Assembly (NCBI GenBank): GCA_000004985.1
Contig: GG738904.1
DNA from: Naegleria gruberi
Lineage: Eukaryota
Direction: 5' to 3' (one strand)
Length of the DNA: 64,000 nucleotides
Each line of letters starts with the position of its first letter. Within the stretch, counting starts at the first letter, position 1. Below, piece after piece: positions 1 through 64,000 of this stretch. A program made the position numbers and the translations under genes. Below the pieces are notes generated by a model. It was not told the origin of the DNA, searched no databases, and saw nothing but the letters and a program-made list of their open reading frames with translations.

Positions 1-2
1 CC

Positions 3-407
3 ATCGATTGCCTTGATGTTATCAAGATTCACAATGAAAATCATCCAGATAGCCGTATCAATATCAGATTGGGAATTAACACTGGTAGTGTAGTTGCTGG
101 TGTGATCGGAAAGAAAAAGTTTGCCTACGATTTGTGGGGTGATACAATCAATATGGCTTCCAGAATGGAATCTACCTCACTAGCAGGAAGAATTCACATA
201 TCACGATCAACCTATGAACGAGTTCATGATTTAGGTTTGGAATTTGAGGAAAGACAAGTTGAAGTGAAAGGAAAGGGTCTTTGCCAAACCTATCTCTTAC
301 TTGCAAAATATCATGCTGATCCGCTTGCTGAATCCTTTGTCAATCATCACTTAATGGACGCTGTTGAACCAATGGATGATGACAATGTCAACCAAGACCA
401 TGATTAA
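3..407 (+). CDS. Class III adenylate/guanylate cyclase, C-terminal part of catalytic domain (5' partial, continues upstream of window)
   Basis: Frame is open from nt 3. Translation ...IRLGINTGSVVAGVIGKKKFAYDLWGDTINMASRMESTS... matches the nucleotidyl cyclase motif (GxxxGxVVAGVVG..YDxWGDTVNxASRMES). Stop TAA at 405-407. The M at 69 in the ORF track is an alternative-start artefact (TTG). Confidence 0.75.
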   Translation: MDCLDVIKIHNENHPDSRINIRLGINTGSVVAGVIGKKKFAYDLWGDTINMASRMESTSLAGRIHISRSTYERVHDLGLEFEERQVEVKGKGLCQTYLLLAKYHADPLAESFVNHHLMDAVEPMDDDNVNQDHD

Positions 408-741
408 CAAGTGTAATTACAAAATTGAAATGTTAAATCTCACTAAAAAATGTATTTAATTCTCTCCCTACCACTCTGGTGGTAAATATTCATCAATGAA
501 ATTATATATACTTTAGATGTCACTTATATTAAGATACAGAGTGTGCTTACTCTCCAACTTGTATGAAGGAATTGGAATGAAGCTATGACAACAAGAGGAA
601 TCAAAACCAAACTGGTAATTTTTCTGGTTGTCTAAATGATTCTCTGACAAGTTGAGAGCAAATTGAAGAATTGTCCCCTAGTTTATTATGCCATTAGCAA
701 GACGACTGAATTAGATATTGTTACACTCACAATAACAGTTT

Positions 742-2349
742 TTATTGAACTCTCTTTGTCATTCTAATCTTTAAATTACCAGGTCTGAAAGTAATTTGTC
801 CAACATAACCAACTGGATCATTGACTTCATCATTCAACAATTCAATTTCATAACTTTGCAACATTCTCGCCAAGACACAACAAGTTTCAACAAGAGAGAA
901 CTTGTATCCGATACATTTTCTTATTCCCATGGAGAAAGGAAGCATGGAATAATCAGAGTTTGTTTTCTTCAAGTATTCTTCATCCATGAAACGTTCTGGA
1001 TCGAAAATATTGGCATTGTTCCAAATTTGGTTATTCTTATTGGAATAGGCGATGAATGAATGGACAATGGAATCTTTTGGAATGAGAATTGGACCAAGAT
1101 GAGTAGATTTGGAAGCTTCCTTGAATACAGAACCAACTGGTGGATGACATCTCAAAGTTTCCATAATACAGGCATTCAAATATATTAAGGAATTGTAATC
1201 TTCTAAGGTTGGAGCTTTTCCATTTGGAAGAATTCTATCAATTTCTTCTCTGATACGTTTTTGAATATCTGGTCTTCTACCAACTTCATAAAAAAACCAA
1301 GAAAGTGTATTGGAACTAGTATCAGTTCCAGCAATAAAAAGCACCAATGAATTAGAATAGATTTCTCCTTCAGTTAATTGATTATTAATGAAGTTTTCTC
1401 TAATCATGAGTGATAGGACATCATTGGATTGCGTTTCAGATCCATTCTCAATTTCTCTAGTTCTCAAAGCAATAATTTCTTTAACCTTATTAAGGAATTT
1501 TTCACGATGAACGTCAACTCCAAAAATCTTCCAAGAGAGATTTCTCAAGAATCTATTCTTGAAGAATATGTTCAAAAGAAAACCAACAAAGAAAATCTTG
1601 TCGACAGATTGTTTCATTTCTCTTCCTTTTTTGGTATCTTCACAATTTTCCTTTTCTGGTGGCACAAAAATTGAAAATCCACTTCCAAATACAGCTATTT
1701 CACATTGATTTAACTAATAAATACATAAATTTGAAAACTTACATCTTGCCAACACATCCAATGTCAAATTAGTAAATAAATTAGTAGTGTCAACCATCAC
1801 ACCACCTTCCTTTTCAATAACTGGATCCCAAATATACTTGGTAATGATATCAACAACATCAGATGTTTCCTTTGCCATGAATTCCAAGTTATTTGAATTA
1901 AAAGCTGGAGAAATGACCTTGTGGTGTTTTTTCCAACTTTCGCTATCAGGAGCAGAAACTAAATGTTGACCGAAAATTTCAGTAATCTCATAAACAACTG
2001 AACTTTTTGGGAAGAGAGAAAGCTTTTTGCCATGTAATTCTTTTAGCATTTCTCTATCTGATACATAAATACGATTTCCAAACATGGTAGAAATTCTAAA
2101 TGTGTTAGTTTCCTTATCTGCTCTTCCCTTGATATAATTTGATAACCAATATTCACATCCAATGTAATGATATGGAGCAAGGATTGGAATGTAGAATGGG
2201 GAATTGTCGATAAATTGCCAAACTCCAGGAATGTGCTTTGCTTTCGAATAGTTTTGATAAACCATCCACAAACTAATAAACAAGACAGTTGCCACAAGTG
2301 CAGCCACACCAACTACCAATTGAGTAAGAAGTTGAAACAAGGTTTCCAT
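742..2349 (-). CDS. Cytochrome P450; join(complement 1743..2349, complement 742..1694) with a 48-nt intron at 1695-1742
   Basis: ATG at 2349-2347, N-terminal membrane anchor METLFQLLTQLVVGVAALVATVLF. Heme-binding FSMGIRKCIGYKFS, EXXR (ETLR) and AGTDTSS I-helix motifs are in the 3' exon. Donor GTAAGT and acceptor AAATAG restore the ...LDVLARS-VFGSGF... region. 519 codons in frame. Confidence 0.85.
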
Positions 2350-2939
2350 TTCTTTCTATTTTTTTAGATGAAATTTTCATTTTGCAAGAAGAATCCAAAA
2401 TATTTAAATCGGAATTGATCGGGTTTGAGTGTAGGAATTGTCGGATACATGTTCCGCCACCAATGTCCTCCCAAAATCTCAATCAAAAAATTCAATTTGC
2501 GTTCTAAATCATGCATGGATTGAAGTTATTTCCAACAAGAACGTACAACAATAAGAGTTTACCACAGGTATTGTAATTTACTTCCAAATTGGTGGGTGTC
2601 CATGCTATGATTTATTTTCCGACTTGGCACTTTAAAAACTGTCAAACACACACCAGTAACCAAGACAACTCCCAATATTTTCTGATGATGATACTTGCTA
2701 TGAAATACTAATCCTTCATTGACTGGAAATTGATCCTATCCACCTGCACACTCATTTCCAAACAATGGAATAGTATCATATTAAATTATTCGAAATTGGC
2801 CATCCATTTTCAGAACAAACGTGAATTTTCAAAAAGTAAATTTTTACACAAACCATCGAACTATGGCTATGAACGCGTGTTAGTAAAAAATCAGGAATTC
2901 CCATCCTACAAGAATTGAAAAATGAGAACAAACTTTGAA

Positions 2940-3250
2940 AATTCACTTGGTTTGGAAGGAGCAATTATAATTGGCCAAATGAAGCAATTGAGCAATTGAC
3001 TGCTTTGGATATTTCCTATAATAGGATTGGAGATGAAGGTGCAATGCTAATTGGTGGACTGAAGAATTTGATTTCATTGCAAATTTTTGAGAAGAAGATT
3101 CGAATAGGTCCTTTTGTGCCAAGTCAATTAGTAAATTGAAACAATTGACTCAACTTTATATTTCAAATAATAGAATTGGAGAAGATAATTGAGGGAACAA
3201 TTTAGACAATTACTTTCCTGGAATTCTTACCATTTGAGTTGGGTTTAGAA
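2940..3250 (+). pseudogene. Degenerate fragment of an RNI-like leucine-rich-repeat gene, with frameshifts and stops
   Basis: Broken frames read ...QLTALDISYNRIGDEGAMLIGGLKNLISLQIF..., resembling the LRR units of the genes at 39130-40365 and 61669-62640. Interrupted by several stop codons. No ATG-initiated ORF. Confidence 0.35.
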
Positions 3251-3411
3251 TAGGAAACATTAGTTTCGAATAAATTTATTGGAAATAATGTTAAAATTGT
3301 AAAATATCAATTCAATACTCTGTCAATATCATTGTAATCCCCGTTACACCGGCCTTTTCAAAAGTGAACAAGGAAAAAAGCCACAAGAACACTTTCCATC
3401 ACCAAAAAAAA

Positions 3412-6400
3412 ATGACATCTGTCAACACAAATGTCTTGCCTGATCATTCTCTTCTAGATTTTAAATCACAGCTTGAATATATAGATGAGCCTCCGTACAG
3501 CATTAACAATTCACATATTCTCCAATATTTACAATGCAAGGATTCGAATAACAATATTGGAAACATTGAAAATAATCAACAACAACAACAACAAAAACAG
3601 CGACATTCCCTCCTCTCCTCATCATCACTCATCGATCATGAAAACATTCACATTTTAGACTTTTTAAATTTTGCAACACTTTCGATTGATTTAAACAAAC
3701 GAGCACAAATTTCACAACAAATTTTGGAAGATTTGGAAAATATCGAATCAACATTATCATCAACAACACTTCCAACTACAAATTCCATAGCCACTCCTCC
3801 TCCAAATTCCAATTCCTCCTCTACATCATCATCTTCCTCTCCTCTACATTCGTATATTTTTGCCTATGCAACATTATTGCAATGCTCTACGAAAGTATCT
3901 ATCAATCACAATGAACAAGTTGTTTACTTGTTGAATAGAGCAGAATATAAATTGAGAAATGCCATTACTTCATGTGAAATGAATAGAGAGTTGGCTTTGG
4001 ATTTTGTTTTGCAAGCCGAGTTGCATTTTCTATTGGCAAGAGTTTTATTCGAATTGTCATTTCCTAGATCTGATGAATTGGAAAAGGAATCTGCAGTGAT
4101 GGCTGCCATGTCTCAGCCAATTGGTATGAAAACTGCAACATCAAGCACTACTAGTTCACAGTCAATTAGTACTTCATCTCCAATTCAGATTGGTTCAAAT
4201 AATTCTCCAAAGGAAACCTTCTCTGCTCCTGGAGTAATTGGTAGTTATTATGGAACTAGTGTGGGAATGAGTCATTCATTATCTTCTGATAATTTCATGG
4301 CTCTTTCTTTGGATTCTCCATTGAGAAATTCGAGTTATGGATCACCTAATAGTAATAGTCATCCAAATTTAAAGCAAGGAAGTGGCTCACCATCATTTAG
4401 TCCTCGAGGAAATACTTCACAGAAAGCAGCTCAACAAGCACAACAGCAAGTTGATAGCATTTTCCAGGATATTTGTCTTCATATGGATTCTGCCATTAAA
4501 TTCTTTGAAAAATCAACAGTGAAGAGGAAGAAGAAAGTGGATCAGGAATCAGAAGAGAATACTCCAGTGGATATTGTTCAGGAATCAAAGAGAGCCTACA
4601 TGAATATGTATTTTGGGGATGTTCTCACACAGTGGAGTGTTAGAAGAAAACAGAGATGGGCTGCCTTGTGTTCCAGAGCACAGGAAAAGTACAATATCAG
4701 TATCAAAATTTGCATTGACAAGATACTGCCAAGTTTAAATCGAGAAAAGACCATTTGTATTAATACTAGAGGAGTGGAACAGTTCACTGATAATCAATGC
4801 ATTTATTCTGCTCTCCATCATCAATGCTTGTACAAATATTCTGTATTATTACTTTATTGGGTTAGAAGAAAACGAGAACACACTACCATTTACTCTGGTG
4901 ATGCTAATTCAGGAGATGTTAATTTGGCAAGTTTCGACTATGATTCAACAATGGTTGCTGTGGATTCTATTGGAGAAATTGAAGCCACGTATTCAGAGAT
5001 TCGACCAAATGCCTTAACTGATGCTTCATCACCATCAGGATCAACTCCTGAAACTTCTCAAAAAGGAAATGTTCCTCGACATGCTCAATCCATTTTCAAA
5101 AATTCAGTAGCCACCGATGCAGAAAAACTGTGTAAGGCATGTGTGAAATTGTGGGAATGTGTTTGTGAGTTGGAGGAACGCAAATCAAAAGCTTTCCAGG
5201 CCATTCCAGAGCATACCATTAATCCTCATTATTATTTCAGACTTTCCAATTCTATTTATGAATATGCCTTACTCTTGATACCAACTGCATCCATTCTCTC
5301 TTTCAATGATTACTTGGAGACCTATGACAATTTGGAAGGAGAACGTTCAAGAACTACCTCTCGTTCTGAAGTTCTATCTAGTAGTTTATCGTGGCATGAT
5401 ATGTTTTTTAAAGATAGAATGCTCAATGATAAGAAGGATCTTCTCAGAGAAAATAATAGAAAAGTTATTTCGGATCAATCCTCCAAAACTGTCATTCTCG
5501 ATGAGAATAATAAGGATGATTTGAGATTGAGATATAGTTTAATTTACTCTGATCAAATTGGTGAGATTAACATTAGAACTATCTTAACAAGAGAAGCTCT
5601 GATGGAAAAAGCCATCGAAGCAATTGACAAGTGTATTTCACTGACAACGAAAACCAATACTGATCTTTTAATGTTTCACAGTCAACTCTACTTTGAAATG
5701 GGAGCACTGAAAACAACCAGCATAACCTCTTCGAGCGAATCACACATGGTTAACACAATCAAACAACATGATAAGAAAAAGACCCAAAAATCAGAAGTGG
5801 AAAATCTATCTGAAAGTATGATTGACGAGAATAGACAGAGAATGCTGAAGGAAGTTGATGAACTGTTCACAGTGTCTATTGTTTCATTGAACAAGGTTTT
5901 GGAAGCAAAACCAAGCCACATGGTTGCAATGGCAGTACTCGGAGAAGTTTACTTCTTCTGGTCTCGATCAAAATTTGGAAAGGAATCGGACAAACACATT
6001 CAAAATGCTATTGAAATTTGGACTCGTCTATTGAACTTCCCTCAACTCACTCTTCCTTACAATATTACATTGGATCACATCTCCAAAATGATTTCATTTG
6101 CTTTGGAAATTAGAAAGGGAATTATCATTTGTGATGGAATGGGCCTCAAACAAGGAAAATTGAGAAAGAGTTGGACTGAAAGATACTTCCTTCTTACCAT
6201 TGAATATTTTGGATATTTCCAAATCAAAACAACCAAATCTTTGAAAAAGAAAAAGATGAAGAATACCATCCCATCTGATACCATCGATTATGTAAAACAA
6301 AACACAGATGACAAATTCACATCCAACAAGAATTATCCCTTCTGTTTGGAGGTTGTTTGTAAGAAGAGAACTTTCTATGTTTGCTACAGTTCACAAGAAG

Positions 6401-6483
6401 AATTGGATAGGTGGGATGCTGCCTTTGAATATGTCATTCTCATGAATCAAATCATGTCTGGGGCCAATTCAAACTTTAAATAA
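3412..6483 (+). CDS. Low-complexity (Q/N/S-rich) protein with C-terminal PH domain
   Basis: ATG at 3412 (the track start at 3364 is GTG). C-terminal ~110 aa GMGLKQGKLRKSWTERYFLLTIEYFGYFQ...FYVCYSSQEELDRWDAAFEYV has the PH-domain pattern (basic start, conserved W near the C-terminal helix). CAA/poly-Q and S-rich tracts. Single exon. Confidence 0.6.
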   Translation: MTSVNTNVLPDHSLLDFKSQLEYIDEPPYSINNSHILQYLQCKDSNNNIGNIENNQQQQQQKQRHSLLSSSSLIDHENIHILDFLNFATLSIDLNKRAQISQQILEDLENIESTLSSTTLPTTNSIATPPPNSNSSSTSSSSSPLHSYIFAYATLLQCSTKVSINHNEQVVYLLNRAEYKLRNAITSCEMNRELALDFVLQAELHFLLARVLFELSFPRSDELEKESAVMAAMSQPIGMKTATSSTTSSQSISTSSPIQIGSNNSPKETFSAPGVIGSYYGTSVGMSHSLSSDNFMALSLDSPLRNSSYGSPNSNSHPNLKQGSGSPSFSPRGNTSQKAAQQAQQQVDSIFQDICLHMDSAIKFFEKSTVKRKKKVDQESEENTPVDIVQESKRAYMNMYFGDVLTQWSVRRKQRWAALCSRAQEKYNISIKICIDKILPSLNREKTICINTRGVEQFTDNQCIYSALHHQCLYKYSVLLLYWVRRKREHTTIYSGDANSGDVNLASFDYDSTMVAVDSIGEIEATYSEIRPNALTDASSPSGSTPETSQKGNVPRHAQSIFKNSVATDAEKLCKACVKLWECVCELEERKSKAFQAIPEHTINPHYYFRLSNSIYEYALLLIPTASILSFNDYLETYDNLEGERSRTTSRSEVLSSSLSWHDMFFKDRMLNDKKDLLRENNRKVISDQSSKTVILDENNKDDLRLRYSLIYSDQIGEINIRTILTREALMEKAIEAIDKCISLTTKTNTDLLMFHSQLYFEMGALKTTSITSSSESHMVNTIKQHDKKKTQKSEVENLSESMIDENRQRMLKEVDELFTVSIVSLNKVLEAKPSHMVAMAVLGEVYFFWSRSKFGKESDKHIQNAIEIWTRLLNFPQLTLPYNITLDHISKMISFALEIRKGIIICDGMGLKQGKLRKSWTERYFLLTIEYFGYFQIKTTKSLKKKKMKNTIPSDTIDYVKQNTDDKFTSNKNYPFCLEVVCKKRTFYVCYSSQEELDRWDAAFEYVILMNQIMSGANSNFK

Positions 6484-6597
6484 ATGAACGTTACTTATGC
6501 CGCCATTTCAAACGTTTAAAAAAAATCAAAATGTTTTAAAAAATAATTCAAAAAAATTTAATACAACACATTTGATGAATCACGATTTTTTTATTTA

Positions 6598-8305
6598 TTA
6601 TTGCTTTTTAATCTTCTTGAATGCCTTCTTGGCCTTCTTATTGGCTTCCTTAGCCTTCTTTTGAGACTTTTTGGATTTGAAGATTTTAGCCTTCTCGGTT
6701 GCTTTCTTTGCTCTTCTGGCAAGTCTACGAGCTTGTCTAAAAACACGACGAGCCATACGGTCAATCTTCTTCTCAGATTTGGATCTCTTGAATTGGGCAA
6801 TCTTCTTTACTCTCTTCAAGAACTTCTTCAAGAATTTAACCCTCTTGGATTTGTTGTTCTTCTTGGCCTTCTTGATTACCTTCTTCAAGTGCTTGTACAC
6901 CTTTTTGGCTTGCTTCTTGAGCTTTCTGATGGCACGTCTGGCTGCTCTCTTTGCTTTTCTGGCTCTTCTTCTTGAAGACTTGGATCCAGACTTGGTTGCT
7001 TTGAATGCTTTCTTTGCCTTCTTGATTGCTCTCTTGGCCTTTCTTTGGTAACGTCTGAGCTTTCTGACACACTTTGGAGTTCTTCTCTTTTTGCCACCCT
7101 TCTTTGAAGATGATTTGCCACCCTTTCTGAAAGAACCCTTCTTGAGCTTTCTTTGAATCTTTCTCAAGAGTCTCTTTTCCTTTCTGACCTTCTTTTCAGA
7201 CTTTCTTACCCTCTTGGCCATCTTTTTGACCTTCTTGAAAGCTTTTCTGGCACATTTAGCTTTGACCTTTCTTGCCTTCTTGAATGCCTTCTTTGCAGCC
7301 TTCTTGAGTTTCTTGGTCTTGTTTTCTTCCTGCTTGATGATAGACTTGACCTTCTTGATTGCCTTCTTACCCTTCTTCTTGATTGTCTTTTTCAATTCCT
7401 TCTTTTCAGCAGATTGGACCTTCTTGATTGTTTTACCAATTTGAGCACCAATCTTTTCTCCAGATTGAATAGTATCCTTGACACAAGCATTCCAAGCAAC
7501 TGGATGCTTCTTTTCATTCAAACCAGCCTTCTTACAAACCTTCTTGGCTGCTTCCTTTCTCTTTGGAGTTTCTTTCTTGAGTTTGACAGTACGAGTGAGT
7601 TTTCTTTGTAAATGATTGTGGAGAATACCAGTGGCAGTCTTTTTAGATTCATTAACATTGAGACACAAACCAGAAGTGAATGAAAGAGGTTGAGGAGCAT
7701 CAACAACAACTGAAATGTATCCAACAGAACCCAATTGTGCTTGCCAAGCTTGATTACGATACCAAGACATTGTCAACTTGGCACCATTGGATGCAGTAGC
7801 AATAGCAGTTTGGGCATTGACTCTATTGACAGAACCAGAACCAATCTTTTTGGTTTCACCAACAGCAAGAGGAGCTTGAACACCATCAATATAGAAAACA
7901 TCAGCATTGACATCATATTCAAAGACCTTAGAACCCAATTTTACAGCAACATTGGAATTGACAGAGGCAGCTGCCCACTTTGAAGTTCTTTAAAACAAGA
8001 TGTAAGTTAATTCTAATTTTCATAATAAATTACCTTATATGTACAATGAATTCATCATCATTACTTTGAGCAAGGATATAATCACCAAGTCCCATAAAGT
8101 CAAATCTTTTACTATCAAAGCTCAACATATGAGGATCGCCCAAAGCTTCGCATTTCTTGTAGGTCAATTGAGCTACTTGTCTTTGAACAACCTTGAGTGG
8201 TTTAGCTTTAATCACTTTGCTTAATGCATGAACATCCACAAGTACAAATGCCAACAGGCAAGTAATACCTAGAGCTAGATAGAGAAGGCTCTTCAAGCTT
8301 TTCAT
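6598..8305 (-). CDS. Secreted VWD-domain protein with ~330-aa polylysine/arginine C-terminal tail; join(complement 8034..8305, complement 6598..7987), 46-nt intron at 7988-8033
   Basis: ATG at 8305, signal peptide MKSLKSLLYLALGITCLLAFVLVDVHA. VWD hallmarks CEALGDPHMLSFDSKRFDFMGLGDYIL and ...SGLCLNVNE (cf. GDPHY-TFDG / GLCGNFNG). Donor GTAATT and acceptor TTTAAAG join ...EFIVHIR|TSKWAAASV... in frame (554 codons). The tail is an irregular KKAxKK repeat. The plus-strand ORFs 6601-7611 are antisense artefacts of AAG/AAA codons. Confidence 0.65.
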
Positions 8306-8567
8306 TTTTTTAATTGTTGTTTATTGTAGGGAGGTGAAATTAATGACCTTTTATTGATTTGGAAATAAGGTCTTGTGATTGGGCGCCTGTTATTGTAGAT
8401 TTTCTTGGATGAGAAGAATACACTCTGTTGTATATAATCAAAAGTTGATGAAATATTATGAGGAGTGGAAATCTCGTCCATCATTCGAAATCAATTTCAT
8501 TCTTGAATAATACAAAGACTATTAATAATTTACTTTTATAATTGGATTTGATTTCACTTTCAAAAAA

Positions 8568-10207
8568 ATGAGAAATTTTGGTGTTTTAACAATTGGAACA
8601 AGGTAAATCTCAATCTTTACCAATTATTATGAAAATAATATTAAATATTAAATATTTAATAGAGGTGATTTTCAGGTAGGTTGTTGATTGATTTAAATTT
8701 TGATGTGAGTGATATATATTATTCACATCATAGCCAATGTTTGCATTTGCTTTGGAATTACAACAACAACTTGTTGATGATCAAGTCTATTTAATTGCCA
8801 GCGAAATTTATCGGAATAATTATGAATCTATTCTTCAACAATCAAACAAGTTGGCTGCGAGATTACAATTCAGAGGATTAAGTGGAAATCCAAAGGAAAC
8901 AATGCAAGATCCGAGAACGCAACAAGCATTGAAAACTGGTGATTATGCAACTTTGATGGCTTTAACAGCTCGTCCAGGACAAATTCTAATGGAAAAGAGT
9001 ACAAACGACATGTTTGAATTGGTAAAGGAAATCAAGTTTGATGGATTAATCACTTGTTCGATGGGAATGCCAATTATTTGGATGTTGAGTGAGAAGTATG
9101 AGATACCAATTGCTTACTTGGGATTAGTTCCAGAGGCTCCAACAAGTGATTTTCCATTCTGTGTAATTTCACCAGTCTCTCTTGGTAGCCCAGAGAAGAA
9201 CTTGGCTTCCTACGATTCAGTCTATAAGGGATCAGCTGCCAGAAGTGAGGAAATGATAAACAATCAACGAATGAGCCTTGGTTTGGAAAAATTGAAAGGA
9301 AAGGATTGGTTGTCTTTGAAGGAGGATCATGACATGCCAATTTGTTATGCCTTTTCAAAGATGGCATTTGGAGGAAAGACACCAAATGGTTACAGGGATA
9401 ATATTAATTTGATTGGATATTTGGAATTGAAATTGGAAAATGAAAAATTAGAGTCTGAAATTGAAGAATTTGTAAAGGATGGAAAGGAAAAGCCAATATT
9501 TCTATCATTTGGATCTATGCCTGCACCAGATCCTTTCCAATTATTTGAACTCACCCATCATGTTCTCTCTGTAAACGCTAATAGGAGAGTAATCTTATCC
9601 TGTGGTATGTAGTAGTTAGGATTATGCTCAAAATTATGACTATGGCAACTTGTAATAATGCATTACAGGATGGACTGAAATGGATCAGGTATTGAAAGAT
9701 TTAAATGAACGTAAATTTGAACATAATCAAGACAAATTTTCAAATGAAGAATCTGGAAAATATACAAACTTAATCCAACAATTGAAACAATTCATGCAAG
9801 AGGACAGATTATTAATCATCAAGGAAGCTCCATACTATCTCCTCTTTCCAAAATGCTCTTGTATTGCTCATCACTGTGGAGCTGGTACAACTGGAACAGC
9901 ACTCATTGCTGGTATTCCTCAAATTCCACTTCCTGTTTTTATGGATCAACCATTCTGGGCTCAAAGAATGCATGATTTGGGAGTTGCCTCTCCTCCCATT
10001 CCATTCAAGGACATTACCAATGAGAAGATTAATTCCTCCATTGAATTTGTATTGGAAAGTGATGAAAGTCAAAGAATCAAAGAAAGGGCCTCCGAAATTA
10101 AGAATCAAATTGCTAAGGAGGATGTAAATCCTCTCTCCCGATCCGTCGATTGCATACTTGATTCCCTCTTAGGAGACAAACCATTCATTGTACCCAAGCT
10201 TCTTTAA
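8568..10207 (+). CDS. Sterol 3-beta-glucosyltransferase-like UDP-glycosyltransferase (GT1, UGT80/UGT51 type); join(8568..8602, 8663..8675, 8734..9604, 9669..10207)
   Basis: Exon 1 plus the 13-nt micro-exon give MRNFGVLTIGTRGDFQPMFAFALEL, the GT1 N-terminal motif (LTxGSRGDVQP). The C-terminal exon has HHCGAGTTGTALIAGIPQIPLPVFMDQPFWAQR (UDPGT signature, cf. HHGGAGTT...GDQFFW). Introns are GTAAAT..AATAG, GTAGGT..CATAG and GTATGT..TTACAG. 486 codons in frame. Confidence 0.8.
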
Positions 10208-10454
10208 TTGCAATCATGGACCAAAATTATCATGAAGATTTTGGAGGGTTACAAAAAAAAAATAACTCAACAACCTTAATATCATCATGCCACAACAGGC
10301 TTCAAGAATAAAGAAGATACTCTTTCCAATGAAGCATGAAGCTGATATAAATTATTGAAGGATTTAAACATTAATTCGAGAATTCATGCAATAACAGATT
10401 ATTAATCATAATTGTAGACAATCATCAAATCTCATCAAATGTCATGGAAAAAAA

Positions 10455-13400
10455 ATGTCCACACTAATTCATCAAGACGTGTTGGACTATCTTGCCCAAC
10501 ACTACTCTTCTCCATCAAGCAAAGAACAACTAATTGCTACGGGTACTTATGGAGCAGTTTACAAAATATTGAAAAATAATAATTATATTGCTTTGAAAAT
10601 TATGAGACATTCTGTGGGATTTAATATTAATGAAGCCCTCGGAGAGGCTGTTAAAATGGCCAAATACAAACACAAGAGACATATTGTTAGGATTGATGAG
10701 GTTTTCATTGTGAATGAATGTAAATCTGGATTATATTTGTGTATTGAGATGGAATTTTGTGAATTTGGAACATTGAGTACAATATTTAGAGATTCTAAAC
10801 CCTCTGAACAAGTATTATGTACAATTTTGAAACAAATATGTCTAGCATTGAAGGAAATTCAAGAAGGAGATTCAATTGTTCATAATGATATCAAGGCAAA
10901 TAACATTTTAGTGAGGAGTTTTGATGGTGGGATGAATATAGATGTGGCATTGACTGATTTTGGGTTGTCTTTTTCAGTGGATGGACAAAATCATGATATA
11001 ATGTCTCTGTATCCACCACCTGAGGAAGTCGCATCTTTTGGAAGTGATATTTTTACATTAGGAGCATGCATGTACAAATTAATGATTGACAAGTCAACTG
11101 TTTTTAGATACGGAAATTTCAATTTTGCAAATCTATGTCAAGATACTAAATTTGAGGAGACAATAATAAGGGATTTGTGTGAAATTGGTCAGTATAGTCA
11201 ACGATTGGCCACAATTATTATTTCCATGATGAATAAGGAGGTCAGTGCTCGACCAAATATTGATACCTTATTGAATTGGCTGGAAACTTTAGATGAATCC
11301 AGCGAAAGCGTTAAAAATGAGCAAGAGGAATATATTTTGAGCTATCACCATCAAAATTCGAATAACGAGGAATGTGAGATAGCAAGTGATTTTGATAAGA
11401 AGAGACGATTTATGATGGAAACCGTAATTAGATTAACTGGTGCTCAACACGAGATCAGATTAGAAACTCAATACTTTCTGAAAAGAGAATTTAAAAATAT
11501 AGATGACTCTACATTATTGGAATACCAACGAAAAATCAATGATTTACTTCCACTCGAACAATTAGTTGATAAGACAATTTATCAGAGAAATAGAACAACG
11601 AATGCAAAGTTTAATATCCAATTTGCTGCTCACAAAGCAGCGGAAGAATTTGCAGTGGTCAGTAAGATGTTGGAAAGCTTTCATCAATATTTATTGTCAC
11701 TAAAACGGTATGGAGAAAAGGCACTTGAATGGGTAGAGAAAATTCAAAAACTAGAAGATTACTATTCTTCATATGCCACGAAATTGAGAACTATCACAAG
11801 TGACTTTGAGTTTTATCAATTGACAACGGATAAGGCAATACTAATGAGTGAAATGATTGAAGGTTTTTTCTCAATTTCACAAGATATGGCTCTACGCATA
11901 CTCAGTTTGAATGAAAGAGGAGAATCCTCTAACAGTCGACAAACCGAAAGTAATCATCGAGTTCGATTCTTGCCTGAAAAGGGAGAACCTGAAATTTATT
12001 TTAAACCCTTTACTTCATATCCTCCACTTTCACCCTCTCGCGAATTTGCTCTCAATTGTCTCTATCACAAAATTCAAATTGAAACTACTTTTACTGGACT
12101 AATCGTTATTGATAACGTGAAAAAGATGAATTCGTATTGGGAACATCCATTCTTTGTTCAAATATCTCAAGCTATTGAAGGATATTCAGGTATATCACTT
12201 GTTAGAAATAAGCTACCATTGTGTACGAACCATTTCTCACAACAAGTTATTGGAGCACTCATCACAAGTCCATCCGATGGAAAATTTGATAATTTTATTA
12301 TGAAAAAACTGAGTAATGAAAAGTATGGCCTTATTTCAATAGATAATGACGAGATATTCAGACCTTCTGTTCTGAAAAACAAGTACTATAATGTTAAATC
12401 TTTCCTTTTTTTATTGAAAGAAATGAATAATTCAGTGGATTCTGAATATAGAATATATTTAGACTCACTTATTCCTGAAATGATTTTACTAGAATGGACT
12501 CACGAACTTGCTCGACAGGAAGACAAGTACAAACGACTGTGGAATGATCTCGAATTTATGAAATGTAAATTCGATTCGATAATTTGGGAAGATTTTGATT
12601 TGTCCTTTTCCTCTTTCAGTGAATCAACTGCAACAACAATCATGCAAATGTTGAAAAAGATTCAGAATTTGTTGAAAGAAAACAAGCACTCAACCCTGAA
12701 AGATTTATTCTCCTCCTGTTATCCATTACATAGTAAGGTGTATGAGGAAGTGTCATCTCAATACGAATCTCTCGATGACCAATACTATGCAGTTCATAAC
12801 TATCAAGAGGAATTCACAACCACTTCTGGAGGATCAGACGAGTGCTATTACTTTTACGAGCATGATAGAATGAATGTTTCTGGATGGTCGTTATTCCATG
12901 AGTATATTTTAAGCCAAGTTCGATTGATGATTAATTATGAAGATGCTGTACTGCAATTCCATTCCTTGTTATTCATGAAGAATAAGCTGTCATTAACAAA
13001 CGTTCTTGTTTCACTTTCAATAATGATTAATGACAAGTTAGTGTTTATTAGAGATGTCAAAACGGCTTGTAATATTTATGCAATTGGATTGAAAGAGACG
13101 TATGCCAATTTTTTAAAAGAATGGAAATCAAAATTTCAACCATTTTTGGAAAACAATCCAGACCTAAAATGGGCATGCAAACTTGAGGATTATTTTCCAA
13201 GAGTAGATTATGATAATGATGACAAGAGATTTCCGTACAAGTTTGGAGAGATGAGAGGAGCCTTCATGGGTAAAAGATATTTATCAAAAGAAATGGAAAG
13301 AGCTCTCTTCAATAATGGAGAATTCATGAAAGATAACACTTTGACAGGCAGGTCATCTGTGAACAAATATCCTGCCAAAAATCCAATATTCTTCTTTAAA

Positions 13401-16340
13401 AAATGTCCAGAAATGCCAGTATTTGAACATGCATCCACATTGTTCATGAGAATAATGGGACTTACTGGTATTCCTCGATGTGAATTTGTAATATTTAGCT
13501 CCCACAAGGAGAGATTCCCAATTTTAATATCTGAGGCAGTTAATGGATTATTAGTGTTGGATTTATGGAATGCTGGAGCAGAAATTGGTGGATTGGATAG
13601 ATTTAATACTGGATTATTAATTGTTTGCTCAATGCTTCTCAATCCAGAAGATCAAAAGGAAGACAATTTCATTTTGGCCGGAAATCAATTAGTACCAATC
13701 GATAATGAGCATGTTTTTCTCCCTGGATCAGTTCTCTCCAAGACTGTTCTCAAAGTTATTCCGCAATTACAAACTAAGAGTTTGATATTTTGTGTGAATG
13801 AAATGAAAAAATCATTGCATAGAAACTTGGTTCAACAAATAATCTCTATGAATGTAGATCAATTTCTTCAACAATGGATGGGTGAATTAGTGGTTGTGAA
13901 TGATAAGTATAGTTCTCTATTCACAAAAGAAGAATCGGATAATCTTTGGGAAAATAAGGAAGTGACCGTGAGATTAGTTTTCAGTCCCATCTTTATTGAA
14001 AACCTTTTCAGAAAATTTCATTTACTTCAAAAGCTACTTGTTTCATATTCAAAAATTACTCCAGTTGAGTTGTTATGTAAATTAGAACCCTATGTAGGAG
14101 AAATTTACAGAGATAGTTTTGTGGAAAAGTCTGTTAAGCGCAGATTCATGCTTGTCACTGATACACTTTACAAAAAGAAAAAGATTGACAATTCTAGAAT
14201 TTCTGTTCACTCTAGCAAGCAAATAATGGAAATTATCAACATTGATAGTGCAACAATCAAGTCAGAATCAGAGAAATTTAACAAAGGACCTACAAATTCA
14301 TTGGAACAATTGAAAATTTTACAATCGAATCATTCACACAAGAATCAAGAAATAATTCCTGCAGGAAAGACCATGTCTACAAAAGATCAAGAACAATATA
14401 TTAAGAAAGTATTCACAACAACATCCCCTGTACAATTGGTGGCATTGAATTCGAACATTCTCAATTCACAACACATTTCCAATCATTTTTTTATTGAGAA
14501 ATTACCACTTATTACCTCACTTGATTTGAGAGGATGTAAAAATTTACAAGAGGAATCATTATTCATTTTACAAAAGTATTGTGTGAATGTTGAGTATTTA
14601 AATATAAGTGAATGGAAGTTGAAAATATTTGGTCATTTCACTAGAATTGAAAGATTTGTCTTTTCGAATGACATTATTGAAACAGATATCAATATTCCAA
14701 TATTTCCCTATTTACAAATTTTGATACTAGACAATATTCCAACTTTGAAGAGTATTACTCTTTCGCTACCTTCACTCATTAGTTTCCAAGCTGTAGATGC
14801 AGATGCTCGATTGTCACTATTTGCCTCTAATTTGAGACATATCAAGATTTCATGTGTTCCTAAATTAATTAATTATCTACTGACATTTCAAAAAGATCTA
14901 AAGCTAGAAGGTGGAATAGAACTTTCAATGGATAATTATGTAGACAGTATGTCAAAATTGGTTGTTGATGATCATTTAAATTTGTCAAAAGTATTTTTGG
15001 AAGAAGAATCCTTTCCACTATTCTATCTGACCATTACTTGTATGAAATTTCGTTCGTTGAAAACTCTTTCGATAGAAGGACGAAAATTATCACAACACAG
15101 TATTATAATAATTTCTCAAATGAAGAATTTGACCTCCCTTAATGTTTCCAATACTCAAATTGATGACCCAATGACACAAATAATTAGTACCATGTCAAAT
15201 ATCGAAAATTTAAGCGTGTCATATAATCAAATTGGAGACGATGGTATTGAATACCTTGTTTCTATGAAAAATTTACAACGGTTGGATGTTAGAGGAAATT
15301 TATATGGATCTAAGGGAAGTGAAATCCTAACTTCTCATAAGGAACGCATTCAAATATTCATGAATGCCAGAATTATCCAAGCAGACCAAATCACCATAAT
15401 GGAGCAAGTAATGAAAAAAAATGATCGAAAATGCTTTCAAGGAATGTATCAAGACAAAATGGTTCTTATTGAAATGATTGACCAAACAAATAACTTTGAA
15501 CATTATAAGCAACAAGATCTATGGCTTAGTTTGGATCATCCAAACATTTCTAGACTAATTGGAAGTGTTAAATTGAATGATAGTGAATTATATATAACAG
15601 ATCTTGCAAACTACAATCTAAAAGAAGTAATATCCTCTATTTCTTTGAGCCAAAAACTCGAATATCTCATAGATATTGCAAAAGGTATGAATTATTTGCA
15701 CTCTTTGAACCCTCCAGTCGCATTCAGAGATTTAAGGTTATCGAATATAATCATATCTGAGAATGAAGATTGTGCCAAAATTTATGGATTTGATTTGGCC
15801 ACCAATGTCCAAAAGCACATGTCAATATTAGTAGGAAGCTATGTGTATATTGCACCAGAAGTGTTGAAATTGGATGATTATAGTGAAAAGTGTGATGTGT
15901 ACAGTTTTGCAATTTTGCTTTGGGAAGTAGTGATGGGTATTCCTACGTTTGACAGTTATGAACCAATCAAACAATTCTTGAAAAGAAACTCTAAATATGT
16001 GAAAATGACAATCAATATTGAACAACCAACGACCTCACTTGAAATTTTGAAAAGAAAACCTCCCTGTATTCCCTTCCTATTGGATTCTGACTATGCCAAG
16101 TATAGTATAACTCATCTTGACAGTCCACCAAGAAAGTATGTGTTTATTCCAGAATTATTGGATCGATTTGTGAAAGAGTTCATGTTTAGTCAAGTAGAAG
16201 AATATCCAGAAAATCTTGAAACAATCAAGAACGTTGTGTATGGCTTATCTGTATTAGCTACTCGGTGTTGGGAAAATAATTCTAATATCAGACCTTCTTT
16301 TAGAGAAATTTTGGAAAATCTTACTAATCTTCATTTATGA
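10455..16340 (+). CDS. Large (1961 aa) protein: N-terminal Ser/Thr kinase domain, central LRR region, C-terminal TKL-like probable pseudokinase
   Basis: Single 5.9-kb exon ending TGA. N-terminal domain has GTYGAVYK...ALKIM, HNDIKANNILV and DFGLS (apparently active). LRRs around aa 1350-1650 (LDLRGCKNL..., LSVSYNQIGDDGIEYL...). C-terminal kinase-like domain has FRDLRLSN in place of HRDLKxxN and GFD in place of DFG. Confidence 0.75.
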   Translation: MSTLIHQDVLDYLAQHYSSPSSKEQLIATGTYGAVYKILKNNNYIALKIMRHSVGFNINEALGEAVKMAKYKHKRHIVRIDEVFIVNECKSGLYLCIEMEFCEFGTLSTIFRDSKPSEQVLCTILKQICLALKEIQEGDSIVHNDIKANNILVRSFDGGMNIDVALTDFGLSFSVDGQNHDIMSLYPPPEEVASFGSDIFTLGACMYKLMIDKSTVFRYGNFNFANLCQDTKFEETIIRDLCEIGQYSQRLATIIISMMNKEVSARPNIDTLLNWLETLDESSESVKNEQEEYILSYHHQNSNNEECEIASDFDKKRRFMMETVIRLTGAQHEIRLETQYFLKREFKNIDDSTLLEYQRKINDLLPLEQLVDKTIYQRNRTTNAKFNIQFAAHKAAEEFAVVSKMLESFHQYLLSLKRYGEKALEWVEKIQKLEDYYSSYATKLRTITSDFEFYQLTTDKAILMSEMIEGFFSISQDMALRILSLNERGESSNSRQTESNHRVRFLPEKGEPEIYFKPFTSYPPLSPSREFALNCLYHKIQIETTFTGLIVIDNVKKMNSYWEHPFFVQISQAIEGYSGISLVRNKLPLCTNHFSQQVIGALITSPSDGKFDNFIMKKLSNEKYGLISIDNDEIFRPSVLKNKYYNVKSFLFLLKEMNNSVDSEYRIYLDSLIPEMILLEWTHELARQEDKYKRLWNDLEFMKCKFDSIIWEDFDLSFSSFSESTATTIMQMLKKIQNLLKENKHSTLKDLFSSCYPLHSKVYEEVSSQYESLDDQYYAVHNYQEEFTTTSGGSDECYYFYEHDRMNVSGWSLFHEYILSQVRLMINYEDAVLQFHSLLFMKNKLSLTNVLVSLSIMINDKLVFIRDVKTACNIYAIGLKETYANFLKEWKSKFQPFLENNPDLKWACKLEDYFPRVDYDNDDKRFPYKFGEMRGAFMGKRYLSKEMERALFNNGEFMKDNTLTGRSSVNKYPAKNPIFFFKKCPEMPVFEHASTLFMRIMGLTGIPRCEFVIFSSHKERFPILISEAVNGLLVLDLWNAGAEIGGLDRFNTGLLIVCSMLLNPEDQKEDNFILAGNQLVPIDNEHVFLPGSVLSKTVLKVIPQLQTKSLIFCVNEMKKSLHRNLVQQIISMNVDQFLQQWMGELVVVNDKYSSLFTKEESDNLWENKEVTVRLVFSPIFIENLFRKFHLLQKLLVSYSKITPVELLCKLEPYVGEIYRDSFVEKSVKRRFMLVTDTLYKKKKIDNSRISVHSSKQIMEIINIDSATIKSESEKFNKGPTNSLEQLKILQSNHSHKNQEIIPAGKTMSTKDQEQYIKKVFTTTSPVQLVALNSNILNSQHISNHFFIEKLPLITSLDLRGCKNLQEESLFILQKYCVNVEYLNISEWKLKIFGHFTRIERFVFSNDIIETDINIPIFPYLQILILDNIPTLKSITLSLPSLISFQAVDADARLSLFASNLRHIKISCVPKLINYLLTFQKDLKLEGGIELSMDNYVDSMSKLVVDDHLNLSKVFLEEESFPLFYLTITCMKFRSLKTLSIEGRKLSQHSIIIISQMKNLTSLNVSNTQIDDPMTQIISTMSNIENLSVSYNQIGDDGIEYLVSMKNLQRLDVRGNLYGSKGSEILTSHKERIQIFMNARIIQADQITIMEQVMKKNDRKCFQGMYQDKMVLIEMIDQTNNFEHYKQQDLWLSLDHPNISRLIGSVKLNDSELYITDLANYNLKEVISSISLSQKLEYLIDIAKGMNYLHSLNPPVAFRDLRLSNIIISENEDCAKIYGFDLATNVQKHMSILVGSYVYIAPEVLKLDDYSEKCDVYSFAILLWEVVMGIPTFDSYEPIKQFLKRNSKYVKMTINIEQPTTSLEILKRKPPCIPFLLDSDYAKYSITHLDSPPRKYVFIPELLDRFVKEFMFSQVEEYPENLETIKNVVYGLSVLATRCWENNSNIRPSFREILENLTNLHL

Positions 16341-16465
16341 AACTGATAAATAAATGAAGTTATGTCAAACACTCACTGAACTTGTAATTGGATAGACAAT
16401 CGACTTTGAGTCAAATTAAAATAATTTCAAAGAGTAATAATTGAACTAGCCATCGTGTTTCAAAA

Positions 16466-18214
16466 TCAAAATTTTATTTCGAAATATTGTGGCCAGATTT
16501 CTTTCAATACAACAATCATTCCATTATCCTCGTTTACTCCAACAAGAGCTTTGTCAAAGTATTGTCTTGCCTTGTCCAAATCTTTTAAATAGAAATAGGC
16601 TTCTCCCAAATTAAACAATGAAAGATGGTGATTTGGATCCATTTCAAGAATTTTCTCACTCTCTCTAATTGCACCTTCATAATCCTTTTCAGCAATTAAA
16701 CAATCTGCTATATTACTTAAATCCTCCAATTCCTTGCTTTCATTGTAACTTTCCATGTGAAAAAGTCTTGCCATTCCATAATTTCCCTGTTGATAAAAAT
16801 ATTCTGGAATATCTTTCAAAATTTTGGGATAAAACTTTTTGGCTTCCTTTGCAAACTCTAAAATAAGATTTTCATTTCCCTTTTTCATGTGTGAAAAGGT
16901 TGAAATAAGATAGTAGATACCCATTAAATGTTCTTTTGGAAAGATTGGTTGAGGTGTCTCTAAAAGCACTTTGAATTTTTCACATTCCCTAAGAGCATCA
17001 TCAAATCTATCAAAATAGAAATGTATTGCACTCAAACTAGCGGTATATTGTAAAGTTCCTTCAATAGATGATGCTGGTGGTGGATGACTTTCAATATCTG
17101 CAGTGATATCTCCAAAAACCTTGAGATAGGTTTTGGTACTTTCCATAAATTCAGGATAAGCTCCAACAATCATGCAAAGATATCGATACATGCCATGATT
17201 TTCCAAAAGGGTTTTGGGATTAGCTGTATAATAATTATCCATGCATTCAATTGCTTTTTTGTAATCCTTTCTTTTCAAAAAGTATTGTTTCATGGTTCTG
17301 TGTAAATTTACATATTCTTCAAGAGTTTTCTCATCCATTCTAGTTTCCTTCTTTTCGAATTCCTTGACTAACTCATAGGTCTTTAGCATGAGGTCATGAT
17401 TATTCTTCTTTTCGAAAGAATCTAACATGAGAATTAGGGGTTCGTATTTTGATGAGCTCAATAAAAGAGCTCGATCCAAATCCTTTTGTCCACGATCCAT
17501 CATGTTATACTTGGTAACCAATAAATTACCTCTTCTGCATAACAATTCGGCCAAATTATCAGCTTCCACACTTCCAATCTCAACAGGACCATTCGATTCA
17601 ATGGATTTAATCCCTTCAGTTGCAATAAATATAGCCTTTTCGAATAAATTCAATTCAAAATACAGTGAATAAAGAGTAGCATAATAGAAAAATGGAATTT
17701 GAACTGAATCATTCGAAACAATGTTAAATAATCTTTCAAAATACTCTGTAGCTCTCTTAACATTATAATTCTCCTTTCTAGTATATAACCAATACAACTT
17801 TTCCAATAAAATTGGTAACAGATCGTTTGGTGGTCGATCCATCTCAACAACCTTCTCTAACCCGACACAAGCACTTTTCCAATCACTCAACTCTTCATAA
17901 CATTTTGATCTTTCAACAAGAGCATCCACTAAATCAGGATTTAATTCAAGAATATCATTCAATTCTTCAATCCTCTTCCGTTTCATCATTTTCACTTCAT
18001 CATTATTTTCATCATTCCGATCATGATGAGAATTATTTAATAATGGAAAATTAGAAAATCGTAATGGAGAAATCAAATTGCTGAAATTTCTACAACTACC
18101 ACCATATGAAAGTAGTGTTTTTTCATAGGAGATTAATGATGTGAATGATTTGAATGAAAGTAAAGATGCTGATCGTTTCGGAAAAAAGTAATTCAAGCGT
18201 TTGATTTGTTGCAT
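16466..18214 (-). CDS. TPR-repeat protein
   Basis: ATG at 18214 (MQQIKRL...). Several 34-aa TPR-like units, e.g. AIRESEKILEMDPNHHLSLFNLGEAYFYLKDLDKARQYFDKAL. Single exon of 582 codons. Confidence 0.7.
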   Translation of the reverse strand: MQQIKRLNYFFPKRSASLLSFKSFTSLISYEKTLLSYGGSCRNFSNLISPLRFSNFPLLNNSHHDRNDENNDEVKMMKRKRIEELNDILELNPDLVDALVERSKCYEELSDWKSACVGLEKVVEMDRPPNDLLPILLEKLYWLYTRKENYNVKRATEYFERLFNIVSNDSVQIPFFYYATLYSLYFELNLFEKAIFIATEGIKSIESNGPVEIGSVEADNLAELLCRRGNLLVTKYNMMDRGQKDLDRALLLSSSKYEPLILMLDSFEKKNNHDLMLKTYELVKEFEKKETRMDEKTLEEYVNLHRTMKQYFLKRKDYKKAIECMDNYYTANPKTLLENHGMYRYLCMIVGAYPEFMESTKTYLKVFGDITADIESHPPPASSIEGTLQYTASLSAIHFYFDRFDDALRECEKFKVLLETPQPIFPKEHLMGIYYLISTFSHMKKGNENLILEFAKEAKKFYPKILKDIPEYFYQQGNYGMARLFHMESYNESKELEDLSNIADCLIAEKDYEGAIRESEKILEMDPNHHLSLFNLGEAYFYLKDLDKARQYFDKALVGVNEDNGMIVVLKEIWPQYFEIKF

Positions 18215-18351
18215 TTTTTTTTCTATTTTACAATAAAATTGATTTTGATTAAAAATCGAAAGCAAAATTATAAATTAAGGAAACAATTTCATAAATTAAG
18301 CTAAACTTGAAAAATATTGTAAACGAACTTGAGTTCAGAGTTCCTCTTACA

Positions 18352-18627
18352 ATGAAAAGAAAAAATCAACAGAAAAAAAAAATGGAAAAAAGTGATGATC
18401 AGCCAAACCTACATGATGATGATTTGCTGTTGGATAACCTTTCTTGGTTCGTTCGGATTGGCCAACATTTTCATTCCTTCCCTTTTAATAGAATTAATTT
18501 AATCAATCATGATTCGGATATGACAACAAACAATTCGAATCAAGAAAATCCTCCATCAATTATATATGATGAATTTGCAATTGTAGTTCCAAATAATATC
18601 GATTATTCTCATATATTCATTTGCTGA
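18352..18627 (+). CDS. Hypothetical small protein (may be 5' exon of the downstream gene)
   Basis: ATG-initiated ORF MKRKNQQKKKMEKSDDQ...DYSHIFIC. No recognisable domain. I could not find an in-frame splice to 18657. Confidence 0.3.
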   Translation: MKRKNQQKKKMEKSDDQPNLHDDDLLLDNLSWFVRIGQHFHSFPFNRINLINHDSDMTTNNSNQENPPSIIYDEFAIVVPNNIDYSHIFIC

Positions 18628-18656
18628 TGATGAAAAGATGATGAATAGGTTATTAT

Positions 18657-19787
18657 TTGTTTACTGGTGAAATATTTAGCTCAATTGTTGGACTTTTTGA
18701 AACCAATGGTAGAGGATTTTATTATGATTCAGATTTTAAAACATTAACTATTCAATCCTTGACTGAAAGATTTGTTTCATGTCGGATGAATGGGAAATCA
18801 ACAAGTAATAAGGTTATAATAGTGGGATTTGGAATCACGCCTCAAAGTAAGAGGTTGTTTGTCACTGTTAATGGAATTTTGACAACAATTCAACGACCTG
18901 GATTTGAAATTACTGATCTGGCGAATGAAAATACGAAAGGATTTAGTTTTCTTACGCTGGATGCAAGAAAATTGTCAACCAAGTTGCCCTATTTTAAATT
19001 ATTCAAACGTAAGAGAGAAGATTGGATGTTTTCCATTCAGAAAAACCTTTCATACTTTGAGTTGAAGGGTTTGAACACTACTGATCTCAATACTTTTAAA
19101 GGAATTACACAGAATACGATAAAATCATTGCAGGTTGAGTATGAAATCTTTGCTACTCGAGATAGTTGTAAAGAAACAAGTCAAAAGATACTTGGTGGTT
19201 AACTTGTCATTGACTCAAATAATTCCACAACTTTATCAACAAATGCAGGTGAAATATTTGGAGGATTGATATGTGAAGATGCATTCTTTAATATAGTTTC
19301 ATATTTGGATGGATTTGATGTAATGAAGATTTCACATCTGAACAAATTTCACTTTAATCTGATAACACTAGGATCTTTTCAGAACTTATTCGAAATTTCC
19401 TTACAAGATAATACCAGACGTTCTATGAACAATGCTTGGAAACAAATTATTCTAAATAGATGGACTAAATTCCAAGTATTCAACGAGAACCAAAACTTTT
19501 TCAAAATTTTTAAGCGCCGTTTTGTAAGGGTTGACAATAGAAATCGAAACCTGATTACTGTGGATGGTTGTGTACGATTGGAAAAGAATTGTCCAATTGT
19601 GTTAAATTTTGCTTCCAGAAGGACGGTTCTTTGCGGTGTTTGTAATAAGACAGTTTATCAAACAACAGACCTCGGTCAATTGATCAAGTATGCAAAGGAA
19701 GGTCATTGTGTTTCATATAGCGATCCTGCCATTGAGCTTATTGGTCCTTATAACAGAAATAGGGCACAAGGTTGCTTTATTATCTGA
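18657..19787 (+). CDS. Hypothetical protein with internal F-box-like motif; probably join(18657..19199, 19247..19787) via a 47-nt intron (the two track ORFs 18657-19202 and 19266-19787 fused)
   Basis: Candidate donor GGTG|GTTAAC at 19200 and acceptor AAATGCAG| at 19246 join ...SQKILGG|EIFGGLICEDAFFNIVSYLDGFDVMKISHLNKFHFNLI (F-box-like) in frame. Intron size matches the local 42-50 nt class. True 5' end uncertain, as no ATG lies near 18657. Confidence 0.35.
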
Positions 19788-19874
19788 TTCAACATATGGA
19801 TCTAAAGTTAGAACTAATTGAATATGCTCGCCAAAAGGATTCCTTATCTACTCCAAAGTTAATGTACAAATAAT

Positions 19875-20371
19875 TTATTGTTTCTTTCTTCTTCCTTCTG
19901 AGGTTGGTTCAACAAAATTGATAGCAATTCCATTTTCCTTGTATTCGTCTAAATGCTCCAAGAATTCCTGCTCTATTTCTTGAGAAAACACTTCATAAAC
20001 TTCATTCTTCTTGAAGAGAATCAAATCTCCCAAAGTATAATCCTGTCCACTCACCAAATCATTATCAATTATTCCGATCAGATATTTGGCTGAAACCTTC
20101 AAAACCTTAACCCAAAATCTCTCCTCTCCATCACATATGTAAATATAAAATCAGTATAAAAAATTGATCAATTAACAACAAAACCTATCTTTACCAGACT
20201 TCCCTTTTGTATGGAATTTAATTCTTCTCTTGATGGTGCGCCGAATGTATCGGGATGGCGCCTAGCAATTTGTTGAGCATTATTGAGTGGAGGCTGATAA
20301 ATCTTCTTTCCGTTTTGTGTGATGGTTTTTGTCTTTTTGGAGGATGAAACTCTGTTTGCCTTTACTTTCAT
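19875..20371 (-). CDS. Hypothetical protein, two exons; join(complement 20195..20371, complement 19875..20123)
   Basis: ATG at 20371. Donor CTG|GTAAAG, acceptor ...GATGGAG|. Product MKVKANRV...HPDTFGAPSREELNSIQKGSL|ERFWVKVLKVSAKYLIGIIDNDLVSGQDYTLGDLILF..., no confident family. An alternative acceptor 3 nt downstream is equally possible. Confidence 0.45.
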
Positions 20372-20585
20372 TTTTTTTTAGTCTGGAATAAAGTGGAAGT
20401 TTTTGGCGGTTGATTTTTCAAAATCATTAAATTATTTGTTAAATTTCCATAGAACGGTAGAATTTGTAAAGGAAATAAATCTGGAAAATTTTGAATTAGT
20501 AATTTATTCGTCGGTACTTGATTGAATCGTTTTTATTTATATTCATCATGAATGCCTTTATATTTCATATTTTATGATTGTACAT

Positions 20586-20704
20586 GGCTACGGCCATATC
20601 ACGATGAATGCACCTCATCCCGTCCGATTTGAGAAGTTAAGCATCGTCGAGCCACATCAGTACTGAGGTTGGAGACAACTTGGGAACCTGTGGTGCTGTA
20701 GTCT
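20586..20704 (+). rRNA. rrn5: 5S ribosomal RNA gene (single dispersed copy)
   Basis: GGCTACGGCCATATCACGATGAATGCACCTCATCCCGTCCGATTTGAGAAGTTAAGCATCGTCGAGCCACATCAGTACTGAGGTTGGAGACAACTTGGGAACCTGTGGTGCTGTAGTC aligns along its length with eukaryotic 5S, including the internal control region AGAAGTTAAGC. Followed by a TTTTT Pol III terminator at 20705-20709. Confidence 0.85.
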
Positions 20705-21124
20705 TTTTGCAGATTGCCTTTGTGATATCACTTTAGTTGGGAGCTTGTTTTTATTGATATTGCAATAATGTTACATTAATGAATTTCATTTTTGCGTATA
20801 TTCTCAACTCTAGCTGAACCTGAAAAACAAGCCAACTCACAATAACATAACACCTTTGGCGTCGTAATATTCAATGACCGTTATACAACAAGATTCCCAA
20901 AATGAACAATTTTCTAATGACTACCGTCCCCATTACGCTTATTACTGTTTACCCCTCAAAAACACAACCTCCCTTATTACCTTAAATACAGAATTTACAA
21001 CAATGCGACCTCGCATCGAACAGTAAAACAAATTCTCATCACGCAGCACAATGTGCTTCTTGTCGCAAGTAAACAACACAAAAAAAAACAACTCAACAAG
21101 AACTAGAAACGCAACATTAAGAAA

Positions 21125-21739
21125 ATGGGCTCTATGCTTTCCTTGTTACCTGCTTCATCGTTTCGTATAACTCCAGTGTTATACGCCTTTTCCTTCTCAT
21201 CAATTGCCTTCTTTGTGAAATATGTTGTTCAGGAGGTCATGATGGTCTTGATGAGTAAGGAGAGAGATCAAGAACCTCATCTATTTGAAGATATTAGGAG
21301 AACCAATTTGGATGACATTCCAAAGGATTGGAATAATAAGCGATCAACCTATGAAAGGTTGAGAAGAATCAAGAAGGAAGATTTTGAAACATTGGTCATG
21401 TTCTTCTTTATTGTGGTTCCATTCTTGATTTTCACAGATGGTGGAGTCAATTCGAATTATACATACGGTGCCACTGGTGCTCAATGGAGTGATCTCTCCA
21501 TTGTCAACTCTGTATTTGGATGCACTCTCATTCTGATCTTTCCAGTGTTGAGATTAATTTCAACAGCCCTCACATTCTTCGTCTCAAAGACTGTAGTTCA
21601 GAATGTAATGAGAATTATGACAATGGCTTACTTTGCCTTATTCATCTTGTACTCTTTCATTATGATCTTTGTTTTCAATTATATTCCTGGTGTTGGTAAT
21701 AATGGTGGAGGTGGTGGTGGAAATACCCCAAAGTACTAA
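21125..21739 (+). CDS. Hypothetical multi-pass membrane protein with C-terminal Gly-rich tail
   Basis: ATG-initiated 204-aa ORF with several hydrophobic segments and a GNNGGGGGGNTPKY end. No recognisable domain. Confidence 0.5.
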   Translation: MGSMLSLLPASSFRITPVLYAFSFSSIAFFVKYVVQEVMMVLMSKERDQEPHLFEDIRRTNLDDIPKDWNNKRSTYERLRRIKKEDFETLVMFFFIVVPFLIFTDGGVNSNYTYGATGAQWSDLSIVNSVFGCTLILIFPVLRLISTALTFFVSKTVVQNVMRIMTMAYFALFILYSFIMIFVFNYIPGVGNNGGGGGGNTPKY

Positions 21740-22085
21740 ATAAATAGAAAGTAGTTATTGTATTCTGGAGATCTTCTTCATCAGATTCTTCTCTGAACTA
21801 ATTCACAATTTATTAAAAACAATATTACTTTGTATTTGATTTGTGGAAGGAGCATACGAAAAGTAAATAACAGCTTCATTTGCATCAGTGGACGCTCCGT
21901 TCTCATTGGTAATTATTGAACTAGTATTTGGTTGATATCCGGATACATAAGGAGTGGCAATTTTCTGAGTTGTTTGATCGACTATTGAAAATGTTTCTTC
22001 AATTACTGGATTAGAAATTAATGTTGTGGATGCAGTTTTGCTTTCTAATGGAAAAGTTGAAGTTTCACCATTTTCAGGAGTTGTT

Positions 22086-22941
22086 TCAATACCTGTCTTT
22101 TGCATTTTCCAACACTTCCAAAGGAATTTCTGCATTTTCTGTTACATCAACATGAGTATCTGTTGTTGCAATATGATTAGTGGTTTTACCAGTCGTGAAA
22201 TTTCCTTTAAAACTAAAATCCAAACTTGGATCATTTTTCCAATAATAGTAAATACCAAGAGCTACCAAACCAACACCAAACCAAATTATTGAACTTATTA
22301 CAAGTGCAACGAATGTAAACATAATTCCAAACTTGTAAGGTGTATACTCATTAGTAGTTGCAAACTGAACCACATTCAAAGGATTATAATAACAAGTTGA
22401 GGACGAATTGACTGGCCAAGCTGCCAAATACTCCTCCACACATCCATAATCATATTTACATTCCTTCTTCATACTGGAAATAACCGTAGCATTTTCCACT
22501 GTTAAATATTCCATTGTAATTGTTGGATTCCAACATTCTTTACAGGACAATGTACACAACCTATCACTCACACTACTACAGCATCGACAATTACATGAGT
22601 GAGAGGTGAACTTTCCATTGGAACAACTTTTACAGGTATCACAACATCTACCACAACAATGATATCCATCGCAGCAATCTTTGGTTGAGTTGATTGGGAG
22701 GGTAATAGATAATGAATCACATGTGGTGCCACCCCCACAACTGGAGCAATAGGTGCAATCTTTGAAACAGCATTTGAAAGAGAGGATTTTTGAGTTTCGA
22801 ACAGTGCATGTGATTGGAAGAAAGGTTTCTTTTACAATAATTTCTGGATAGGTCACTCACACCAATCCAAACTACAAAGAAGACACAGCACCAGCAGCCT
22901 GCACATATGAATTGACTTTGAATAATAGCTTTTCTTTTCAT
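22086..22941 (-). CDS. Cysteine-rich type I membrane protein; proposed join(complement 22863..22941, complement 22086..22759) with a 103-nt intron
   Basis: Exon 1 MKRKAIIQSQFICAGCWCCVFFVVWI (signal peptide), then donor GTGTGAGT and acceptor TTTCAAAG|. The remainder is a Cys-rich ectodomain (CTYCSSCGGGTTCD...CCDGYHCCGRCCDTCKSC...), a TM helix IMFTFVALVISSIIWFGVGLVALGIYYYW and a short tail. 251 codons in frame. The GTG-initiated track ORF lacks a signal peptide. Confidence 0.5.
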
Positions 22942-23195
22942 TGCAGGATTAGTTGTGAGATTCGTCTATTTTTTTGATGAATACTTGAAAACAAATTGAG
23001 CTCACAGATTTTAAATATGGAATTTATTTTGGTAGCCAGTTCACCAAATGAGCGCTCCTTTTACAAACAACCTTAAAGTTTAATTAACCATGTCCAATTA
23101 AAATGATTGGCATGTAACTTTCAAGTTTCGTTCAAAAGGTAATTCAAAAAACATTTCCCAAAACGATTCATAATCTACAAATACTGCAAAAGAAG

Positions 23196-23437
23196 AAAAA
23201 AAGTAGAACCAGGCACGTTTCGATCGTGCGACCAGGGTGCACTAGCTGGGGAAGTATGTTAAATAATTCACAGCTGACATGAAACAGCTTACTATTAGTC
23301 AACTTGCAACCTCATTGTAATACATAGAGTACTGTAGACTCTCACACTGATGCATTACATTGATAGTCGCGTGTTGACAGCTGATCATTGGGGGATCATC
23401 CTTGCTCTCCCAACTGAGCTACAAGTCCTACAATTTT
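23196..23437. ncRNA. Candidate Pol III-transcribed structured ncRNA of unknown class (tRNA-like head / possibly SRP- or SINE-like); strand unresolved
   Basis: Minus strand: perfect tRNA-type A box GGACTTGTAGCTCAGTTGGGAGAGC (23404-23428), B-box-like GCACGATCGAAACGTGC about 190 nt downstream, then T7 (A-run at 23196-23202). Plus strand: ends in TTTT at 23434-23437, carries GCTGATCA and GAAAC-AGC motifs in SRP-like order, and the 5' segment AGCTGGGG can pair with the 3' segment CTCCCAACT. No complete tRNA cloverleaf can be built. Confidence 0.3.
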
Positions 23438-23861
23438 ATAAAGTGTTTATTTGTGACTCTTTTTTGAATGTTACTAAAAATTGAACAAAATTTTGGGTTT
23501 TTCAAAATTGAAAAAATATTATATTTTCTAATGTTTTCAGAAAACAGCTGTTATTAATATCAGATGCTGATTTTCTCAACATTGTAAACTAGGTCCCTCT
23601 AACTCCTTAATTTCTCCCTTGTAACTTATGTATCATTTTTATCCAAATAACCTTATTCAATAGCACTAATCAAGCAAAGTTACTGGATTAAATAATTCTC
23701 CCAAGCGGATTTTTCAAAGTATCAAGAAAAGCGAAATTTGTGATGGAATGCAAAAAAAAACCACGAAAAAAAAATAAGCGAACAACAAAGCCTAAATTTC
23801 TTTCACTGATTTTTTTTTCTTATTAATTTATTTTCTTCATCATTATAATTAATTTATATAA

Positions 23862-25250
23862 ATGTCCACCACTACTACTCAACATAGAGTCTTGTTGCTC
23901 GGATCTGGATTTGTTGCCGGAACCACTCTTGAATCACTCACTCGTGATGGTACTAATACTTTTGTTACTGTAGCTTCTCGTACCTTGAGCAAGTCTATTG
24001 AAATGTGTAAGGAGTATGCTCATGATTATGAGAATAGAACTGCTCAAGTTGCTTTGGATATTGAAAATGAACATGATAAATTGTCTGAATTGGTTAGTCA
24101 ACATGATTTGGCCATTTCCTTGGTTCCATACACTTATCACGTCTTGGTTGCCAAGGCCTGTATTCAACACAGAAAGAATATGGTCACTACAAGTTATATT
24201 TCACCTGCTTTGCGTGAATTAGATCAACAATTCAAGGATTTGGGAATTGCTTCAATGAACGAAATTGGTGTTGATCCTGGTATTGATCACATGATTGCTA
24301 CCAAGATTATTCACGAAGAACAAGATTTGAAGGGAGGAAAGATTAAGAGCTTCTACAGTTGGTGTGGTGGTTTGCCTCATCCAGATCACATTGATAATCC
24401 AATGAAGTATAAATTCTCTTGGTCTCCTCGTGGTGTCTTGATGGCTTTGCAAAATACTGCCAAGTGGATTGAAGGTGGTGAAATTAGAGTTGTTGAACCA
24501 TCAAAGCTTTTGGCTTCTAGAAGAGAATTGAACTTGGCTAAGGATATGCCATTGTTTGAAGGTTATCCAAATCGTGATTCTACTCCATTCAAGGAACATT
24601 ATAATTTGAAATATGCTGATGATGTTTTGAGAGGAACTTTGAGATTCAAGGGTAACTGTGAAGTTGTTGAATTTTTCATTGGAGCTGGTTTGGTTGACTT
24701 GACTCCAAGACCTGATATTAAGGATAAGCAATGGAGAGAAATCATGAAGGAACTCCTCGGAGCTGAAAGTGTTGAAGAATCCGCTCTCAGTGCTGCTCTC
24801 TTGAAGAAATTGAATTTGGAACCAGAATCTGAAAAGGCCAAGAGTGCCACTCATGCATTCCAATTCTATGGTTTGTTCAGTGAAAAGGTTGCTCCATTCA
24901 AGGGTACCTTGTTGGATACCTTCTCTCAAACCTTGTTGGAACAAATGGAATACAAGCCAGGAGAAAGAGATATGCTCTTCATGTGTAATACCTTTGTTAT
25001 TGAAACTGCTGAAGGTAAGAAGAAGACCATTGTTGCCAAATTGGTCGATTTTGGTGATGAAAGAGGTATGTCAATGGCCAAGACTGTTGGTTATCCATGT
25101 GCTGTTGCTACAAAGAAGATTTTGAACGGAGAAATTACTACCAAGGGTGTCTTTGGTCCATACGAATATAACATGAACGAATCAATCATGAAGGAATTGA
25201 AGGAAGTTGAACGTATTCATGTTGATTATGAAGTTTCTGAAGAACAATAA
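23862..25250 (+). CDS. Saccharopine dehydrogenase (NADP+, L-glutamate-forming), monofunctional LYS9 type
   Basis: 462-aa single exon. N-terminal Rossmann motif VLLLGSGFVAG, characteristic central region ...MNEIGVDPGIDHM..., and C-terminal saccharopine dehydrogenase domain. ATG at 23862, TAA stop. Confidence 0.9.
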   Translation: MSTTTTQHRVLLLGSGFVAGTTLESLTRDGTNTFVTVASRTLSKSIEMCKEYAHDYENRTAQVALDIENEHDKLSELVSQHDLAISLVPYTYHVLVAKACIQHRKNMVTTSYISPALRELDQQFKDLGIASMNEIGVDPGIDHMIATKIIHEEQDLKGGKIKSFYSWCGGLPHPDHIDNPMKYKFSWSPRGVLMALQNTAKWIEGGEIRVVEPSKLLASRRELNLAKDMPLFEGYPNRDSTPFKEHYNLKYADDVLRGTLRFKGNCEVVEFFIGAGLVDLTPRPDIKDKQWREIMKELLGAESVEESALSAALLKKLNLEPESEKAKSATHAFQFYGLFSEKVAPFKGTLLDTFSQTLLEQMEYKPGERDMLFMCNTFVIETAEGKKKTIVAKLVDFGDERGMSMAKTVGYPCAVATKKILNGEITTKGVFGPYEYNMNESIMKELKEVERIHVDYEVSEEQ

Positions 25251-25348
25251 ACTGTTTTAATTTCAATTATTATTATTATTATCGTTACAATAGTGTTTAA
25301 CATTTCAATTAAGACTGGGTTGAGTAAAATAATTACAATTTAAAAAAA

Positions 25349-27003
25349 ATGAATCAATTCATTGAGAAGGGACGAGAAATTCTCTCCGAAGCTCTCGAAC
25401 ATGAAAATAAGAAGCAATATCAACAAGCATTGGATAAATACTATTTGGGAATTAAACATTTTATGACCGGATTGAAATGTAAATATATTTATTTAATCAT
25501 CAATTTATTTAAATATTATTTAAATAATATTATATAAATTGATTAATATTGAAGATATTGAAGGACAAAAAACAAAGGAACAAGTAAAAAAGTACATTAA
25601 CGAATATTTGGAAAAGGCTGAAAAAATCAAGGAATTAATTCATGGAAAGGCGAACGTTTCATCAACAATTGGTTCTTCAGCAACGAATAATTCTCAATCA
25701 TCAACATCAGTACCGGTTGGAAAGGAAAAGAGGAGAAAATCACTGATCAAAGAATCTGCAAGTGAAAAGAAAAGTGAGGGAAAGAAGAATCAATCATTGG
25801 AAGAGGTAGAAAGTTTACAAAATATGATTCGGCAATGTATTGTGGATACTAGAGAGGAGATTCCATGGAGTGAAGTAATTGGAATGGATGCACCTAAAGA
25901 AACGATCAATGAGGCATTGATTCTCCCTCGACAATTTCCTCAATTATTTGTTGGAGAGAGAAAGCCAATTAGGACAATACTATTATATGGGTAAGTGGAA
26001 TTATTTAGAATTCAATTCATTGAAAATTGTAGTCCTCCAGGAACTGGAAAGGTTTGTAATCAATTTTTTGAATAGTTTTTGAATATTAATTTAATCAAAG
26101 TCATTCTTTGTAAAAGCAGTGGCTAGTAATATGAAAGAGGTTACGTTCTTTTCAGTTTCTTCAAGTGATATAGTTTCTAAATACATGGGGGAATCTGAAA
26201 AGCTTGTAAAGACACTTTTTGAAGAAGCAAAAAAGAGACAACCAGCTATAATTTTCATTGATGAAATTGATGCTGTAGGATCATCAAGAGAGGGACTTGG
26301 AGGTGGAAGTAGTAATGAGAGTATTTCACGACTGAAAACTGAACTCTTGCTAAAAGTTCAAGATGTTTTGGATATGAAAGATACTGGAATTATTGTCATT
26401 GGAGCCACAAATAGGCCAACGGATTTGGATCCTGCTCTGAGAAGAAGATTTCAAAAACGTATTTATATTCCTCTTCCTGACGAGAATGCAAGAAAGCAAT
26501 TATTCAGAGTTAACTTGGAAGGTGTGGAAGTGGATGTGACACACGAAAATATTGATGAATTCGCCAAATTAACCAACCAATATTCAGGAGCAGATATTGG
26601 AATTATTATAAGGGATGCTCTTATGAAACCAGTAAGAGAAGCAATGAATTCTGACTATTTCAAAACAACAAACGATGGAACCATAGTCCCATGTTCCAGA
26701 AACGAAAAGAACTCTAAAAAGATGAACATGTTGGACATTAAGCAACCAGAAAAATTGAAAATTGCAAAGGTAACTGCTAAGGATATTTATGATTCCATTA
26801 AATCGGTAAAACCTTCCACAAATCCAAGTGAAATACTTTCATTCATTGAATTTACACAAAACTATGGAGAATCTGATAATCCAGTTGAGGAAGAACATGA
26901 AGAAATTGAGAATCAATACAAACGAAAGAAGGATGATAATATCTACGTCCAAGAAATTGGCACTGCTACAGTGCAAAAACCAAAACGAAAGAAATATCTA
27001 TAG
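25349..27003 (+). CDS. VPS4: VPS4-type AAA ATPase (MIT domain + AAA + Vps4 C-terminal); join(25349..25478, 25555..25990, 26032..26050, 26101..27003)
   Basis: MIT: MNQFIEKGREILSEALEHENKKQYQQALDKYYLGIKHFMTGLK|YIEGQ... Walker A is split over a 19-nt micro-exon: ILLYG|PPGTGK|SFFVKAVA. Also has FFSVSSSDIVSKYMGESEKLVK, IIFIDEIDA (Walker B), sensor and Vps4_C-like VPCS...SEILSFIEFTQNYGE. Introns of 76, 41 and 50 nt with GT..AG. 496 codons in frame. Confidence 0.85.
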
Positions 27004-27056
27004 ACTTAATGATCAATAGTTACTTTACAATAAGGAGGTTTATTATTTACATTGAT

Positions 27057-27988
27057 TTACTTATTGGCATCTTCAAAGGCAGACAAATCACTCTCAGCAT
27101 TTTGCTTACCACATGAATTGAACAAGGCGAAACCCTTCTTTGAACTACGTTTACCATCCTTGGTAGTTTTTTCTGGAACTGGTTCAGTAACTTCCTCAAA
27201 TTCATCAAATTCACCATTTCTTTCCTTTCTGACAGTTCTTACCAATGCATCATAGGCATTTTCAATATTGATATTTCTATAAGCAGAGGTTTCAAAGAAT
27301 TTACACTTGGCAAATTGCTTGGCAAAACCTTCACCTTCCTTATAAGAAATAACTCTTTCTTCCTCCAAGTCAATCTTGTTTCCTAAAATACATACTGGAA
27401 TACCTTCCTCACCAACATCACGACTTCTACACAATTGTCCATAGATATCCTTTACTTCCTCAAATGATGAAGCATCTGTAATGCTGTAAACAAGAATGAA
27501 TCCCTATTAATTAATGTTAATATATTTGGAAAATTTCACAAATATTTACTTACATCTCCTTCTCTCATGTATTGATCTCTCATGGCCTAAATGATCAGAT
27601 ATATTAAATTGAATTATTAGAAAGTTAGAATATATTGCTAAATAAAAAACTCACAGTAAATTCTTCTTGACCTGCAGTATCCAATAAACTAATGGAAACT
27701 GGTTTATTGTCGACAGTTCTTTGAACAGTGTAGGCATCTGAGAAAGAGTTGTTAATAATTATGATGAGGATGTTTAAACTTACCTTCAATGGTTGGATCG
27801 TAGCCAAATTTAAATTCCTTCTTGATGAATTGAATAGTAACTGCGGATTTACCTATAATAAATGTTATTAGAAACTATTATTATTAGAATTGAAACGTAC
27901 CCACACCACCGGAACCCAACATGACGAATTTCATTTCGTCTCTTTGTGTTTGGGACATTTCTATGGTTGTTGCGTTAGAGGATGACAT
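27057..27988 (-). CDS. Ras-family small GTPase; join(complement 27901..27988, 27784..27852, 27655..27737, 27554..27586, 27057..27503)
   Basis: G1 GSGGVGKSAVT (split by an intron inside the P-loop), G2 YDPTIED, G3 DTAGQEEF, 33-nt micro-exon AMRDQYMREGD, G4 NKID, G5 ETSA. Donors are GTACGT, GTAAGT, GTGAGT, GTAAGT; acceptors are all AG. 240 codons in frame. C-terminus ...FNSCGKQNAESDLSAFEDANK has no CAAX box. Confidence 0.85.
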
Positions 27989-28179
27989 GTTAGAGATGTT
28001 TTGCTAATTTTTTGCTTTTATTTTAAAAAACAGAAAGTTGACAGGTGAATCCAACTAAGTTCAAAAAGCATTGAATGTTCTAAAACTTGGTTCAATGTTC
28101 ACAGAAAATCAATCCACAAAGGTATTTTGATTTCAAAAAGCTTTTTCACTTCTTACAAAAAGTTTACAGTTATTCTATT

Positions 28180-29217
28180 CTACCTAAAAATTTGAATTCT
28201 ATAATTGTTGGTGTCAGCGACAAGTAATTCACCACTCTGATAATTAATAGCACAACTGAATAAGCCAGAAAATCCACAAAATACCGAAGTGCCATACTCT
28301 CCAAATGAACGAATAAAGTTTCCACTCCTATCGAATATATGAATCTTATCATTTCCTTCATCACATACGAAAATATTTTGATTCGTCTTGTCGACACAAA
28401 TTCCTCTTGGACCATTGAATGAGCTCTTCAATTTCAAAGGAAGAGCACCATACGAATCCAACACAATCAGGACAGAATTCTTCAGAAAATAACTAATGAC
28501 CATTCGTTCATCCATCAAACTTTCCATTCCATAAGCTCCAACAGCAAAACGAGTCCAATAAATGGTCATTAGTTCAGAATCTCCCTTAATATCAATTCCT
28601 GTTTCAATATCCAACACTCTGACTCCTCCATCATTGAAATCTCCAATATAGACATGGCCTCTTCCACGATTCACATAAACAGAACCCAAATACGAATCCT
28701 CTCTGTGAAATTCATCTCTGGTTTTCCATCTGAATTTTCCCAACTCCAAATCATACATGAAAACATGTCCATTATCACATGCAATAATCAAACCATCCTC
28801 TCCATCCAATTGAATTGTACACGGATGAGAATTCAATTGAATATTGAATTTAAATTCCTTTGTATAGCTATCAAAGACACTCACTCTCCTATTACCACAA
28901 TCGGAGACGAGAATTAATGCTCTCTTTTCATCAATTTTAATATCCATTGGAGCATCAAATTGGCCATTCAGTGGTGATTGTATTCTCGTCAAGCCAATTG
29001 TTGTTTCATATTGAAAATTGAGAGAAAAACCAATAATTGATGATTTGTTTTCGGAATTGAATTTTCTTCCACTCAATTTACTTTTAATCTTTTCCATTAA
29101 TATTTCCAACAAGCCATCATCGTCATCATCATTATCTTTATTCTTAATTTCATCCTTGCAATTATTTGCTAAATAATTAAAACAAATAAGAACTCCGCTA
29201 TTTCTCTTTCCTACCAT
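28180..29217 (-). CDS. NHL-repeat (six-bladed beta-propeller) protein
   Basis: 345-aa single exon with ATG at 29217. Repeated NHL-like units (...NQNIFVCDEGNDKIHIFDRSGNFIRSFG..., ...GELLVADTNNYRIQIF...). Confidence 0.75.
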   Translation of the reverse strand: MVGKRNSGVLICFNYLANNCKDEIKNKDNDDDDDGLLEILMEKIKSKLSGRKFNSENKSSIIGFSLNFQYETTIGLTRIQSPLNGQFDAPMDIKIDEKRALILVSDCGNRRVSVFDSYTKEFKFNIQLNSHPCTIQLDGEDGLIIACDNGHVFMYDLELGKFRWKTRDEFHREDSYLGSVYVNRGRGHVYIGDFNDGGVRVLDIETGIDIKGDSELMTIYWTRFAVGAYGMESLMDERMVISYFLKNSVLIVLDSYGALPLKLKSSFNGPRGICVDKTNQNIFVCDEGNDKIHIFDRSGNFIRSFGEYGTSVFCGFSGLFSCAINYQSGELLVADTNNYRIQIFR

Positions 29218-29293
29218 TTTTCTTCTTCAATTTATTTACTTGAACCTTTAGAAAAGCAGCTTCTTTAATTCCCTTCATCATCAAAGCACTTGA

Positions 29294-29740
29294 NNNNNNN
29301 NNNNNNNNNNNNNNNNNNNNNNNNNNNNNNNNNNNNNNNNNNNNNNNNNNNNNNNNNNNNNNNNNNNNNNNNNNNNNNNNNNNNNNNNNNNNNNNNNNNN
29401 NNNNNNNNNNNNNNNNNNNNNNNNNNNNNNNNNNNNNNNNNNNNNNNNNNNNNNNNNNNNNNNNNNNNNNNNNNNNNNNNNNNNNNNNNNNNNNNNNNNN
29501 NNNNNNNNNNNNNNNNNNNNNNNNNNNNNNNNNNNNNNNNNNNNNNNNNNNNNNNNNNNNNNNNNNNNNNNNNNNNNNNNNNNNNNNNNNNNNNNNNNNN
29601 NNNNNNNNNNNNNNNNNNNNNNNNNNNNNNNNNNNNNNNNNNNNNNNNNNNNNNNNNNNNNNNNNNNNNNNNNNNNNNNNNNNNNNNNNNNNNNNNNNNN
29701 NNNNNNNNNNNNNNNNNNNNNNNNNNNNNNNNNNNNNNNN
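29294..29740. other. Assembly gap (447 N)
   Basis: Run of N. ORFs 29198-29755(-) and 29290-29931(+) in the track are read-through artefacts of the gap. Confidence 1.
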
Positions 29741-31736
29741 TGCCTTCATCCTCATCAGGAGAATCCTTATTAATTGAAGCTAATCAAACAAACGCACAAA
29801 GCTTTTTGGAGAATAATCAAACAAGAGCAGTTTCATCATCTAGTAGATCTGTTGATGTTGGTGCCTTGAAGGCCTTCGTGGATGGAAAGTATGCTCACGT
29901 AAGTTTTAATGTTTTTATGCATTTTGGTTGACCACATAATAGACCAAGGAGAAAATTAGAGAAAACACTTTAAAGAAGGATTTTAAACATATCTTTGATT
30001 ATGATACTTTGCATTATCAAGAAGCCCGTAAAGTTTTGATGGGTTGGGCTAAACTTCATACTGAAGAACTTCCATTCGATTTGTTGGATATTCTTAGAAA
30101 TGATTATGGTAAATTTGTTGCATTCTTTGAACAATTGGGTCATTTCAATACATCTTTGGTTGTCAAGATGGCTGTACAATTCTCCTTGTTTTCTGGTACT
30201 TTGGCAAACTTGGGAACTGACAGACATCACGACCTCGTCAGACAAGCTCAAACACTCCAAGTTTTGGGATGCTTTGGTATGACTGAAAAGGGACACGGTT
30301 CAAATGTTCGTGGTATTGAAACTACTGCCACTTATGATCCAAAGACTCAACAATTCATTGTCAATACACCAAATCCTAAGGCCATGAAGACTTGGATTGG
30401 TGGTGCTCAATATTGTCACTTTTCTGTAGTGTTTGCTCACTTGATTATTGGAGGAGAAAATAAGGGTGTTCATGTCTTTTTGGTTCCAATGCGTGACAGA
30501 AATACTCAAAAACTTTTACCAGGTGTTTATGTGGAAGATGTTGAATACAAATTGGGATTGAATGGTATTGACAATTATTCATTCGGATTCAATAATGTTC
30601 GTATTCCACGTACTAATCTCCTCAACAGATATTCAGATGTCACCCCAGAAGGTAAATATGTCTGTAAATTCAAGACTGAATCCCAACACTTTGGTGCTAC
30701 TGTAGGTGAATTGAGTGGTGGTAGAATTGTTATTGGTGCTATCGGTAATGCTGCTGCCAAGTCTTGTCTCGCTATTGCCATCAAGTATGCTTTTGCTAGA
30801 AAGCAATTTGGTCCACCAGGCAAGTCTGAAATTTCAATCATGGAATATCCATCTCACTACACTAGATTAATGCCTCTTCTTGCCAGAACTTTTGCTATTG
30901 CCTCTGGTTTGGCTTATGTTCGTGACCAATATCGTCACAAGCACAAGAATGCTGAAGCTAATGCTTATGGTCACTGTTTGACCTCAGCTATTAAATCAGC
31001 TGCAAGCTTCCACACTCTTCACACTGCTGATATCTGTAGACAAGCTTGTGGTGGTGCTGGTTTCCGTGCTCCAAATTTAATTTCTGGATTCTTGAGAGAT
31101 ACTCACATCTTTGTCACTTTCGAAGGTGATAACCAAGTTTTACTCCAACAAGTTGCCAAATATCTCATTGCTCAATATGCTCAAGGTTGCAAGCAAGGTG
31201 GGTTCAAGGGTACTGTTTTCGAATACTATAAGAATGGTAAGGTTGAATTCGATGGTAAGGAAGATTTGACTTGTCCAAGATATCAATTATACTTGTTCAG
31301 AAACAGAGAAGTCAAGATGACTGAAGAATTGATTAAGAGACTCAGAGATAGAGAAAATAGAGGTGAAGACCAATGGGAATCATTCAAGAATGAAATTGTT
31401 TTTGCCAATGAACTCGGTTTGGCATTTGCTGATAGATTATTACATGAACAATTGCTTAAGGATTCACAACTCTGTGCCTTCTCCATTTCTGGTACTCTCA
31501 GTCTTTTGAGTAAGCTCAATGGTTTAGCTCAACTTCAAAAGTCATTGGCTTGGTTCGTCACTAATGATGTCTTGTGTAAGAATCTTGCCAAACAAGTTGA
31601 TTCTTTGGTCGTTTCTTTATCTAAGGAAGTTAGCAAGATCTCTTTGGATTTGGTTGAATCATTTGATATTCCATCCAATATTCTCCCACCAAGAGCTGAC
31701 TTGTCTGATTACTCTTGTGATACTCCACAACTCTAA
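29741..31736 (+). CDS. Peroxisomal-type acyl-CoA oxidase, 5' end missing in gap; join(<29741..29898, 29943..31736)
   Basis: Upstream exon ...VDVGALKAFVDGKYAH, donor GTAAGT, 44-nt intron, acceptor ATAATAG|. Main exon has the ACOX/acyl-CoA dehydrogenase fold motifs (GMTEKGHGSNVRGIETTATYD, GGAQYCHFSVVFAHLIIGGENKGVHVFLVPMRD, C-terminal ACOX domain). Stop TAA at 31734-31736. Confidence 0.85.
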
Positions 31737-31951
31737 ACTGTAGATAATAATTGTAATTTTAATAGAATATTTATTTTAAACATCAAAACCTTCTAGTTTT
31801 TAACATTCTGTAATTTCAATCTTTTCACTAAATGGACATTCTCTTTCATCATTAATTCAAATGATTAGTTCCAGTTTGTTTTGATTAATGGCCTTATTAC
31901 ACAAATCATTCTCATAATTGTAATAATTGAGAATAATTGATTAACAGTTTA

Positions 31952-32650
31952 TTATTCATCCTTTCTTAATTCTTGTCTAACTTTGTGATGTTTATCCAAA
32001 ATTTTAACATTTCCTTCTTTGGAAATTCTAACCTTAATCCAAGTACAATTTGGAACATGCCAATCATAACCAGCCTTAAAATCCAAATGATATAATATAG
32101 TACCAATAACTCCTGCATGTGTTGAGAATAATACAGTTTCGCCAACATTCTTATGAAATACTTGATTTTGGACGAAATTCATTAATCTTGCATAAACTTC
32201 AGTATGACATTCCGCTTTAGGATCACATTTGAATGAGAGAAATTCGTCTTTGGAATTCCAAGTGTGATGAAAATCTTCCTCAATTTCTCTAATTTCCTCA
32301 AATGATTTTCCTTCCCAATGAGACATGAATTTCTCTCTCAATAGTTCAGTTTCTAATATCGGAATGTGTTGATGAGGAGTGTCTTTCAAGGCAATTTCAA
32401 CTGTTTTTCTGGCACGTAACATGTCTGAACAGTAAACTGCAGAAAAGGGTTTCGTAACCTTTCGGAAAGTTTCGCATAACTCTTGAGCTTGCATTTCACC
32501 CAACTCATTGAGTGGAATGTCATTATGACCTTGTAACTTTCTTTCTAAATTCCAATTCGTCTGTCCATGACGAATCAAATACACATCCAACATTTCCATT
32601 TTGCTATTATTCGAATCTTGCATTTCACCTCCTTCTTGATGATTTAACAT
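31952..32650 (-). CDS. Histidine phosphatase superfamily (phosphoglycerate mutase-like) protein
   Basis: Catalytic RHG motif in LIRHGQTNWN, plus a downstream conserved His (...STHAGVI...). First ATG at 32650 (MLNHQEG...). The track start at 32737 is GTG. Confidence 0.75.
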   Translation of the reverse strand: MLNHQEGGEMQDSNNSKMEMLDVYLIRHGQTNWNLERKLQGHNDIPLNELGEMQAQELCETFRKVTKPFSAVYCSDMLRARKTVEIALKDTPHQHIPILETELLREKFMSHWEGKSFEEIREIEEDFHHTWNSKDEFLSFKCDPKAECHTEVYARLMNFVQNQVFHKNVGETVLFSTHAGVIGTILYHLDFKAGYDWHVPNCTWIKVRISKEGNVKILDKHHKVRQELRKDE

Positions 32651-32781
32651 TTTTTTTTTGATTTGTTTTTTTTTGAAATAGACTTGGAATGCATTTTGAA
32701 CTTGTTTTGAGGTAGGGACCTCTCTCTTAGATAACACTTAGTGTAAATAAAAATAGAATTCTCTTAAGGGGAACAATAGAA

Positions 32782-33717
32782 ATGAAAATGGCGGGAAGAA
32801 TCTACTCAATTTCAAGTAAGACTTTATTGAATAAACTAATTGTAATATTATTAGAAACTATTCTTCTGCAACCCAACGTCCAAGCAGAAATCATAATTCA
32901 AACTGCCAAAGAACAAGGAAAGAGTATCGACTCTCTCCAGCACATTATTGAACAACAGGGAAATCTTGAACTGAAAATGAAAGATCTTCTTGGAAAGCAA
33001 GAATTAAATATTGGAAATTTGGAAGAATTCTTTCAATTTTTAACGAATATGTGTGGATTGAATAATACAGGTCAAGATTTAGACGAAACAATTAGTTGTG
33101 ATTCTGATAAAGCTGTGGTACGAACAAGAAAGAGATCGACAGCAACAATTATCAAACCCTCTGATCATGAAAAGGTGAAAATGAATTTAAAGTCAACTCA
33201 AGTTGGAAAACAATTTGCAGAGCAAAAGTTTCAACATGCTTTGGAATTTATTCGAAATCTGGATCGGGATCTCAAACTAAAGACATTAGAGTTACAAAAA
33301 CTTCAGGAAGAAACTGCCTTTAAACAATCACTAGAATATACAGCTAACAAAACAAGGGACGAAACTGAACTTTCCCAAGATTTCTTAAAAATTAGGAGTT
33401 TCGTCTATAGTTTGGGAATTGAGTTTGCCAAGGCAGTTACCAAAAACAAGGATCGAATCAATGAAATTACTCTCGATTACTACAACAAAATTCCTTCAGA
33501 GTTGAGGAATTCCATTGAAAAGTCTGAAAATATTGATGAATTAATAGACGAACCACTATTCGAAACTCGTTACGTTAATTGGTTGATTGCTGAATCTGAG
33601 CCAAACGGAAGAATGAACGTTTACTATTGTACTGTCAGTTTATTGGAACAGAAAGTTTGTAGAACAGCAAGAAGAAACACAAAAGTCAACATCAAGCCAA
33701 CCTGTCAATTAGAATGA
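32782..33717 (+). CDS. Hypothetical coiled-coil protein
   Basis: ATG-initiated 311-aa ORF, heptad-rich (K/E/L/Q). No recognisable domain. Confidence 0.45.
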   Translation: MKMAGRIYSISSKTLLNKLIVILLETILLQPNVQAEIIIQTAKEQGKSIDSLQHIIEQQGNLELKMKDLLGKQELNIGNLEEFFQFLTNMCGLNNTGQDLDETISCDSDKAVVRTRKRSTATIIKPSDHEKVKMNLKSTQVGKQFAEQKFQHALEFIRNLDRDLKLKTLELQKLQEETAFKQSLEYTANKTRDETELSQDFLKIRSFVYSLGIEFAKAVTKNKDRINEITLDYYNKIPSELRNSIEKSENIDELIDEPLFETRYVNWLIAESEPNGRMNVYYCTVSLLEQKVCRTARRNTKVNIKPTCQLE

Positions 33718-33749
33718 CATTTCATTTGACAATCTGACATGAAATAAAA

Positions 33750-34400
33750 ATGAACGATTTTGGTTCTATACGTGATGCACTAGTGAGTCTTCTCTATGAA
33801 TATGCCTTGTTGAAAGGTAAAACAAACTTGACCATGGTTCAGATTTCAAAATCACTTCGAGAGAATCAATATAATGTAGAGAGAGTAAAACAAATTTTCG
33901 AATTAGATAATGGAAACCTTTCGAAAAATAACGGTCCAAATGAACGAGTTGCCAATTTCCTTCTCAATATTGACAAGACAGAGCAGGAAGAGAATTTGAC
34001 ACTGCATCAAATTCAACTTGAATATCAAGAGAGATTGAAAGATGCAGAAGAGAAGGATAAAGAAATCATCGAACTTCAAACAAGATTAGTCAACGCAAGT
34101 GCTCTCATTGATCAAATGAAACAACAACAAGGCGAAATGCATCAAGTTTCGAATGAGAAACAGAACCTATTAGATCAAGAAACCCAACAAATCCAAAGAA
34201 TTCAACAATTGAGAGAGAAAATGCACGATCTTTCCACTGTGAATGGCATGGATGATTTTGGAATTTGTGAGTGTTCGAATTGGTGTAAATTTCTGGTGTG
34301 TTCTTCCTTCTCGTTGATCATCCTTGCGTGTTGCTTGTTGTTGATTGTGATTTTAGTAATTGTTGGTTTGGCTCTTTATAAACGATTTGAAATGATTTGA
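33750..34400 (+). CDS. Hypothetical coiled-coil protein with C-terminal transmembrane anchor (tail-anchored)
   Basis: 216-aa ORF with a central Q/E-rich coiled coil. C-terminal hydrophobic stretch FLVCSSFSLIILACCLLLIVILVIVGLALY close to the stop. Confidence 0.45.
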   Translation: MNDFGSIRDALVSLLYEYALLKGKTNLTMVQISKSLRENQYNVERVKQIFELDNGNLSKNNGPNERVANFLLNIDKTEQEENLTLHQIQLEYQERLKDAEEKDKEIIELQTRLVNASALIDQMKQQQGEMHQVSNEKQNLLDQETQQIQRIQQLREKMHDLSTVNGMDDFGICECSNWCKFLVCSSFSLIILACCLLLIVILVIVGLALYKRFEMI

Positions 34401-34450
34401 AATAATTTTAATATAATTATTAGAAATGTTTGGCAAACTATTTATTAAAT

Positions 34451-34756
34451 TCACTTTTTTAAATCAGAAATGAGAATTGTCAAGACAAATAGTAATCCAG
34501 TTAGTAGGAGAGCAAGACAAAAACAGCCAACAATTAGGAGGCATACACTAATGCTAATACAATATTTGTTACAACAGATTCTTTTGACCAACTTTCGAAT
34601 AATCAAACTAAAGAATGCATCATCACTTTGAGAGAGAAATCGAGAAAAGAGGGAATGTGGATGATCATCCACGAGTGGATTTTCCTCCTTTCTAACAAGA
34701 CATGATGGCTCTTCCTCACTATCAGAAGCACAGAACGTGTATTCATCATTCGTCAT
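34451..34756 (-). CDS. Hypothetical small tail-anchored membrane protein
   Basis: 101-aa ORF with ATG at 34756. Acidic N-terminus, C-terminal TM ISVCLLIVGCFCLALLLTGLLFVLTILI. Confidence 0.35.
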   Translation of the reverse strand: MTNDEYTFCASDSEEEPSCLVRKEENPLVDDHPHSLFSRFLSQSDDAFFSLIIRKLVKRICCNKYCISISVCLLIVGCFCLALLLTGLLFVLTILISDLKK

Positions 34757-34785
34757 TTTCTTATTTTTGAATCTTGATCAAAAAA

Positions 34786-35316
34786 ATGTCACAAACCAAA
34801 TTCTCATCCTACTTTGCCATCACTCGCAAAGTCATCTGTTACATTGTCTTGAGTATTTACAGTCTAGCTTGTCTTTCCACTTGTGGTTTAAATATTGGAT
34901 GTGCTGTCACTTTTCCAAGAGATTGTGAATTCCAATTCTCTGTCAGATTGGACATTGTCATTTCAGTTTTTGCTTTTATTAACTTTCTCTCAAGTGTTGC
35001 CGTCTTGATTGTTCAGATCATTCACGACTCACAAAAGATGGGTCCCATCACCATTGTCCGACTCAGAATCGTATTATACTTGTGCACAACCTTGATGTTC
35101 ATGTTTACTGGAATGTGTTTATTATTGGATCCAGTGTCAATTTCCTTTGAGGATTTGTATACTGGATCGTGTCAGAGAGGTGAAACTAATGTGGATATTA
35201 ATGCTGCTGCCATTGCTTTGGATTGTCTTGCATTTGTTTCATTGTTTTGTTTTGTTTTTATTTATGGATTTGAGTTTGTGAATGGAGCACAAGAAAAAAC
35301 CAATCTTTCGCAATAG
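34786..35316 (+). CDS. Hypothetical 4-TM membrane protein
   Basis: ATG at 34786 (MSQTKF...). Four hydrophobic segments. No recognisable family. Confidence 0.4.
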   Translation: MSQTKFSSYFAITRKVICYIVLSIYSLACLSTCGLNIGCAVTFPRDCEFQFSVRLDIVISVFAFINFLSSVAVLIVQIIHDSQKMGPITIVRLRIVLYLCTTLMFMFTGMCLLLDPVSISFEDLYTGSCQRGETNVDINAAAIALDCLAFVSLFCFVFIYGFEFVNGAQEKTNLSQ

Positions 35317-35447
35317 ATGGAAGATTTCAGATAGATTGAAATGAAAATAAATCGACGCATGTTTCTTCTGGAATAGATTATTTTATTGGAAACTAAAAAA
35401 TAATTAAAAAAAATGGAAAGCTTTCAATGGGTCAGTAATAATACACA

Positions 35448-37985
35448 ATGTTGAATATTAATTTCTCATCATTGTCACAGTCCGATAAAAATTATATTCT
35501 CGAGCAAATTAAATGGAATGATTGTTCGTGTTTGGAGAAAGTAAACGAAACTTTAAAGAAGGACCGAGAATTCGTTTTGGAAACTATTAAAAAACATGGA
35601 TCAGCACTCGAATATGCCGATGAATCCCTCAAGCAAGATAGAGAATTTATATTGACAGCTGTCAAAACGAATGGAAATTCATTTCGTTACATTGATGAAA
35701 AATTTAAAAAAGATCGAGAAATTGTTTTGGAGGGATTTAAAGAAAATTTATCTGCACTTGAATATGCTGATAAATCATTGAAAAAAGATCGAGATTTCAT
35801 GTTGACAGCTGTCAAACAAAATGGACTAGCTCTTCAACATGCGGATAAATTATTAAAAAAGGATCGGAAAATAGTATTGGAAGCTGTTAAGGAAAAGGCA
35901 TATGCTTTTAAATATGCCAATAAATCATTTACAAAGGATAGAGAATTTATGTTGGAGGCAATTGAATCAAATCCGTATGCATTTGGAAATGCCAATGTTT
36001 CGTTTAAAAAGGATCGACAATTCATGTTGGATGCTGTGAAGAGAAATGGACTAGCTCTTCACTATTATCAAGATGATTTATTTAGGAAAGATAGAGAAAT
36101 TGTATTGGAGGCAGTTAAAACAAATGGGAAAATACTCAAACATCTCAGCGAATCATTTAGGAAGGATCGAGAAGTGGTGTTTCAAGCTTTTCAGAATTGG
36201 AAAAAAGCACTGAAATATGCGAGTGCATCACTCAGGAATGACAAACTCTTTCTCTATTGGATTTCCAAGCATGATTTGAATACAGCTCGAGAATATTCAC
36301 CACACCTCGTTCAAATCATTGAGAATCACAGCAAATTGCAGACTAAACTGTCAACGAATATTATTGACATTTACTCGAAAAGTTTCAGTGATGAAAATGA
36401 ATTGTATTACTGTTTGGAGTTGCCTAAGAATAATCCAAAATCAAAGAGTACACTTTTCAATCTCAATCCAACCTATTCTACTGTATTCATTGAAAAATTA
36501 GTGATATTTCAAATATGGAAACGATTGACTGAATCAACAATTGATATTTTCTATTTGGAATCTCCAAATTACTATTTATTTTGTTTCAGATTGGAGAAAT
36601 TTTTAGAGGAAAATAGTACTCAACCAATTGGTTTGAAGGATTTGAAGAGAGTTGTGGAAACTATTTCATCCAAATTCGAAACATCACATTATAACAAGAA
36701 GGAAACCAGTCAGATACTTTACTTTTTTACAAAATGGACAGAAAGCGAGAAGACATTCAACAATTACAAACAAATATTATCAAAATATAATGAGCTACAT
36801 GGAGACTTGTCTAAAATATTCAGAGCTATGAATCAGTATTACAATTATTTCAGTAATGATTATGATTTTATTTCGATATTGGGACATGGAGGTGAAGGAG
36901 TGGTATTAAAGGTATTCCATAAATCGAGTAGGTCACTTAGAGCTGTTAAATTCAAATATAACACCGAGGAAAGCGAAGAATCTGGGAATGAATTACTGAA
37001 ATTATTGAGACGAAAAGATTTGACTGGAAAGATCAATTACTTTGATTGTGGAATGATACATAATCACCTCTATTCTGTCATGGAATTGGGCGAGGAATCT
37101 CTGGCAGATTACATATCGAGGAATTTTGAAATTTACATGAATCGAACTGCAAAATCTAAAGACAAACTGATAGAAATTCTTCAAATATTTATCAAAGTAT
37201 TGGAATCAGTCAAGTCCATACATGATCACAACATTTTACACAGAGATTTGGATCCACAAAATATTGTCAAAATTCAAGATGAGTACAAGATTATTGATTT
37301 TGAAACTTCAAAGGTTATCAAGACAGGAAACTCAATCACCATTGCTCGTGGAAAATATTCATACATGTCACCTGAAGTGTCACATGACAGTTACACAGAT
37401 GACATGTTAAAAAATGGTGATGAAATGAAACTAGCTCATAATATTGGAAACATTACAATTTCATGCGATTTATTCTCATTGGGATGTATTCTCTTAAAAT
37501 TACTAACCAATGTTCCATTACAATTGGATGAGCAATTTATTCATGATTCGGATATTTCAAAATATAATGATAATTTTACCTATTTTAATGTGTATGGAAA
37601 GTACTTCTTCACTGTCGTGACGACATCTGAAGGAGAAATGAAACTACACTATGCCATTGAAAAATTAATCAATAGCTCAATTATGGAGGAGTATGGAGTG
37701 AATCATTTATTGATTCGATGTATCATTACAATGATTCAAAGAGATTCTTCCAAGAGATTATCTTGTCGTGTGCATAAAACTACACTGGAGAGTGTGGTCA
37801 AGTTTTTGAAAGGAGAAAGCAAAGAATTGAAGGAGATTACTGATTATAAGGAAATTATATCACTGAAAAGCTATTCTCAATTGATTGAGGAAAATAAGAA
37901 ACTAAACGAAAATCAGAAAGCATTGGAGGAGAAGATTAAAATCTTGGAAGAGGAAATAAGGAAATGGAAACTAAATAGTCAATAA
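35448..37985 (+). CDS. Protein kinase with N-terminal array of DUF4116-type repeats and C-terminal coiled coil
   Basis: About 9 repeats of the form KDREFVLEAVKxNGxALxYA(D/S)xxLKKDR. Kinase domain has GHGGEGVVLK (Gly loop), AVKFK (VAIK), HRDLDPQNIV (catalytic loop, K replaced by D) and DFETSK (DFG replaced by DFE). Single exon, 845 aa. Confidence 0.75.
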   Translation: MLNINFSSLSQSDKNYILEQIKWNDCSCLEKVNETLKKDREFVLETIKKHGSALEYADESLKQDREFILTAVKTNGNSFRYIDEKFKKDREIVLEGFKENLSALEYADKSLKKDRDFMLTAVKQNGLALQHADKLLKKDRKIVLEAVKEKAYAFKYANKSFTKDREFMLEAIESNPYAFGNANVSFKKDRQFMLDAVKRNGLALHYYQDDLFRKDREIVLEAVKTNGKILKHLSESFRKDREVVFQAFQNWKKALKYASASLRNDKLFLYWISKHDLNTAREYSPHLVQIIENHSKLQTKLSTNIIDIYSKSFSDENELYYCLELPKNNPKSKSTLFNLNPTYSTVFIEKLVIFQIWKRLTESTIDIFYLESPNYYLFCFRLEKFLEENSTQPIGLKDLKRVVETISSKFETSHYNKKETSQILYFFTKWTESEKTFNNYKQILSKYNELHGDLSKIFRAMNQYYNYFSNDYDFISILGHGGEGVVLKVFHKSSRSLRAVKFKYNTEESEESGNELLKLLRRKDLTGKINYFDCGMIHNHLYSVMELGEESLADYISRNFEIYMNRTAKSKDKLIEILQIFIKVLESVKSIHDHNILHRDLDPQNIVKIQDEYKIIDFETSKVIKTGNSITIARGKYSYMSPEVSHDSYTDDMLKNGDEMKLAHNIGNITISCDLFSLGCILLKLLTNVPLQLDEQFIHDSDISKYNDNFTYFNVYGKYFFTVVTTSEGEMKLHYAIEKLINSSIMEEYGVNHLLIRCIITMIQRDSSKRLSCRVHKTTLESVVKFLKGESKELKEITDYKEIISLKSYSQLIEENKKLNENQKALEEKIKILEEEIRKWKLNSQ

Positions 37986-38277
37986 GATTATAATATTTTC
38001 AAATTCCTTTAAACTTCAAAAAAGAGAAATTCCCTTAAAAATATCATTTTCTTAATCTTGATTCAAACCTTTTAAAACTTTCGAATATTTCACTAACATT
38101 ATCATGTTTAATACTTGGATTCTCATACGTTGTTTGGTAATTCCTCATATTTGAACCTATTTTAAACATAGCCTACTTTAACCAGTTATTTCAATTTGTT
38201 CTCAAATTACAAAAAATAACACAATCATAAACAAGAATTACAACAATTAGTATCAAGTTTGGATTTTGATTTGAAAA

Positions 38278-38880
38278 ATGTTAATAAAATCAGATATTTT
38301 AATAAAAGATGAAGGATATTGGAAACAAGATGAAAAAACCATCGAATCAATTACTGGAAAACGATTCAGAACAATTTACGAAATTCTAAGTGAAGAGGTG
38401 GATTTAAATTTGGATAATTATAATAGTGATCGACATATTTTGAGATCAAGAGTTGAAACCTTATATGAAAAGGCAGAGAATAAGGCAATGCCTTTGTGTT
38501 TCGTATTGGTAAACATTATTCGATACATTAAACAGTTGAATATTCTGGTTTGGGGAGACAAAACAAACCCCATCAAGCAACTAACATTCCTCTCCATGTT
38601 TGGAATCCCATCTGATGTGAGTGGAGTTACTCGAATCGAGGCAATTGATTCTGACAAGTGCAAAGTTTCACAAAATAGTTTCGTCTTGGAGGTACTATCC
38701 ACAAAGGTGATCAACAACTACAACATATACACCAATAGGCTTGTTAATCACCCAATATGTGAGAACTGGTACGATGGAATCAAAGTGAACAATTACACAT
38801 TTGTTGATTTGACATGTGAAGATTTTTATGTGGCATACAAGAAATCAATTCCTAAACTCATTTGCACCGTTCTATGGTGA
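38278..38880 (+). CDS. Hypothetical protein; the functional paralog of the pseudogene at 59721-60311
   Basis: ATG-initiated 200-aa ORF with no recognisable domain. Its promoter-proximal 80 bp and CDS are duplicated in inverted orientation at 59700-60400. Confidence 0.5.
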   Translation: MLIKSDILIKDEGYWKQDEKTIESITGKRFRTIYEILSEEVDLNLDNYNSDRHILRSRVETLYEKAENKAMPLCFVLVNIIRYIKQLNILVWGDKTNPIKQLTFLSMFGIPSDVSGVTRIEAIDSDKCKVSQNSFVLEVLSTKVINNYNIYTNRLVNHPICENWYDGIKVNNYTFVDLTCEDFYVAYKKSIPKLICTVLW

Positions 38881-39129
38881 GATAATCAACAACAATCATT
38901 CCTGGATTTCCATGGAATCAGTTTCTTATTTAGAATTCAGTTGCCCATTGATGATTTTAAAATAATTTATTGAACGTGTTGAAAATTGTTGATTATTTTT
39001 AACAAATCTGTTTTAACGTATTTGCTAAAGCCTTAATAATTCATCGCGAACTACTGCTAGTTTAAGAATTAATTTTTTAATTTTTATAAAAATTGATAAA
39101 GAGAATCATCAATTCATCATAATGGAAGA

Positions 39130-40365
39130 TTAATATTGACGTTCCACAGTTTGAATGCTCTTCCACAATGAACCCATCTGATTTCGTGATAATTGAAGGA
39201 AACCAATTCCAACTTGTTTCAGTGGTTTCATTTTACTAATGTAAATTAATCCTTCATCATTAATTCCATTGTAACTGACATCGAGATAGGTCAATTGATT
39301 CATTTTGTTGATGAACGTTAATGCTAGATTGTCAATTGCACTTCCACTGATATTAAGGAAGGTCAACTGGTCCAATTGACTCAATAATTCAACTATTTCA
39401 TTATTAATACCATTATAAGAAATATCTAGAAGTTGTAATTGTTTCAATTTGATAATATTCTTAGCTCCTGAATTACCAATTTTAGTATTGCAAATGTACA
39501 GATGTGTTAATTGAGTCATTTCACAAATATGTTTAACACCAGTTTCTCCAAGTTTAGTATACGAATCGCTCAATTGTTTCAACTGTTTCATTCCACTTAT
39601 AAACTTAGCTCCTTTAGATCCTATCTGATTATTATTAATTACTAAAACAGTCAATTCATCCAAATTACTGATATATTCAGCTGATTTATCACTAATCAAA
39701 TTCGAATAAATATTTAATGTCTTTAACTGCTTGAATGAACTAATTAATTTGACTTGTTCATCAGTAGTTTCATTACCTGTAATACAAAGATACGTCAATT
39801 TACTCAATTGACTCAAATATTCAACTCCCTCATATGTAATATTATTTTTTGAGCCAATTGAAAGTTTGGTCAACTGGCTCAATTTACTTAAATAATATAG
39901 ACTTTCATTTCCAAAATTATTGTAAGAATCAACATGAATATCGGTTAAATTATTCAATCCTGCAAGATATTTAGCTCCTTTCGAATCAATGGTTTCACTA
40001 CTTAAATAAACTTTCGTTAATTTTTTCATAGATTCGAATATTTCACAATCGAATCGATTCGGAAGTCTAAACTTGTCAAAAACTTGCAGATTTTCCACAT
40101 TTTCCAAAAATTGACCTTTCAATTTCGTATCTTTTCTAATTGTTAACGAATGTTTAATTCCATTTCGAATAACATTAAACCATTGTTTAGAAACTAGGGC
40201 GCATTTCATCACTAAAAATTTAAAATCATCATGAAAAGATAAAATTTCAAATAATTCGTCATTACTGAATAAAAATACTTTTTTAAACGGATCTTGTTTG
40301 GAATGAGAAAAGTCAACATTGCTATTAGAAACTGGTGGAAAATTGTTGTTGATCATATCACTCAT
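39130..40365 (-). CDS. F-box / RNI-like leucine-rich-repeat protein
   Basis: N-terminal F-box-like FSNDELFEILSFHDDFKFLVMKCALVSKQWFNVI, then about 10 RNI-type LRRs (L..L.L..N.IGD.GAK.I..L.QL..L). Confidence 0.7.
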   Translation of the reverse strand: MSDMINNNFPPVSNSNVDFSHSKQDPFKKVFLFSNDELFEILSFHDDFKFLVMKCALVSKQWFNVIRNGIKHSLTIRKDTKLKGQFLENVENLQVFDKFRLPNRFDCEIFESMKKLTKVYLSSETIDSKGAKYLAGLNNLTDIHVDSYNNFGNESLYYLSKLSQLTKLSIGSKNNITYEGVEYLSQLSKLTYLCITGNETTDEQVKLISSFKQLKTLNIYSNLISDKSAEYISNLDELTVLVINNNQIGSKGAKFISGMKQLKQLSDSYTKLGETGVKHICEMTQLTHLYICNTKIGNSGAKNIIKLKQLQLLDISYNGINNEIVELLSQLDQLTFLNISGSAIDNLALTFINKMNQLTYLDVSYNGINDEGLIYISKMKPLKQVGIGFLQLSRNQMGSLWKSIQTVERQY

Positions 40366-40440
40366 TTTTTTTACATTAATTTACAATGTCAATTGTTATT
40401 AATAATGGATAAGAATTTATTATCAGAAAACAAGATGAAA

Positions 40441-41604
40441 TCATTCAATGAATTCATCATCTTCAACATCCTCAAAATATTCGTCATCATCTTCAACATT
40501 CTCATCAACTTCATCCTCATCATCATCATCATCCTCATCCTCATACTCATCACCTACAACAATGCCTCTATCCATGAGTCTTAATTGGATTTTCAATCTG
40601 TTGTCTGTTGCTATTTTTAATCCCAACTCTTCAGCTCTTGTGAATAATTCGAGAGCTCTCTCTAGATCTTCATACTCGTCTCTATTGGTATAGAACTTTC
40701 CTAAATCATTCATAGCACCTGGATCACCTTGATTAACTGCCTTCTCAAGCCAAAATCTATTCTTTTCTTTATCTTCATAACCAGGTTCAAAATGGAACAA
40801 GACTGCCAGGTTAATTTGAGCTCGTACATATCCTTGTTGTGCAGATCTGGTTGTCCACTTGAATGCTTTTCTAATATTCTTTTCAGTTCCAACACCATTT
40901 GCATAAAAGCTCCCAATTTTATATTGAGATTTCATAATTCCATGTTTTGCTGATTTTTTGAACCACCTGAATGCTTCTTTGTGCTCTTTCCTCTTTTCAA
41001 ACACCCTTCCAATGGTGTGGTGGGATGGCAAATGTCCCAATTCAGCAGCTTTCAAATGAAAATCAAATCCTTGAGATTTCTGATTGTGTGAATAAAGGGT
41101 AGTACCTGCTTTGTAAAGGAACAGAGGATTGGAGGAAGAGTTTGCAATTTCTACAAATAAATTGACTAGATCCTGATAATTTTCCACAATAATGCGTGGT
41201 AGTGCGAATTCAGTCAAGCTGGAAAGGAATGATGCTTTTCGTAAAACCTCACTGAAAGTGCCAAAATCAATCCGGTTTCCCTTCAATTCCAGTGTAACCA
41301 AGCTATTGAAATATTTACAAGAAAATACACGTTGTAAATCATGTATTGGAAGGTCACAATTATTAAGGTCCAATTGCGAAACTCCTTGCATTGCACTACT
41401 ACTACACATATCCTCAATACTAAAAGAATCAGTTTTTAACACTTCGATCCGTACCCATGGAAATGCATAGAAAACGTGATGAAAAGATTTGGCCACCAAT
41501 TGGAAACTCAAAATTTGAAATTTGTACTGAAAATTCTCAAGGAAAGACCGAATATAAAAAGCAATATCAGGTGGGATGTAGGTTCTTGCATGGTTGGTGA
41601 CCAT
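40441..41604 (-). CDS. Sel1-repeat protein with F-box-like N-terminus and ~45-aa acidic (D/E) C-terminal tail
   Basis: Sel1-like units (AAELGHLPSHHTIGRVFEKRKEHKEAFRWFKKSAKHG..., SQYKIGSFYANGVGTEKNIRKAFKWTTRSAQQG..., AQINLAVLF...). N-terminal IPPDIAFYIRSFL...FQLVAKSF is F-box-like. Tail is DEYEDEDDDDDEDEVDENVEDDDEYFEDVEDDEFIE. Confidence 0.7.
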   Translation of the reverse strand: MVTNHARTYIPPDIAFYIRSFLENFQYKFQILSFQLVAKSFHHVFYAFPWVRIEVLKTDSFSIEDMCSSSAMQGVSQLDLNNCDLPIHDLQRVFSCKYFNSLVTLELKGNRIDFGTFSEVLRKASFLSSLTEFALPRIIVENYQDLVNLFVEIANSSSNPLFLYKAGTTLYSHNQKSQGFDFHLKAAELGHLPSHHTIGRVFEKRKEHKEAFRWFKKSAKHGIMKSQYKIGSFYANGVGTEKNIRKAFKWTTRSAQQGYVRAQINLAVLFHFEPGYEDKEKNRFWLEKAVNQGDPGAMNDLGKFYTNRDEYEDLERALELFTRAEELGLKIATDNRLKIQLRLMDRGIVVGDEYEDEDDDDDEDEVDENVEDDDEYFEDVEDDEFIE

Positions 41605-42647
41605 TTTTTTTGTAGTATTTTCTTTTTAACCAACAATATGTGTTTGTTGAAAGGTAAATTTGAAAACGTGATTTGGGTTTACAAAAATTCTAATTAGGTA
41701 ATAGACTTGAAGTCACAAATCAAATCCTCAACGTACTGGGCTCGCAATTAATTTTCCTGCAATAATATTTTCATATAATCCTCATTGATAATTAAACAAC
41801 TCGGTTGAGAATTTTAGGACGTCTCTGATTATTGGCAACTTAAATATTGGCCATAACGAAAGTAGAAACTATAGAAAAATCATGGGATTGGTATTGATTC
41901 AAAACCAATCGGACAATCCTTAACTCTTAAACGTATAAATCTATGATTCAGAAACGAATCTGGTTTTACATATGCCTCAAATTCATAAAAAGTATTGTTG
42001 AAAAATATCTTTCATTTGTAGGAATCTTAATTGCATGATTGCCCACAAATACATCATTGTTGGAAATGAACTGATAGATCTGTAATGGAATATTAGTTGC
42101 CAAGAAATACCCATCATTAGTACGTCATGATTATTATGAATATAATTTTGAAGATAGGCAATAAACATTCCGAGTAGCTAATGTACTGTTTTCCTTTGTA
42201 AAATTTAAATATAAAGATAAATTAATTATTGTTGGTGCAAATTCCAAATCAAAATTCTAATAATATTGATGAATATCTTTGTAATTATTAATATAATTTG
42301 TATTTCTCCTTCTTGCTACTATTATTGCGAATCCAGCAGAGCATTTCACCATCTAGAGAATACCACAACCAACCAAATCAATTAATCCAAAATTTGTTAA
42401 CTTTTTTGCCTTTAAATTCAAACATTTTTTAATCTACAGTTTTCACCACAACCAACAAATTTACCTTTGGTAAGGTTAATAATTATTTAATATTACTATT
42501 CGGAATAGAGTAAAATTCAAAATTGATTAAAAGTATACGGATAACAATCATCAAACAATAATTTTCATTAAATTATTATTATCATTATCATCATCTAATA
42601 AATAACAATAAAAATCAAAGACAATATTGAAGCGATTTTGATAAAAA

Positions 42648-44645
42648 ATGTCTTCTGCAACAACCAGCAAGAAAAAGAAGACCAAACTTTCACTGGAGGA
42701 ATTTTGTAAAATCAATGGAATTGAAACACCTTTAGAACAATCTAAACAACAAGCGGAAGCAGCTGAAGAGGAAGTTGTTTATGTTGTTGATAATTCTTCA
42801 TCATCAAAGAAGAAGAACAAGGCTTTGAAACAAGGCGATAAGAATAGACACACATCGAGGAATACTTCAGTAATTTCATATATTCAAGATGATTTTGAAG
42901 GAGATGTTTTATATGATTATTATGATATCGGAGATGATAGTGATGAAGATGATGACGTTGTTATTGTTCCTTCATCAACCGATTTAGTCCATCGTGATTT
43001 ATTAACTGAAAATCAAAACCTCATAATGTCTTCAGGAAATAGTACTGCTTTGGAGAATGCAGGTTTTTCAAGAGATAATGTTGCTGGATCATCAGCCTCT
43101 TCATCTTCTTTAACTAGTAATAATGTCAATTCTAAACATTCAGGAAGAATTAACCTTTCAACATCCATAAGAACAGATATTTCCAAGGTTGAAAAGAAGG
43201 AACTCAACTCTAGAATTAAATTAGCTGATAAATTGGAAGCAAGAGCAACAGTTGAACAAGTTATTGATACTAGAACAAGAATGATTCTTTTCAAATTGAT
43301 GAATAATGGTTTCTTCTACTCTGTCAATGGTTGTGTTTCAACAGGTAAAGAAGCTAACGTTTATATTGCTTATGGTGACAAGGAGGAAGAAAATTCCGAA
43401 AAGCAATATGCTGTGAAAATTTACAAAACTTCAATTTTGGTTTTTAAGGACAGAGATCGTTATGTTACTGGTGAATATAGATTTAAATCTGGTTATTCTA
43501 AACACAATCCAAGAAAAATGGTTAGAGTTTGGGCTGAAAAGGAAATGAGAAATTTGAGAAGATTAGAAAATGTTGGTATTCCATGTCCATCAGTTCATGT
43601 TCTCAAACAACACGTTCTTGTCATGTCATTTATTGGTAAGAATGGTTGGCCAGCTCCTAGACTGAAAGATGCCAAGTTGACTGAAAGCAAATATAGAGAA
43701 ATTTATTTGGACATTATCAAATCTATGCGTACAATGTATCAAAAGGCCAAACTTGTACACGGTGACTTGAGCGAATATAACATGTTATACTTTAAGGGAA
43801 GAGTTTATATTATTGATGTTTCTCAGAGTGTTGAAAATGACCATCCAAATGCTCTCGAGTTTTTAAGAAAGGATTGTGAAAATATCAAGAACTTTTTCTA
43901 CAAGAATGGTTTGACAAATATTATGACCACTAGAGAATTGTTCGATTTTGTTACTGATATTACCTTGAGAGATGAACAAATTGATTCATACTTGGAAACC
44001 ATGATGGAAAAGATTCAAGACAGAGCTCCAATTACAGCTAAGGAAGAAGTCGATGCTGAAGTTTTCAAACAAGTATATATTCCACGTACATTGGGTGAAA
44101 TTATGGACTATGAGGCCCATCGTGATAAGGTAGAAATGCAGGAAAACACTGACGATATTTTCTACAGAAGTGTTACAGGTATCAATATGAACCTAGATGG
44201 TGCTGCCACTACACCATACGGTCTTACGGAACAAGAAGCTCAACAACTTGAGGGTCAAGAAGAGGCCAATACCTCAACACCATCACAGACAGAAGCCAGC
44301 AGTGCTACTACTGTGGAACCTCCTGTTATTGTTGCATCATCTGAGGAAACACCTCAACCAGAAGAGCAACAAACAACAAGCAGTAGCATTCCAGAGCAAC
44401 CAACAAATGAAACAGCACCTGGTGGTGAAGACAATGATGAAGAAGAATTAATCATTGACGATTCTAGCTCAGAAGAGGAAGATGGAAAGAAAGGTAAAAA
44501 GAAGAAGCCACCTCTTCCAGATCTTTCTGCCATGACTAAGGAAGAACGTAAGAAATGGGTAAAGGAGTACAACAGAGAAAGAAGAAAGACTAAGATTCCA
44601 AAGAAGGTCAAAAAGAAGCTGGAAAAGAAACATAAGAGTAAATAA
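42648..44645 (+). CDS. RIO1: RIO1-family atypical serine kinase with long N- and C-terminal low-complexity extensions
   Basis: RIO domain has VNGCVSTGKEANVYIA (ATP-binding loop), LVHGDLSEYNMLY (catalytic loop) and IIDVSQSVE (metal-binding). Basic K-rich C-terminus. Single exon, 665 aa. Confidence 0.9.
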   Translation: MSSATTSKKKKTKLSLEEFCKINGIETPLEQSKQQAEAAEEEVVYVVDNSSSSKKKNKALKQGDKNRHTSRNTSVISYIQDDFEGDVLYDYYDIGDDSDEDDDVVIVPSSTDLVHRDLLTENQNLIMSSGNSTALENAGFSRDNVAGSSASSSSLTSNNVNSKHSGRINLSTSIRTDISKVEKKELNSRIKLADKLEARATVEQVIDTRTRMILFKLMNNGFFYSVNGCVSTGKEANVYIAYGDKEEENSEKQYAVKIYKTSILVFKDRDRYVTGEYRFKSGYSKHNPRKMVRVWAEKEMRNLRRLENVGIPCPSVHVLKQHVLVMSFIGKNGWPAPRLKDAKLTESKYREIYLDIIKSMRTMYQKAKLVHGDLSEYNMLYFKGRVYIIDVSQSVENDHPNALEFLRKDCENIKNFFYKNGLTNIMTTRELFDFVTDITLRDEQIDSYLETMMEKIQDRAPITAKEEVDAEVFKQVYIPRTLGEIMDYEAHRDKVEMQENTDDIFYRSVTGINMNLDGAATTPYGLTEQEAQQLEGQEEANTSTPSQTEASSATTVEPPVIVASSEETPQPEEQQTTSSSIPEQPTNETAPGGEDNDEEELIIDDSSSEEEDGKKGKKKKPPLPDLSAMTKEERKKWVKEYNRERRKTKIPKKVKKKLEKKHKSK

Positions 44646-44962
44646 ATTTACCTTGTCCATATTAATGCTGGTCAACATTTAAAGATCTGTGACCTATTTT
44701 GTTCTGTGCTACTGAGCGATTCTCTCAATATCGGAGTTCAAAACTTTTTCACACAATAATCAAAGTGCTACCACAACGACAACAAACAATGCCATCATAT
44801 TTTGCTGAACAACCATCCATACCAATATCAATCTATGGTTTCGCTAATTTAGAGAGTTATCCCACCTCACAAACAGCATTTCAAAAAAAACCTTCACTCA
44901 CACTTATCTTCATCTCTTCACTTATCTTACGAAATTAATTTTCAAAACTCCTTGAAAAAAAA

Positions 44963-46845
44963 ATGATCGGCAACTCCTTCGTAGCGACGACGCAATCAGC
45001 AGGATATTCCACGGTGATGATGAGGACGAATAAAAATCATAAAAGTGGTGGTGGTGATGGTGGTCATCTTCGTCTTTTTGATGGTCCTGTAGGCTATTTA
45101 ATGATGATTGCTGTTGTGATCGTGTTATTGTCAATGATGGTCTCATCTACGGAGGCTTTTAATATTGGAGCAAAGCCTACAGTATTAAATCCCAAGTTGG
45201 TGAAAATTTTGGGTAATAATTGTACAGCAGAGTCTGTGGAAAGAGACTGTGGAGGAATGATGACTTTGGTCTGTATTGAAGGAAGGTGTTCATTGTGTAA
45301 TGAATCAGTTCAATGCAGCTCACAGATTGATTCCGTATACAGTTGTAAATTTATGGGTAATTATGCTAATATGACAAACTATACTTCATCAGGAGGTGTT
45401 TGTGCACACAAGGATTTGGGTGATTTCTTTAGTTTGTTTGATTTATTTTCAGTTTTGACCAATTTCATTGGTTCTGTTTTGAGTAGTGCTGGTGGTACAG
45501 GAGGTGGTGGTGTTTTCGTTCCTCTCTTGCACGTTCTTGGTCGTTTCAATGCTCAGGAAGCTGTTCCATTGTCAAAAGTCATGATTTTCGGTGCTGCTGT
45601 CACTAATGTTTTCACATTATTCTTTAGATCTCACCCAGTAAGTGTTTTTTTTGAAATGTGTGAAAATTAATTTCTGATAATTTTATAGTATGCCGACAGA
45701 CCATTGATTGATTATGATATTGCTTTAATGATGGAACCTGCAACCTTATTGGGTACAATTATTGGCGTATTTTTGAATATCATTTGTCCAGAATGGGTTA
45801 TTGTCCTTTCTGTTATTATTGTCTTGACAATTACAACAATCTTGACATTTAGAAAGTTTTTCCAAAGAGCTAGAGTTGAATTTGCATTTTTATGGAAGAA
45901 AAAGAAAAAGGATGAAGAAACTGAACCATTGAATAAGGAACAAGAACCTATTGTTTCCGAAAATAAGGAAGAGGAACAAGCTCAAGGTTACGGATCTGTT
46001 AATAAGGAAGAAGAATCGCTTGTTAATACTCAACCAATTTTCGTTTCTCAACAAGTAGCTGAAAAGGACTTTGTCAAGCCATCAGCATGGACAATTGTTA
46101 AGAAAACTCCATATTGGAAGATTTTTGTTTTGATTGTTTGTTGGATTATTATTTTCACTTTGAGTTTATTGAGAGGTGGTGAAGGTGCTCCTTCCGTTAT
46201 TCCTGGTTTGGAAATGTGTAGTCCAGTTTATTGGACTTTGGTCGGATTGAGTTTCCCAATTATTGGTGCAATCATGATAATTGTTGCCGCCTACTTGCTT
46301 ATTGATTACAGAAGAAAGGTCAAGAGAGGTCACGTATTTGTTCAAGGAGATGTTAAATGGAATTGGATTAACGTTACTTTCTATCCTGGTGCTTGTTTGA
46401 TTGCTGGTATTTTAGCTGCCATGTTGGGTATTGGAGGTGGTATGATCAAGTCTCCACTCTTGCTCTTGTTGGGATCTGACCCTGCTGTCGGTGCTGCCAC
46501 TGCTGCTTTCAGTAAGTTTTATAATTTCAAATGATGAAGATAACAATTATTTTAGTGATCTTCTTTACTTCTTCAATTTCCTCTGCTCAATTTGCTATTG
46601 TTGGTAGAATTCCATTCGATTACGGAATGCTGTATGGTCTTACTGGATTTGTCAGTGGTTTTGTTGGTTATTTCTTTGTCACTTTTGGTGTTGAAAGATG
46701 GGGTAAGAGATCACTTATCATTTTGTGTGTTGGTCTCGTTTTGCTCTTTGCCACAATGCTTATGGGTGGTGTTGGTATTTATGATGTTGTTATTGATCTC
46801 CAACAAGGTGTATACATGGGCTTCCATGATCCATGCAGAGCTTAA
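44963..46845 (+). CDS. TauE/SafE (TSUP, DUF81) family anion-exporter-like membrane protein; join(44963..45637, 45689..46511, 46556..46845)
   Basis: Two TSUP half-domains. GGTGGGGVFVPLLHVLGRFNAQEAVPLSKVMIFGAAVTN ...FRSHP|YADRPLIDYDIALMMEPATLLGTIIG... and later GIGGGMIKSPLLLLLGSDPAVGAATAAF|MIFFTSSISSAQFAIVGRIPFDYGMLYGLTGFVSGFVG. Introns of 51 and 44 nt (GTAAGT..TATAG, GTAAGT..TTTTAG). 596 codons in frame. Confidence 0.8.
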
Positions 46846-46935
46846 TCAGTTTAATTTATTTTATGTAATCTATTACCATTTTTGAAATTGTAACTAAAAA
46901 ATTCATAATTTTTCTTTATATTTTACTCTAGTTTA

Positions 46936-48066
46936 TTAAGCATTCTCGATTTTGCAAATTTTGTGAATCTTGTTGATTGAGTCAATTGTAAATGTTACTT
47001 TGACCCTATCCACAAGCAGCTCGTGCTCATCCTCAATCTCATTATTCTTTGTCTTTTTGTAATTACTTCTAATGTCTTGGGATAATACTTGAGTTAAAAA
47101 TTCAATAAATTCGTCCAATTCTTTCTTCTTATCAAAGAATTCCAAAGTATGAATACGTTCTTTGAGCTGTGTTGTGGCCAGCTCTGAAAATTCCACTTTA
47201 AATTTCTCAACATTTTCAACTGGATCTTTGATCCATTCAGGAACTTTAACATTTGCAAAGTTATCGTATCCATCAATGTATGGTTTGATATCAAGAACAG
47301 CTGTACCATCTACGAGATCAGTTCCCTTCAAATGAAGTGTTCCATCACTATCAATACGATCAATTTCCACGATACTCAATCCAATAGCATTATATCTATG
47401 AGGAGTTCCTGAATATTGTTAGTTCCATAATTCTAAATTGAAAAACCTACTTGAAGCATAAATACCAATCTTCTTATTTCCCAATCTTGGTGGTCTAATC
47501 TTGGCTTTAATTGCATTTTGGCTATCTGTTTCAGCTCCTTTTGTTAAATTTGTATTCAAGTTGAATTGGAAAATAATATAACAATGAGAGTATTCACCCA
47601 AACCATCCATAGATGAAGAAGGATTACAATGAGGTAAAAGTTTCAAAATTGCTCTTCCCTTATTTACATAATAAGGTTGTCTAGGACATCCATTTCTAGT
47701 CTTGTACACTGATCTCAAATATCCAATAGGTTTAATAGGTAAAAATGGAAATGGTTCAGAACTTGATGATTTTTCAACTTCAGTTGTTACTACTTCTGAA
47801 GAAGGTGTCGAGTTGATTAACAATTTTTGTTCAATTTCTCTGATTTTTTGTTCAGCTCGCACTCTTCCAGTTCTTTCCATTTGTCTATTTGTTGTTTCCT
47901 TCTCCAATTGAATTTTAATTTTCATATATTCTCTATAAATATAAATTATCACTGAAAGTAATATTACAATGACTGATGTGACAATATAAATTAAATGTTC
48001 ATTTAAAAATCCTTCTCCGAATAAATTATTTGATGACAAAATTGTTCCTTCTTCTTGTTGCGACAT
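46936..48066 (-). CDS. TrmO/TsaA-like tRNA methyltransferase with N-terminal TM segment; join(complement 47451..48066, complement 46936..47408), 42-nt intron
   Basis: TsaA core GYLRSVYKTRNGCPRQP...GRAILKL..., then ...IGIYASR|TPHRYNAIGLSIVEIDRIDSDGTLHLKGTDLVDGTAVLDIKPYI (cf. ATRSPHRPNPIGLS...LDGTPVLDIKPY). Donor A|GTAGGT, acceptor ATTCAG|. An N-terminal hydrophobic helix LIYIVTSVIVILLSVIIYIY precedes the domain. 363 codons. Confidence 0.8.
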
Positions 48067-48120
48067 TTTTTTTTTAAATTTCACAATTCAATTAATTGTG
48101 AAACTATTGAATCAAATAAA

Positions 48121-48722
48121 TTAATTTTTATTCCAAAACCTTGAGAGTGGAGAGCTCTTTTCATTATTGTTGTTACTATCAGGGGATTCTTCCTTATCAT
48201 TTTCATCTCGTGACTCTTTTTTAAATCTATCAAAAAAGCTAGTTTCATCATCATCCGATTTGTCCGATTTGTTATTGTTGGTGGTGGATGGTATTTCAGC
48301 AGCTCCAGCCATAACAGAACCTGTTTCCAATGCTGATGATGTCACTCCAGGTGTCACTATTGAAGATAATGTTGTTGTTTGTTGATTTGGGGATGTGAGT
48401 GACACAAATCGTTTGATAGCCGAACGACGTCCATGAAACCGTCCTATTGAGTATCCCAATAATGCAGAACTAGCCATAAACAAGGCAATCATTGACACAT
48501 CCGAGGTCTTTTTCCCAAAATTTGAAATATCAGCATGTAATTGTTGTTCCTGAGAAATTGTCTGATTCAACTCTCGTAATTGTTCCTCCAATTTCTGTTG
48601 ATGTCTCATTCTCTGTACATAACCCAAGTAGGCTGCCATACATGATAAAGCAGTAGCAGTAAACGAGAGAAGATTCTTGTGATTCTCGAAAACTGTCCTA
48701 TACCTCTCATAGGCTGTTTTAA
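48121..48722 (-). CDS. Hypothetical membrane protein with acidic S/D-rich C-terminus
   Basis: ATG at 48722 (MSKVKTAYERYR...). Two hydrophobic segments. No recognisable domain. Confidence 0.45.
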
Positions 48723-49117
48723 CTTTGCTCATTTTCCAATTATTCCGATCCAAAATCAATTAATTGATTTAATATTTAAATATTCCTTTTTGTTTGTTAA
48801 ATCTTGATGATAAAAACAAAGATGATAAGAAAATTTCAAAGCCTTCTTGGTGGCGCCTTTTTTTTTTTTAAAATTTCTAAAAAAAAAATTAATTTTGATT
48901 GAAACCTTTTCGCCTTTTTGGAATCGCTTTTTTGCCAAGAAGAAATTTTAGCCTTTGAAATTTTAACATCATTAGCCTCCTTCTAATAATATTGAATATT
49001 GATTGTAGATATAAATTTGAAAAGAGAGGTTTCGAGGCCATTTAAAAACGGTTTGATTTGGACAAGGCTTTAATTTATTTGTAGAATAATAATTATTGAG
49101 GAAAAAAGTTTTTCGGA

Positions 49118-50343
49118 ATGATTGATGGTGGTGATTTAGGGTCTAGTAGTAGTGGTGGTGGTAGTTGGAATAATATTATGAATGGAATAATTGTGGATTT
49201 GATGATGATGGAAAAACAACAGGTGTTTAATTTTGTAGATGATAATAATAATACACATGATACTCCACCACCTGTTTGTTTGAGTGATGAAACTTGTAAT
49301 TTAGGAACACGTAAGTGTTTGATTGTATTGGAAATTAATTGAGATTTTTCGGAATTGTAGAAGTTCCAGTTTATGTTTTTCTAGGATTAATGATTGCTGC
49401 ATTTAGTGTGGCTGCATTATTTAATTTTGCACTAACTATTCGAGAAATAATTCACAAATCGATATTCAAATCGAGGCTGATTTTCTATATATTAACTTTA
49501 ATTTATTTAATTGCTAAACTGGTATTCTTTCTAACTCATCTGGGAGCAAAAATTGGAGGATTGTCTCCTAAACAAGTGGATGGAAATAATGATTTCAATC
49601 CTCATATCTACCTTTCTACTCATATCATATGGTTTTGGAGTGGAACATTATTCTCGAGTGCATTCCTGTGTTTGTGTATTAATTATACGGAAATTTATCT
49701 CTATTCACAGGGGATTTCAATAGAGTTTGCAAAGGAACAGACAAAAAAGCTGAAAATGGGTGTTATTTCAGTAATTACCATGATTCACATTGTAGATCTC
49801 ATTCTCTTTGTTTCTATGATTGTTTTCTTCCATTTAGGAGACCCATATATGGTGAAAGCAGTCCTAGTATTTCAATTACTGTTCAATATAGCACTGAGCA
49901 TTCTAGTTGTTAGCTTTTTCATTTTGTGGATTTATGTGAGCAGGAAATTTTTAGAGTGGAAAGGGATGCACTCTCACGAAAGATATATTATTCTGACAAA
50001 GAAACTATTTTTTGTGGCATGCTTTTTTGTCTGCCTTATTATCCTTAAAGCTCTTGCAAATATTTTCCTCACAACCTATGTTTCTCTGTGTGGACCTATT
50101 TGTGTGAATGTGCAGATTATATTGAATAGTTGTACGTGCTCTGTTGGAGATTTGATTCCACTCCTCTCCCTGTATTATACATTCTGGTTCTTTGATAAAC
50201 CAAAAAAGAAAGAAGGAGAAAATAACAACTTGCTTATTCCAGTACCTAAGAACAACACTGAAACTGCTTTGAGAACACTTCATAACACCTCACTGTCTTC
50301 CCTTCCAGTAGATGTTCAATTAATAGACGACTATGAGGAATAA
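49118..50343 (+). CDS. Hypothetical 7-TM (GPCR-like topology) membrane protein; join(49118..49310, 49361..50343)
   Basis: Exon 1 MIDGGDLGSSSSGGG...ETCNLGT, donor C|GTAAGT, 50-nt intron, acceptor TTGTAG|. Exon 2 is in frame (Q)VPVYVFLGLMIAAFSVAALF... with about 7 hydrophobic helices and a cytoplasmic tail. 392 codons. Confidence 0.5.
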
Positions 50344-50400
50344 GTTAAATAATTTAATGGGTATGTGTTAATTAAAAATTGAAATATATCTACATGTTGC

Positions 50401-51909
50401 CTAGAGCTTGAGTTTTTTCATGGAAATTCCATTCACAGAAACCTTATCAGTTTCAGTAGGTTGTTGAGTTGTGGCCTTACTCATTGATAAGGTTGGAATG
50501 AATGGTTTTGTACTTGGTTGAGGTTTAGCACCTGCAAGATTAAGAGATAGAGCTGGAATAACTGGTTTTGTGGAAGGTTTAACTTCTTTTGGTGGTTCGT
50601 CTTCAATGTCATCTTCACTTGAATAGTCGCTATCATCTGATGCTGGGTCATCCTTTTCACTGAGATCTTCTTCTGAAAACTGTTTTTCTTCTAATTTCTC
50701 CAAGTTGTTTTGGTCTTGAAGGAGAAATGCTGAAGCAGTAGGTGATAGAGAATATCCACTTCCACTATGTACAATTGAGTCAACCTTGCTTCCAGGAATA
50801 CTCATTTTTGGAACTGCAAGATTATTGGTTGGTAAATTGGTGGTATTTGTAGTATTTGAGGAATTTGTATCTTTGGTAGGAATATTCAATTTAAAGGAAG
50901 GTGGAACAGTTGCATTGTTCGTATTAAGTTTGAGAGAAGGTATTCCAAGTTTTGTTGGTTCTGGTTTTTGTGCTTCTCCTCCATCACTTTCATCACTTGA
51001 ATACTCATCAGAGTCTTCTGTTGGTGAAGTGACAGCTGTTGTGGTAATAGGTGTTGTGATTGGTTTTGGTTGAGTATTTGCAGATCCTATACCTGAAAGT
51101 TTAGGTATTGGGAATGACATAGGTACTGGTTTTACATTATCTTGTTGTGTATTGGTTACTTCATTTGTTGAACTATTTGGTTGATTTGTATTTTCTGGAG
51201 TTCCAACACTATGTAAATTATCCACATTTAAAGCAACAGAAGTTGTCAAATACTTTTGAGGAGAGAATCCCAATGAGCTCATCATGTTTAAAAAACCTGT
51301 TATGAATGCAACAGCAAAATCATGAATAACTTCAGTTGGAACTACTTCATCCAAATCCTCTTCATCACGAGGCATCAATCCTTTTTCTTCTCCGACAGCT
51401 TGCATTAAATCAATAAATTGTTGAGTTGAAATACCATATAATTCCTTGATTGACAATAATTCATAAATTACACTCGCAGTATCAATGCTCACCCAATGAG
51501 TTTTTGGATGTTTTGGTAGTTTTATAATATGTCCAACAGAAAACACACGAACAAACCAATCTCCAAAAACCTTTTTTCCATTTCTTGCTGTATTAATTTG
51601 TTTCCACATATGAAGAGTACATTGGGCTTGTAATTCACTTTTAAAACCATGTTGATCGGTTTTTAAATGCTCCGTCACTGATCCACACCAATCAGTAAAT
51701 TTCATTAAATCATCAAGACTAAATTTTCCATTCTTATCAAAATCTAACATGAACAAAACTGCGAGTTTTTTAAAATCAATAGGATATTCATCGAGTGATT
51801 GTAATTTTTTAGCTTCCTCTATTGTCAAGTATTCCCTCTCCGGTTTTTTCTTTACGAGTTGATATTGTTTTTGTACGTGGGAACGAATTGTTGTATTGAT
51901 TTGTCCCAT
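50401..51909 (-). CDS. N-myristoylation-motif EF-hand protein with S/T/P/N-rich C-terminal half
   Basis: MGQINTT start (Gly2, Thr6). One canonical EF-hand loop DFDKNGKFSLDDL. The C-terminal ~250 aa is low complexity. Confidence 0.55.
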   Translation of the reverse strand: MGQINTTIRSHVQKQYQLVKKKPEREYLTIEEAKKLQSLDEYPIDFKKLAVLFMLDFDKNGKFSLDDLMKFTDWCGSVTEHLKTDQHGFKSELQAQCTLHMWKQINTARNGKKVFGDWFVRVFSVGHIIKLPKHPKTHWVSIDTASVIYELLSIKELYGISTQQFIDLMQAVGEEKGLMPRDEEDLDEVVPTEVIHDFAVAFITGFLNMMSSLGFSPQKYLTTSVALNVDNLHSVGTPENTNQPNSSTNEVTNTQQDNVKPVPMSFPIPKLSGIGSANTQPKPITTPITTTAVTSPTEDSDEYSSDESDGGEAQKPEPTKLGIPSLKLNTNNATVPPSFKLNIPTKDTNSSNTTNTTNLPTNNLAVPKMSIPGSKVDSIVHSGSGYSLSPTASAFLLQDQNNLEKLEEKQFSEEDLSEKDDPASDDSDYSSEDDIEDEPPKEVKPSTKPVIPALSLNLAGAKPQPSTKPFIPTLSMSKATTQQPTETDKVSVNGISMKKLKL

Positions 51910-52191
51910 TTTTTTTAATTGGTTATATTTGAATTTATCAAGTTGATGCCATCAGAGAGGATGATGAAGTGATGATTACCGAATCCACACATCACAATGA
52001 TGAATTTAATTTATTCGAACGTTGGACAATTTGGATAATGACTCGATGAAAATTAATGTTTTTTGAGAGGTGATGATGGTATCATACCTGGGTGGTTTCA
52101 TGTTGTTTTAGCATTGTTATTCGAAAGCAATAAATAGGAGAGGTTTATTTTACATTAAAAATCGATATTAATTCAAAATTGTGTTAATAAG

Positions 52192-53799
52192 TTATGGTCG
52201 TTTAAATCTGACAACAATGGCACTAATATTGTCGTTACTTCCCTTCTTATTGAAAGCATAATCTCTAAGTTTAGTACTGGCTGTAATTGGATTAGTTTCG
52301 TCTCTAATTTCTCTTACAGCTTCTTCCTCGGAAACAAAATCAAAAACACCATCACAAGCAATAATCATAAATTCATCCTTTTCACACAATCTTATGGCTT
52401 GTGTATGAGGATCAGAAATTACACCTGGATGGAAAGTTTTATCACCAATAGACCTAGAAACAGCAAGGCAAGCACTGATACGATTATTAATTATTGATTT
52501 ACCAGCATCCCTTACACGTCTTCTTTCATCACTATCTGAAGGTCTGTGGTCAACTGTAAGAGTAATTGGTTTACCATCTCGACATAGTACAACTCTGGAA
52601 TCTCCTACATTTCCCACAAAGAGGAATTTAGAATCACGGGTTGGCATGTACACTAAAGTTGCTGTTGAACCATCTACACTATTTTGCTCACAAACAAGTT
52701 CGTCAGCCTCAAGGAATGATTCCCTAATGATTATTTGAATAGCATCAACTGATGACATTCTCAAAATATCAAACTGTTCCACAGCTCTTTCTTCAGAAAG
52801 TTTTTGTTCGGCTTCTTTTTCCATAAAATGTTTCCTCAATAACTTGGTTAATGATTTTGCTTCCTCTCTAATTAAAGCTCTAGAATTATAATCTTCAAAA
52901 TATCTTGTTAATAAATTTTCATATTTTGTCAACTTGTCAAGGAAGACAGAATGTAAAATTTCTGATGCTTGCTTTGAGGCTTTTGAACCACCATGACCAT
53001 CAAATAAACCAATACAAGTTTCGTTTAAAACACCCATGTCACTTGTAAATGATCTAAATGACATGTTACAGTATAAAGCATCTTCCATTGATGGACGAGT
53101 GCCTTGAAATTCACAATAACCAGCTGTCAACCAGTCATTCTCTTCAATTTTACTTGCTTGAGAATCGTGCTGTTTAATGGTTGATTGAATTAAAATTCAA
53201 TAAATACTTACTCTTTGAGCAGTTCTTGGATTTCCTCTCTTTCTATTTCTATTTCTTTCTTGTGCTAATTTAAATAATGCTTCATCATCATTAATAACAT
53301 CAAGAATAGTTGCTGCAGGTTTCGATTCATCACCACTATTTGTTGGATTAGTTTGAACATTATCGACTGATGTTACAATTGTTTCAGCACTGGTAGAAGT
53401 AGAAATAGGTTGTTCTGTAGCAGAGGAGGAGGTTGTTGATGGTTGTTCAATAGTTGTTGATGGAGATGTGTTGGAATTTTCTAAAGTAGTGGTGGTTGAT
53501 AAGAAAGGGGCTGTTCCTCTCAAGATCGTTCCACTTCTACCTCCCCTTCCTCTCGAAGGAGGAGGTCCCTGAGTTGCCGCAGAAGAAGAAGAATTGATCT
53601 TATTCTCACTGTTCATTGTTGAAGTTTGTTCAGCTGTACTCGTTGTTGAAGAGGAGGATGAAGAATTTTCGTTATTATTATTCTCTGATGAAAGTAAAGA
53701 TTCGTTCCTCTGTTGATGTTGTTGTTGTTGATGGAAAGACGTCTCGGCTATTTCTCCCTTGGAGCTTTCCGAGTCAATGTTCGTAATGACTTGACTCAT
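52192..53799 (-). CDS. PP2C-family Ser/Thr phosphatase with long low-complexity N-terminal exon; join(complement 53212..53799, complement 52192..53169), 42-nt intron
   Basis: PP2C motifs GLFDGHGGSKASKQASE, MPTRDSKFLFVGNVGDSRVV, IIACDGVFD, ...DNISAIVV. Donor AGA|GTAAGT, acceptor AAACAG|, giving ...TAQR|HDSQASKIEENDWLTAGYCEFQGTRPSMEDA in frame. N-terminal exon is Q/N/S/T-rich. 522 codons. Confidence 0.8.
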
Positions 53800-54220
53800 T
53801 TTTAATTATTTGATGTTGATGCTCAAAAGGCATAAGCAGATGATTCGTGCTGTTTTGAGGGGGTTTGTTTGAGCGTTCGTTAAATTTTGATTTAAAAAAA
53901 ACCTGAGAAAAATTGTTTTTTTAATTTTATTATAAAGTCTTAAGGTTTTACCGTACACTACAGAGGTTTTCCAATTTAGCAATGGACTAGAAAGTAGCAG
54001 GTAACGTCCTTTTTTTTGAGGTGAGCCCCAAATCAATGTAATCAGTTGAATATTCCATTGACGGTCGCCCTTATTGAAAAATGCTGGATGATGCAGAAGT
54101 GAAAATTACAAAAGACTCTTATTCTCGCTATCTGTATTATATACTCTTAATTATGGCAATTAAGATGAAATTAAATTAATAATCAAATAATAAAAAGTCA
54201 GGAAAAACAAGAAGAAAAAA

Positions 54221-55147
54221 ATGACTTCGGGAAGAGCAAAGCCAACACCAATATTTCCCTTGACTGCTCAAATAAAACCATCCGATTCATTATTCTTGAA
54301 AAAGTCAAGTGGTGGCGGTGCTAGTAGAAGTAAGAAATCAACCTCATCAAATACAACAACACCACAAAGTTCGGAAAAGAAGTCAACAACGACATCTTCA
54401 TCACAGCGAAAAAGACAACAACAAGGATCATCGTCATCACAGAGAAAAGATAATTCCGATAGTAGCAGTGATGATGAAGAAGCTTCTTTGAGTACATCCA
54501 ATAATAATAACAATACAAGTGGAAATAGATCCAATACTCTGAATAGTAGTGCTGGCTCTACAAGAGATGATTCTCTGCCACCCTCTAATTTATTCACTCG
54601 ATCGAGTAGGAGAAAAAGAGCTCCTGTTGTATTGGACAGCAATTTCTCCTATGAACTTTCAACAGAATCAGAAAAAGAGGAAGAGCAGATCAATAGAAGA
54701 AAGAAACAGAAAAAGACAACAACTGTTTCCAAATCTAAAGCTTCTTCTTCTGCTGCATCAGTTATTTCAGTAGTGAGCGATGATACACCTCCCCCACATA
54801 GTGAAAAATCACAGGAAATGTCTCATTCCAATATTAATGGTAACAGTAATAGGATTTCATCTTCATTTGTAGAGCCAAGATTGGATATTTCAAATACAAG
54901 TCGCAATGCAGAGAAGTCATCGAAAAGTAAGACACCAACCAAATCTCAATCTAAATCATCATTGAACTCTACTCCTGTTGCAGCAATTCCTACCGAAACA
55001 CTAGCCAGTGAGGCACCAGAAGAGCCAGAACTTCCACCTATTCCAAGAGGCAGATCCAGAGCTCTCAAACAATTCAAAGAGCACCAAAATTCACTTTACA
55101 AGATTGTTAAAATATCTTTGGAATCCTTCTCCGATTTGAAGAGGTAG
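54221..55147 (+). CDS. Hypothetical serine-rich, basic low-complexity protein
   Basis: ATG-initiated 308-aa ORF, about 30 percent Ser, with K/R clusters (possible nuclear protein). No recognisable domain. Confidence 0.45.
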   Translation: MTSGRAKPTPIFPLTAQIKPSDSLFLKKSSGGGASRSKKSTSSNTTTPQSSEKKSTTTSSSQRKRQQQGSSSSQRKDNSDSSSDDEEASLSTSNNNNNTSGNRSNTLNSSAGSTRDDSLPPSNLFTRSSRRKRAPVVLDSNFSYELSTESEKEEEQINRRKKQKKTTTVSKSKASSSAASVISVVSDDTPPPHSEKSQEMSHSNINGNSNRISSSFVEPRLDISNTSRNAEKSSKSKTPTKSQSKSSLNSTPVAAIPTETLASEAPEEPELPPIPRGRSRALKQFKEHQNSLYKIVKISLESFSDLKR

Positions 55148-55249
55148 ATATTACAATAACTATTGTAGAGTTTTATATTCTTCCTAAACATTCCGAACAA
55201 GGAGTGTTGACGTCAATGTAATAGAATCTTCAAGAAAAAGAAGAAAAAA

Positions 55250-56233
55250 ATGAAATCAAACGTAAAGTCTCATCATGTCGGGCTCTGCTTGATGATTGTG
55301 ATCATCATGTTGTTGCAACAGGTTATTCTCATCACGGGACAAGTTAATAACCGTCCAATAATTGGAATTATGGCACAACCAACATATAAGAAAACATATG
55401 GAGAATCCTATTTGGCTGCATCATATGTGAAATGGATTGAATCGGGTGGTGCTCGTGTTGTTCCAATTCCCTACGATCTTCCACAGGAAAAATTAAATTT
55501 ATTATTTAATTCTTTGAATGGAATTGTTTTTCCAGGAGGTGGAACTTCTTTGAGATACTCTGAATATTACTATACATTGAAATTCTTTTTTGATAAAGCA
55601 ATCGAGGCAAATAATAGAGGTGATTATTTTCCAATTTGGGGAACTTGTTTGGGATTTGAAGCATTGAATGTATTGGCTGCTGATAATCCAGATGTTTTAC
55701 ATTTTGGATTTGATTCAGAGAATTTAAGTTTGAATTTACATTTTGTTAATGATTACAAGAATTCTAGAATTTTTGGAAAGGCACCACTTTCAGTTATGCA
55801 AATTTTGGCTGAACAAAACGTAACCATGAATAATCATATGGCAGGTATAACACCTGAAACTTTCATGAAGAATGACAGATTGAATCAATTTTACAAAATG
55901 TTATCTGTTAATGCTGATAGAAAAGGACAAGTGTTTGTATCAACCATTGAAAGTTTGAAATATCCAATTTATGGAACTCAATTCCATCCTGAAAAGATTC
56001 AATTTGAATTCAACTATGAAGACATTAATCACTCATACGATAGCGTATTAGCTAATCAATATTTTGCCAACTTTTTCGTAAATGAAGCCAGAAAGAATCA
56101 ACACAAATTTAGTTCATTTGAAGTGGAACAATCCTATAGCATTTACAATTTCAATGCCAAATTTACATTCCCAGAAATTAGCAAAGATTTTGTTCAAATT
56201 TATTACTTTAATGCTAGTAGAATTAATTTTTGA
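55250..56233 (+). CDS. GGH: Gamma-glutamyl hydrolase (class I glutamine amidotransferase-like, peptidase C26)
   Basis: Signal peptide MKSNVKSHHVGLCLMIVIIMLLQQVIL. Catalytic Cys in PIWGTCLGFE and His in YGTQFHPEK. 327 aa, single exon. Confidence 0.9.
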   Translation: MKSNVKSHHVGLCLMIVIIMLLQQVILITGQVNNRPIIGIMAQPTYKKTYGESYLAASYVKWIESGGARVVPIPYDLPQEKLNLLFNSLNGIVFPGGGTSLRYSEYYYTLKFFFDKAIEANNRGDYFPIWGTCLGFEALNVLAADNPDVLHFGFDSENLSLNLHFVNDYKNSRIFGKAPLSVMQILAEQNVTMNNHMAGITPETFMKNDRLNQFYKMLSVNADRKGQVFVSTIESLKYPIYGTQFHPEKIQFEFNYEDINHSYDSVLANQYFANFFVNEARKNQHKFSSFEVEQSYSIYNFNAKFTFPEISKDFVQIYYFNASRINF

Positions 56234-56251
56234 AAGAAATAATACAATTTA

Positions 56252-58276
56252 TTAATATCTTCTATTATTGCCAGAATAGCCATTTCTACCATTTCCATAA
56301 TTGTCATAATTTCTATTATTATTACCATGATAATTATCATTGTTTCTATGATTATTGCCACGATAATTATTATTGGATGATGAGGAATGATTATTTCTAT
56401 TAGAATTCTTGTTTGTGTGATATCCTTTCTGTTCACTCTTTTTCACACAATTTCTCAAGTATTGAGCAATGGTAGTGGCTGAGGAAAATTCATTATTAAA
56501 ACCAACATATTCGAAATATTCCTCAAAGGAGCTAACTTTTTGGATTTTGAAAACTTCTCTCTGAAGAACATCTTCAAGAGATTCGTCAGATTTAGTTTTT
56601 GGAGGAGCTCCAAAATTAATATCATACATTCTGCCTAATTCTGAGAGAGGCAAATCTCCATATGCTTCTACAACATTTCTCAAGAAGAAGACATGGAACA
56701 TGATTAATTTACAAGAAACCATATTTTCTTCCCATGATTTCTGACATCTTTCATAATTGTTTTGATCTGAATGAATATTGGAAAGTTTTGGATGTTTCTT
56801 AACCACCCATAATGCATTCCTAGTACCAGTTTCATCAACCACTGCTGATTTGATTGAATCCCATGTGAAACCAGAAGGACCTAAAATGGTCAACTTGGGA
56901 AGAAACTCACCAATATTTGGACATGCATTTTTAGTTCTAAACTTTTCATCATTGATAAAGTTTTGAACTTGCTTTTTGATATTATCAAGAGAATTTGGAA
57001 AGTTTTCCATCAAATAGATCAACCATCTATGGAAATATAAATATCCATACAGTGCCTTAATAGAGGCATGTGTGACACCTTTCATAATTTCAACAACCAT
57101 ATTGTTCATCAATTTACAAAGTAATTCGACATATGGTTCGGCACTATCGAGGTCAATTTGTCCATTTCTGTTTGGAGTGAGAAGTTTAGGATAATATTCC
57201 AAAAGAAAGGAAAGTGAATTTTTGAAAACTGAGAATTTTGCATGAGTTTGATTAATGAACAATGGAATCCAACCATGAATTGGTTGACCCCAAACACTCT
57301 TGTACACCTCCTCATGGAAGAATGATGATTCACTTATGAAATCAAGTGGAGTTTTGATTTCCTTGATAGTTTCGTCATTTTTCAACTCAATCCAAAGTCC
57401 AATTCCAAGTGTTTCTTCCTTGTATGAAGATTTAGAATGGAAACAAATCAATTCTCGTGAGTAGGTAAGATATTTACAATCACAAGCATGTTGGAAAGCT
57501 TTGCAAACTGTTTCTACTCGTTTCAAATCAATAAACGAAAGATAGGAAAAGATGTGGATAAGTATTTCATTTGGAAAATCTTCAAAAGAAATCATTGTTT
57601 TGGTTAAAGAGTTTGTGGAATTTCTAATGCCAACAATTGAACTTTCGTCAAGTTTCTCAATAAGAATCTTCTTGAGAGCTTGTTCGGATTCGTCCTGACT
57701 TTCGAATTTTCTCTTCTTTAAACCAGAATTGAACACCTCCTCAACATTCCAATGAGGAGCCATCGGATAAATCTTTCCTTCTTGTGGCCAATGTCCAGTC
57801 TCTTGGACACGAGTAGCTCTAGAACCTTTAATATCTTTCTCAATGTGAGATTGATGAAGATGCTCCTCTTCCAATAAGAAAGCTTGCAATTGCAATAGAA
57901 TGGACAAACATGAATAACTTGAACTCCATCCCATATATGGTTCTTCAGAGTGATGTGTCTCCAACATGTCCAAACAAATAAATTGTCTATAGACATGGGA
58001 ATGATACAATGGAGTGAGACATTTTACAGTTGGAGGTGAATGAGGATAATCATTTGGAAAGGTAATTTCCAAACTAATGATAATGCCATAATATTTGGAT
58101 GATTGTGGAGCTAATAAAGTTGCATACCAGTGAAATAAATTATTTTCAAAGGGTTCGGCGTAGACTGTATCGAGTGGATTATTCTGAATTTCAATGAAAT
58201 CTTTGGATAAACGTTTTAAAGCTCTGCTGTGTGGAGTTGCTGCTGTTGAATTTGATGAATTTGATGAATTTGACAT
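56252..58276 (-). CDS. Ubiquitin-conjugating (UBC/E2) domain protein with internal F-box and large C-terminal region ending in an N/R/G/Y-rich tail
   Basis: ATG at 58276, 28 nt before the gap. UBC fold SRALKRLSKDFIEIQNNPL...LFHWYATLLAPQSSKYYGIIISLEITFPNDYPHSPPTVKCLTPLYHSHVYRQFICLDML...W (active-site Cys in FICLDML, HPN replaced by HSH). F-box FPNEILIHIFSYLSFIDLKRVETVCKAF about 255 aa in. Single exon of 674 aa. The track ORF extension to 58363 is read-through of N. Confidence 0.75.
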   Translation of the reverse strand: MSNSSNSSNSTAATPHSRALKRLSKDFIEIQNNPLDTVYAEPFENNLFHWYATLLAPQSSKYYGIIISLEITFPNDYPHSPPTVKCLTPLYHSHVYRQFICLDMLETHHSEEPYMGWSSSYSCLSILLQLQAFLLEEEHLHQSHIEKDIKGSRATRVQETGHWPQEGKIYPMAPHWNVEEVFNSGLKKRKFESQDESEQALKKILIEKLDESSIVGIRNSTNSLTKTMISFEDFPNEILIHIFSYLSFIDLKRVETVCKAFQHACDCKYLTYSRELICFHSKSSYKEETLGIGLWIELKNDETIKEIKTPLDFISESSFFHEEVYKSVWGQPIHGWIPLFINQTHAKFSVFKNSLSFLLEYYPKLLTPNRNGQIDLDSAEPYVELLCKLMNNMVVEIMKGVTHASIKALYGYLYFHRWLIYLMENFPNSLDNIKKQVQNFINDEKFRTKNACPNIGEFLPKLTILGPSGFTWDSIKSAVVDETGTRNALWVVKKHPKLSNIHSDQNNYERCQKSWEENMVSCKLIMFHVFFLRNVVEAYGDLPLSELGRMYDINFGAPPKTKSDESLEDVLQREVFKIQKVSSFEEYFEYVGFNNEFSSATTIAQYLRNCVKKSEQKGYHTNKNSNRNNHSSSSNNNYRGNNHRNNDNYHGNNNRNYDNYGNGRNGYSGNNRRY

Positions 58277-58304
58277 TTTAATTGAAAGACAATTGATGAA
58301 ATTG

Positions 58305-58354
58305 NNNNNNNNNNNNNNNNNNNNNNNNNNNNNNNNNNNNNNNNNNNNNNNNNN
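58305..58354. other. Assembly gap (50 N, size placeholder)
   Basis: Run of N. Confidence 1.
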
Positions 58355-58992
58355 CTTGACCAAAATGGTTGTTCCTCATCTGATTGAATCCATTCAAATA
58401 ATTTTTCATAGAATATTTTAGGATGTTGTAAAATTCTTTCTTTTTTAACATGAAAAGAGGCGCAACACCATCTAGTAATGCTTGATGGTACTTTACCCAA
58501 TTCATTTTCGAATAGTTTCTTCCAATATTTTTCAACTATACGATAATTAGGATCTGTTTCATTCAAATGTCTGTGAAATTGTGGATTTAATGAAATGTAT
58601 TCATATTTACCCCAATATAAACTCTCCACAACAGGTACAATATCAACATAATGCCACGATTTCCTATGTCCATGAATAAAAATCATATTTTCAGGTAAAT
58701 TTTCATAATAATCAATAATAAATTTCAAATAACTTGAAGCTTCATGTCCCCTATTTTCTTTTACTTTAAATGATGGATTTGGATCCAATCTATCATAAAC
58801 TACGTGTGGAATATGAGGGAAATGTGTTGCTAACCACGATGTGTCCTCATTAAATCTTGAAACTATTATCATGTTTTTAGTATTGGTAAAATTATCATGT
58901 TTTGGAGTATTGTGGTGTATAACTCCGAATTGATATAAAACAATAGTCATGAGTGTGAGGAAAACTAAACTCCACAAAATACGTTCTTTCAT
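58355..58992 (-). CDS. DUF3431-like type II membrane protein (putative glycosyltransferase-like), 3' end lost in gap
   Basis: ATG at 58992. N-terminal signal anchor ILWSLVFLTLMTIVLYQF, motif VSRFNEDTSWL, HGHRKSWHYVD. ORF runs into the gap at 58354. Confidence 0.55.
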
Positions 58993-59191
58993 TTTTTTTT
59001 ACAACACTTGACAGGGGAATTTAACAGTTTCGCTAGGTAATGTTTTGGTAAATCCAAAGTTGGTGTAATATTTTCAAAATCAAAAACCACAAGAACCAGT
59101 TCGATGTAGTATGTTGCCTCTTCATCATCACCTCTTTCAGGTACCTCAATTACATTTTATCTGATTAAGGTCTTGATATAAAAAATGTGCT

Positions 59192-59262
59192 CGTCTCGTG
59201 GTGTAATGGTAGCATAGTGGACTTTGAATCCATTGACGGAGGTTCGATTCCTCCCGAGACGG
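59192..59262 (+). tRNA. tRNA-Gln(UUG): tRNA-Gln (anticodon UUG), copy 1
   Basis: CGTCTCG TG GTGT AATGGTAG CATA GTGGA CTTTGAA TCCAT TGAC GGAGG TTCGATT CCTCC CGAGACG G. Cloverleaf with 7-bp acceptor (C1-G72), D-arm like eukaryotic tRNA-Gln, anticodon loop CTTTGAA, T-loop TTCGATT. No encoded CCA. Confidence 0.8.
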
Positions 59263-59294
59263 TAAACGTGGCGAGCCATTGAGATTTGCAAACT

Positions 59295-59344
59295 NNNNNN
59301 NNNNNNNNNNNNNNNNNNNNNNNNNNNNNNNNNNNNNNNNNNNN
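59295..59344. other. Assembly gap (50 N)
   Basis: Run of N. Confidence 1.
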
Positions 59345-59460
59345 TCTGAATTTCAATGAAATCTTTGGATAAACGTTTTAAAGCTCTGCTGTGTGGAGTT
59401 GCTGCTGTTGAATAGGAAGAATTTGACATTTTAATTGAAAGACAATTTGATGAAATTTAA
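59345..59460 (-). repeat. Near-identical second copy of the 5' end (first ~28 codons plus 5' UTR) of the E2/F-box gene, abutting a gap
   Basis: 59345-59460 matches 58186-58304 except for a short microsatellite-like indel (MSNSSYSTAATPHSRALKRLSKDFIEIQ vs MSNSSNSSNSTAATPH...). Flush against the N run, so consistent with an uncollapsed haplotype or contig-end overlap rather than a real exon. Confidence 0.6.
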
Positions 59461-59720
59461 AAGATTTTGATGGAATGTGGAGTCTGAGAAATCCGAATCT
59501 GTGTTTCGATTCAATTTTTTGTGAATGTTGATCGATTTTTGATTAGCTTGCAAATCGATTAAAAACTGATTTTTTTAGAGTTAAAAATAGAAGATCAAAA
59601 TTTTTCAACAGGTTCAATAAATTGTTTTAAAATTCATCAACTGATCAAATCATTTTAGAACCTTATTTTGAATTCTAAATAAGAAACTGATTCGAAATCC
59701 AAGGATTGTTGTTGATTATC

Positions 59721-60311
59721 TCACCATAGAACGGTGCAAATGAGTTTAGGAATTGATTTCTTACATGCCACATAAAAATCTTCACATGTCAAATCAACAA
59801 ATGAATAATTGTTAACTTGGATTCCATCAAAATAGTTATTCCACATTAGATGTTCAACATTCCTGTTGGTGTTATTTGTAAAGTTAAATGCAGATACTTC
59901 CAAGACGAAACTATTTTGTGAAACTTTGCACTTGTCAGAATCAATTGCCTAGATTCGAGTAACTCCACTCACATCAGAGGGGATTCCAAACATGGAGAGG
60001 AATGTTAGTTGCTTGATGGGGTTTGTTTTGTCTCCCCAAACCAGAATATTCAACTGTTTAATGTATCGAATAATGTTTACCAATACGAAACACAAAGGCA
60101 TTGCCTTATTCTCTGCCTTTTCATATAAAATTTCAACCCTTGATATCAAAATATGTCGATCACTATTATAATTATCCAAATTTAAATCCACCTCTTCAGT
60201 GAGAATTTCGTAAATTGTTCTGAATCGTTTTCCAGTAATTGATTCGATGGTTTTTTCATCTTGTTTCCAATATCCTTCATCTTTTATTAAAATATCGGCC
60301 TTGAGCAACAT
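59721..60311 (-). pseudogene. Inverted duplicate of the gene at 38278-38880 carrying a premature TAG stop and divergence in the 3' half
   Basis: Codons 1-119 MLLKADILIKDEGYWKQDEKTIESITGKRFRTIYEIL... are about 90 percent identical to the parent gene, and the upstream 80 bp is also copied. GAG is replaced by TAG at the position of E120 (59946-59948). The downstream part (...VNNYSFVDLTCEDFYVACKKSIPKLICTVLW) is in frame but diverged, with internal deletions. Confidence 0.7.
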
Positions 60312-60656
60312 TTTTCAAATCAAAATCCAAACTTGATAGGTGCAGTTCTTGTTTATGATTGTGTTATTTTTTGTAATTTTTTTGTGATTTTGATTGGGAT
60401 TGAGGTCTTAATAAACAATTTATAATGAATCATCTTATGGATGGAATGAAAAGAAAAGACTGATTGTTGGATAAAGTCAATTTGAAAATTTTTACAACTT
60501 AATGTGAGGTATGAAAAAAATTGCATGCCTGCCGAGGCTTCCAAAAAAAGAAATATAGATAATTTTTGAAAAATAAAAACGCCACTACCTTGATATGGAT
60601 GTCTAGTAGGGATCTATGAAAAATTGGGCAAAAATATTAAGAATTAAAAATTACTA

Positions 60657-60727
60657 CTCGAGTGCCGGGAATTGAACCCGGGTCGCCAGAGTGACAGTCT
60701 GGAATGCTACCACTATACCACACCCGA
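60657..60727 (-). tRNA. tRNA-Asp(GUC): tRNA-Asp (anticodon GUC)
   Basis: Reverse complement: TCGGGTG TG GTATAGTGGTAG CAT T CCAGA CTGTCAC TCTGG CGAC CCGGG TTCAATT CCCGG CACTCGA G. U1-A72 start and GTATAGTGGT D-arm typical of eukaryotic tRNA-Asp. G4-U69 wobble. Confidence 0.85.
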
Positions 60728-60988
60728 TTTCACATTTATTCTGAAACTATCCACTACCCTTATCTGTACAGAACGAATATTTAATTTTTTCTACTGAACT
60801 ACTAAAGTGTTGCACTTTCTTTCAAATAGAAAATAGTTTTATGACTCTATTCTCCTCTCCTTCTCTCAAGAAAGAAAATATTAATTTATTTTGGATACTT
60901 CCTTTTTATTAGCTAGTATCAGTAAAATTTATTCTTTCTTTAATAGTATTGTGAAATAATTTGTTCGAAGCCAAATGATTACAATTTG

Positions 60989-61150
60989 TGATGCTTGGTG
61001 GTATTTTACCCAATTCATTTTCGAATATATTTTTCAACTATTCGATAATTATCATCTGTTTCATTCAGATGGCTGTGAAATTGTGGATTTAATGAATGTA
61101 TTCATATTTACCCAATATAAACTCTCCACAACAGGTACAATATCAATATA
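60989..61150 (+). repeat. Degenerate fragment copy of the DUF3431-like gene (cf. 58465-58640), part of a duplicated gene-fragment plus tRNA-Gln block
   Basis: About 85 percent identity to 58465-58640 in the same orientation, with no intact ORF. 59080-59190 and 61320-61407 (the tRNA 5' flanks) are also similar. Confidence 0.6.
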
Positions 61151-61407
61151 AAGGTATTTTTGTATTGGTCACTCTAGTTGTTGTAATGCCAGGTTTTGAG
61201 GCTTAGAATTTAACGAAAATGGTTTGCCTTCTTGATGTGTTTTGAAGCTATGGGAGTAAACTACAATTTCCTTTTTGCTTAAAATTTAATCTCAAAACGC
61301 GGCATATTTTCAATTAATTATCAAAAACCAAAAGAACCAGTTCAGTCTACATAAATTGTTGCTTCAATTAAATATTATGATTAAGGTGTTGATTTAGTGA
61401 ATGTGCT

Positions 61408-61478
61408 CGTCTCGTGGTGTAATGGTAGCATAGTGGACTTTGAATCCATTGACGGAGGTTCGATTCCTCCCGAGACGG
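61408..61478 (+). tRNA. tRNA-Gln(UUG): tRNA-Gln (anticodon UUG), copy 2 (identical to copy 1)
   Basis: Same 71-nt sequence as 59192-59262. The about 10 nt upstream (AATGTG) and about 24 nt downstream (TAAACGTGGCGAGCC.TTGAGATTT) are also conserved between the copies. Confidence 0.8.
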
Positions 61479-61668
61479 TAAACGTGGCGAGCCCTTGAGA
61501 TTTTTCTTATTGAACTTTTTCTGTTTAACAACATGCAATACGCCTCAACAGAGATAGAACTCACTACTCAGTTCACCTATTGGTTACTGCTGCTATTAAG
61601 CAATTGAAGGAATAAGTTAATAATAATTGCTTGTGTTTGCGTTTACGTTTTACAATTTCCAGAAAAAA

Positions 61669-62640
61669 ATGAAAAGACAGAGCAACGAACATTCTGCTCT
61701 TCCGAAAAGAAAGAAGCAACAATCAGTTGAGGAGCCTCCTTCAAGAGAACAACAACTCCAGCAAACATCTCCTACTATCGGATCAACAACAATAATTAAT
61801 CATGTTGATGATGAAAATAATAACAAAATAATCATGATGATGACGAATATTCCTCTGGATATTATCACTAATGAAGTCTTTACATTCTTTCCATGCCAAT
61901 GGATTTTTCGGGTGGCTTTCTTGGTTTGCAAGGCTTGGTATAATTCTGTGAATAATTTCAATCTATTGATAATTCAAACTAATTTGAATGTTGACACTCA
62001 AAGGAATCAGTCATTCTTATTGTGTTGTAAGGAAGGGAGATTTAATTCTGCCAGAGAATTTTGTGTGAAGGGTTTTGATTTACATCATTACAAACTATCC
62101 ATTCCGATTGTAAACTTTACAGCTCTACAGGTATTGGATCTTTCGTATAGCAAATTGGGAAGTTTAGGTATTAGTATTCTATCTCAGAATAATGCAAACC
62201 AATTGAGAGGATTAAGAAAGTTTACATACAGATACAACGTATTAACGCACAAAGGACTAGAAGTCCTTTGCTCACTTCCGTTAACTAAACTGAAAGAATT
62301 GGATCTTTCTTTTAACAGGATTGGCGATACTGGATGCACTGTTTTAAGGAAAGCACCTTTTTTGAATTCTCTCACTTCATTGGAGCTATACGACAATAGG
62401 ATTGGAAATCAGGGATTCTTGACATTGGTTGATACTAACTTTCAATCTCTTCGTTTCATCAATTTACGGTTCAATGCTGTAGACCATATAGATTGTGAAG
62501 TTTTCAACAGTGAGAAACTGAGTAACAAACTTCCTAACATTCAGTCAATTAATTTACTTTTCAATAAGATTGACATCAGCGAAATTACCCATTTAAACGC
62601 AAATGTTAAAAAGCTAATAGTTGTGAATATGGTAAATTAA
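61669..62640 (+). CDS. F-box / RNI-like leucine-rich-repeat protein
   Basis: ATG at 61669 (the track start at 61627 is TTG). F-box-like IPLDIITNEVFTFFPCQWIFRVAFLVCKAWYNSV. RNI-type LRRs (LQVLDLSYSKLGSLGISIL..., LKELDLSFNRIGDTGCTVL..., LTSLELYDNRIGNQGFLTL...). Confidence 0.65.
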   Translation: MKRQSNEHSALPKRKKQQSVEEPPSREQQLQQTSPTIGSTTIINHVDDENNNKIIMMMTNIPLDIITNEVFTFFPCQWIFRVAFLVCKAWYNSVNNFNLLIIQTNLNVDTQRNQSFLLCCKEGRFNSAREFCVKGFDLHHYKLSIPIVNFTALQVLDLSYSKLGSLGISILSQNNANQLRGLRKFTYRYNVLTHKGLEVLCSLPLTKLKELDLSFNRIGDTGCTVLRKAPFLNSLTSLELYDNRIGNQGFLTLVDTNFQSLRFINLRFNAVDHIDCEVFNSEKLSNKLPNIQSINLLFNKIDISEITHLNANVKKLIVVNMVN

Positions 62641-63533
62641 TTCACTAAACAGTAGAGTGTATAAAATTTGGCTCACAGGTCCTTACATTACTAATTGGAA
62701 AAACAAGATCAGAGTCACCACTCAATCAAAAATAGATATTGAAAATCCTAATATTGTGTTCGAATTGTATTGTAAAATGGTGTCATGAATATTTGAATAA
62801 TGAACCTGTCTACGCACAAATGGAACCGATCATTTTCTGTGAACAGTTTATGTTACCATTCAAGATATACCAAACTTTAACAGATAACTAATTATTCAAT
62901 TAATGTTGAGAGATGAGAGACCAAATGAACAAATATTTCATCACCTATTCTTCACAGGGTTGGTATTCGTTGCAAATTGATGAATTTGTTGTAAAATGGA
63001 ATTACTTTATCAGCCAATATATTATACAAATTCCTCAAATATTCGACGTTAATTTTTGCGTTACCTTCTACTGCTAGTTCTGGTTCAAGAAAAGTGATAA
63101 GAACGTTTCGATTAATTATGATTATTGCCAATTCTAGTACTAGGTTTAGAATTGTATTGTGAGATCAAATACATTTGTTCTGTACGACTAGTTCTACTTT
63201 TCATATTAAACAAGTCAACCTTCATGTCTCTTCATCCAAAAGACATAGATTCATGTTGTGCGAAGTAACTGTTGGTTACTTATTAAGAAAATGGTTAATG
63301 CGTTTTTAAAACATAGGCAAATCGCCTCAAAAACGTTTAATATTATTTGGAACGGAATCATCTCAACCTACAACAATCCCAACACCTCCTCTTCACAGCA
63401 CAGCTCTCTATTAAAAAGAGGTAACAAATTCTACAAAAACAGATTCAAACAAACAAAAAAAACCAAGTAACTATCCACTCCTAGCTGCCAATATCTATCT
63501 CAAGATACCATCTCAGCGACCTAACCTTTCGAT

Positions 63534-64000
63534 ATGAAGTCATCATCTGCTGCTGCTGCTGGAATAACTTTTGTGCCATTTTCAATGGAGAAGTCGAAAC
63601 CAATAGCTCAAGCTGACAATTCTATACAATTTGTGGATGATTCATCCAAATATCATAGAGAAATACCACCACCACATGCAAACCCAACTCCTATAAGACA
63701 TGTTTCATCTCCTCTAATTCACAATTCATCAACAAAACAATACATTTCGAATAATAACAAAGGCAGTCCTCTCATGATGCATGTGTCCACCAGCATGTCT
63801 AAGCAAAACAGAAGAGCTTCAGTGTGCTCGTTATCTGCCTCTGTGACATCCAACTCTTCAACCAGTGATAAATCAACAGATAGCTCGAACTCATCCAAAT
63901 CTGCCAAACAAACCCTCGAATCCCAAACATTTCAATTCAAAGTGCATGATAAGGAGCAACCAAAGTTGGTATTTTTCAATCTAGTTACCAAGGAACAAAT
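63534..64000 (+). CDS. Hypothetical S/T-rich protein, 3' partial (runs off window)
   Basis: ATG at 63534, open to the window end (MKSSSAAAAGITFVPFSMEKSKPIAQADNS...). Not in the track because no stop falls within the window. The minus-strand ORF 63719-63907 is antisense to it. Confidence 0.35.
   Translation, partial: MKSSSAAAAGITFVPFSMEKSKPIAQADNSIQFVDDSSKYHREIPPPHANPTPIRHVSSPLIHNSSTKQYISNNNKGSPLMMHVSTSMSKQNRRASVCSLSASVTSNSSTSDKSTDSSNSSKSAKQTLESQTFQFKVHDKEQPKLVFFNLVTKEQ

Follow-up and report, generated by a model that had tools for sequence, protein, structure and literature searches.

Gene structure and splicing

The window analysed here, a stretch of 64,000 nt of the Naegleria gruberi contig GG738904.1 (assembly GCA_000004985.1), contains on its minus strand a gene for a protein in which a von Willebrand D (VWD) domain, the head, is joined through a short linker to a long polycationic tail. 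The features of the locus are as follows.

6598..8305, minus strand: whole gene, ATG to stop, encoding a 553-aa VWD protein with a polycationic tail, predicted to be secreted
8034..8305, minus strand: exon 1 (272 nt; ATG at 8305; residues 1–90 and 2 nt of codon 91)
7988..8033, minus strand: intron, 46 nt, phase 2, GT..AG (GTAATT...TTAAAG), and a TTAAC some 20 nt ahead of the acceptor
6598..7987, minus strand: exon 2, including the TAA stop at 6600–6598
8225..8305, minus strand: predicted signal peptide, residues 1–27 (MKSLKS-LLYLALGITCLLAFVLV-DVHA, then LS), from hydropathy and the −3/−1 rule
7663..8152, minus strand: VWD domain, Cys52 to Cys199 (with the intron inside the span)
8129..8140, minus strand: GDPH motif, Gly56-Asp57-Pro58-His59, read from the sequence and invariant in all family modules aligned
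7429..7647, minus strand: conserved helical linker with invariant Cys242 and Cys259 (...CKKAGL..HPVAWNACVKDTIQSGEKIG)
6601..7428, minus strand: polycationic amphipathic helical tail, residues 278–553, assigned from apolar periodicity, hydrophobic moment and a homologue model
7252..7254, minus strand: tail Cys336, conserved in three Naegleria-type sequences

Splicing yields a coding sequence of 1662 nt, or 553 aa, that ends in a double stop (TAA TAA, 6600–6595); without splicing, the frame stops right behind ...FIVHIR. The original prediction had proposed this two-exon model with its 46-nt intron, and it stood with all of its coordinates. In the family alignments, the exon junction, EFIVHIR–TSKWAAASVN, shows no indel relative to homologues, for example EFIVHTRHGKWAAASVN. 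The homologue genes of Naegleria fowleri and of an ENA metagenome contig are single uninterrupted ORFs of exactly the length of the protein (8001–9602 of locus L002 and 1930–3741 of locus L001, respectively). Because these ORFs are uninterrupted and the splice restores an indel-free alignment, head and tail form one polypeptide, and by comparison with the two genes the predicted N. gruberi intron is lineage-specific.

An artefactual gene model, made of two unrelated ORFs joined by hand or of a decaying pseudogene with a low-complexity ORF, would agree with two null results: the 553-aa protein itself was not found in the public protein sets searched, including the N. gruberi gene set, and the exon–exon junction 28-mer has no match in JGI metagenome contigs, although the latter result is uninformative about expression. 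We consider such an artefact extremely unlikely, as the same head and tail lie in one uninterrupted ORF in N. fowleri and the ENA contig, the splice exactly restores the alignment to homologues, and the reading frame is intact with a codon bias that fits the family. A protein-guided scan of the JGI metagenome contigs found no close relatives, which is equally uninformative. There is no second copy of the gene within the 64-kb window, and the N. gruberi, N. fowleri and ENA loci have no neighbour genes in common.

Codon usage lends further weight to a translated gene. Lysine is encoded by AAG at 94 of 118 positions in the tail and 102 of 135 in the whole gene, compared with 43% in seven other genes of the window, and TTC, ATC and GTC are likewise preferred. 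The N. fowleri (71/84) and ENA (97/111) genes have the same AAG bias, so that it ranges over 76–87% in the three family genes; most neighbours of the family genes do not have it, and within the window comparable usage is found in, for example, the saccharopine dehydrogenase gene (87%). Avoidance of poly(A) tracks was rejected as the cause, since simulated tails with window-average lysine codons were also free of 11-of-12 A tracks. We read the bias as translational selection, which would imply that the gene is really translated. The L/F-rich antisense ORFs at the locus are the mirror of the AAG-rich coding sequence and are, as had been supposed, artefacts.

A hydrophobic N-terminus predicted to direct secretion

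The only strongly hydrophobic stretch of the protein is its N-terminus, where the 15-residue Kyte–Doolittle average peaks at 2.56 in the window starting at residue 9; a signal-like segment is present there, as originally proposed. Its hydrophobic core is 17 residues long and unlike an amphipathic presequence, residues 1–27 obey the −3/−1 rule, and a similar hydrophobic start is found in five of the six homologues described below. The 553-aa protein contains neither a transmembrane segment nor a GPI-like end. Because a hydrophobic N-terminus is combined with the lack of these two features, the straightforward reading of hydropathy and the −3/−1 rule is that of a soluble protein of the secretory pathway.

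The head is a cysteine-poor VWD domain with a GDPH motif

Pfam VWD (PF00094) matched residues 52–175 and scored 31.5 bits with the full-length protein and 33.3 with only the head, above the gathering score of 22.9, and both VWD hallmarks, CEALGDPHMLSFDSKRFDFMGLGDYIL and SGLCLNVNE, are present, which bears out the domain assignment of the original prediction. In a phmmer comparison with PDB sequences, the matches were FCGBP (8e-29, summed over repeats), MUC5B, MUC5AC, MUC2 and VWF, all centred on C-x3-GDPH-x3-FD-x3-FDF-x-G. We also obtained an AlphaFold2 model of the module of the ENA homologue, which is 54% identical (pLDDT 81.7; the homologue, not the window protein, was modelled); its structural matches were VWD structures only. 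On this model, the head has the VWD β-sandwich fold.

Cys52, Gly56-Asp57-Pro58-His59, Cys199 (in the GLC motif), Cys242 and Cys259 are invariant in the family alignments. The canonical VWD cysteine set of metazoans is reduced to Cys52, before GDPH, and Cys199, and the cysteine of the G-x-C-x-Y motif is replaced (GLGDYIL here, GTCTYLL in FCGBP). The head is therefore a cysteine-poor VWD variant that still lies within the fold family. With FCGBP, MUC2, MUC5AC and RGM it shares the VWD fold, the sequence CxxxGDPHxxxFDGxxFDFxG and the cysteine positions of the interfragment disulfide. FCGBP and mucin-type proteins, in contrast, have 3–13 heads instead of one, and PTS/mucin, VWC and CK domains where the window protein has a polycationic helix. 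A Pfam search found no C8, TIL or E module behind the VWD domain; the domain is followed by a helical linker of about 70 residues with two cysteines, possibly a reduced C8-like element.

The GDPH sequence is the Asp-Pro autocleavage motif of FCGBP, MUC2, MUC5AC and RGM (PMC8267560, PMC10880436). Cleavage requires the Asp and the His and stabilises the domain, and in FCGBP D10 it is abolished by changing D to A or N, or H to N (PMC10880436). One disulfide, which links a Cys shortly before GDPH to another late in the domain (a pair of the C472–C611 type), keeps the FCGBP fragments together (PMC8267560). Cys52, five residues before Asp57, and Cys199 occupy the positions of this pair. From the motif alone, the head is probably cleaved autocatalytically at Asp57–Pro58.

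A polycationic tail with amphipathic helical periodicity

The 276-residue tail contains 37% K, 13% R, 12% A, 4% D+E and a single Pro, and carries a net charge of +128. Over the last 338 residues, K+R amount to 46.2% (K 34.9%, R 11.2%), so that the earlier estimate of about 45% was accurate; D and E, which had been described as essentially absent, make up 4.4% (15 residues).

Apolar residues recur every 3.6–3.7 residues, with a power that none of 300 composition-preserving shuffles reached. With Ala counted as apolar, the tails of five of the six homologues gave the same result (0/300) and the sixth gave 4/300. The mean hydrophobic moment is 0.56, compared with 0.265 ± 0.027 for shuffles, and it exceeds 0.6 in 41% of the 18-residue windows of the tail; strongly hydrophobic residues account for 18% of the tail, Ala for a further 12%, and the mean hydrophobicity is −0.67. 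When modelled at full length, the N. fowleri homologue has three long helices here (261–322, 328–473 and 476–532; pLDDT 70–86). Taken together, these data give the tail a strong predicted periodicity of an amphipathic α-helix. In a comparison with the PDB, it had no meaningful relatives, only designed helical repeats at E ≥ 0.001.

Likeness to histone H1, which the original prediction had suggested, was rejected. Like the C-terminal domain of linker histone H1 and other K-rich DNA condensers, the tail is extremely rich in lysine and strongly charged, and it probably also passes from disorder to order on polyanion binding. Unlike H1, the window protein has no winged-helix domain and no linker-histone Pfam match, its tail has one Pro in 276 residues, no [ST]P[KR][KR] motif and a 3.6-residue apolar periodicity, and a predicted secretory signal precedes the tail, whereas the context of H1 is nuclear.

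In an intracellular alternative, the N-terminus is not secretory and the protein is a nuclear, nucleolar or mitochondrial nucleic-acid binder similar to H1 or KAP proteins. Its extreme K/R content would bind DNA or RNA, and ribosomal protein eL32 is among the weakest PDB similarities of the tail (E ~0.2). We nonetheless judge this alternative very unlikely: the 17-residue hydrophobic core at the N-terminus is not an amphipathic presequence, Pfam finds no linker-histone or other nuclear domain, and the tail has no S/TPKK motif.

The repeats in the tail DNA comprise only two- to three-copy units of 12, 21 or 24 nt that match at 59–88%, with spacings that are multiples of 3 and often of 21 nt. 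The tail is irregular, as first described, and, since the repeats are so short and degenerate, also old; recent repeat expansion, a further possibility, was rejected on the same grounds. Because the tail is open over 276 codons in several species and its repeat spacings are multiples of 3, it is, by these indications, under coding selection.

The stretch from the end of the head module to Cys336 is equally long in the proteins of the window, N. fowleri and the ENA contig, with the cysteine 58 residues in. The distal tail aligns above shuffles (z ~6–8), which may reflect shared periodicity rather than positional homology. The C-terminal Cys of the closest homologues (CLRIA) is absent from the window protein, which makes multimerisation uncertain.

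Homologues in Naegleria, Willaertia and other protists

The homology searches recovered six homologues, as follows.

NAEGRDRAFT_59485, 926 aa: N. gruberi paralogue with two heads and a tail
FDP41_012263 (XP_044566319), 533 aa: N. fowleri
C9374_001324, 546 aa: Naegleria lovaniensis
ABK040_003113 and ABK040_008784, 455 and 575 aa: two proteins of Willaertia magna
ENA metagenome protein, 603 aa

Five homologues were aligned with the window protein, and the alignment of head modules also took in both heads of the paralogue. The family surfaced with a query that included the tail or in an exhaustive profile search with the head; word-index searches with the head alone gave nothing or one fragment, which is a limit of the method and not an absence of homologues.

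The fusion of head and tail, which could have passed for a one-off, is conserved in Naegleria and Willaertia, where its members are deposited as 'hypothetical' or 'VWFD domain-containing' proteins. Homologues of this design were found in N. fowleri, N. lovaniensis, W. magna and the metagenome; they share the order of predicted signal peptide, GDPH-VWD domain, two-cysteine helical linker and K/R/A-rich helical tail, with head modules 39–54% identical to that of the window protein, and in the Naegleria sequences the distance from the head module to the conserved tail cysteine is also the same. Differences lie in the intron, present in the window gene and absent from the N. fowleri and ENA genes; in tail composition, which is K-rich in the window protein and about equal in K, R and A in N. 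fowleri; in the number of heads, one here and two in NAEGRDRAFT_59485; and in an extra basic insert ahead of the head in the Willaertia proteins.

The head profile search matched 3850 proteins at E ≤ 1e-3. Among the matches that span the entire module are additional Naegleria paralogues (FDP41_005632, C9374_012355 and FDP41_011818), metagenomic fragments that have K/R-rich linkers between tandem heads or an Arg/Cys/His-rich tail, and a protein of Mantamonas plastica with four heads that is Arg-rich throughout. The Mantamonas protein (EP00003_P028365, P0086) and the metagenomic proteins P0103, P0046, P0049 and P0126 combine the same GDPH VWD-plus-linker module with K/R-rich segments. These segments, in contrast to the tail of the window protein, are short linkers between tandem heads or are rich in Arg, Cys and His, and none is a long Lys/Ala amphipathic helix. 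In P0076, the same head is combined with mucin-like PTS repeats and a transmembrane anchor that ties the protein to the membrane. Judging from these sequences, the head recurs among protists as an extracellular module, with basic extensions as a recurrent partner; the long Lys/Ala amphipathic helix seems to be confined, among the proteins inspected, to the Naegleria/Willaertia group.

Five other ORFs of the window match N. gruberi proteins exactly, for example XP_002671570 and XP_002671576, on a contig of 297,120 bp. No protein identical to the 553-aa protein was found: the full-length search gave only relatives that are 39–44% identical, and the head-profile search over 1.84 billion representatives listed the paralogue and the homologues and nothing that matches the 553-aa protein itself. 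As the collections searched gave no identical protein, the gene is apparently missing from the public N. gruberi gene set. The presence of VWD domains in Naegleria was already noted by Lang et al. 2016 (PMC4948705). Searches of the literature by locus tag, accession and domain name found no paper on any family member, and the searchable literature contained no description of a VWD domain joined to a lysine-rich tail, in keeping with the initial impression of an undescribed architecture; nor did a literature search find a Naegleria cyst-wall proteome. We class the protein as a VWD extracellular protein whose polycationic helical tail is unprecedented and undescribed, and as a member of a conserved, wholly uncharacterised heterolobosean family.

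Proposed function

The architecture allows us to propose a role for the protein outside the cell. Tentatively, and at somewhat less than even chances, we suggest that it is an adhesive or agglutinin that binds polyanions outside the cell, the analogue of a mucin with its charge inverted. The head would fold in the ER, where autocleavage at Asp57–Pro58, probable as in other GDPH VWD domains, would stabilise it while the Cys52–Cys199 disulfide keeps the cleaved head in one piece; extra cysteines in the tail, among them Cys336 and Cys397, may pair with other molecules. In solution, charge repulsion would probably hold the tail extended or disordered, and contact with polyanions would make it condense into helices. 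The protein would then serve as an electrostatic adhesive or agglutinin, much like a natural poly-lysine, either outside the cell or in a compartment of the secretory or endocytic pathway, with bacterial envelopes, the substratum, acidic wall or glycocalyx polymers and nucleic acid as candidate targets. Polyanion binding is suggested by the charge of the tail, which does not tell prey, substratum, wall and DNA apart. The secretory route is supported by the hydrophobic N-terminus and by the related protist protein P0076, in which the module sits on mucin-like PTS repeats with a transmembrane anchor.

The amphipathicity of the tail also fits an antimicrobial effector or its precursor, sent to food vacuoles or onto prey, whose cationic helices would permeabilise bacterial membranes either whole or after lysosomal proteases had cut them at K/R sites. 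Bacteria are the food of Naegleria, which releases pore-forming peptides (naegleriapores) from multipeptide precursors; the hydrophobic moment of the tail, with a mean of 0.56 and 41% of its 18-residue windows above 0.6, points the same way, and segments such as KFLKKFLKRVKKIAQFKR resemble lytic peptides. Helical antimicrobial peptides are membrane-lytic, about 12–50 residues long and roughly 40–60% hydrophobic. The tail shares their amphipathic cationic helix but not their short length or hydrophobic share: it runs over 276 continuous residues, only 18% of them strongly hydrophobic, and with a mean hydrophobicity of −0.67 it is far more polar than typical peptides of this kind. It also has no regular peptide-spacer organisation or processing pattern. 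An antimicrobial role is for us unlikely.

There are two further proposals. In the first, the protein is a self-cross-linking wall or matrix protein: GD/PH cleavage would give an Asp anhydride that is captured by lysines of neighbouring tails or by sugar hydroxyls, and a covalently linked network would result, in the cyst wall or in pore plugs for instance. The motif is invariant in all modules aligned and the tail offers more than 100 primary amines. In FCGBP, however, the buried anhydride just undergoes hydrolysis, and cross-links were not observed (PMC8267560), while cleavage serves domain stability (PMC10880436); we regard this proposal as distinctly improbable. In the second, which we rate as quite unlikely, the charge-inverted mucin is a protist invention whose autoprocessing GDPH-VWD head multimerises, or attaches covalently through its Asp anhydride to lysine amines or glycans, and which with its poly-lysine-like helical tail would form a secreted, self-assembling polycationic glue for sticking to the substratum, capturing bacteria or building the cyst wall.

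Implications

The pre-animal history of VWD domains, from which mucins, von Willebrand factor and FCGBP are built, is barely charted. In the family described here, a deep-branching amoeba lineage has a minimal, two-cysteine VWD domain whose autocleavage motif is invariant and which is joined to a natural polypeptide of very high charge (+128 in 276 residues). This family would offer a simple system for studying the purpose of GDPH cleavage. Of practical note, the gene seems to be missing from the N. gruberi gene set. The architecture stands out and lends itself readily to testing. Should the protein be an adhesive or agglutinin that works outside the cell, it has a bearing on attachment, feeding or encystment in Naegleria, also in the brain-eating N. 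fowleri with its close homologue. Should the reading as a self-assembling glue be true, the family would amount to a new class of extracellular material and, in N. fowleri, to a possible factor in adhesion or virulence.

Annotation of the VWD gene and its surroundings

The two-exon gene on the minus strand at 6598-8305, which encodes the 553-aa VWD protein with the polycationic tail, appears to have been left out of the reference annotation of N. gruberi. Its protein was not found in the NCBI, UniRef or EukProt-derived collections, even though neighbouring N. gruberi genes are represented there by exact matches. The other features of the window included the following:

8737-9612, ORF of 291 aa, divergent to the VWD gene and 431 bp upstream of it
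10455-16340, second kinase, 1961 aa, with LRR
35448-37985, protein kinase fused to five DUF4116 repeats
39130-40365, LRR protein, 411 aa
40441-41604, Sel1-repeat protein, 387 aa
59191-61479, small tRNA cluster, two tRNA-Gln(TTG) on the plus strand on either side of a tRNA-Asp(GTC) on the minus strand

The 291-aa ORF, which is probably a single exon of a larger gene, gave no Pfam match at 1e-5, and AAG accounts for an unusually high share of its lysine codons (75%). For the gene at 55250-56233, the reference model is XP_002671580, a folate gamma-glutamyl hydrolase of 287 aa. Because the full 327-aa ORF in the window is identical to a protein encoded by metagenome contig k127_541607 (ENA ERZ929261), the reference model may be truncated or differently spliced.

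Relatives of the VWD protein

Word-indexed homology searches, in which either the head alone (the GDPH-containing VWD domain plus the two-cysteine helical linker) or the head alignment was used as the query, recovered no family members. An exhaustive profile search with the head returned 3850 matches and recovered the family that the word-indexed search had missed; negatives of the latter are therefore not proof of absence.

Among the protist proteins carrying the head, Mantamonas plastica EP00003_P028365 (1411 aa) contains four GDPH-VWD-plus-linker modules and is extremely Arg-rich along its whole length, domain interiors included; a signal peptide was not obvious in its transcript model. P0076, a homologue encoded on a 719 kb JGI contig, is a protist membrane mucin-like protein: after its head module come a K-rich coil, mucin-like repeats of perfect TSVNSTTNT units, a transmembrane segment and a cytoplasmic tail that is acidic.

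A second basic motif, approximately LKKxLxxKWNPxKxLSxxxxKxxxRxxxxxxxxCxRR, is conserved in VWD homologues outside the window and is absent from the window protein. Some family members (P0009, P0013 and P0014) carry it at the C-terminus, and in another VWD subfamily (P0061/P0048) it lies at the N-terminus. N. fowleri FDP41_011818 belongs to the subfamily with the N-terminal motif; it contains RGDPH and lacks the upstream Cys.

Gene structure and genomic position

The homologous genes from N. fowleri (L002, 8001-9602) and from an ENA metagenome (L001, 1930-3741) are both intronless and occur in unrelated genomic contexts (RPAP1, TPMT, EF-hand and proteasome ATPase; CitMHS transporters). Thus, the 46-nt intron of the VWD gene and its genomic position are specific to N. 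gruberi.

Follow-up and report, generated by a model that had tools for sequence, protein, structure and literature searches.

A candidate tRNA-derived Pol III gene with a structured insert at the anticodon arm in Naegleria gruberi

Between two protein-coding genes of Naegleria gruberi lies a unit of about 225 nt (minus strand, 23428 to 23204, followed by a run of seven T at 23202 to 23196) which, with a probability that we put at about one half, is a tRNA-derived Pol III gene giving a non-decoding RNA, some 225 nt long, that has the frame of a tRNA. The anticodon arm of this frame is best read as having been replaced or interrupted by what would be about 150 nt of structured RNA. The architecture of the unit, the strand on which it lies, its fold statistics, its composition and its lack of an Rfam family are direct observations, and from these we infer that it may be transcribed and processed, as well as any function that it might have.

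If the unit is indeed such a gene, TFIIIC would bind box A (23421-23404) and box B 192 nt downstream (23229-23213), TFIIIB would assemble on the AT-rich TATAAAA/ATTGTA region, and Pol III would start near G23428 and stop in the T7 run. The transcript of some 225-230 nt would retain the tRNA-like frame, i.e. a 7-bp acceptor-type stem, the D arm, the T arm and the G15-C48 pair, and this frame could possibly be recognised by the enzymes that process tRNA ends, while the centre of the transcript would form one long hairpin and two short ones.

The tRNA-like frame on the minus strand

The unit is situated in a 1-kb divergent intergenic region that separates a gene for a Cys-rich membrane protein (22086-22856, minus strand) from a predicted saccharopine dehydrogenase gene (23862-25250, plus strand), the product of which is 100% identical to an N. 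gruberi protein and has its next-closest matches in N. lovaniensis (85%) and Willaertia magna (72%). The window, by which we mean the whole 64,000-nt stretch of DNA that was analysed, has a GC content of about 33% and contains a single 5S rRNA gene (20586-20704), two genes for tRNA-Gln(UUG) and one for tRNA-Asp(GUC), and at gathering score Rfam matches the 5S gene and these three tRNAs in the entire window and nothing else. A 44-aa open reading frame overlaps the element, and an exact-protein look-up returned no record for it.

Read along the minus strand, the unit consists of GGACTTG, TA, GCTC-AGTTGGGA-GAGC, A, AGGAT, an insert of about 152 nt, CTAGTGC, ACCCT, GGTC, the T arm, CTGGTTC, TAC and TTTTTTT, in that order. 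The sequence features that an earlier sequence-only reading had listed for this segment are all present where it placed them, and its recognition of a tRNA A box on the minus strand is fully borne out, the D arm being flawless and holding all the invariant residues. Thus the acceptor-stem 5' strand GGACTTG (23422-23428, positions 1-7 of the tRNA model) is followed by U8, A9 and the D arm GCTC-AGTTGGGA-GAGC, which together make up the box A region (23404-23421) with U8, A14, G18, G19 and A21 all in place. This 25-nt 5' half, GGACTTGTAGCTCAGTTGGGAGAGC (23428 to 23404), comprising the acceptor 5' strand and the D arm, has no second site in the window at up to three mismatches, was matched by none of 100 shuffles and aligns to positions 1-30 of the Rfam tRNA model with 13.7 bits, where 29 are needed. 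The following A26 and AGGAT (23398-23403) may form the 5' strand of an anticodon stem in the Thr(AGU) model that relaxed ARAGORN proposes, in which case AGGAT would pair at four of five positions with ACCCT (23234-23238).

The B-box-like hairpin followed by seven T that had been placed about 190 nt downstream is likewise found, in the form of a T arm, GCACG-AUCGAAA-CGUGC (GCACGATCGAAACGTGC, 23213-23229), lying 192 nt downstream of box A and keeping G53, U55, C56, A58 and C61, with an A at position 54. When the Rfam tRNA model is applied to the 3' half alone it gives no match. The T arm is adjoined by the acceptor-stem 3' strand CTGGTTC (23206-23212), which pairs with GGACTTG at six of seven positions, two of the pairs being G-U and the seventh position a UxU mismatch, and the predicted Pol III terminator (the T7 run, 23196-23202) starts 3 nt past this strand and 10 nt past the T-arm hairpin. 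At the level of sequence, the positions of the tertiary pairs U8-A14, G15-C48, G18-U55 and G19-C56 are all intact. Box A, box B and terminator are in register on the minus strand only, in agreement with the earlier view that the segment is a Pol III-type, tRNA-related unit; in the plus-strand reading the loop of the hairpin is TTTCGAT, which is one base off the B-box register.

That the two tRNA-like halves are linked beyond chance is evident from the rarity of their parts. A loose scan for T-arm-like hairpins over 128 kb (both strands) returned six, namely those of the three real tRNAs, that of the element and two in coding sequence, and from the two unexplained hairpins in 128 kb the chance of finding one within 250 nt downstream of a D arm is about 0.4%. 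The chance of at least six of seven acceptor pairs is about 1.3% by our own calculation, which assumes 6/16 per position. Furthermore, in the window and five Naegleria/Willaertia loci a D-arm-like and a T-arm-like hairpin occur together on one strand only in the two tRNA-Gln genes and in the element. The rarity of the hairpin, the pairing of the ends and the immediately adjacent T7 run thus argue that the two halves constitute one unit. The 5'/3' complementarity AGCTGGG/CCCAACT to which the sequence-only reading also drew attention does exist, but it is modest evidence and not distinctive.

The flank upstream of the predicted 5' end is furthermore similar to those of the neighbouring Pol III genes. 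A motif A[AT]TGT[AG] is found at -9 or -8 of the 5S gene, of both tRNA-Gln genes and of the tRNA-Asp gene, and the element has ATTGTA, the same version as the 5S gene, at -6 (23434 to 23429), directly before its predicted 5' end and overlapped by an upstream TATAAAA (23440 to 23434). With a background of 0.0019 per position the motif would be expected by chance at about 1.3-1.9% per gene, and its presence would fit a resident Pol III gene better than a retroposed copy.

Folding and composition of the insert

The insert contains three predicted hairpins of very different quality. The first, H1 (UGAUC-CCCCAAU-GAUCA, 23382-23398), has 5 bp and a 7-nt loop and is present in both the minimum-energy and the centroid fold, and the third, H3 (AGCUG-UUUCAUGU-CAGCU, 23272-23289), is weak (z = -1.1); neither is significant by itself, z for H1 alone being -0.4. 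The H1 loop CCCCAAU resembles a Trp anticodon loop. Between them lies H2, an 81-nt hairpin (23298-23378) whose four helical segments add up to about 25 bp and are capped by an apical 5-bp stem-loop. It contains the inverted repeats I2 and I3, and an imperfect inverted repeat makes up the centre of the insert. On the minus strand H2 folds at -29.5 kcal/mol (z = -4.62), and none of 200 shuffles was as stable, whereas the plus strand gives -22.1 kcal/mol (z = -2.19), the difference between the strands being due to three G-U pairs that become A-C on the other strand.

The unit as a whole is less striking, as it folds at -66.5 kcal/mol with a z of only -2.06, and a fold held to the tRNA frame is 5 kcal/mol costlier than the unconstrained one. 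The segment CCCAGCU-AGUGC-ACCCU (23234-23250) has two alternative pairings, in that CCCAGCU can pair with the D-loop region (AGUUGGG/CCCAGCU) or, in the Thr(AGU) model, the segment can contribute CUAGUGC as the anticodon loop together with the 3' strand of the stem. A duplex of the 5' 25 nt with the 32 nt preceding the T arm is worth -19.1 kcal/mol, a value that is matched by 6% of shuffles and by 0.8% of genomic 32-mers; it corresponds to the 5'/3' pairing of the sequence-only reading.

The composition of the unit sets it apart from its surroundings, for its GC content is 45% (40% in the insert) vs 32% and 25% in the two intergenic flanks, and there is no TTTT or AAAA anywhere within the 225 nt. 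The lack of a T4 run means that the unit is without internal Pol III stop signals. Such a GC content without A/T runs is seen in 1.3% of non-ORF windows of 152 nt and in 0.15% of those of 225 nt, both counts including the windows that cover the element itself. The composition and the missing A/T runs thus make the unit unlike old, drifting intergenic DNA, although composition and hairpin would be equally compatible with a tRNA gene into which structured or foreign DNA has recently been inserted. No target-site duplication and no terminal-repeat boundary was found at the ends of the insert by manual inspection and repeat search. As for small nucleolar RNAs, the insert has no CUGA on the minus strand, the closest C-like sequence being AUGAUCA, and hence no box C/D, and it has no H/ACA architecture either, H2 being without a large internal pocket.

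Comparative searches and alternative explanations

No second copy of the element was found by exact, 3-mismatch, blastn-short and nhmmer searches of the window and of about 50 kb from five Naegleria/Willaertia loci of relatives (L001, L002, L004, L008 and L009). Upstream of saccharopine dehydrogenase the element is absent from N. lovaniensis (L001), from Willaertia magna (L002) and from a JGI Naegleria-like contig (L004). The gene upstream of the dehydrogenase is however a different one in L001 and L004, and no other protein of the window was matched in L002, and since synteny is thus broken on precisely this side, the absence of the element there says little. The Cys-rich neighbour has its sole match in L008 at 51% identity, and this is probably a paralogue and not the orthologous locus, since the ENA sample of L008 also holds a strain about 92% identical to the window (assembly ERZ929261). 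The contig of that strain, L009, which matches a third neighbouring gene, stops at window position 22686 and so misses the element by about 500 bp. When a metagenome collection was scanned for the 25-mer, the only matches were tRNA arrays of phage type that have no relation to Naegleria and share the sequence by coincidence, and scans of viral contigs with parts of the element gave no relevant match, the sole hit being a phage contig that has the T-arm 17-mer inside repeated hairpins. Literature searches covering tRNA introns, vault RNA, small RNAs and Pol III RNAs of Naegleria turned up no account of the locus.

The most serious alternative, which we consider possible though clearly not probable, is that the unit is a tRNA gene recently inactivated when some 150 bp of DNA, which may have been a small palindromic element, inserted into its anticodon arm, with promoter boxes and terminator surviving such that an RNA without a role may still be made. 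N. gruberi has been reported to have 924 tDNAs (PMC2888827), and among so many genes damaged tRNA copies are to be expected. Such a history would explain why the stems formed within each half are perfect while those formed between the halves are not (the UxU mismatch and two G-U pairs of the acceptor stem, and an AxC mismatch in the anticodon stem), and why the 3' half goes unrecognised by Rfam and the unit belongs to no family; the absence of the unit from the examined neighbour-gene loci of relatives and the imperfect inverted repeat at the centre of the insert are likewise in its favour. It agrees less well with the composition, the strand-biased hairpin and the absent signatures of insertion, for the insert is GC-richer than its flanks and free of A/T runs, H2 is clearly stabler on the strand predicted to be transcribed, and the insert ends lack a fitting target-site duplication or terminal repeats, and neither the window nor the loci of relatives contain the insert a second time. 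In addition, the changes are unevenly distributed for neutral decay, with none in the 25-nt 5' half vs three in the 7-nt acceptor 3' strand, and two of these three deviations still pair as G-U. A broken tRNA gene would be an ordinary thing, yet it would show why tRNA finders miss or miscall such loci.

That the unit is instead a real tRNA gene with an exceptionally long intron, either tRNA-Thr(AGU) with 152 nt between positions 31 and 32 or tRNA-Gly(CCC) with about 150 nt at about 37/38, is in our view improbable. The sequence-only reading held that no complete cloverleaf can be drawn, and indeed default ARAGORN reports none, with or without introns, and the Rfam tRNA model misses the unit as a whole. 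In intron mode at 80% of its threshold ARAGORN does propose the Thr(AGU) gene, with C32, U33 and a purine at 37. However, already at 85% of the threshold it makes 48 calls in the window, of which the three real tRNAs alone are supported by default ARAGORN or Rfam, leaving some 45 other calls that are nearly all intron-bearing and unsupported. With the insert deleted, Thr(AGU) passes the default threshold, and so does Gly(CCC), which has the intron at the canonical site, but when the insert was deleted in silico at varying junctions, 37 of 4800 joins passed default ARAGORN and these name at least nine different anticodons, including Thr(AGU), Gly(CCC), Val(AAC), Trp(CCA), Leu, Cys and Arg. The cloverleaves are weak, competing and mutually exclusive, and with so many anticodons among the passing joins it appears that the frame is good enough for any passable stem-loop to complete a cloverleaf, which puts the anticodon arm at chance level; by our estimate four of five stem pairs together with U33 and R37 arise by chance in about 8% of cases when the junction can be chosen freely.

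In favour of an intron, the positions of the tertiary pairs are intact and the anticodon region partly pairs with the start of the insert in the manner of a pre-tRNA, but the A at position 54 and the UxU mismatch in the acceptor stem count against both models. The Thr(AGU) loop CUAGUGC has G37 and C38, although tRNA-Thr(AGU) requires A37 for t6A, and the anticodon stem has the AxC mismatch. Introns of eukaryotic tRNAs are located between 37 and 38, where they are positioned by a ruler mechanism, and the 31/32 site is non-canonical in eukaryotes; we know of no intron at this site in ordinary eukaryotic nuclear tRNAs. Manual inspection found no bulge-helix-bulge at 31/32, since AAGG would need CCUU and instead faces CCCC, and the outer helix is absent. 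The Gly(CCC) model needs an extra nucleotide at 26, so that the D stem is separated from the anticodon stem by two bases, position 37 is a pyrimidine in it, and the D arm of the element is unlike those of Gly tRNAs. To our knowledge an intron of 150 nt would furthermore far exceed those of eukaryotic nuclear tRNAs. With no credible anticodon loop and no canonical or bulge-helix-bulge splice geometry, the unit is unlikely to yield a decoding tRNA. Were the insert nevertheless spliced, it would be a 150-nt intron, and its position, if non-canonical as it might be, would be informative on site selection by the eukaryotic tRNA splicing endonuclease.

A tRNA-derived SINE, which had been put forward as a candidate, or another mobile Pol III element is very improbable. 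A tRNA-derived SINE has a compact 5' tRNA head with both boxes, followed by a body and a tail. The element does share a box A-bearing, tRNA-like 5' region that is followed by non-tRNA sequence, and a weak 15-nt direct repeat (80% identical, repeat family D2) overlaps its 5' end and recurs just past the terminator. However, nothing resembling box B occurs within 60 nt of box A; the box B that is present lies 192 nt away at the 3' end, beside the strand complementary to the 5' end, and the element is closed by an acceptor-type stem followed by a terminator. Nor does it have an A-rich or repeat 3' tail, and no clean target-site duplication flanks it. In the 64 kb of window and about 50 kb of relatives it is present once, and its upstream motif is that of the resident Pol III genes.

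A known Pol III RNA that is encoded on the plus strand or has been missed by the models, be it SRP (7SL), vault, Y, RNase P/MRP or U6 RNA, is scarcely tenable, for although the plus strand terminates in TTTT, has complementary 5' and 3' ends and carries GCTGATCA..GGGATC, box A and box B are in the right register on the minus strand only and a helix 8 with a GNAR tetraloop, as SRP would have it, is absent. The GCTGATCA..GGGATC sequence is reminiscent of helix 5/8 of human 7SL. The plus-strand GCTGATCA and GAAAC..AGC motifs are thus present as had been noted, but the SRP helix 8 meaning attached to them is not upheld, the motifs not being distinctive: GCTGATCA..GGGATCA is the reverse complement of the H1 self-hairpin UGAUC-CCCCAAU-GAUCA. 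A sensitive Rfam search of 23100-23540 on both strands, with permissive filters and E<=10, returned only chance-level matches to ceN103 and SurC, the former a snoRNA match with E = 2.8 and 19 bits against the 55 needed. The check that had been suggested thus finds no SRP, tRNA, vault or Y match on either strand, and the lack of any Rfam family beyond these chance-level matches at E<=10, let alone at gathering score, argues strongly against SRP RNA and led us to abandon the vault, Y, RNase P/MRP and snRNA readings as well. The earlier view that the segment is not a plain tRNA, snRNA or 5S gene is supported. Furthermore, the protozoan SRP model of Rfam, RF01856, has found clear 7SL homologues in the nuclear genomes of species with a mitochondrial Ffh, and N. 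gruberi is among these species (PMC8321541).

Possible function and likeness to other Pol III RNAs

Going one step beyond the preferred reading of a tRNA-derived, non-decoding Pol III gene, one may ask whether the unit has a function of its own, as a Pol III non-coding RNA of Naegleria of a kind not described before, in which the tRNA arms would act as promoter and as a handle for processing or export and the centre of about 150 nt would be the working part, either as a vault-type or other RNP RNA or as a hairpin substrate for Dicer. This we regard as speculative and rather unlikely. If functional, the element would be an example of a "tRNA scaffold" RNA occurring naturally in a free-living excavate, and it could help to identify further small RNAs of Naegleria, vault RNA and Pol III-driven hairpin RNAs among them.

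The layout of the unit matches vault RNA and type-2 Pol III RNAs in general plan only. Adenovirus VA RNA and the EBERs of EBV have in common with it the internal A and B boxes, a terminal stem, a structured centre and an oligo-U end, but they are viral, about 160-170 nt long and have the two boxes close together in the 5' half, and neither in sequence nor through Rfam are they related to the element. The TMERs of murine gammaherpesvirus 68 likewise combine a tRNA-like Pol III unit with a hairpin of pre-miRNA size (81 nt and about 25 bp in the element), but there a complete tRNA-like element comes first and tRNase Z sets free the hairpins behind it, whereas the hairpin of the element lies between the tRNA halves. 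A comparable union of Pol III unit and hairpin is found in tRNA genes with alternative folds that give rise to Dicer substrates.

Among intron-bearing tRNAs, the ectopic-intron tRNAs of Cyanidioschyzon merolae and the archaeal tRNA-Trp also have their halves split by possibly structured RNA, and the archaeal tRNA-Trp intron encodes a C/D box RNA. The element differs from these in having no bulge-helix-bulge, no C/D boxes and no H/ACA architecture, and in that the site of interruption is non-canonical in its best cloverleaf.

With vault RNA the element shares the type-2 Pol III plan in which box A is close to the 5' end and box B close to the 3' end, the paired ends, the variable structured centre and the oligo-U end, these being features generic to any tRNA-framed gene. 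Vault RNA is however about 85-140 nt long against the 225 nt of the element, which has no match to RF00006 at E<=10, and it has the promoter boxes only, whereas the ends of the element, with D arm, T arm and 7-bp stem, amount to a complete tRNA frame. Vault RNA has also been described in Trypanosoma brucei, another member of Discoba (PMC12547018), and two divergent candidates for the major vault protein have been reported from N. gruberi itself (PMC7916137).

A possible permuted tRNA-like gene in phage-like arrays

The 25-mer GGACTTGTAGCTCAGTTGGGAGAGC, which makes up the 5' acceptor strand and D arm (box A) of the tRNA-like element (minus strand, 23428->23404), is found in identical form in phage-like tRNA arrays of ENA metagenomes, namely on the contigs L005 (6980-7085), L006 (1-75) and L007 (1900-1795, minus strand), with a RAGATH-27 RNA immediately upstream of the arrays. 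Here the order of parts is anticodon arm, long variable arm, T arm and CAAGTCT, followed directly by the 25-mer, and the 3' half of the tRNA therefore lies upstream of its 5' half. When joined in permuted order, the two halves furthermore give tRNAs at the default threshold of ARAGORN. The array locus thus resembles a tRNA-like gene in circular permutation and has no relation to Naegleria.

Alternative pairing and a flanking repeat

An alternative hairpin resembling a D arm can be drawn at window positions 23213-23242, where GTGC (23242->23239) pairs with GCAC (23229->23226) across the loop ACCCTGGTC. The same GCAC also serves as the T stem's 5' strand, and the D-arm-like and T-arm hairpins are mutually exclusive; the former may be a chance alternative fold. 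In addition, a 15-nt direct repeat with 80% identity is present at 23175-23189 and 23419-23433, reading TTGTAGGACTTGTAG and TTGCAGTATTTGTAG on the minus strand. One copy overlaps the element's 5' end and the other lies just beyond its terminator. Both the weakness of the repeat and its position speak against a clean target-site duplication.

Upstream motif and tRNA-Gln duplication

All five Pol III-type genes of the window carry A[AT]TGT[AG] 6-9 nt 5' of the mature 5' end, that is the 5S gene (motif at 20577-20582), the element (23429-23434), two tRNA-Gln genes (59183-59188 and 61399-61404) and tRNA-Asp (60731-60736). The hexamer may mark Pol III start sites in Naegleria, and it was not obvious 5' of the single Willaertia tRNA-Leu inspected (L002, 14061). 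The tRNA-Gln(UUG) genes (59191-59263 and 61407-61479) are identical and reside in a tandem segmental duplication at 58525-61503, the blocks of which are 93-98% identical and spaced by 2.2-2.5 kb, with the tRNA-Asp(GUC) gene between them on the opposite strand. Both lack oligo-T immediately 3' of the tRNA and have the 3' trailer AAACGTGGCGAGCC[AC]TTGAGATTT in common.

Gene order, assembly gaps and a close relative

In window 23862-27434, around the saccharopine dehydrogenase gene, gene order differs between N. gruberi, N. lovaniensis (L001) and the JGI Naegleria-like contig (L004), in that a small GTPase and an MIT-domain gene switch side and orientation. The MIT-domain gene apparently corresponds to the N-terminal part of a Vps4-like AAA ATPase. 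The breakpoint of this rearrangement falls inside the same intergenic region as the element. Assembly gaps (N runs) occur in the window at about 29300-29750 and about 59295, one within or beside an NHL-repeat gene and the other just downstream of the first tRNA-Gln. Finally, metagenome contig k127_189865 (ENA ERZ929261) was compared with window 20648-22686 and is about 92% identical at the DNA level, rising to 100% across the 5S 3' end, with the segment 22263-22652 missing; this identity indicates that sample ERZ929261 contains an organism closely related to N. gruberi NEG-M.

What the first reader, a model, noticed from the sequence alone, without database searches (positions are those of the whole stretch)
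56252..58276. E2 ubiquitin-conjugating domain and F-box in one polypeptide
A single 674-aa ORF starts with a complete UBC fold (active-site Cys in FICLDML, conserved Trp, N-terminal helix SRALKRLSKDFIEIQ). About 100 residues later it carries a good F-box (FPNEILIHIFSYLSFIDLKRVETVCKAF), followed by a 400-aa region of unknown fold and an N/G/R/Y-rich tail. F-box proteins normally recruit substrates to SCF E3 complexes, which in turn recruit a separate E2. An E2 that itself carries a Skp1-binding F-box is an unusual arrangement: a self-contained E2-adaptor, or an E2 that is itself an SCF substrate. HPN is replaced by HSH, so the catalytic competence of the E2 is uncertain.
Basis: partly seen in the sequence, partly recalled or inferred. 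Interest (0 to 1): 0.6.

Follow-up and report, generated by a model that had tools for sequence, protein, structure and literature searches.

The report
E2, F-box and UBR4-like E3 fused
This Naegleria gruberi gene encodes one protein that joins a ubiquitin-conjugating enzyme (E2), an F-box, and a domain predicted to fold like the catalytic ligase module of the giant E3 UBR4, so the "unknown" C-terminal half is probably the E2's own built-in ligase partner; it belongs to a large protist family that I did not find described in the papers I could search.

Summary
Window 56252-58276 (-) is one uninterrupted 674-aa ORF, identical to N. gruberi NAEGRDRAFT_59412. It matches Pfam UQ_con (80.7 bits) and F-box-like (40.9 bits). 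It has Cys101 in ICLDML and HSH in place of HPN.

The E2 domain scores best against RAD6/UBE2A/B, the cognate E2 of UBR-type ligases, though by a modest margin.

The C-terminal domain occurs in at least 1285 representative proteins. In all 88 full-length members examined, a UBC domain lies upstream of it. The F-box is an accessory, present in 28 of 85 by Pfam. Other members carry LRR, SPRY, S1, RRM or CCCH domains instead.

The catalytic Cys is kept in 84 of 88. The HPN asparagine is N in 41 and H in 41, and the active E2 UBE2W also has HPH.

Best reading: a single-chain E2-E3 cassette that docks on Skp1. E3 activity, zinc binding and Skp1 binding are untested. Named members are Heterolobosea and Amoebozoa.

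The parts
56252..58276 (-). Complete CDS (674 aa plus stop), single exon, = NAEGRDRAFT_59412
57815..58234 (-). UBC (E2) core, residues 15-154. Closest to RAD6/UBE2A/B by family-profile score.
57995..58003 (-). HSH (residues 92-94) in place of the HPN motif
   Evidence: Across the family the third position is N in 41 and H in 41.
57974..57976 (-). Codon of the catalytic Cys101 (ICLDML)
   Evidence: Cys is present in 84 of 88 family UBC domains.
57719..57814 (-). Conserved post-UBC segment (residues 155-186) with invariant His162 and Pro171. In 63 of 88 relatives it carries C-x(1,2)-C-x-H...WP; both Cys are lost in the Naegleria/Willaertia clade.
   Evidence: pLDDT 87-91 in the full-length model.
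57596..57718 (-). Disordered acidic/basic linker (residues 187-227)
   Evidence: pLDDT below 50. Not alignable among relatives.
57467..57583 (-). F-box (residues 232-270, FPNEILIHIFSYLSFIDLKRVETVCKAF)
57194..57463 (-). N-terminal beta-rich subdomain of the C-terminal module (residues 272-361), proposed counterpart of the UBR4 hemiRING. Cys278 is 99% conserved, His280 74%, Pro338 99%, His345 97%.
   Evidence: Residue-level equivalence to the UBR4 zinc ligands was not established.
56426..57139 (-). Helical subdomain (residues 380-617), proposed counterpart of the UBR4 UZI bundle
56255..56413 (-). N/G/R/Y-rich disordered tail (residues 622-674) ending in RRY
   Evidence: R/G/Y-rich tails also occur in relatives P0011, P0015 and P0016.

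Best explanation
The gene encodes a single-chain E2-E3 ubiquitin ligase that also carries an F-box.

Its layout is as follows. An N-terminal E2 of the RAD6/UBE2D-like core type has an intact catalytic Cys101. A disordered linker and an F-box follow. The C-terminal module folds like the hemiRING-UZI E3 module of UBR4. In UBR4 that module binds UBE2A/B and modestly activates the ubiquitin-loaded E2.

I infer the following mechanism. E1 charges the E2 with ubiquitin. The fused UBR4-like module engages that E2, in cis or between two molecules, and promotes discharge onto a substrate lysine. The F-box tethers the cassette to Skp1. That either places a second E2-E3 centre in an SCF complex, or uses Skp1 and its partners as the source of substrates or of regulation. 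In paralogous family members LRR, SPRY, ankyrin, S1, RRM or CCCH domains take the F-box's place as the specificity element.

Shown here: the domain content, the predicted fold match, and the conservation of the fusion and of the Cys. Inferred: E3 activity, cis activation and Skp1 binding.
For: - Domains: UQ_con, F-box-like and F-box all score above the Pfam cut-offs.
- C-terminal module: modelled at pLDDT 89.8 and pTM 0.89 without templates.
- Independent method: Foldseek returns 8btl_A as the only hit with E at or below 0.001 (E 2.9e-5, probability 1.0, TM 0.57).
- What that fold does: the UBR4 paper shows the module binds UBE2A/B and has E3 activity (PMC10873205).
- E2 type: the family UBC profile ranks RAD6 orthologues from human, plant, worm and yeast first at 117-111 bits, including the E2 chains of the UBR1 and UBR4 complexes. 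UBE2D scores at most 107. RAD6 is the best panel hit for 55 of 88 members.
- Obligate linkage: the C-domain is found in 1285 representatives, and in 88 of 88 full-length ones a UBC lies upstream. UQ_con matches 85 of 85.
- Cassette behaviour: accessory domains typical of E3 specificity modules vary around a constant core.
- Catalytic residues: Cys is kept in 84 of 88; N and H alternate at the HPN third position; UBE2W has HPH.
- Full-length model: pTM 0.73 although 115 residues are disordered. This is compatible with a defined domain arrangement, but I could not inspect coordinates.
Against: - No sequence-level link to UBR4. The C-domain profile finds nothing real among PDB sequences, and no Pfam family matches.
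- The structural match is 12% identical and rests on a predicted model.
- The UBR4 C2HC zinc ligand set is not evidently conserved. Only Cys278 (99%) and His345 (97%) are near-invariant in the corresponding subdomain. The RING-like E2-binding surface may therefore be degenerate.
- The preference for RAD6 over UBE2D is only about 4-10 bits, and 31 of 88 members score higher with UBE2D2.
- The HPN asparagine is absent in this protein.
- Skp1 binding, thioester formation and ligase activity were not and could not be tested here.
- The presence of Skp1 and Cul1 in N. gruberi was not checked.
Confidence: 0.55

Rival explanations
1. It is a conventional F-box substrate receptor. The C-terminal domain only binds substrates for SCF(Cul1-Rbx1). 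The N-terminal UBC is a regulatory or pseudo-E2 (UEV-like) element, for example a ubiquitin- or E3-binding domain without conjugating activity.
For: The F-box followed by a C-terminal domain is the canonical layout of a receptor. The HPN asparagine, important for catalysis in most E2s, is replaced by His. The UBR4 zinc ligands are not evidently kept.
Against: The catalytic Cys is kept in 84 of 88 family members, which is unexpected for a pseudo-enzyme. About two thirds of the family have no detectable F-box yet keep UBC plus C-domain, so the C-domain's conserved partner is the E2, not Skp1. The C-domain matches a known E2-binding E3 module rather than any known substrate-binding fold. UBE2W shows that HPH occurs in an active E2 (plus my own knowledge).
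Confidence: 0.15
2. It is an E2 whose abundance or location is controlled by SCF. The F-box makes the E2-E3 fusion a Skp1-bound target of Cul1-Rbx1 autoubiquitylation (as many F-box proteins turn over), or Skp1 merely stabilises it outside any SCF complex.
For: The F-box is genuine by profile and fold. F-box proteins are commonly autoubiquitylated within SCF, and some act with Skp1 outside SCF (established knowledge). A long disordered Lys-rich linker (residues 187-227) lies next to the F-box.
Against: Nothing here distinguishes regulation from function. This reading does not explain why an E3-like module is always fused to the E2. It is compatible with the best explanation rather than exclusive of it.
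Confidence: 0.2
3. The C-terminal Cys278 (CFHSK, 99% conserved) is a second catalytic cysteine. The module would then work as a thioester-forming E3, with E2-to-E3 transthiolation as in HECT, RBR or RCR ligases, rather than as a RING-like scaffold.
For: Cys278 and the adjacent His280 and Lys282 remain conserved even in the Naegleria clade, which has lost the post-UBC CxxC. So Cys278 is not kept only as a partner of that motif.
Against: This is pure inference from conservation. Cys278 lies about where the first UBR4 zinc ligand (Cys4838) sits in the chain, so a structural or metal-binding role is simpler. UBR4 itself is not a thioester E3 according to PMC10873205.
Confidence: 0.07
4. It is an artefact: two genes joined by a sequencing or assembly error, or by a missed intron or stop.
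For: Assembly gaps and a duplicated 5' end lie immediately upstream.
Against: There is no N, stop or frame change within 56252-58276. The same fusion occurs in independent genomes and in de novo transcript assemblies (Pyxidicula, Pellita, Protostelium).
Confidence: 0.02

Closest known systems
UBR4 hemiRING-UZI E3 module with its E2 UBE2A/UBE2B (PDB 8BTL; Barnsby-Greer et al. 2024, PMC10873205)
   Different: - E2 and E3 module are covalently fused instead of being separate proteins.
- No UBR box and no giant scaffold.
- 12% identity and no sequence-profile link.
- The C2HC zinc ligands of the hemiRING are not evidently conserved.
- An F-box sits directly N-terminal to the module, where UBR4 has an E2-affinity region.
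E2-E3 hybrid enzymes UBE2O and BIRC6
   Same: One polypeptide combines a UBC domain with the elements that select or activate ubiquitin transfer, so no separate E3 is needed.
F-box proteins of SCF ligases (e.g. Skp2, FBXO3, FBXL2); FBXO11/UBR6 as an F-box protein within the UBR family
   Same: A canonical F-box by profile and fold, followed by a C-terminal domain.
   Different: Known F-box proteins do not carry their own E2. SCF recruits its E2 through Rbx1. FBXO11 shares the UBR box, not the hemiRING-UZI module.
UBE2W
   Same: HPH replaces HPN in an active E2 (2mt6).
   Different: It is not a close relative: mean score 26.8 bits against 58.5 for RAD6. The His substitution therefore looks convergent.

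Membership tests
UBC / E2 (Pfam PF00179) | UBC fold and profile match | tested here: met
UBC / E2 (Pfam PF00179) | Catalytic cysteine | tested here: met
   Cys101 aligns with the active-site Cys of UBE2D and RAD6. It is kept in 84 of 88 family members.
UBC / E2 (Pfam PF00179) | HPN motif | tested here: not met
   HSH at residues 92-94. Across the family the third position is N in 41 and H in 41. UBE2W has HPH.
UBC / E2 (Pfam PF00179) | E1-dependent ubiquitin thioester formation | not testable with these tools
   Needs biochemistry.
RAD6/UBE2A/B subfamily | Closest relationship to RAD6 orthologues rather than to other E2 families | tested here: inconclusive
   The family profile ranks RAD6 orthologues first at 117-111 bits, with UBE2D at most 107. 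RAD6 is the best hit for 55 of 88 members and UBE2D2 for 31 of 88. No phylogeny was made.
F-box (PF00646 / PF12937) | Profile match above the curated cut-off | tested here: met
   40.9 bits against 24.3, and 30.3 bits against 20.5.
F-box (PF00646 / PF12937) | Three-helix F-box fold | tested here: met
F-box (PF00646 / PF12937) | Binding to Skp1 | not testable with these tools
   No complex prediction or experiment was available. The presence of Skp1 in N. gruberi was not checked.
UBR4-type hemiRING-UZI E3 module | Overall two-subdomain fold | tested here: met
UBR4-type hemiRING-UZI E3 module | C2HC zinc site of the hemiRING (Cys4838, Cys4841, His4887, Cys4890) | tested here: inconclusive
   Only Cys278 (99%) and His345 (97%) are near-invariant; His280 is at 74% and His at position 335 at 53%. 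No residue-level superposition was possible.
UBR4-type hemiRING-UZI E3 module | Detectable sequence homology to UBR4 | tested here: not met
   The family profile against PDB sequences finds only spurious kinase hits. No Pfam family matches. A profile-profile test against UBR4 orthologues was not possible.
UBR4-type hemiRING-UZI E3 module | E2 binding and E3 activity | not testable with these tools
   Needs biochemistry or complex modelling.
UEV / pseudo-E2 | Loss of the catalytic cysteine | tested here: not met
   The Cys is present here and in 84 of 88 relatives.

The most novel reading that the evidence does not exclude
These proteins may form a previously unrecognised class of single-chain ubiquitin ligases. 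In them a cognate E2-E3 pair (a RAD6-like E2 and a UBR-type RING/UZI module) has been welded together into a portable catalytic cassette, which different lineages target with different add-on domains. In the Naegleria branch the add-on is an F-box. Skp1 (and possibly Cul1-Rbx1) would then carry a receptor that brings its own charged E2, giving an SCF with two catalytic centres, for example priming plus chain extension, or a Skp1-dependent ligase that needs no cullin.
Probability: 0.3. Interest if true: 0.75.

Novelty: new variant of a known kind. Interest (0 to 1): 0.62.

Why it matters
- It acts as a natural "Rosetta-stone" fusion. It independently supports the functional pairing of a RAD6-type E2 with the UBR-type RING/UZI module, which was defined structurally only in 2024.
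- It suggests the hemiRING-UZI fold is a mobile catalytic module that exists outside the giant UBR proteins.
- It offers a compact (~70 kDa), probably soluble model for studying how the UZI bundle activates an E2.
- It raises a testable question about SCF architecture: what happens when the substrate receptor carries its own E2?
- The recurrent association of the family with RNA-binding domains (S1, RRM, CCCH, CLU) and with R/G/Y-rich tails hints at ubiquitylation on ribonucleoprotein targets in amoeboid protists.

Tried and rejected
- AlphaFold-database fold search (afdb50): unavailable, so I could not list annotated structural relatives or widen the taxonomy that way.
- Sequence routes to name the C-domain failed. 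Pfam on 26 diverse members gave nothing. The family HMM against PDB sequences gave only spurious GAK kinase hits. A word-indexed search with the alignment returned only 10 proteins.
- I could not obtain UBR4 C-terminal sequences for a profile-profile test. The paper's supplements hold only primers.
- Kinship with UBE2W, suggested by the shared HxH, is rejected. UBE2W scores lowest of six E2s.
- The pseudo-E2 reading is rejected on Cys conservation.
- The misassembly or frameshift reading is rejected.
- Post-UBC C-x-x-C-x-H motif as the missing half of the hemiRING zinc site: the full-length model aligns no more residues to 8btl_A than the C-domain alone (291 against 292). It is therefore probably a family-specific element. 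This remains unresolved.
- Literature searches for an E2-F-box or E2-UZI fusion found nothing relevant. Burroughs et al. 2008 on E2 architectures is not held.

Full report
**What is there**

The window is Naegleria gruberi DNA. The ORF on the minus strand from 58276 (ATG) to 56252 (stop) encodes 674 aa. It contains no N and no internal stop. It is 100% identical over its full length to the NCBI model NAEGRDRAFT_59412.

Pfam gives UQ_con at residues 22-138 (80.7 bits, E 1e-22). It gives F-box-like at 232-270 (40.9 bits) and F-box (30.3 bits). All three exceed the curated cut-offs.

PDB sequence hits align Cys101 (FICLDML) with the active-site Cys of UBE2D and RAD6. They also show YHSHV where those enzymes have YHPN(I/V).

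Neighbouring genes are unrelated: a Peptidase_C26 gene at 55250-56233 (+) and a DUF3431 gene at 58355-58992 (-).

**Is the fusion real?**

The best relatives have the same order: UBC, linker, F-box, C-terminal domain. They come from a second N. gruberi paralogue, N. lovaniensis (two), N. fowleri (two), Willaertia magna and Acrasis kona.

More distant members come from Arcella, Pyxidicula, Pelomyxa, Pellita and Protostelium. Several of these are de novo transcript assemblies, so the fusion is present in assembled transcripts.

A frameshift or misassembly can be dismissed. The only assembly problem is upstream. A 50-N gap lies 28 nt before the ATG. A near-identical copy of the 5' end sits at 59345-59429, differing by a 9-nt indel and three substitutions, and is cut by a second 50-N gap. 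This is probably an allelic contig end scaffolded in. It does not touch the domain junctions.

**The C-terminal domain**

An exhaustive profile-free search with residues 272-640 found 1285 representative proteins at E up to 1e-3, and 740 at E up to 1e-10. No Pfam family covers the domain.

I modelled the full protein from a 17-sequence alignment (mean pLDDT 79, pTM 0.73). I modelled the C-domain alone from 23 sequences (pLDDT 89.8, pTM 0.89). Both runs used no templates.

8BTL is the complex of UBE2A with the E3 module of human UBR4. That module consists of a 'hemiRING' zinc finger and an 11-helix 'UZI' bundle. It binds UBE2A/B and modestly activates the ubiquitin-loaded E2. Its authors found no related fold outside UBR1-3 (PMC10873205).

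8BTL was released in December 2023. To my knowledge that is after the AlphaFold2 training cut-off, so the model was not copied from it.

**The E2**

A profile of 30 family UBC domains ranks RAD6 orthologues first. These are human UBE2B and UBE2A, Arabidopsis 2aak, C. elegans UBC-1 and yeast Rad6, at 117-111 bits. They include the very E2 chains solved with UBR1 (7mey_B) and UBR4 (8btl_C). UBE2D follows at 107 bits or less.

The lean toward RAD6 is consistent but small. I treat it as supportive, not proven.

Cys101 is conserved in 84 of 88 family UBC domains. The third HPN position is Asn in 41 and His in 41. The solved E2 UBE2W has HPHVYSNGHICLSIL and is an active enzyme (my own knowledge). 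It is not close kin here, scoring a mean of 26.8 bits. The His substitution is therefore a recurrent variant, not evidence of a dead enzyme.

**What is core and what is accessory**

Among the 160 sequences retrieved, 88 carry a full UBC. In all 88 the UBC lies upstream of the C-domain. Pfam finds UQ_con in 85 of 85 non-redundant full-length members.

The F-box is detected in 28 of 85 by Pfam and in 39 of 88 by a family HMM. It always lies 2-63 residues before the C-domain.

Other members carry different domains, between or around the two core domains:
- S1 (12 members)
- LRR (10)
- RRM (8)
- TerD (5)
- CCCH fingers (3)
- VWA, CLU and SPRY (2 each)
- ankyrin, C2 and a 2'-5' RNA ligase domain (1 each)

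.

A constant E2 plus E3-like core with interchangeable interaction domains is the pattern expected of a catalytic cassette with variable targeting modules. The Heterolobosea branch, including this gene, uses an F-box.

**Mechanism**

Shown: the domain content, the predicted fold match, the obligate linkage of E2 and C-domain, and retention of the catalytic Cys.

Inferred: the C-domain engages the fused E2 as the UBR4 hemiRING-UZI engages UBE2A, and promotes ubiquitin discharge. The F-box binds Skp1.

Two ways Skp1 docking could be used cannot be separated here.
- The cassette could be incorporated into Cul1-Rbx1, giving two catalytic centres.
- The protein could form a cullin-independent Skp1 complex, or be regulated by SCF autoubiquitylation.

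**Weak points**

- There is no sequence-level link to UBR4.
- The UBR4 C2HC zinc ligands (Cys4838, Cys4841, His4887, Cys4890) have no obvious counterparts. In 133 aligned C-domains only Cys278 (99%) and His345 (97%) are near-invariant in the beta-rich subdomain. His280 is at 74% and His at position 335 at 53%.
- I had no access to model coordinates. I could therefore check neither ligand geometry nor whether the UBC packs on the hemiRING-like face.

**A further family feature**

A conserved post-UBC segment carries C-x(1,2)-C-x-H...WP in 63 of 88 members. The Naegleria/Willaertia clade has lost both Cys but keeps His162 and Pro171. The segment adds nothing to the alignment with 8btl_A: 291 residues align for the full-length model against 292 for the C-domain alone. 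Its role is unknown.

**Comparison and novelty**

In function the protein most resembles the E2-E3 hybrids UBE2O and BIRC6, but it shares only the UBC fold with them. In structure its ligase half resembles UBR4. Its F-box is canonical.

I found no paper describing an E2-F-box or E2-UZI fusion in the searchable library. Public databases name these proteins only as hypothetical or 'ubiquitin-conjugating enzyme family' proteins.

I rate it a new variant of a known kind: a single-chain E2-E3 ligase. Interest is moderate to high because it extends a fold defined in 2024 beyond the UBR giants, and because it puts an E2 on an SCF receptor.

Noticed in passing
window 58305-58354, 59295-59344 and 59345-59429 (-): Two 50-N scaffold gaps bracket a 940-nt piece holding a truncated DUF3431 gene and a tRNA-Gln. 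Just beyond the second gap lies a near-identical copy of the E2 gene's 5' end (ATG to ...IEIQ), differing by a 9-nt indel and three substitutions. It is probably an allelic contig end or a scaffolding artefact rather than a real partial duplication.
   Followed up: partly
window 57719-57814 (-), residues 155-186; relatives P0013-P0155: Directly after the UBC domain, 63 of 88 family members carry a C-x(1,2)-C-x-H...(W/F/Y)P motif resembling a zinc knuckle. The Naegleria/Willaertia clade has lost both cysteines but keeps His162 and Pro171. Its partner ligands and its role are unknown.
   Followed up: partly
window 57443-57445 (-), Cys278 in CFHSK: A cysteine is conserved in 99% of 133 C-domains, followed by His (74%) and an invariant Lys. 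It stays conserved even where the post-UBC CxxC is lost. It could be a metal ligand equivalent to UBR4 Cys4838 or, speculatively, a second catalytic cysteine.
   Followed up: partly
window 56255-56413 (-), residues 622-674; relatives P0011, P0015, P0016: The R/G/Y/N-rich disordered tail ends in RRY, and similar ends occur in P0002, P0007 and P0017. Other family members have RGG-rich tails or S1, RRM, CCCH and CLU domains. This is a recurrent link to RNA-binding elements that may point to ribonucleoprotein targets.
   Followed up: no
window 59191-59263 (+), 61407-61479 (+), 60657-60727 (-): Two tRNA-Gln(TTG) genes and one tRNA-Asp(GTC) gene lie within about 2.3 kb upstream of the E2 gene region.
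   Followed up: no
window 29294-29740: A 447-N assembly gap elsewhere in the window coincides with the lowest-GC 2-kb bin (0.257).
   Followed up: no
P0008 (NAEGRDRAFT_76881, 233 aa, on a 3.7-kb contig): A third N. gruberi copy consists only of the distal part of the C-domain and is 64% identical to this gene. It is probably a fragment on a short contig or a pseudogene.
   Followed up: no

What the first reader, a model, noticed from the sequence alone, without database searches (positions are those of the whole stretch)
58186..61500. Mosaic of segmental duplications, a pseudogene copy and scaffold gaps centred on tRNA genes
Within 3.3 kb the following sit next to each other. (a) Two 50-N gaps. 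(b) The first ~28 codons of the E2/F-box gene appear twice (58186-58304 and 59345-59460), the second copy flush with a gap and differing by a microsatellite indel. (c) A block [DUF3431-like gene fragment + tRNA-Gln with conserved flanks] occurs intact at 58355-59262 and degenerate at 60989-61478. (d) An inverted, promoter-included copy of the gene at 38278-38880 lies at 59700-60400, inactivated by a single GAG to TAG change plus 3' decay. (e) tRNA-Asp lies on the opposite strand. Some of this probably represents uncollapsed haplotypes at contig ends, and some is genuine duplication near tRNA genes. tRNA genes are preferred insertion and recombination targets in several compact eukaryotic genomes.
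Basis: seen in the sequence. Interest (0 to 1): 0.5.

Follow-up and report, generated by a model that had tools for sequence, protein, structure and literature searches.

The report
Draft-assembly overlap plus ordinary gene duplicates
The repeats are real sequence, but most of the mosaic is one Naegleria gruberi locus partly written out twice by a draft assembly, plus one ordinary old gene duplication, so it is unremarkable.

Summary
The window is Naegleria gruberi NEG-M, a draft scaffold of a heterozygous diploid.

- **E2 "duplication".** It is a dovetail. The last 122 nt before gap 1 equal the first 113 nt after gap 2, apart from an in-frame microsatellite change. I read this as an unmerged contig overlap.
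- **Contig B (58355-59294).** It is very probably misplaced. A metagenome contig from a ~99% identical strain continues B's DUF3431 gene (100% identity) into tRNA-Asp and the orphan gene. That is the position the decayed copy D occupies in the next contig. B is therefore the other haplotype of D, or a neighbouring paralogous unit. Only reads can decide.
- **Genuine duplication.** The orphan-gene pair 38278-38880 / 59721-60311 has dS 0.19.
- **The "pseudogene".** It has one nonsense codon and no decay. It differs from the intact relative by 8 synonymous, 4 missense and 1 nonsense change.
- **Mobile elements.** No trace was found.

Interest is low.

The parts
56252..58279 (-). E2 (UQ_con) + F-box gene, annotated as NAEGRDRAFT_59412. 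Its start codon lies 25 nt from the end of contig A.
   Evidence: Pfam UQ_con 1e-22 and F-box-like 1.8e-10. 100% match to P0008.
58183..58304 (-). End of contig A: first 32 codons of E2 plus 25 nt upstream (copy 1, MSNSSNSSNSTAAT...). Flush with gap 1.
58305..58354 (.). Gap 1, 50 N. Inferred to be a placeholder or floor size.
   Evidence: For contrast, the sized 447-N gap at 29294-29740 has no overlapping flanks.
58355..58992 (-). Intact DUF3431 gene, first 212 codons. The last 52 codons are cut off by gap 1 and are recovered from L003. This is part of contig B.
   Evidence: Pfam DUF3431 3.5e-34. L003 positions 1-163 are 100% identical to 58517-58355. The composite 264-aa protein aligns with the N. 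lovaniensis orthologue across the join.
59146..59287 (+). tRNA-Gln(TTG) copy 1 (59191-59263) with conserved flanks, on contig B.
   Evidence: ARAGORN. Rfam 68.8 bits. Self-BLAST 93% to 61364-61503.
59295..59344 (.). Gap 2, 50 N.
59345..59457 (-). Start of contig C: first 28 codons of E2 plus upstream (copy 2, MSNSSYSTAAT...). The reading frame is open and the stretch is flush with gap 2. Together with 58183-58304 it forms a dovetail overlap.
59580..60379 (-). Inverted paralogous copy of 38204-39003: gene G2 plus ~70 nt upstream and ~140 nt downstream.
   Evidence: Self-BLAST 87.5% over 825 columns. Boundary alignment.
59721..60311 (-). G2, a 196-codon orphan ORF interrupted only by TAG at 59949-59951 (codon 121).
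   Evidence: 13 differences in 591 nt from the intact P0063/L003 gene: 8 synonymous, 4 missense, 1 nonsense, no indel. dN/dS 0.12.
60657..60727 (-). tRNA-Asp(GTC).
   Evidence: Identical in L003 at 503-573.
60748..60911 (.). 164-nt spacer between tRNA-Asp and the DUF3431 remnant. It is essentially unalignable with the 162-nt spacer of L003. A sharp change of divergence occurs at about 60747.
60912..61151 (-). Decayed DUF3431 copy (part of D). The 3' end (60912-60992) shows 6.3% substitutions against L003. A ~196-nt internal deletion follows. The middle part (60988-61151) shows 5.5% substitutions plus 11-nt and two 1-nt deletions. The 5' half and the start codon are lost.
61304..61503 (+). Rest of D: an upstream remnant (61304-61343) and tRNA-Gln(TTG) copy 2 (61407-61479) with conserved flanks. 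Homology to contig B ends at the T-run at 61503.
38204..39003 (+). G1 locus. The intact 200-codon orphan gene at 38278-38880 is the genuine paralogue of G2.
   Evidence: dS 0.19 and dN/dS 0.33 against G2.

Best explanation
The region is a single Naegleria gruberi locus with this gene order: E2/F-box (-), orphan gene G2 (-), tRNA-Asp (-), DUF3431 (-), tRNA-Gln (+), LRR gene (+). The draft Sanger scaffold of a heterozygous diploid has written it out partly twice.

1. Contig A ends, and contig C begins, with the same 113-122 nt of the E2 5' end. The two versions differ by an in-frame 9-nt change in a coding (TCA-AAT-TCA)-type microsatellite and a 1-nt homopolymer indel. This is an unmerged overlap of two alleles, or of noisy read ends. 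It is not a duplicated exon.

2. The 940-nt contig B, wedged between A and C with two placeholder 50-N gaps, carries the intact version of the tRNA-Asp to tRNA-Gln interval. Its decayed counterpart D lies in contig C. B really sits to the right of tRNA-Asp, where D is drawn, most likely as the alternative haplotype. The scaffolder could not put it inside contig C, so it dropped it into the nearest gap.

3. Some things are truly duplicated. The orphan gene pair G1 (38278-38880) and G2 (59721-60311) is an old dispersed inverted duplication. B and D also share a deep homology, whichever way they are arranged. G2 carries a single recent nonsense codon, which could also be a base-call error. D is a long-dead remnant.

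Shown: the repeats, the dovetail geometry, the continuation of B's gene into tRNA-Asp and G in an independent assembly, the divergence values, and the absence of mobile-element features. Inferred: that 50 N is a floor value, that B and D are alleles rather than neighbouring paralogues, and why the scaffolder placed B where it did.
For: - Organism: N. gruberi NEG-M, a 297-kb scaffold. Naegleria is described as mainly a heterozygous diploid (PMC9928731).
- Dovetail: 58183-58304 is flush with gap 1 and 59345-59457 is flush with gap 2. Sixty-nine plus 23 plus 11 nt are identical around an in-frame microsatellite difference, and copy 2 keeps an open frame.
- Control: the sized 447-N gap has no overlapping flanks.
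- Independent contig L003 (ENA ERZ929261) comes from the same metagenome as L001, which is 99.2% identical to the window. Its positions 1-163 are 100% identical to contig B up to the gap edge. It then continues with the DUF3431 C-terminus, which aligns with the N. lovaniensis orthologue across the join. tRNA-Asp and an intact G gene follow. This stretch matches window 60747-59721 with 1.8-2.2% substitutions.
- The order and the spacing from the DUF3431 3' end to tRNA-Asp are the same in both versions: 183 nt in L003 and 185 nt in the window.
- B and D have the same orientation and lie ~2.2-2.5 kb apart. This matches the contained-contig signature of haplotype mis-assembly, and A/C matches the overlapping-contig signature (PMC2864568).
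- L003 runs unbroken from the tRNA-Asp region into the B-type sequence. This argues against a second, near-identical copy of that region joined to a D-type sequence in that strain.
Against: - B and D are far more divergent than ordinary alleles. Alignable parts show 5.5-6.3% substitutions and flanks show 16-18%. There are several large indels and unalignable blocks.
- Only ~38% of B aligns to D. This fails the identity and coverage thresholds used for haplotype variants in PMC2864568.
- A null allele this decayed, sitting beside a conserved functional allele, is more typical of an old paralogue.
- The window's tRNA-Asp/G2 region differs from L003 by ~2%, about three times the L001 divergence (0.65%). 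L003 could therefore be a paralogous unit rather than the orthologue.
- No read depth or mate-pair data were available. The meaning of '50 N' is my inference.
Confidence: 0.6

Rival explanations
1. A real local tandem duplication. The unit, of roughly 2.2-3 kb, runs from part of E2 through its upstream region, G, tRNA-Asp and DUF3431 to tRNA-Gln. Unit 1 is intact and unit 2 is decaying. The near-identical parts of the two units were collapsed by the assembler. The two '50-N' gaps then hide ~1.7 kb (E2 upstream, a second G, a second tRNA-Asp, the DUF3431 3' end) and several hundred nt of E2 respectively.
For: This model gives the same assembly graph as the allelic model. It explains naturally why B and D look like old paralogues, with one intact and one decayed. 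L003 would be unit 1. The ~2% difference between L003 and the window in the G/tRNA-Asp region exceeds the 0.65% seen for L001. The last 10 nt of contig B (TTTGCAAACT) recur at 57500 inside E2.
Against: The model needs a mosaic of near-identity (collapsed parts) and 6-18% divergence within one duplication, so it requires gene conversion. Both gaps are 50 N, whereas the model needs ~1.7 kb and ~0.7 kb. The 10-mer occurs three times on that strand in 64 kb, so it is not significant. B's tail also aligns loosely with the sequence downstream of D. The 9-nt indel in the E2 copy is in frame and that copy's frame is open, which suits a live allele. L003 is not broken at the point where two units would diverge.
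Confidence: 0.2
2. Contig B comes from a dispersed paralogous block (G - tRNA-Asp - DUF3431 - tRNA-Gln) elsewhere in the genome. It was pulled into this scaffold by mate pairs that landed in the similar G/tRNA-Asp sequence. The A/C overlap is a plain unmerged overlap.
For: The divergence of B from D fits old paralogues. N. gruberi has about 924 tDNAs, so tRNA genes with their flanks have been copied often (PMC2888827). The N. lovaniensis DUF3431 orthologue lies in a different neighbourhood with no tRNA within 10 kb.
Against: A scaffolder normally needs several consistent links to place a contig, and B sits in the same orientation as D only ~2 kb away. Only one G2-type protein exists among 15 billion proteins, in a 90%-identity cluster with a single member. 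Synteny with N. lovaniensis is absent for the E2 gene as well, so it says nothing either way.
Confidence: 0.12
3. The repeats are footprints of a tRNA-targeted mobile element, or of tRNA-mediated ectopic recombination.
For: Three tRNA genes lie in 2.3 kb, and the window has none elsewhere. The strongly divergent interval is bracketed by tRNA-Asp and tRNA-Gln, and homology to B stops at the T-run after tRNA-Gln.
Against: ORFs of the region have no reverse-transcriptase, integrase or transposase domain. There are no LTRs, TIRs or target-site duplications. The duplicated material is ordinary host genes. The conserved tRNA sequences are explained by selection on the tRNAs themselves.
Confidence: 0.04

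Closest known systems
False segmental duplications from haplotype mis-assembly in whole-genome shotgun drafts (Kelley and Salzberg 2010, PMC2864568: duplicated overlapping contigs and duplicated contained contigs)
   Same: The ends of neighbouring contigs repeat the same sequence across a gap. A short contig with similarity to the inside of the next contig is placed beside it in the same orientation. The organism is a heterozygous diploid and the assembly is a Sanger paired-end draft.
   Different: The overlap is short (113-122 nt). The small contig is far more divergent from its counterpart than the >=96% identity typical of such cases. It may therefore be a structural allele or a true paralogue.
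Ordinary gene duplication followed by decay of one copy (unprocessed pseudogene)
   Same: G1 and G2 share coding sequence, promoter and 3' flank at dS 0.19. The DUF3431 remnant D has lost its start codon, carries frameshifts and has a 196-nt deletion.
   Different: G2 is not decayed. It has one nonsense codon and an otherwise selectively constrained sequence, so it is at most a very young or allelic null.
tRNA-gene-targeted retroelements (Dictyostelium TRE and DGLT-A, yeast Ty1/Ty3). Cited from my own knowledge.
   Same: Sequence rearrangements are clustered next to tRNA genes in a gene-dense protist genome.
   Different: No element is present. There are no RT or IN ORFs, no terminal repeats, no TSDs and no fixed distance from the tRNA genes.
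Closely spaced identical tRNA gene pairs produced by local duplication, as reported for Dictyostelium discoideum (own knowledge). tRNA gene locations also turn over rapidly in eukaryotes generally (PMC2888827).
   Same: Two identical tRNA-Gln(TTG) genes with similar flanks lie ~2.2 kb apart in the scaffold.
   Different: Here the pair may be two alleles of one gene drawn side by side.

Membership tests
Haplotype or overlap mis-assembly (false duplication) | Ends of adjacent contigs carry the same sequence (dovetail across a gap) | tested here: met
   58183-58304 ends at gap 1 and 59345-59457 starts after gap 2. There are 111 identities in 113 aligned pairs plus 3 indel events. The overlap is shorter than the 400 bp used as a criterion in PMC2864568.
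Haplotype or overlap mis-assembly (false duplication) | A short contig is contained in a neighbouring contig at high identity (about 96% over about 94% of its length) | tested here: not met
   Only ~360 of the 940 nt of contig B align to 60988-61503, at 82-93%. B and D are homologous but too divergent for this criterion.
Haplotype or overlap mis-assembly (false duplication) | Half read depth and mate pairs consistent with a single position | not testable with these tools
   No reads were available.
Haplotype or overlap mis-assembly (false duplication) | An independent assembly shows the single-copy arrangement | tested here: inconclusive
   L003 joins B-type DUF3431 directly to tRNA-Asp and the G gene, so B is not next to the E2 start. 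However, L003 comes from another strain and does not reach E2 or the LRR gene.
Genuine segmental duplication | Both copies lie inside contiguous sequence with different flanks | tested here: met
   Met for G1 (38204-39003) and G2 (59580-60379), whose flanks diverge on both sides. Not met for the E2 5' end, where both copies abut gaps. Not met for contig B, which has gaps on both sides.
Genuine segmental duplication | Divergence clearly above allelic or strain level | tested here: met
   G1-G2 dS is 0.19, against 0.65% overall between strains. B-D shows 5.5-18%, which also exceeds strain level. This is the main argument against simple allelism.
Pseudogene | Disabling lesions together with relaxed constraint | tested here: inconclusive
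   D has multiple deletions, frameshifts and a lost start codon, so it meets the feature. G2 has a single TAG, no indels and dN/dS 0.12 against the intact P0063. The lesion is met, but relaxed constraint is not.
tRNA-targeted mobile element | Element-encoded RT, integrase or transposase, terminal repeats and a target-site duplication | tested here: not met
   Pfam finds nothing in ORFs of 59.7-61.6 kb. No LTR-like or TIR-like repeats were found.

The most novel reading that the evidence does not exclude
The tRNA-Asp to tRNA-Gln interval could be an ancient, hyper-divergent structural polymorphism held heterozygous in N. gruberi NEG-M. One haplotype would carry an intact DUF3431. The other would carry a long-decayed remnant linked to a nonsense allele of the neighbouring orphan gene. 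The boundaries would lie at the two tRNA genes. That would point to very old allele lineages (long-term asexuality or balancing selection) and to tRNA genes acting as recombination boundaries.
Probability: 0.15. Interest if true: 0.45.

Novelty: already known. Interest (0 to 1): 0.15.

Why it matters
The main value is as a correction. The reference scaffold of N. gruberi probably misrepresents this locus in three ways. It shows a duplicated E2 first exon, it truncates and misplaces the only intact DUF3431 gene, and it leaves an unannotated orphan gene pair. Anyone counting segmental duplications, tRNA genes (two tRNA-Gln here may be one) or pseudogenes in this genome would overcount. If the two versions do prove to be alleles, their depth of divergence would be a useful data point on heterozygosity and sex in Naegleria.

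Tried and rejected
- Exact-sequence look-ups found nothing on record for the E2/F-box protein, G1, the G2 ORF and the LRR protein. I therefore obtained no second assembly across the gaps.
- Two scans of JGI metagenome contigs found nothing. One used the tRNA-Gln 3' flank and one used a 27-mer next to tRNA-Asp.
- Synteny in N. lovaniensis was uninformative. Neither the DUF3431 orthologue (L002) nor the best E2/F-box homologue (L004) has tRNA genes or shared neighbours within 10 kb.
- I considered the match of contig B's last 10 nt to 57500 as a possible tandem-duplication junction. I rejected it because the word occurs three times on that strand in the window, and B's tail also aligns loosely downstream of D.
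- The sigma-70 promoter and terminator scan is irrelevant for a eukaryote and gave chance-level counts.
- A deep search for relatives of the orphan G protein gave only P0063 and three weak hits. Pfam gave none.
- The primary genome paper (Fritz-Laylin 2010) is not held. Heterozygosity is therefore cited second-hand from PMC9928731.
- No paper mentioning PRJEB11402 was found.

Full report
**What is there**

The window has 33.6% G+C and three N runs: 447 N at 29294-29740, and exactly 50 N at 58305-58354 and at 59295-59344. These split the region into three contigs. Contig A runs up to 58304, contig B covers 58355-59294 (940 nt), and contig C starts at 59345.

ARAGORN and Rfam agree on three tRNA genes. 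tRNA-Gln(TTG) lies at 59191-59263 (+) and at 61407-61479 (+). tRNA-Asp(GTC) lies at 60657-60727 (-). The only other RNA gene in the window is a 5S rRNA at 20586-20704.

- 58183-58303 against 59345-59457, 91%.
- 58475-58651 against 60988-61151, 87.6%.
- 59146-59287 against 61364-61503, 93%.
- 59068-59102 against 61304-61343.
- 59580-60379 against 39003-38204, inverted, 87.5% over 825 columns.

Apart from intragenic repeats in a kinase gene, these are the only dispersed repeats in the 64 kb.

**Identity of the pieces**

Exact protein look-ups place the window in Naegleria gruberi, on a 297-kb scaffold. The matching proteins are EFC38831, EFC38836 and EFC38837.
- 56252-58279 (-) is a UQ_con + F-box protein, NAEGRDRAFT_59412.
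- 58355-58992 (-) is the first 212 codons of a DUF3431 protein. Gap 1 cuts it off.
- 38278-38880 (+), called G1 here, is a 200-aa orphan with no Pfam match.
- 61669-62637 is an LRR protein.

Naegleria is described as mainly a heterozygous diploid (PMC9928731). It is reported to carry about 924 tDNAs (PMC2888827).

**The E2 'duplication' is a dovetail**

Copy 1 occupies the last 122 nt of contig A. Copy 2 occupies the first 113 nt of contig C. Both are flush with the gaps. They are identical for 69 nt. They then differ in a coding microsatellite: GAATTTGATGAATTTGATGAATTTGAC against GAATAGGAAGAATTTGAC, which reads MSNSSNSSNST against MSNSSYST. This is a net 9 nt and stays in frame. They are identical again for 23 nt, differ by one T in a homopolymer, and agree to the last base of contig A. 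Copy 2 keeps an open frame up to the gap.

This is the geometry of two contig ends that overlap but were not merged. It corresponds to the 'duplicated overlapping contigs' of Kelley and Salzberg (PMC2864568). The sized 447-N gap shows no such overlap. I infer that 50 N is a floor or placeholder value.

**Independent evidence on contig B**

In about 5.8 billion protein clusters, the only relative of G1 is P0063 (196 aa, 87% identity). It lies on a 1556-nt ENA metagenome contig, L003. The same metagenome yields L001, which is 99.2% identical to window 54205-56497. The metagenome therefore holds a close relative of the sequenced strain.

L003 reads as follows:
- Positions 1-163 are 100% identical to contig B from 58517 down to the very edge of gap 1.
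- The DUF3431 frame continues for 52 more codons to a stop at ~320.
- tRNA-Asp(GTC) follows at 503-573.
- An intact G gene lies at 962-1552.

The composite 264-aa DUF3431 protein aligns with the 263-aa N. lovaniensis orthologue across the join. L003 therefore gives the true continuation of B's gene. What lies beyond B's left end is tRNA-Asp and a G gene, not the start codon of E2 as the scaffold draws it.

**How L003 compares with contig C**

| Segment | Divergence from the window |
|---|---|
| G gene (59721-60311) | 2.2% substitutions, no indels |
| G to tRNA-Asp spacer | 1.8% substitutions, six indels |
| tRNA-Asp with ~20 nt upstream | ~2% substitutions |
| Next 162-164 nt, right of ~60747 | Essentially unalignable |
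| Last 80 nt of DUF3431 (60912-60992) | 6.3% substitutions |

Further right, the window lacks ~196 nt. The middle of the gene (60988-61151) shows 5.5% substitutions with an 11-nt and two 1-nt deletions. The 5' half and the start codon are replaced by unrelated sequence. A 40-nt remnant and the tRNA-Gln region follow. Upstream of tRNA-Gln the substitution level is 16%. The tRNA and the next 21 nt are identical. Homology ends at the T-run.

The order is the same in both versions. So is the distance from the DUF3431 stop to tRNA-Asp: 183 nt in L003 and 185 nt in the window. B plus L003, and the stretch 59721-61503, are therefore two versions of one block: G, tRNA-Asp, DUF3431, tRNA-Gln. One version is intact and the other is decayed to the right of tRNA-Asp.

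**The 'pseudogene'**

G2 (59721-60311) differs from the intact L003 gene at 13 of 591 nt. Eight changes are synonymous, four are missense and one is GAG to TAG at 59949-59951. There are no indels. dN/dS is 0.12.

The 3' part that looked decayed relative to G1 is shared with the intact L003 gene. It is lineage divergence, not decay. G1 against G2 gives dS 0.19 and dN/dS 0.33. Homology runs ~70 nt upstream and ~125-140 nt downstream of the ORF, and the flanks beyond that differ. This is a genuine, old, dispersed inverted duplication inside contiguous sequence. The TAG is either very recent, allelic, or a base-call error.

**Interpretation**

The assembly graph is a double bubble. The two E2 5' versions form one bubble, and B against D forms the other. 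Shared sequence lies between and around them.

The reading I favour (0.6) is one locus with two haplotypes, flattened by the scaffolder. A and C overlap. B is the other version of the tRNA-Asp to tRNA-Gln interval. It could not be placed inside contig C, so it was dropped into the nearest gap in the right orientation. This is the 'contained contig' signature of PMC2864568. Four things support it: the dovetail, the floor-size gaps, the in-frame microsatellite variant, and the fact that L003 runs unbroken from the tRNA-Asp region into B-type sequence.

The main weakness is the depth of divergence between B and D. Substitutions reach 5.5-18%, there are large indels, and only ~38% of B aligns. That looks more like old paralogues than like alleles.

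Two rivals follow from this:
- **A real tandem duplication of the whole ~2.2-3 kb unit (0.2).** The near-identical parts would have been collapsed. This needs much larger gaps and mosaic gene conversion.
- **A dispersed paralogous block mis-scaffolded here (0.12).**

A possible junction signal for the tandem model turned out not to be significant. The last 10 nt of B recur at 57500, but the same word occurs three times on that strand in the window.

**tRNA targeting**

There is no reverse transcriptase, integrase or transposase in any ORF of the region. There are no LTR-like, TIR-like or TSD-like repeats. The N. lovaniensis orthologue of DUF3431 and the closest E2/F-box homologue there have no tRNA genes within 10 kb and no shared neighbours. 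The tRNA association is therefore lineage-specific, and synteny cannot arbitrate. The only point in favour of a role for the tRNA genes is that the highly divergent interval is bracketed by them. Selection on the tRNA sequences themselves explains most of that.

**Verdict**

The locus is best seen as a draft-assembly artefact at a structurally variable site, laid over ordinary gene duplication and decay. It is of low general interest but is a useful correction to the reference. Read depth, spanning long reads or one PCR would settle allele against paralogue.

Noticed in passing
window 20586-20704 (+): A 5S rRNA gene (Rfam 105 bits). It stands alone and is the only other Pol III gene in the window besides the three tRNAs.
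   Followed up: no
window 38278-38880, 59721-60311; L003 962-1552: The G genes are an unannotated orphan family. Neither window copy is in the N. gruberi protein set. A search of 1.84 billion representative proteins gives only P0063 and three weak hits. One of these is a 1169-aa protein in which residues 103-137 of G match nine repeated stretches, which suggests a repeat-like motif.
   Followed up: partly
L001 1-151 versus window upstream of 54205: The first ~150 nt of the metagenome contig do not align with the window, although the remaining 2290 nt are 99.2% identical. This is either a structural difference between strains or a chimeric contig end.
   Followed up: no
window 56252-58279 (-): The protein fuses an E2 ubiquitin-conjugating domain with an F-box, and it has an N/H/Y/G-rich low-complexity tail. 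This architecture has several paralogues in N. gruberi and relatives in N. lovaniensis, N. fowleri, Willaertia magna and many metagenome contigs.
   Followed up: no
window 35548-36181 (+): The 845-aa kinase gene has internal tandem repeats at the DNA level (66-70% identity, offsets of ~75-450 nt). They correspond to a repeated 'KKDREFVLEAVK'-type motif in its N-terminal half.
   Followed up: no
window 59264-59287 and 61480-61503: The 3' trailer of tRNA-Gln (TAAACGTGGCGAGCC[A/C]TTGAGATTT) is conserved between the two copies as far as the T-run, whereas the 45 nt upstream differ by 16%. Copy 1 shows only TTT before its contig ends. Copy 2 has T5.
   Followed up: no
window 29294-29740: A 447-N sized gap interrupts an apparent coding region. 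Its flanks do not overlap, unlike those of the two 50-N gaps.
   Followed up: partly
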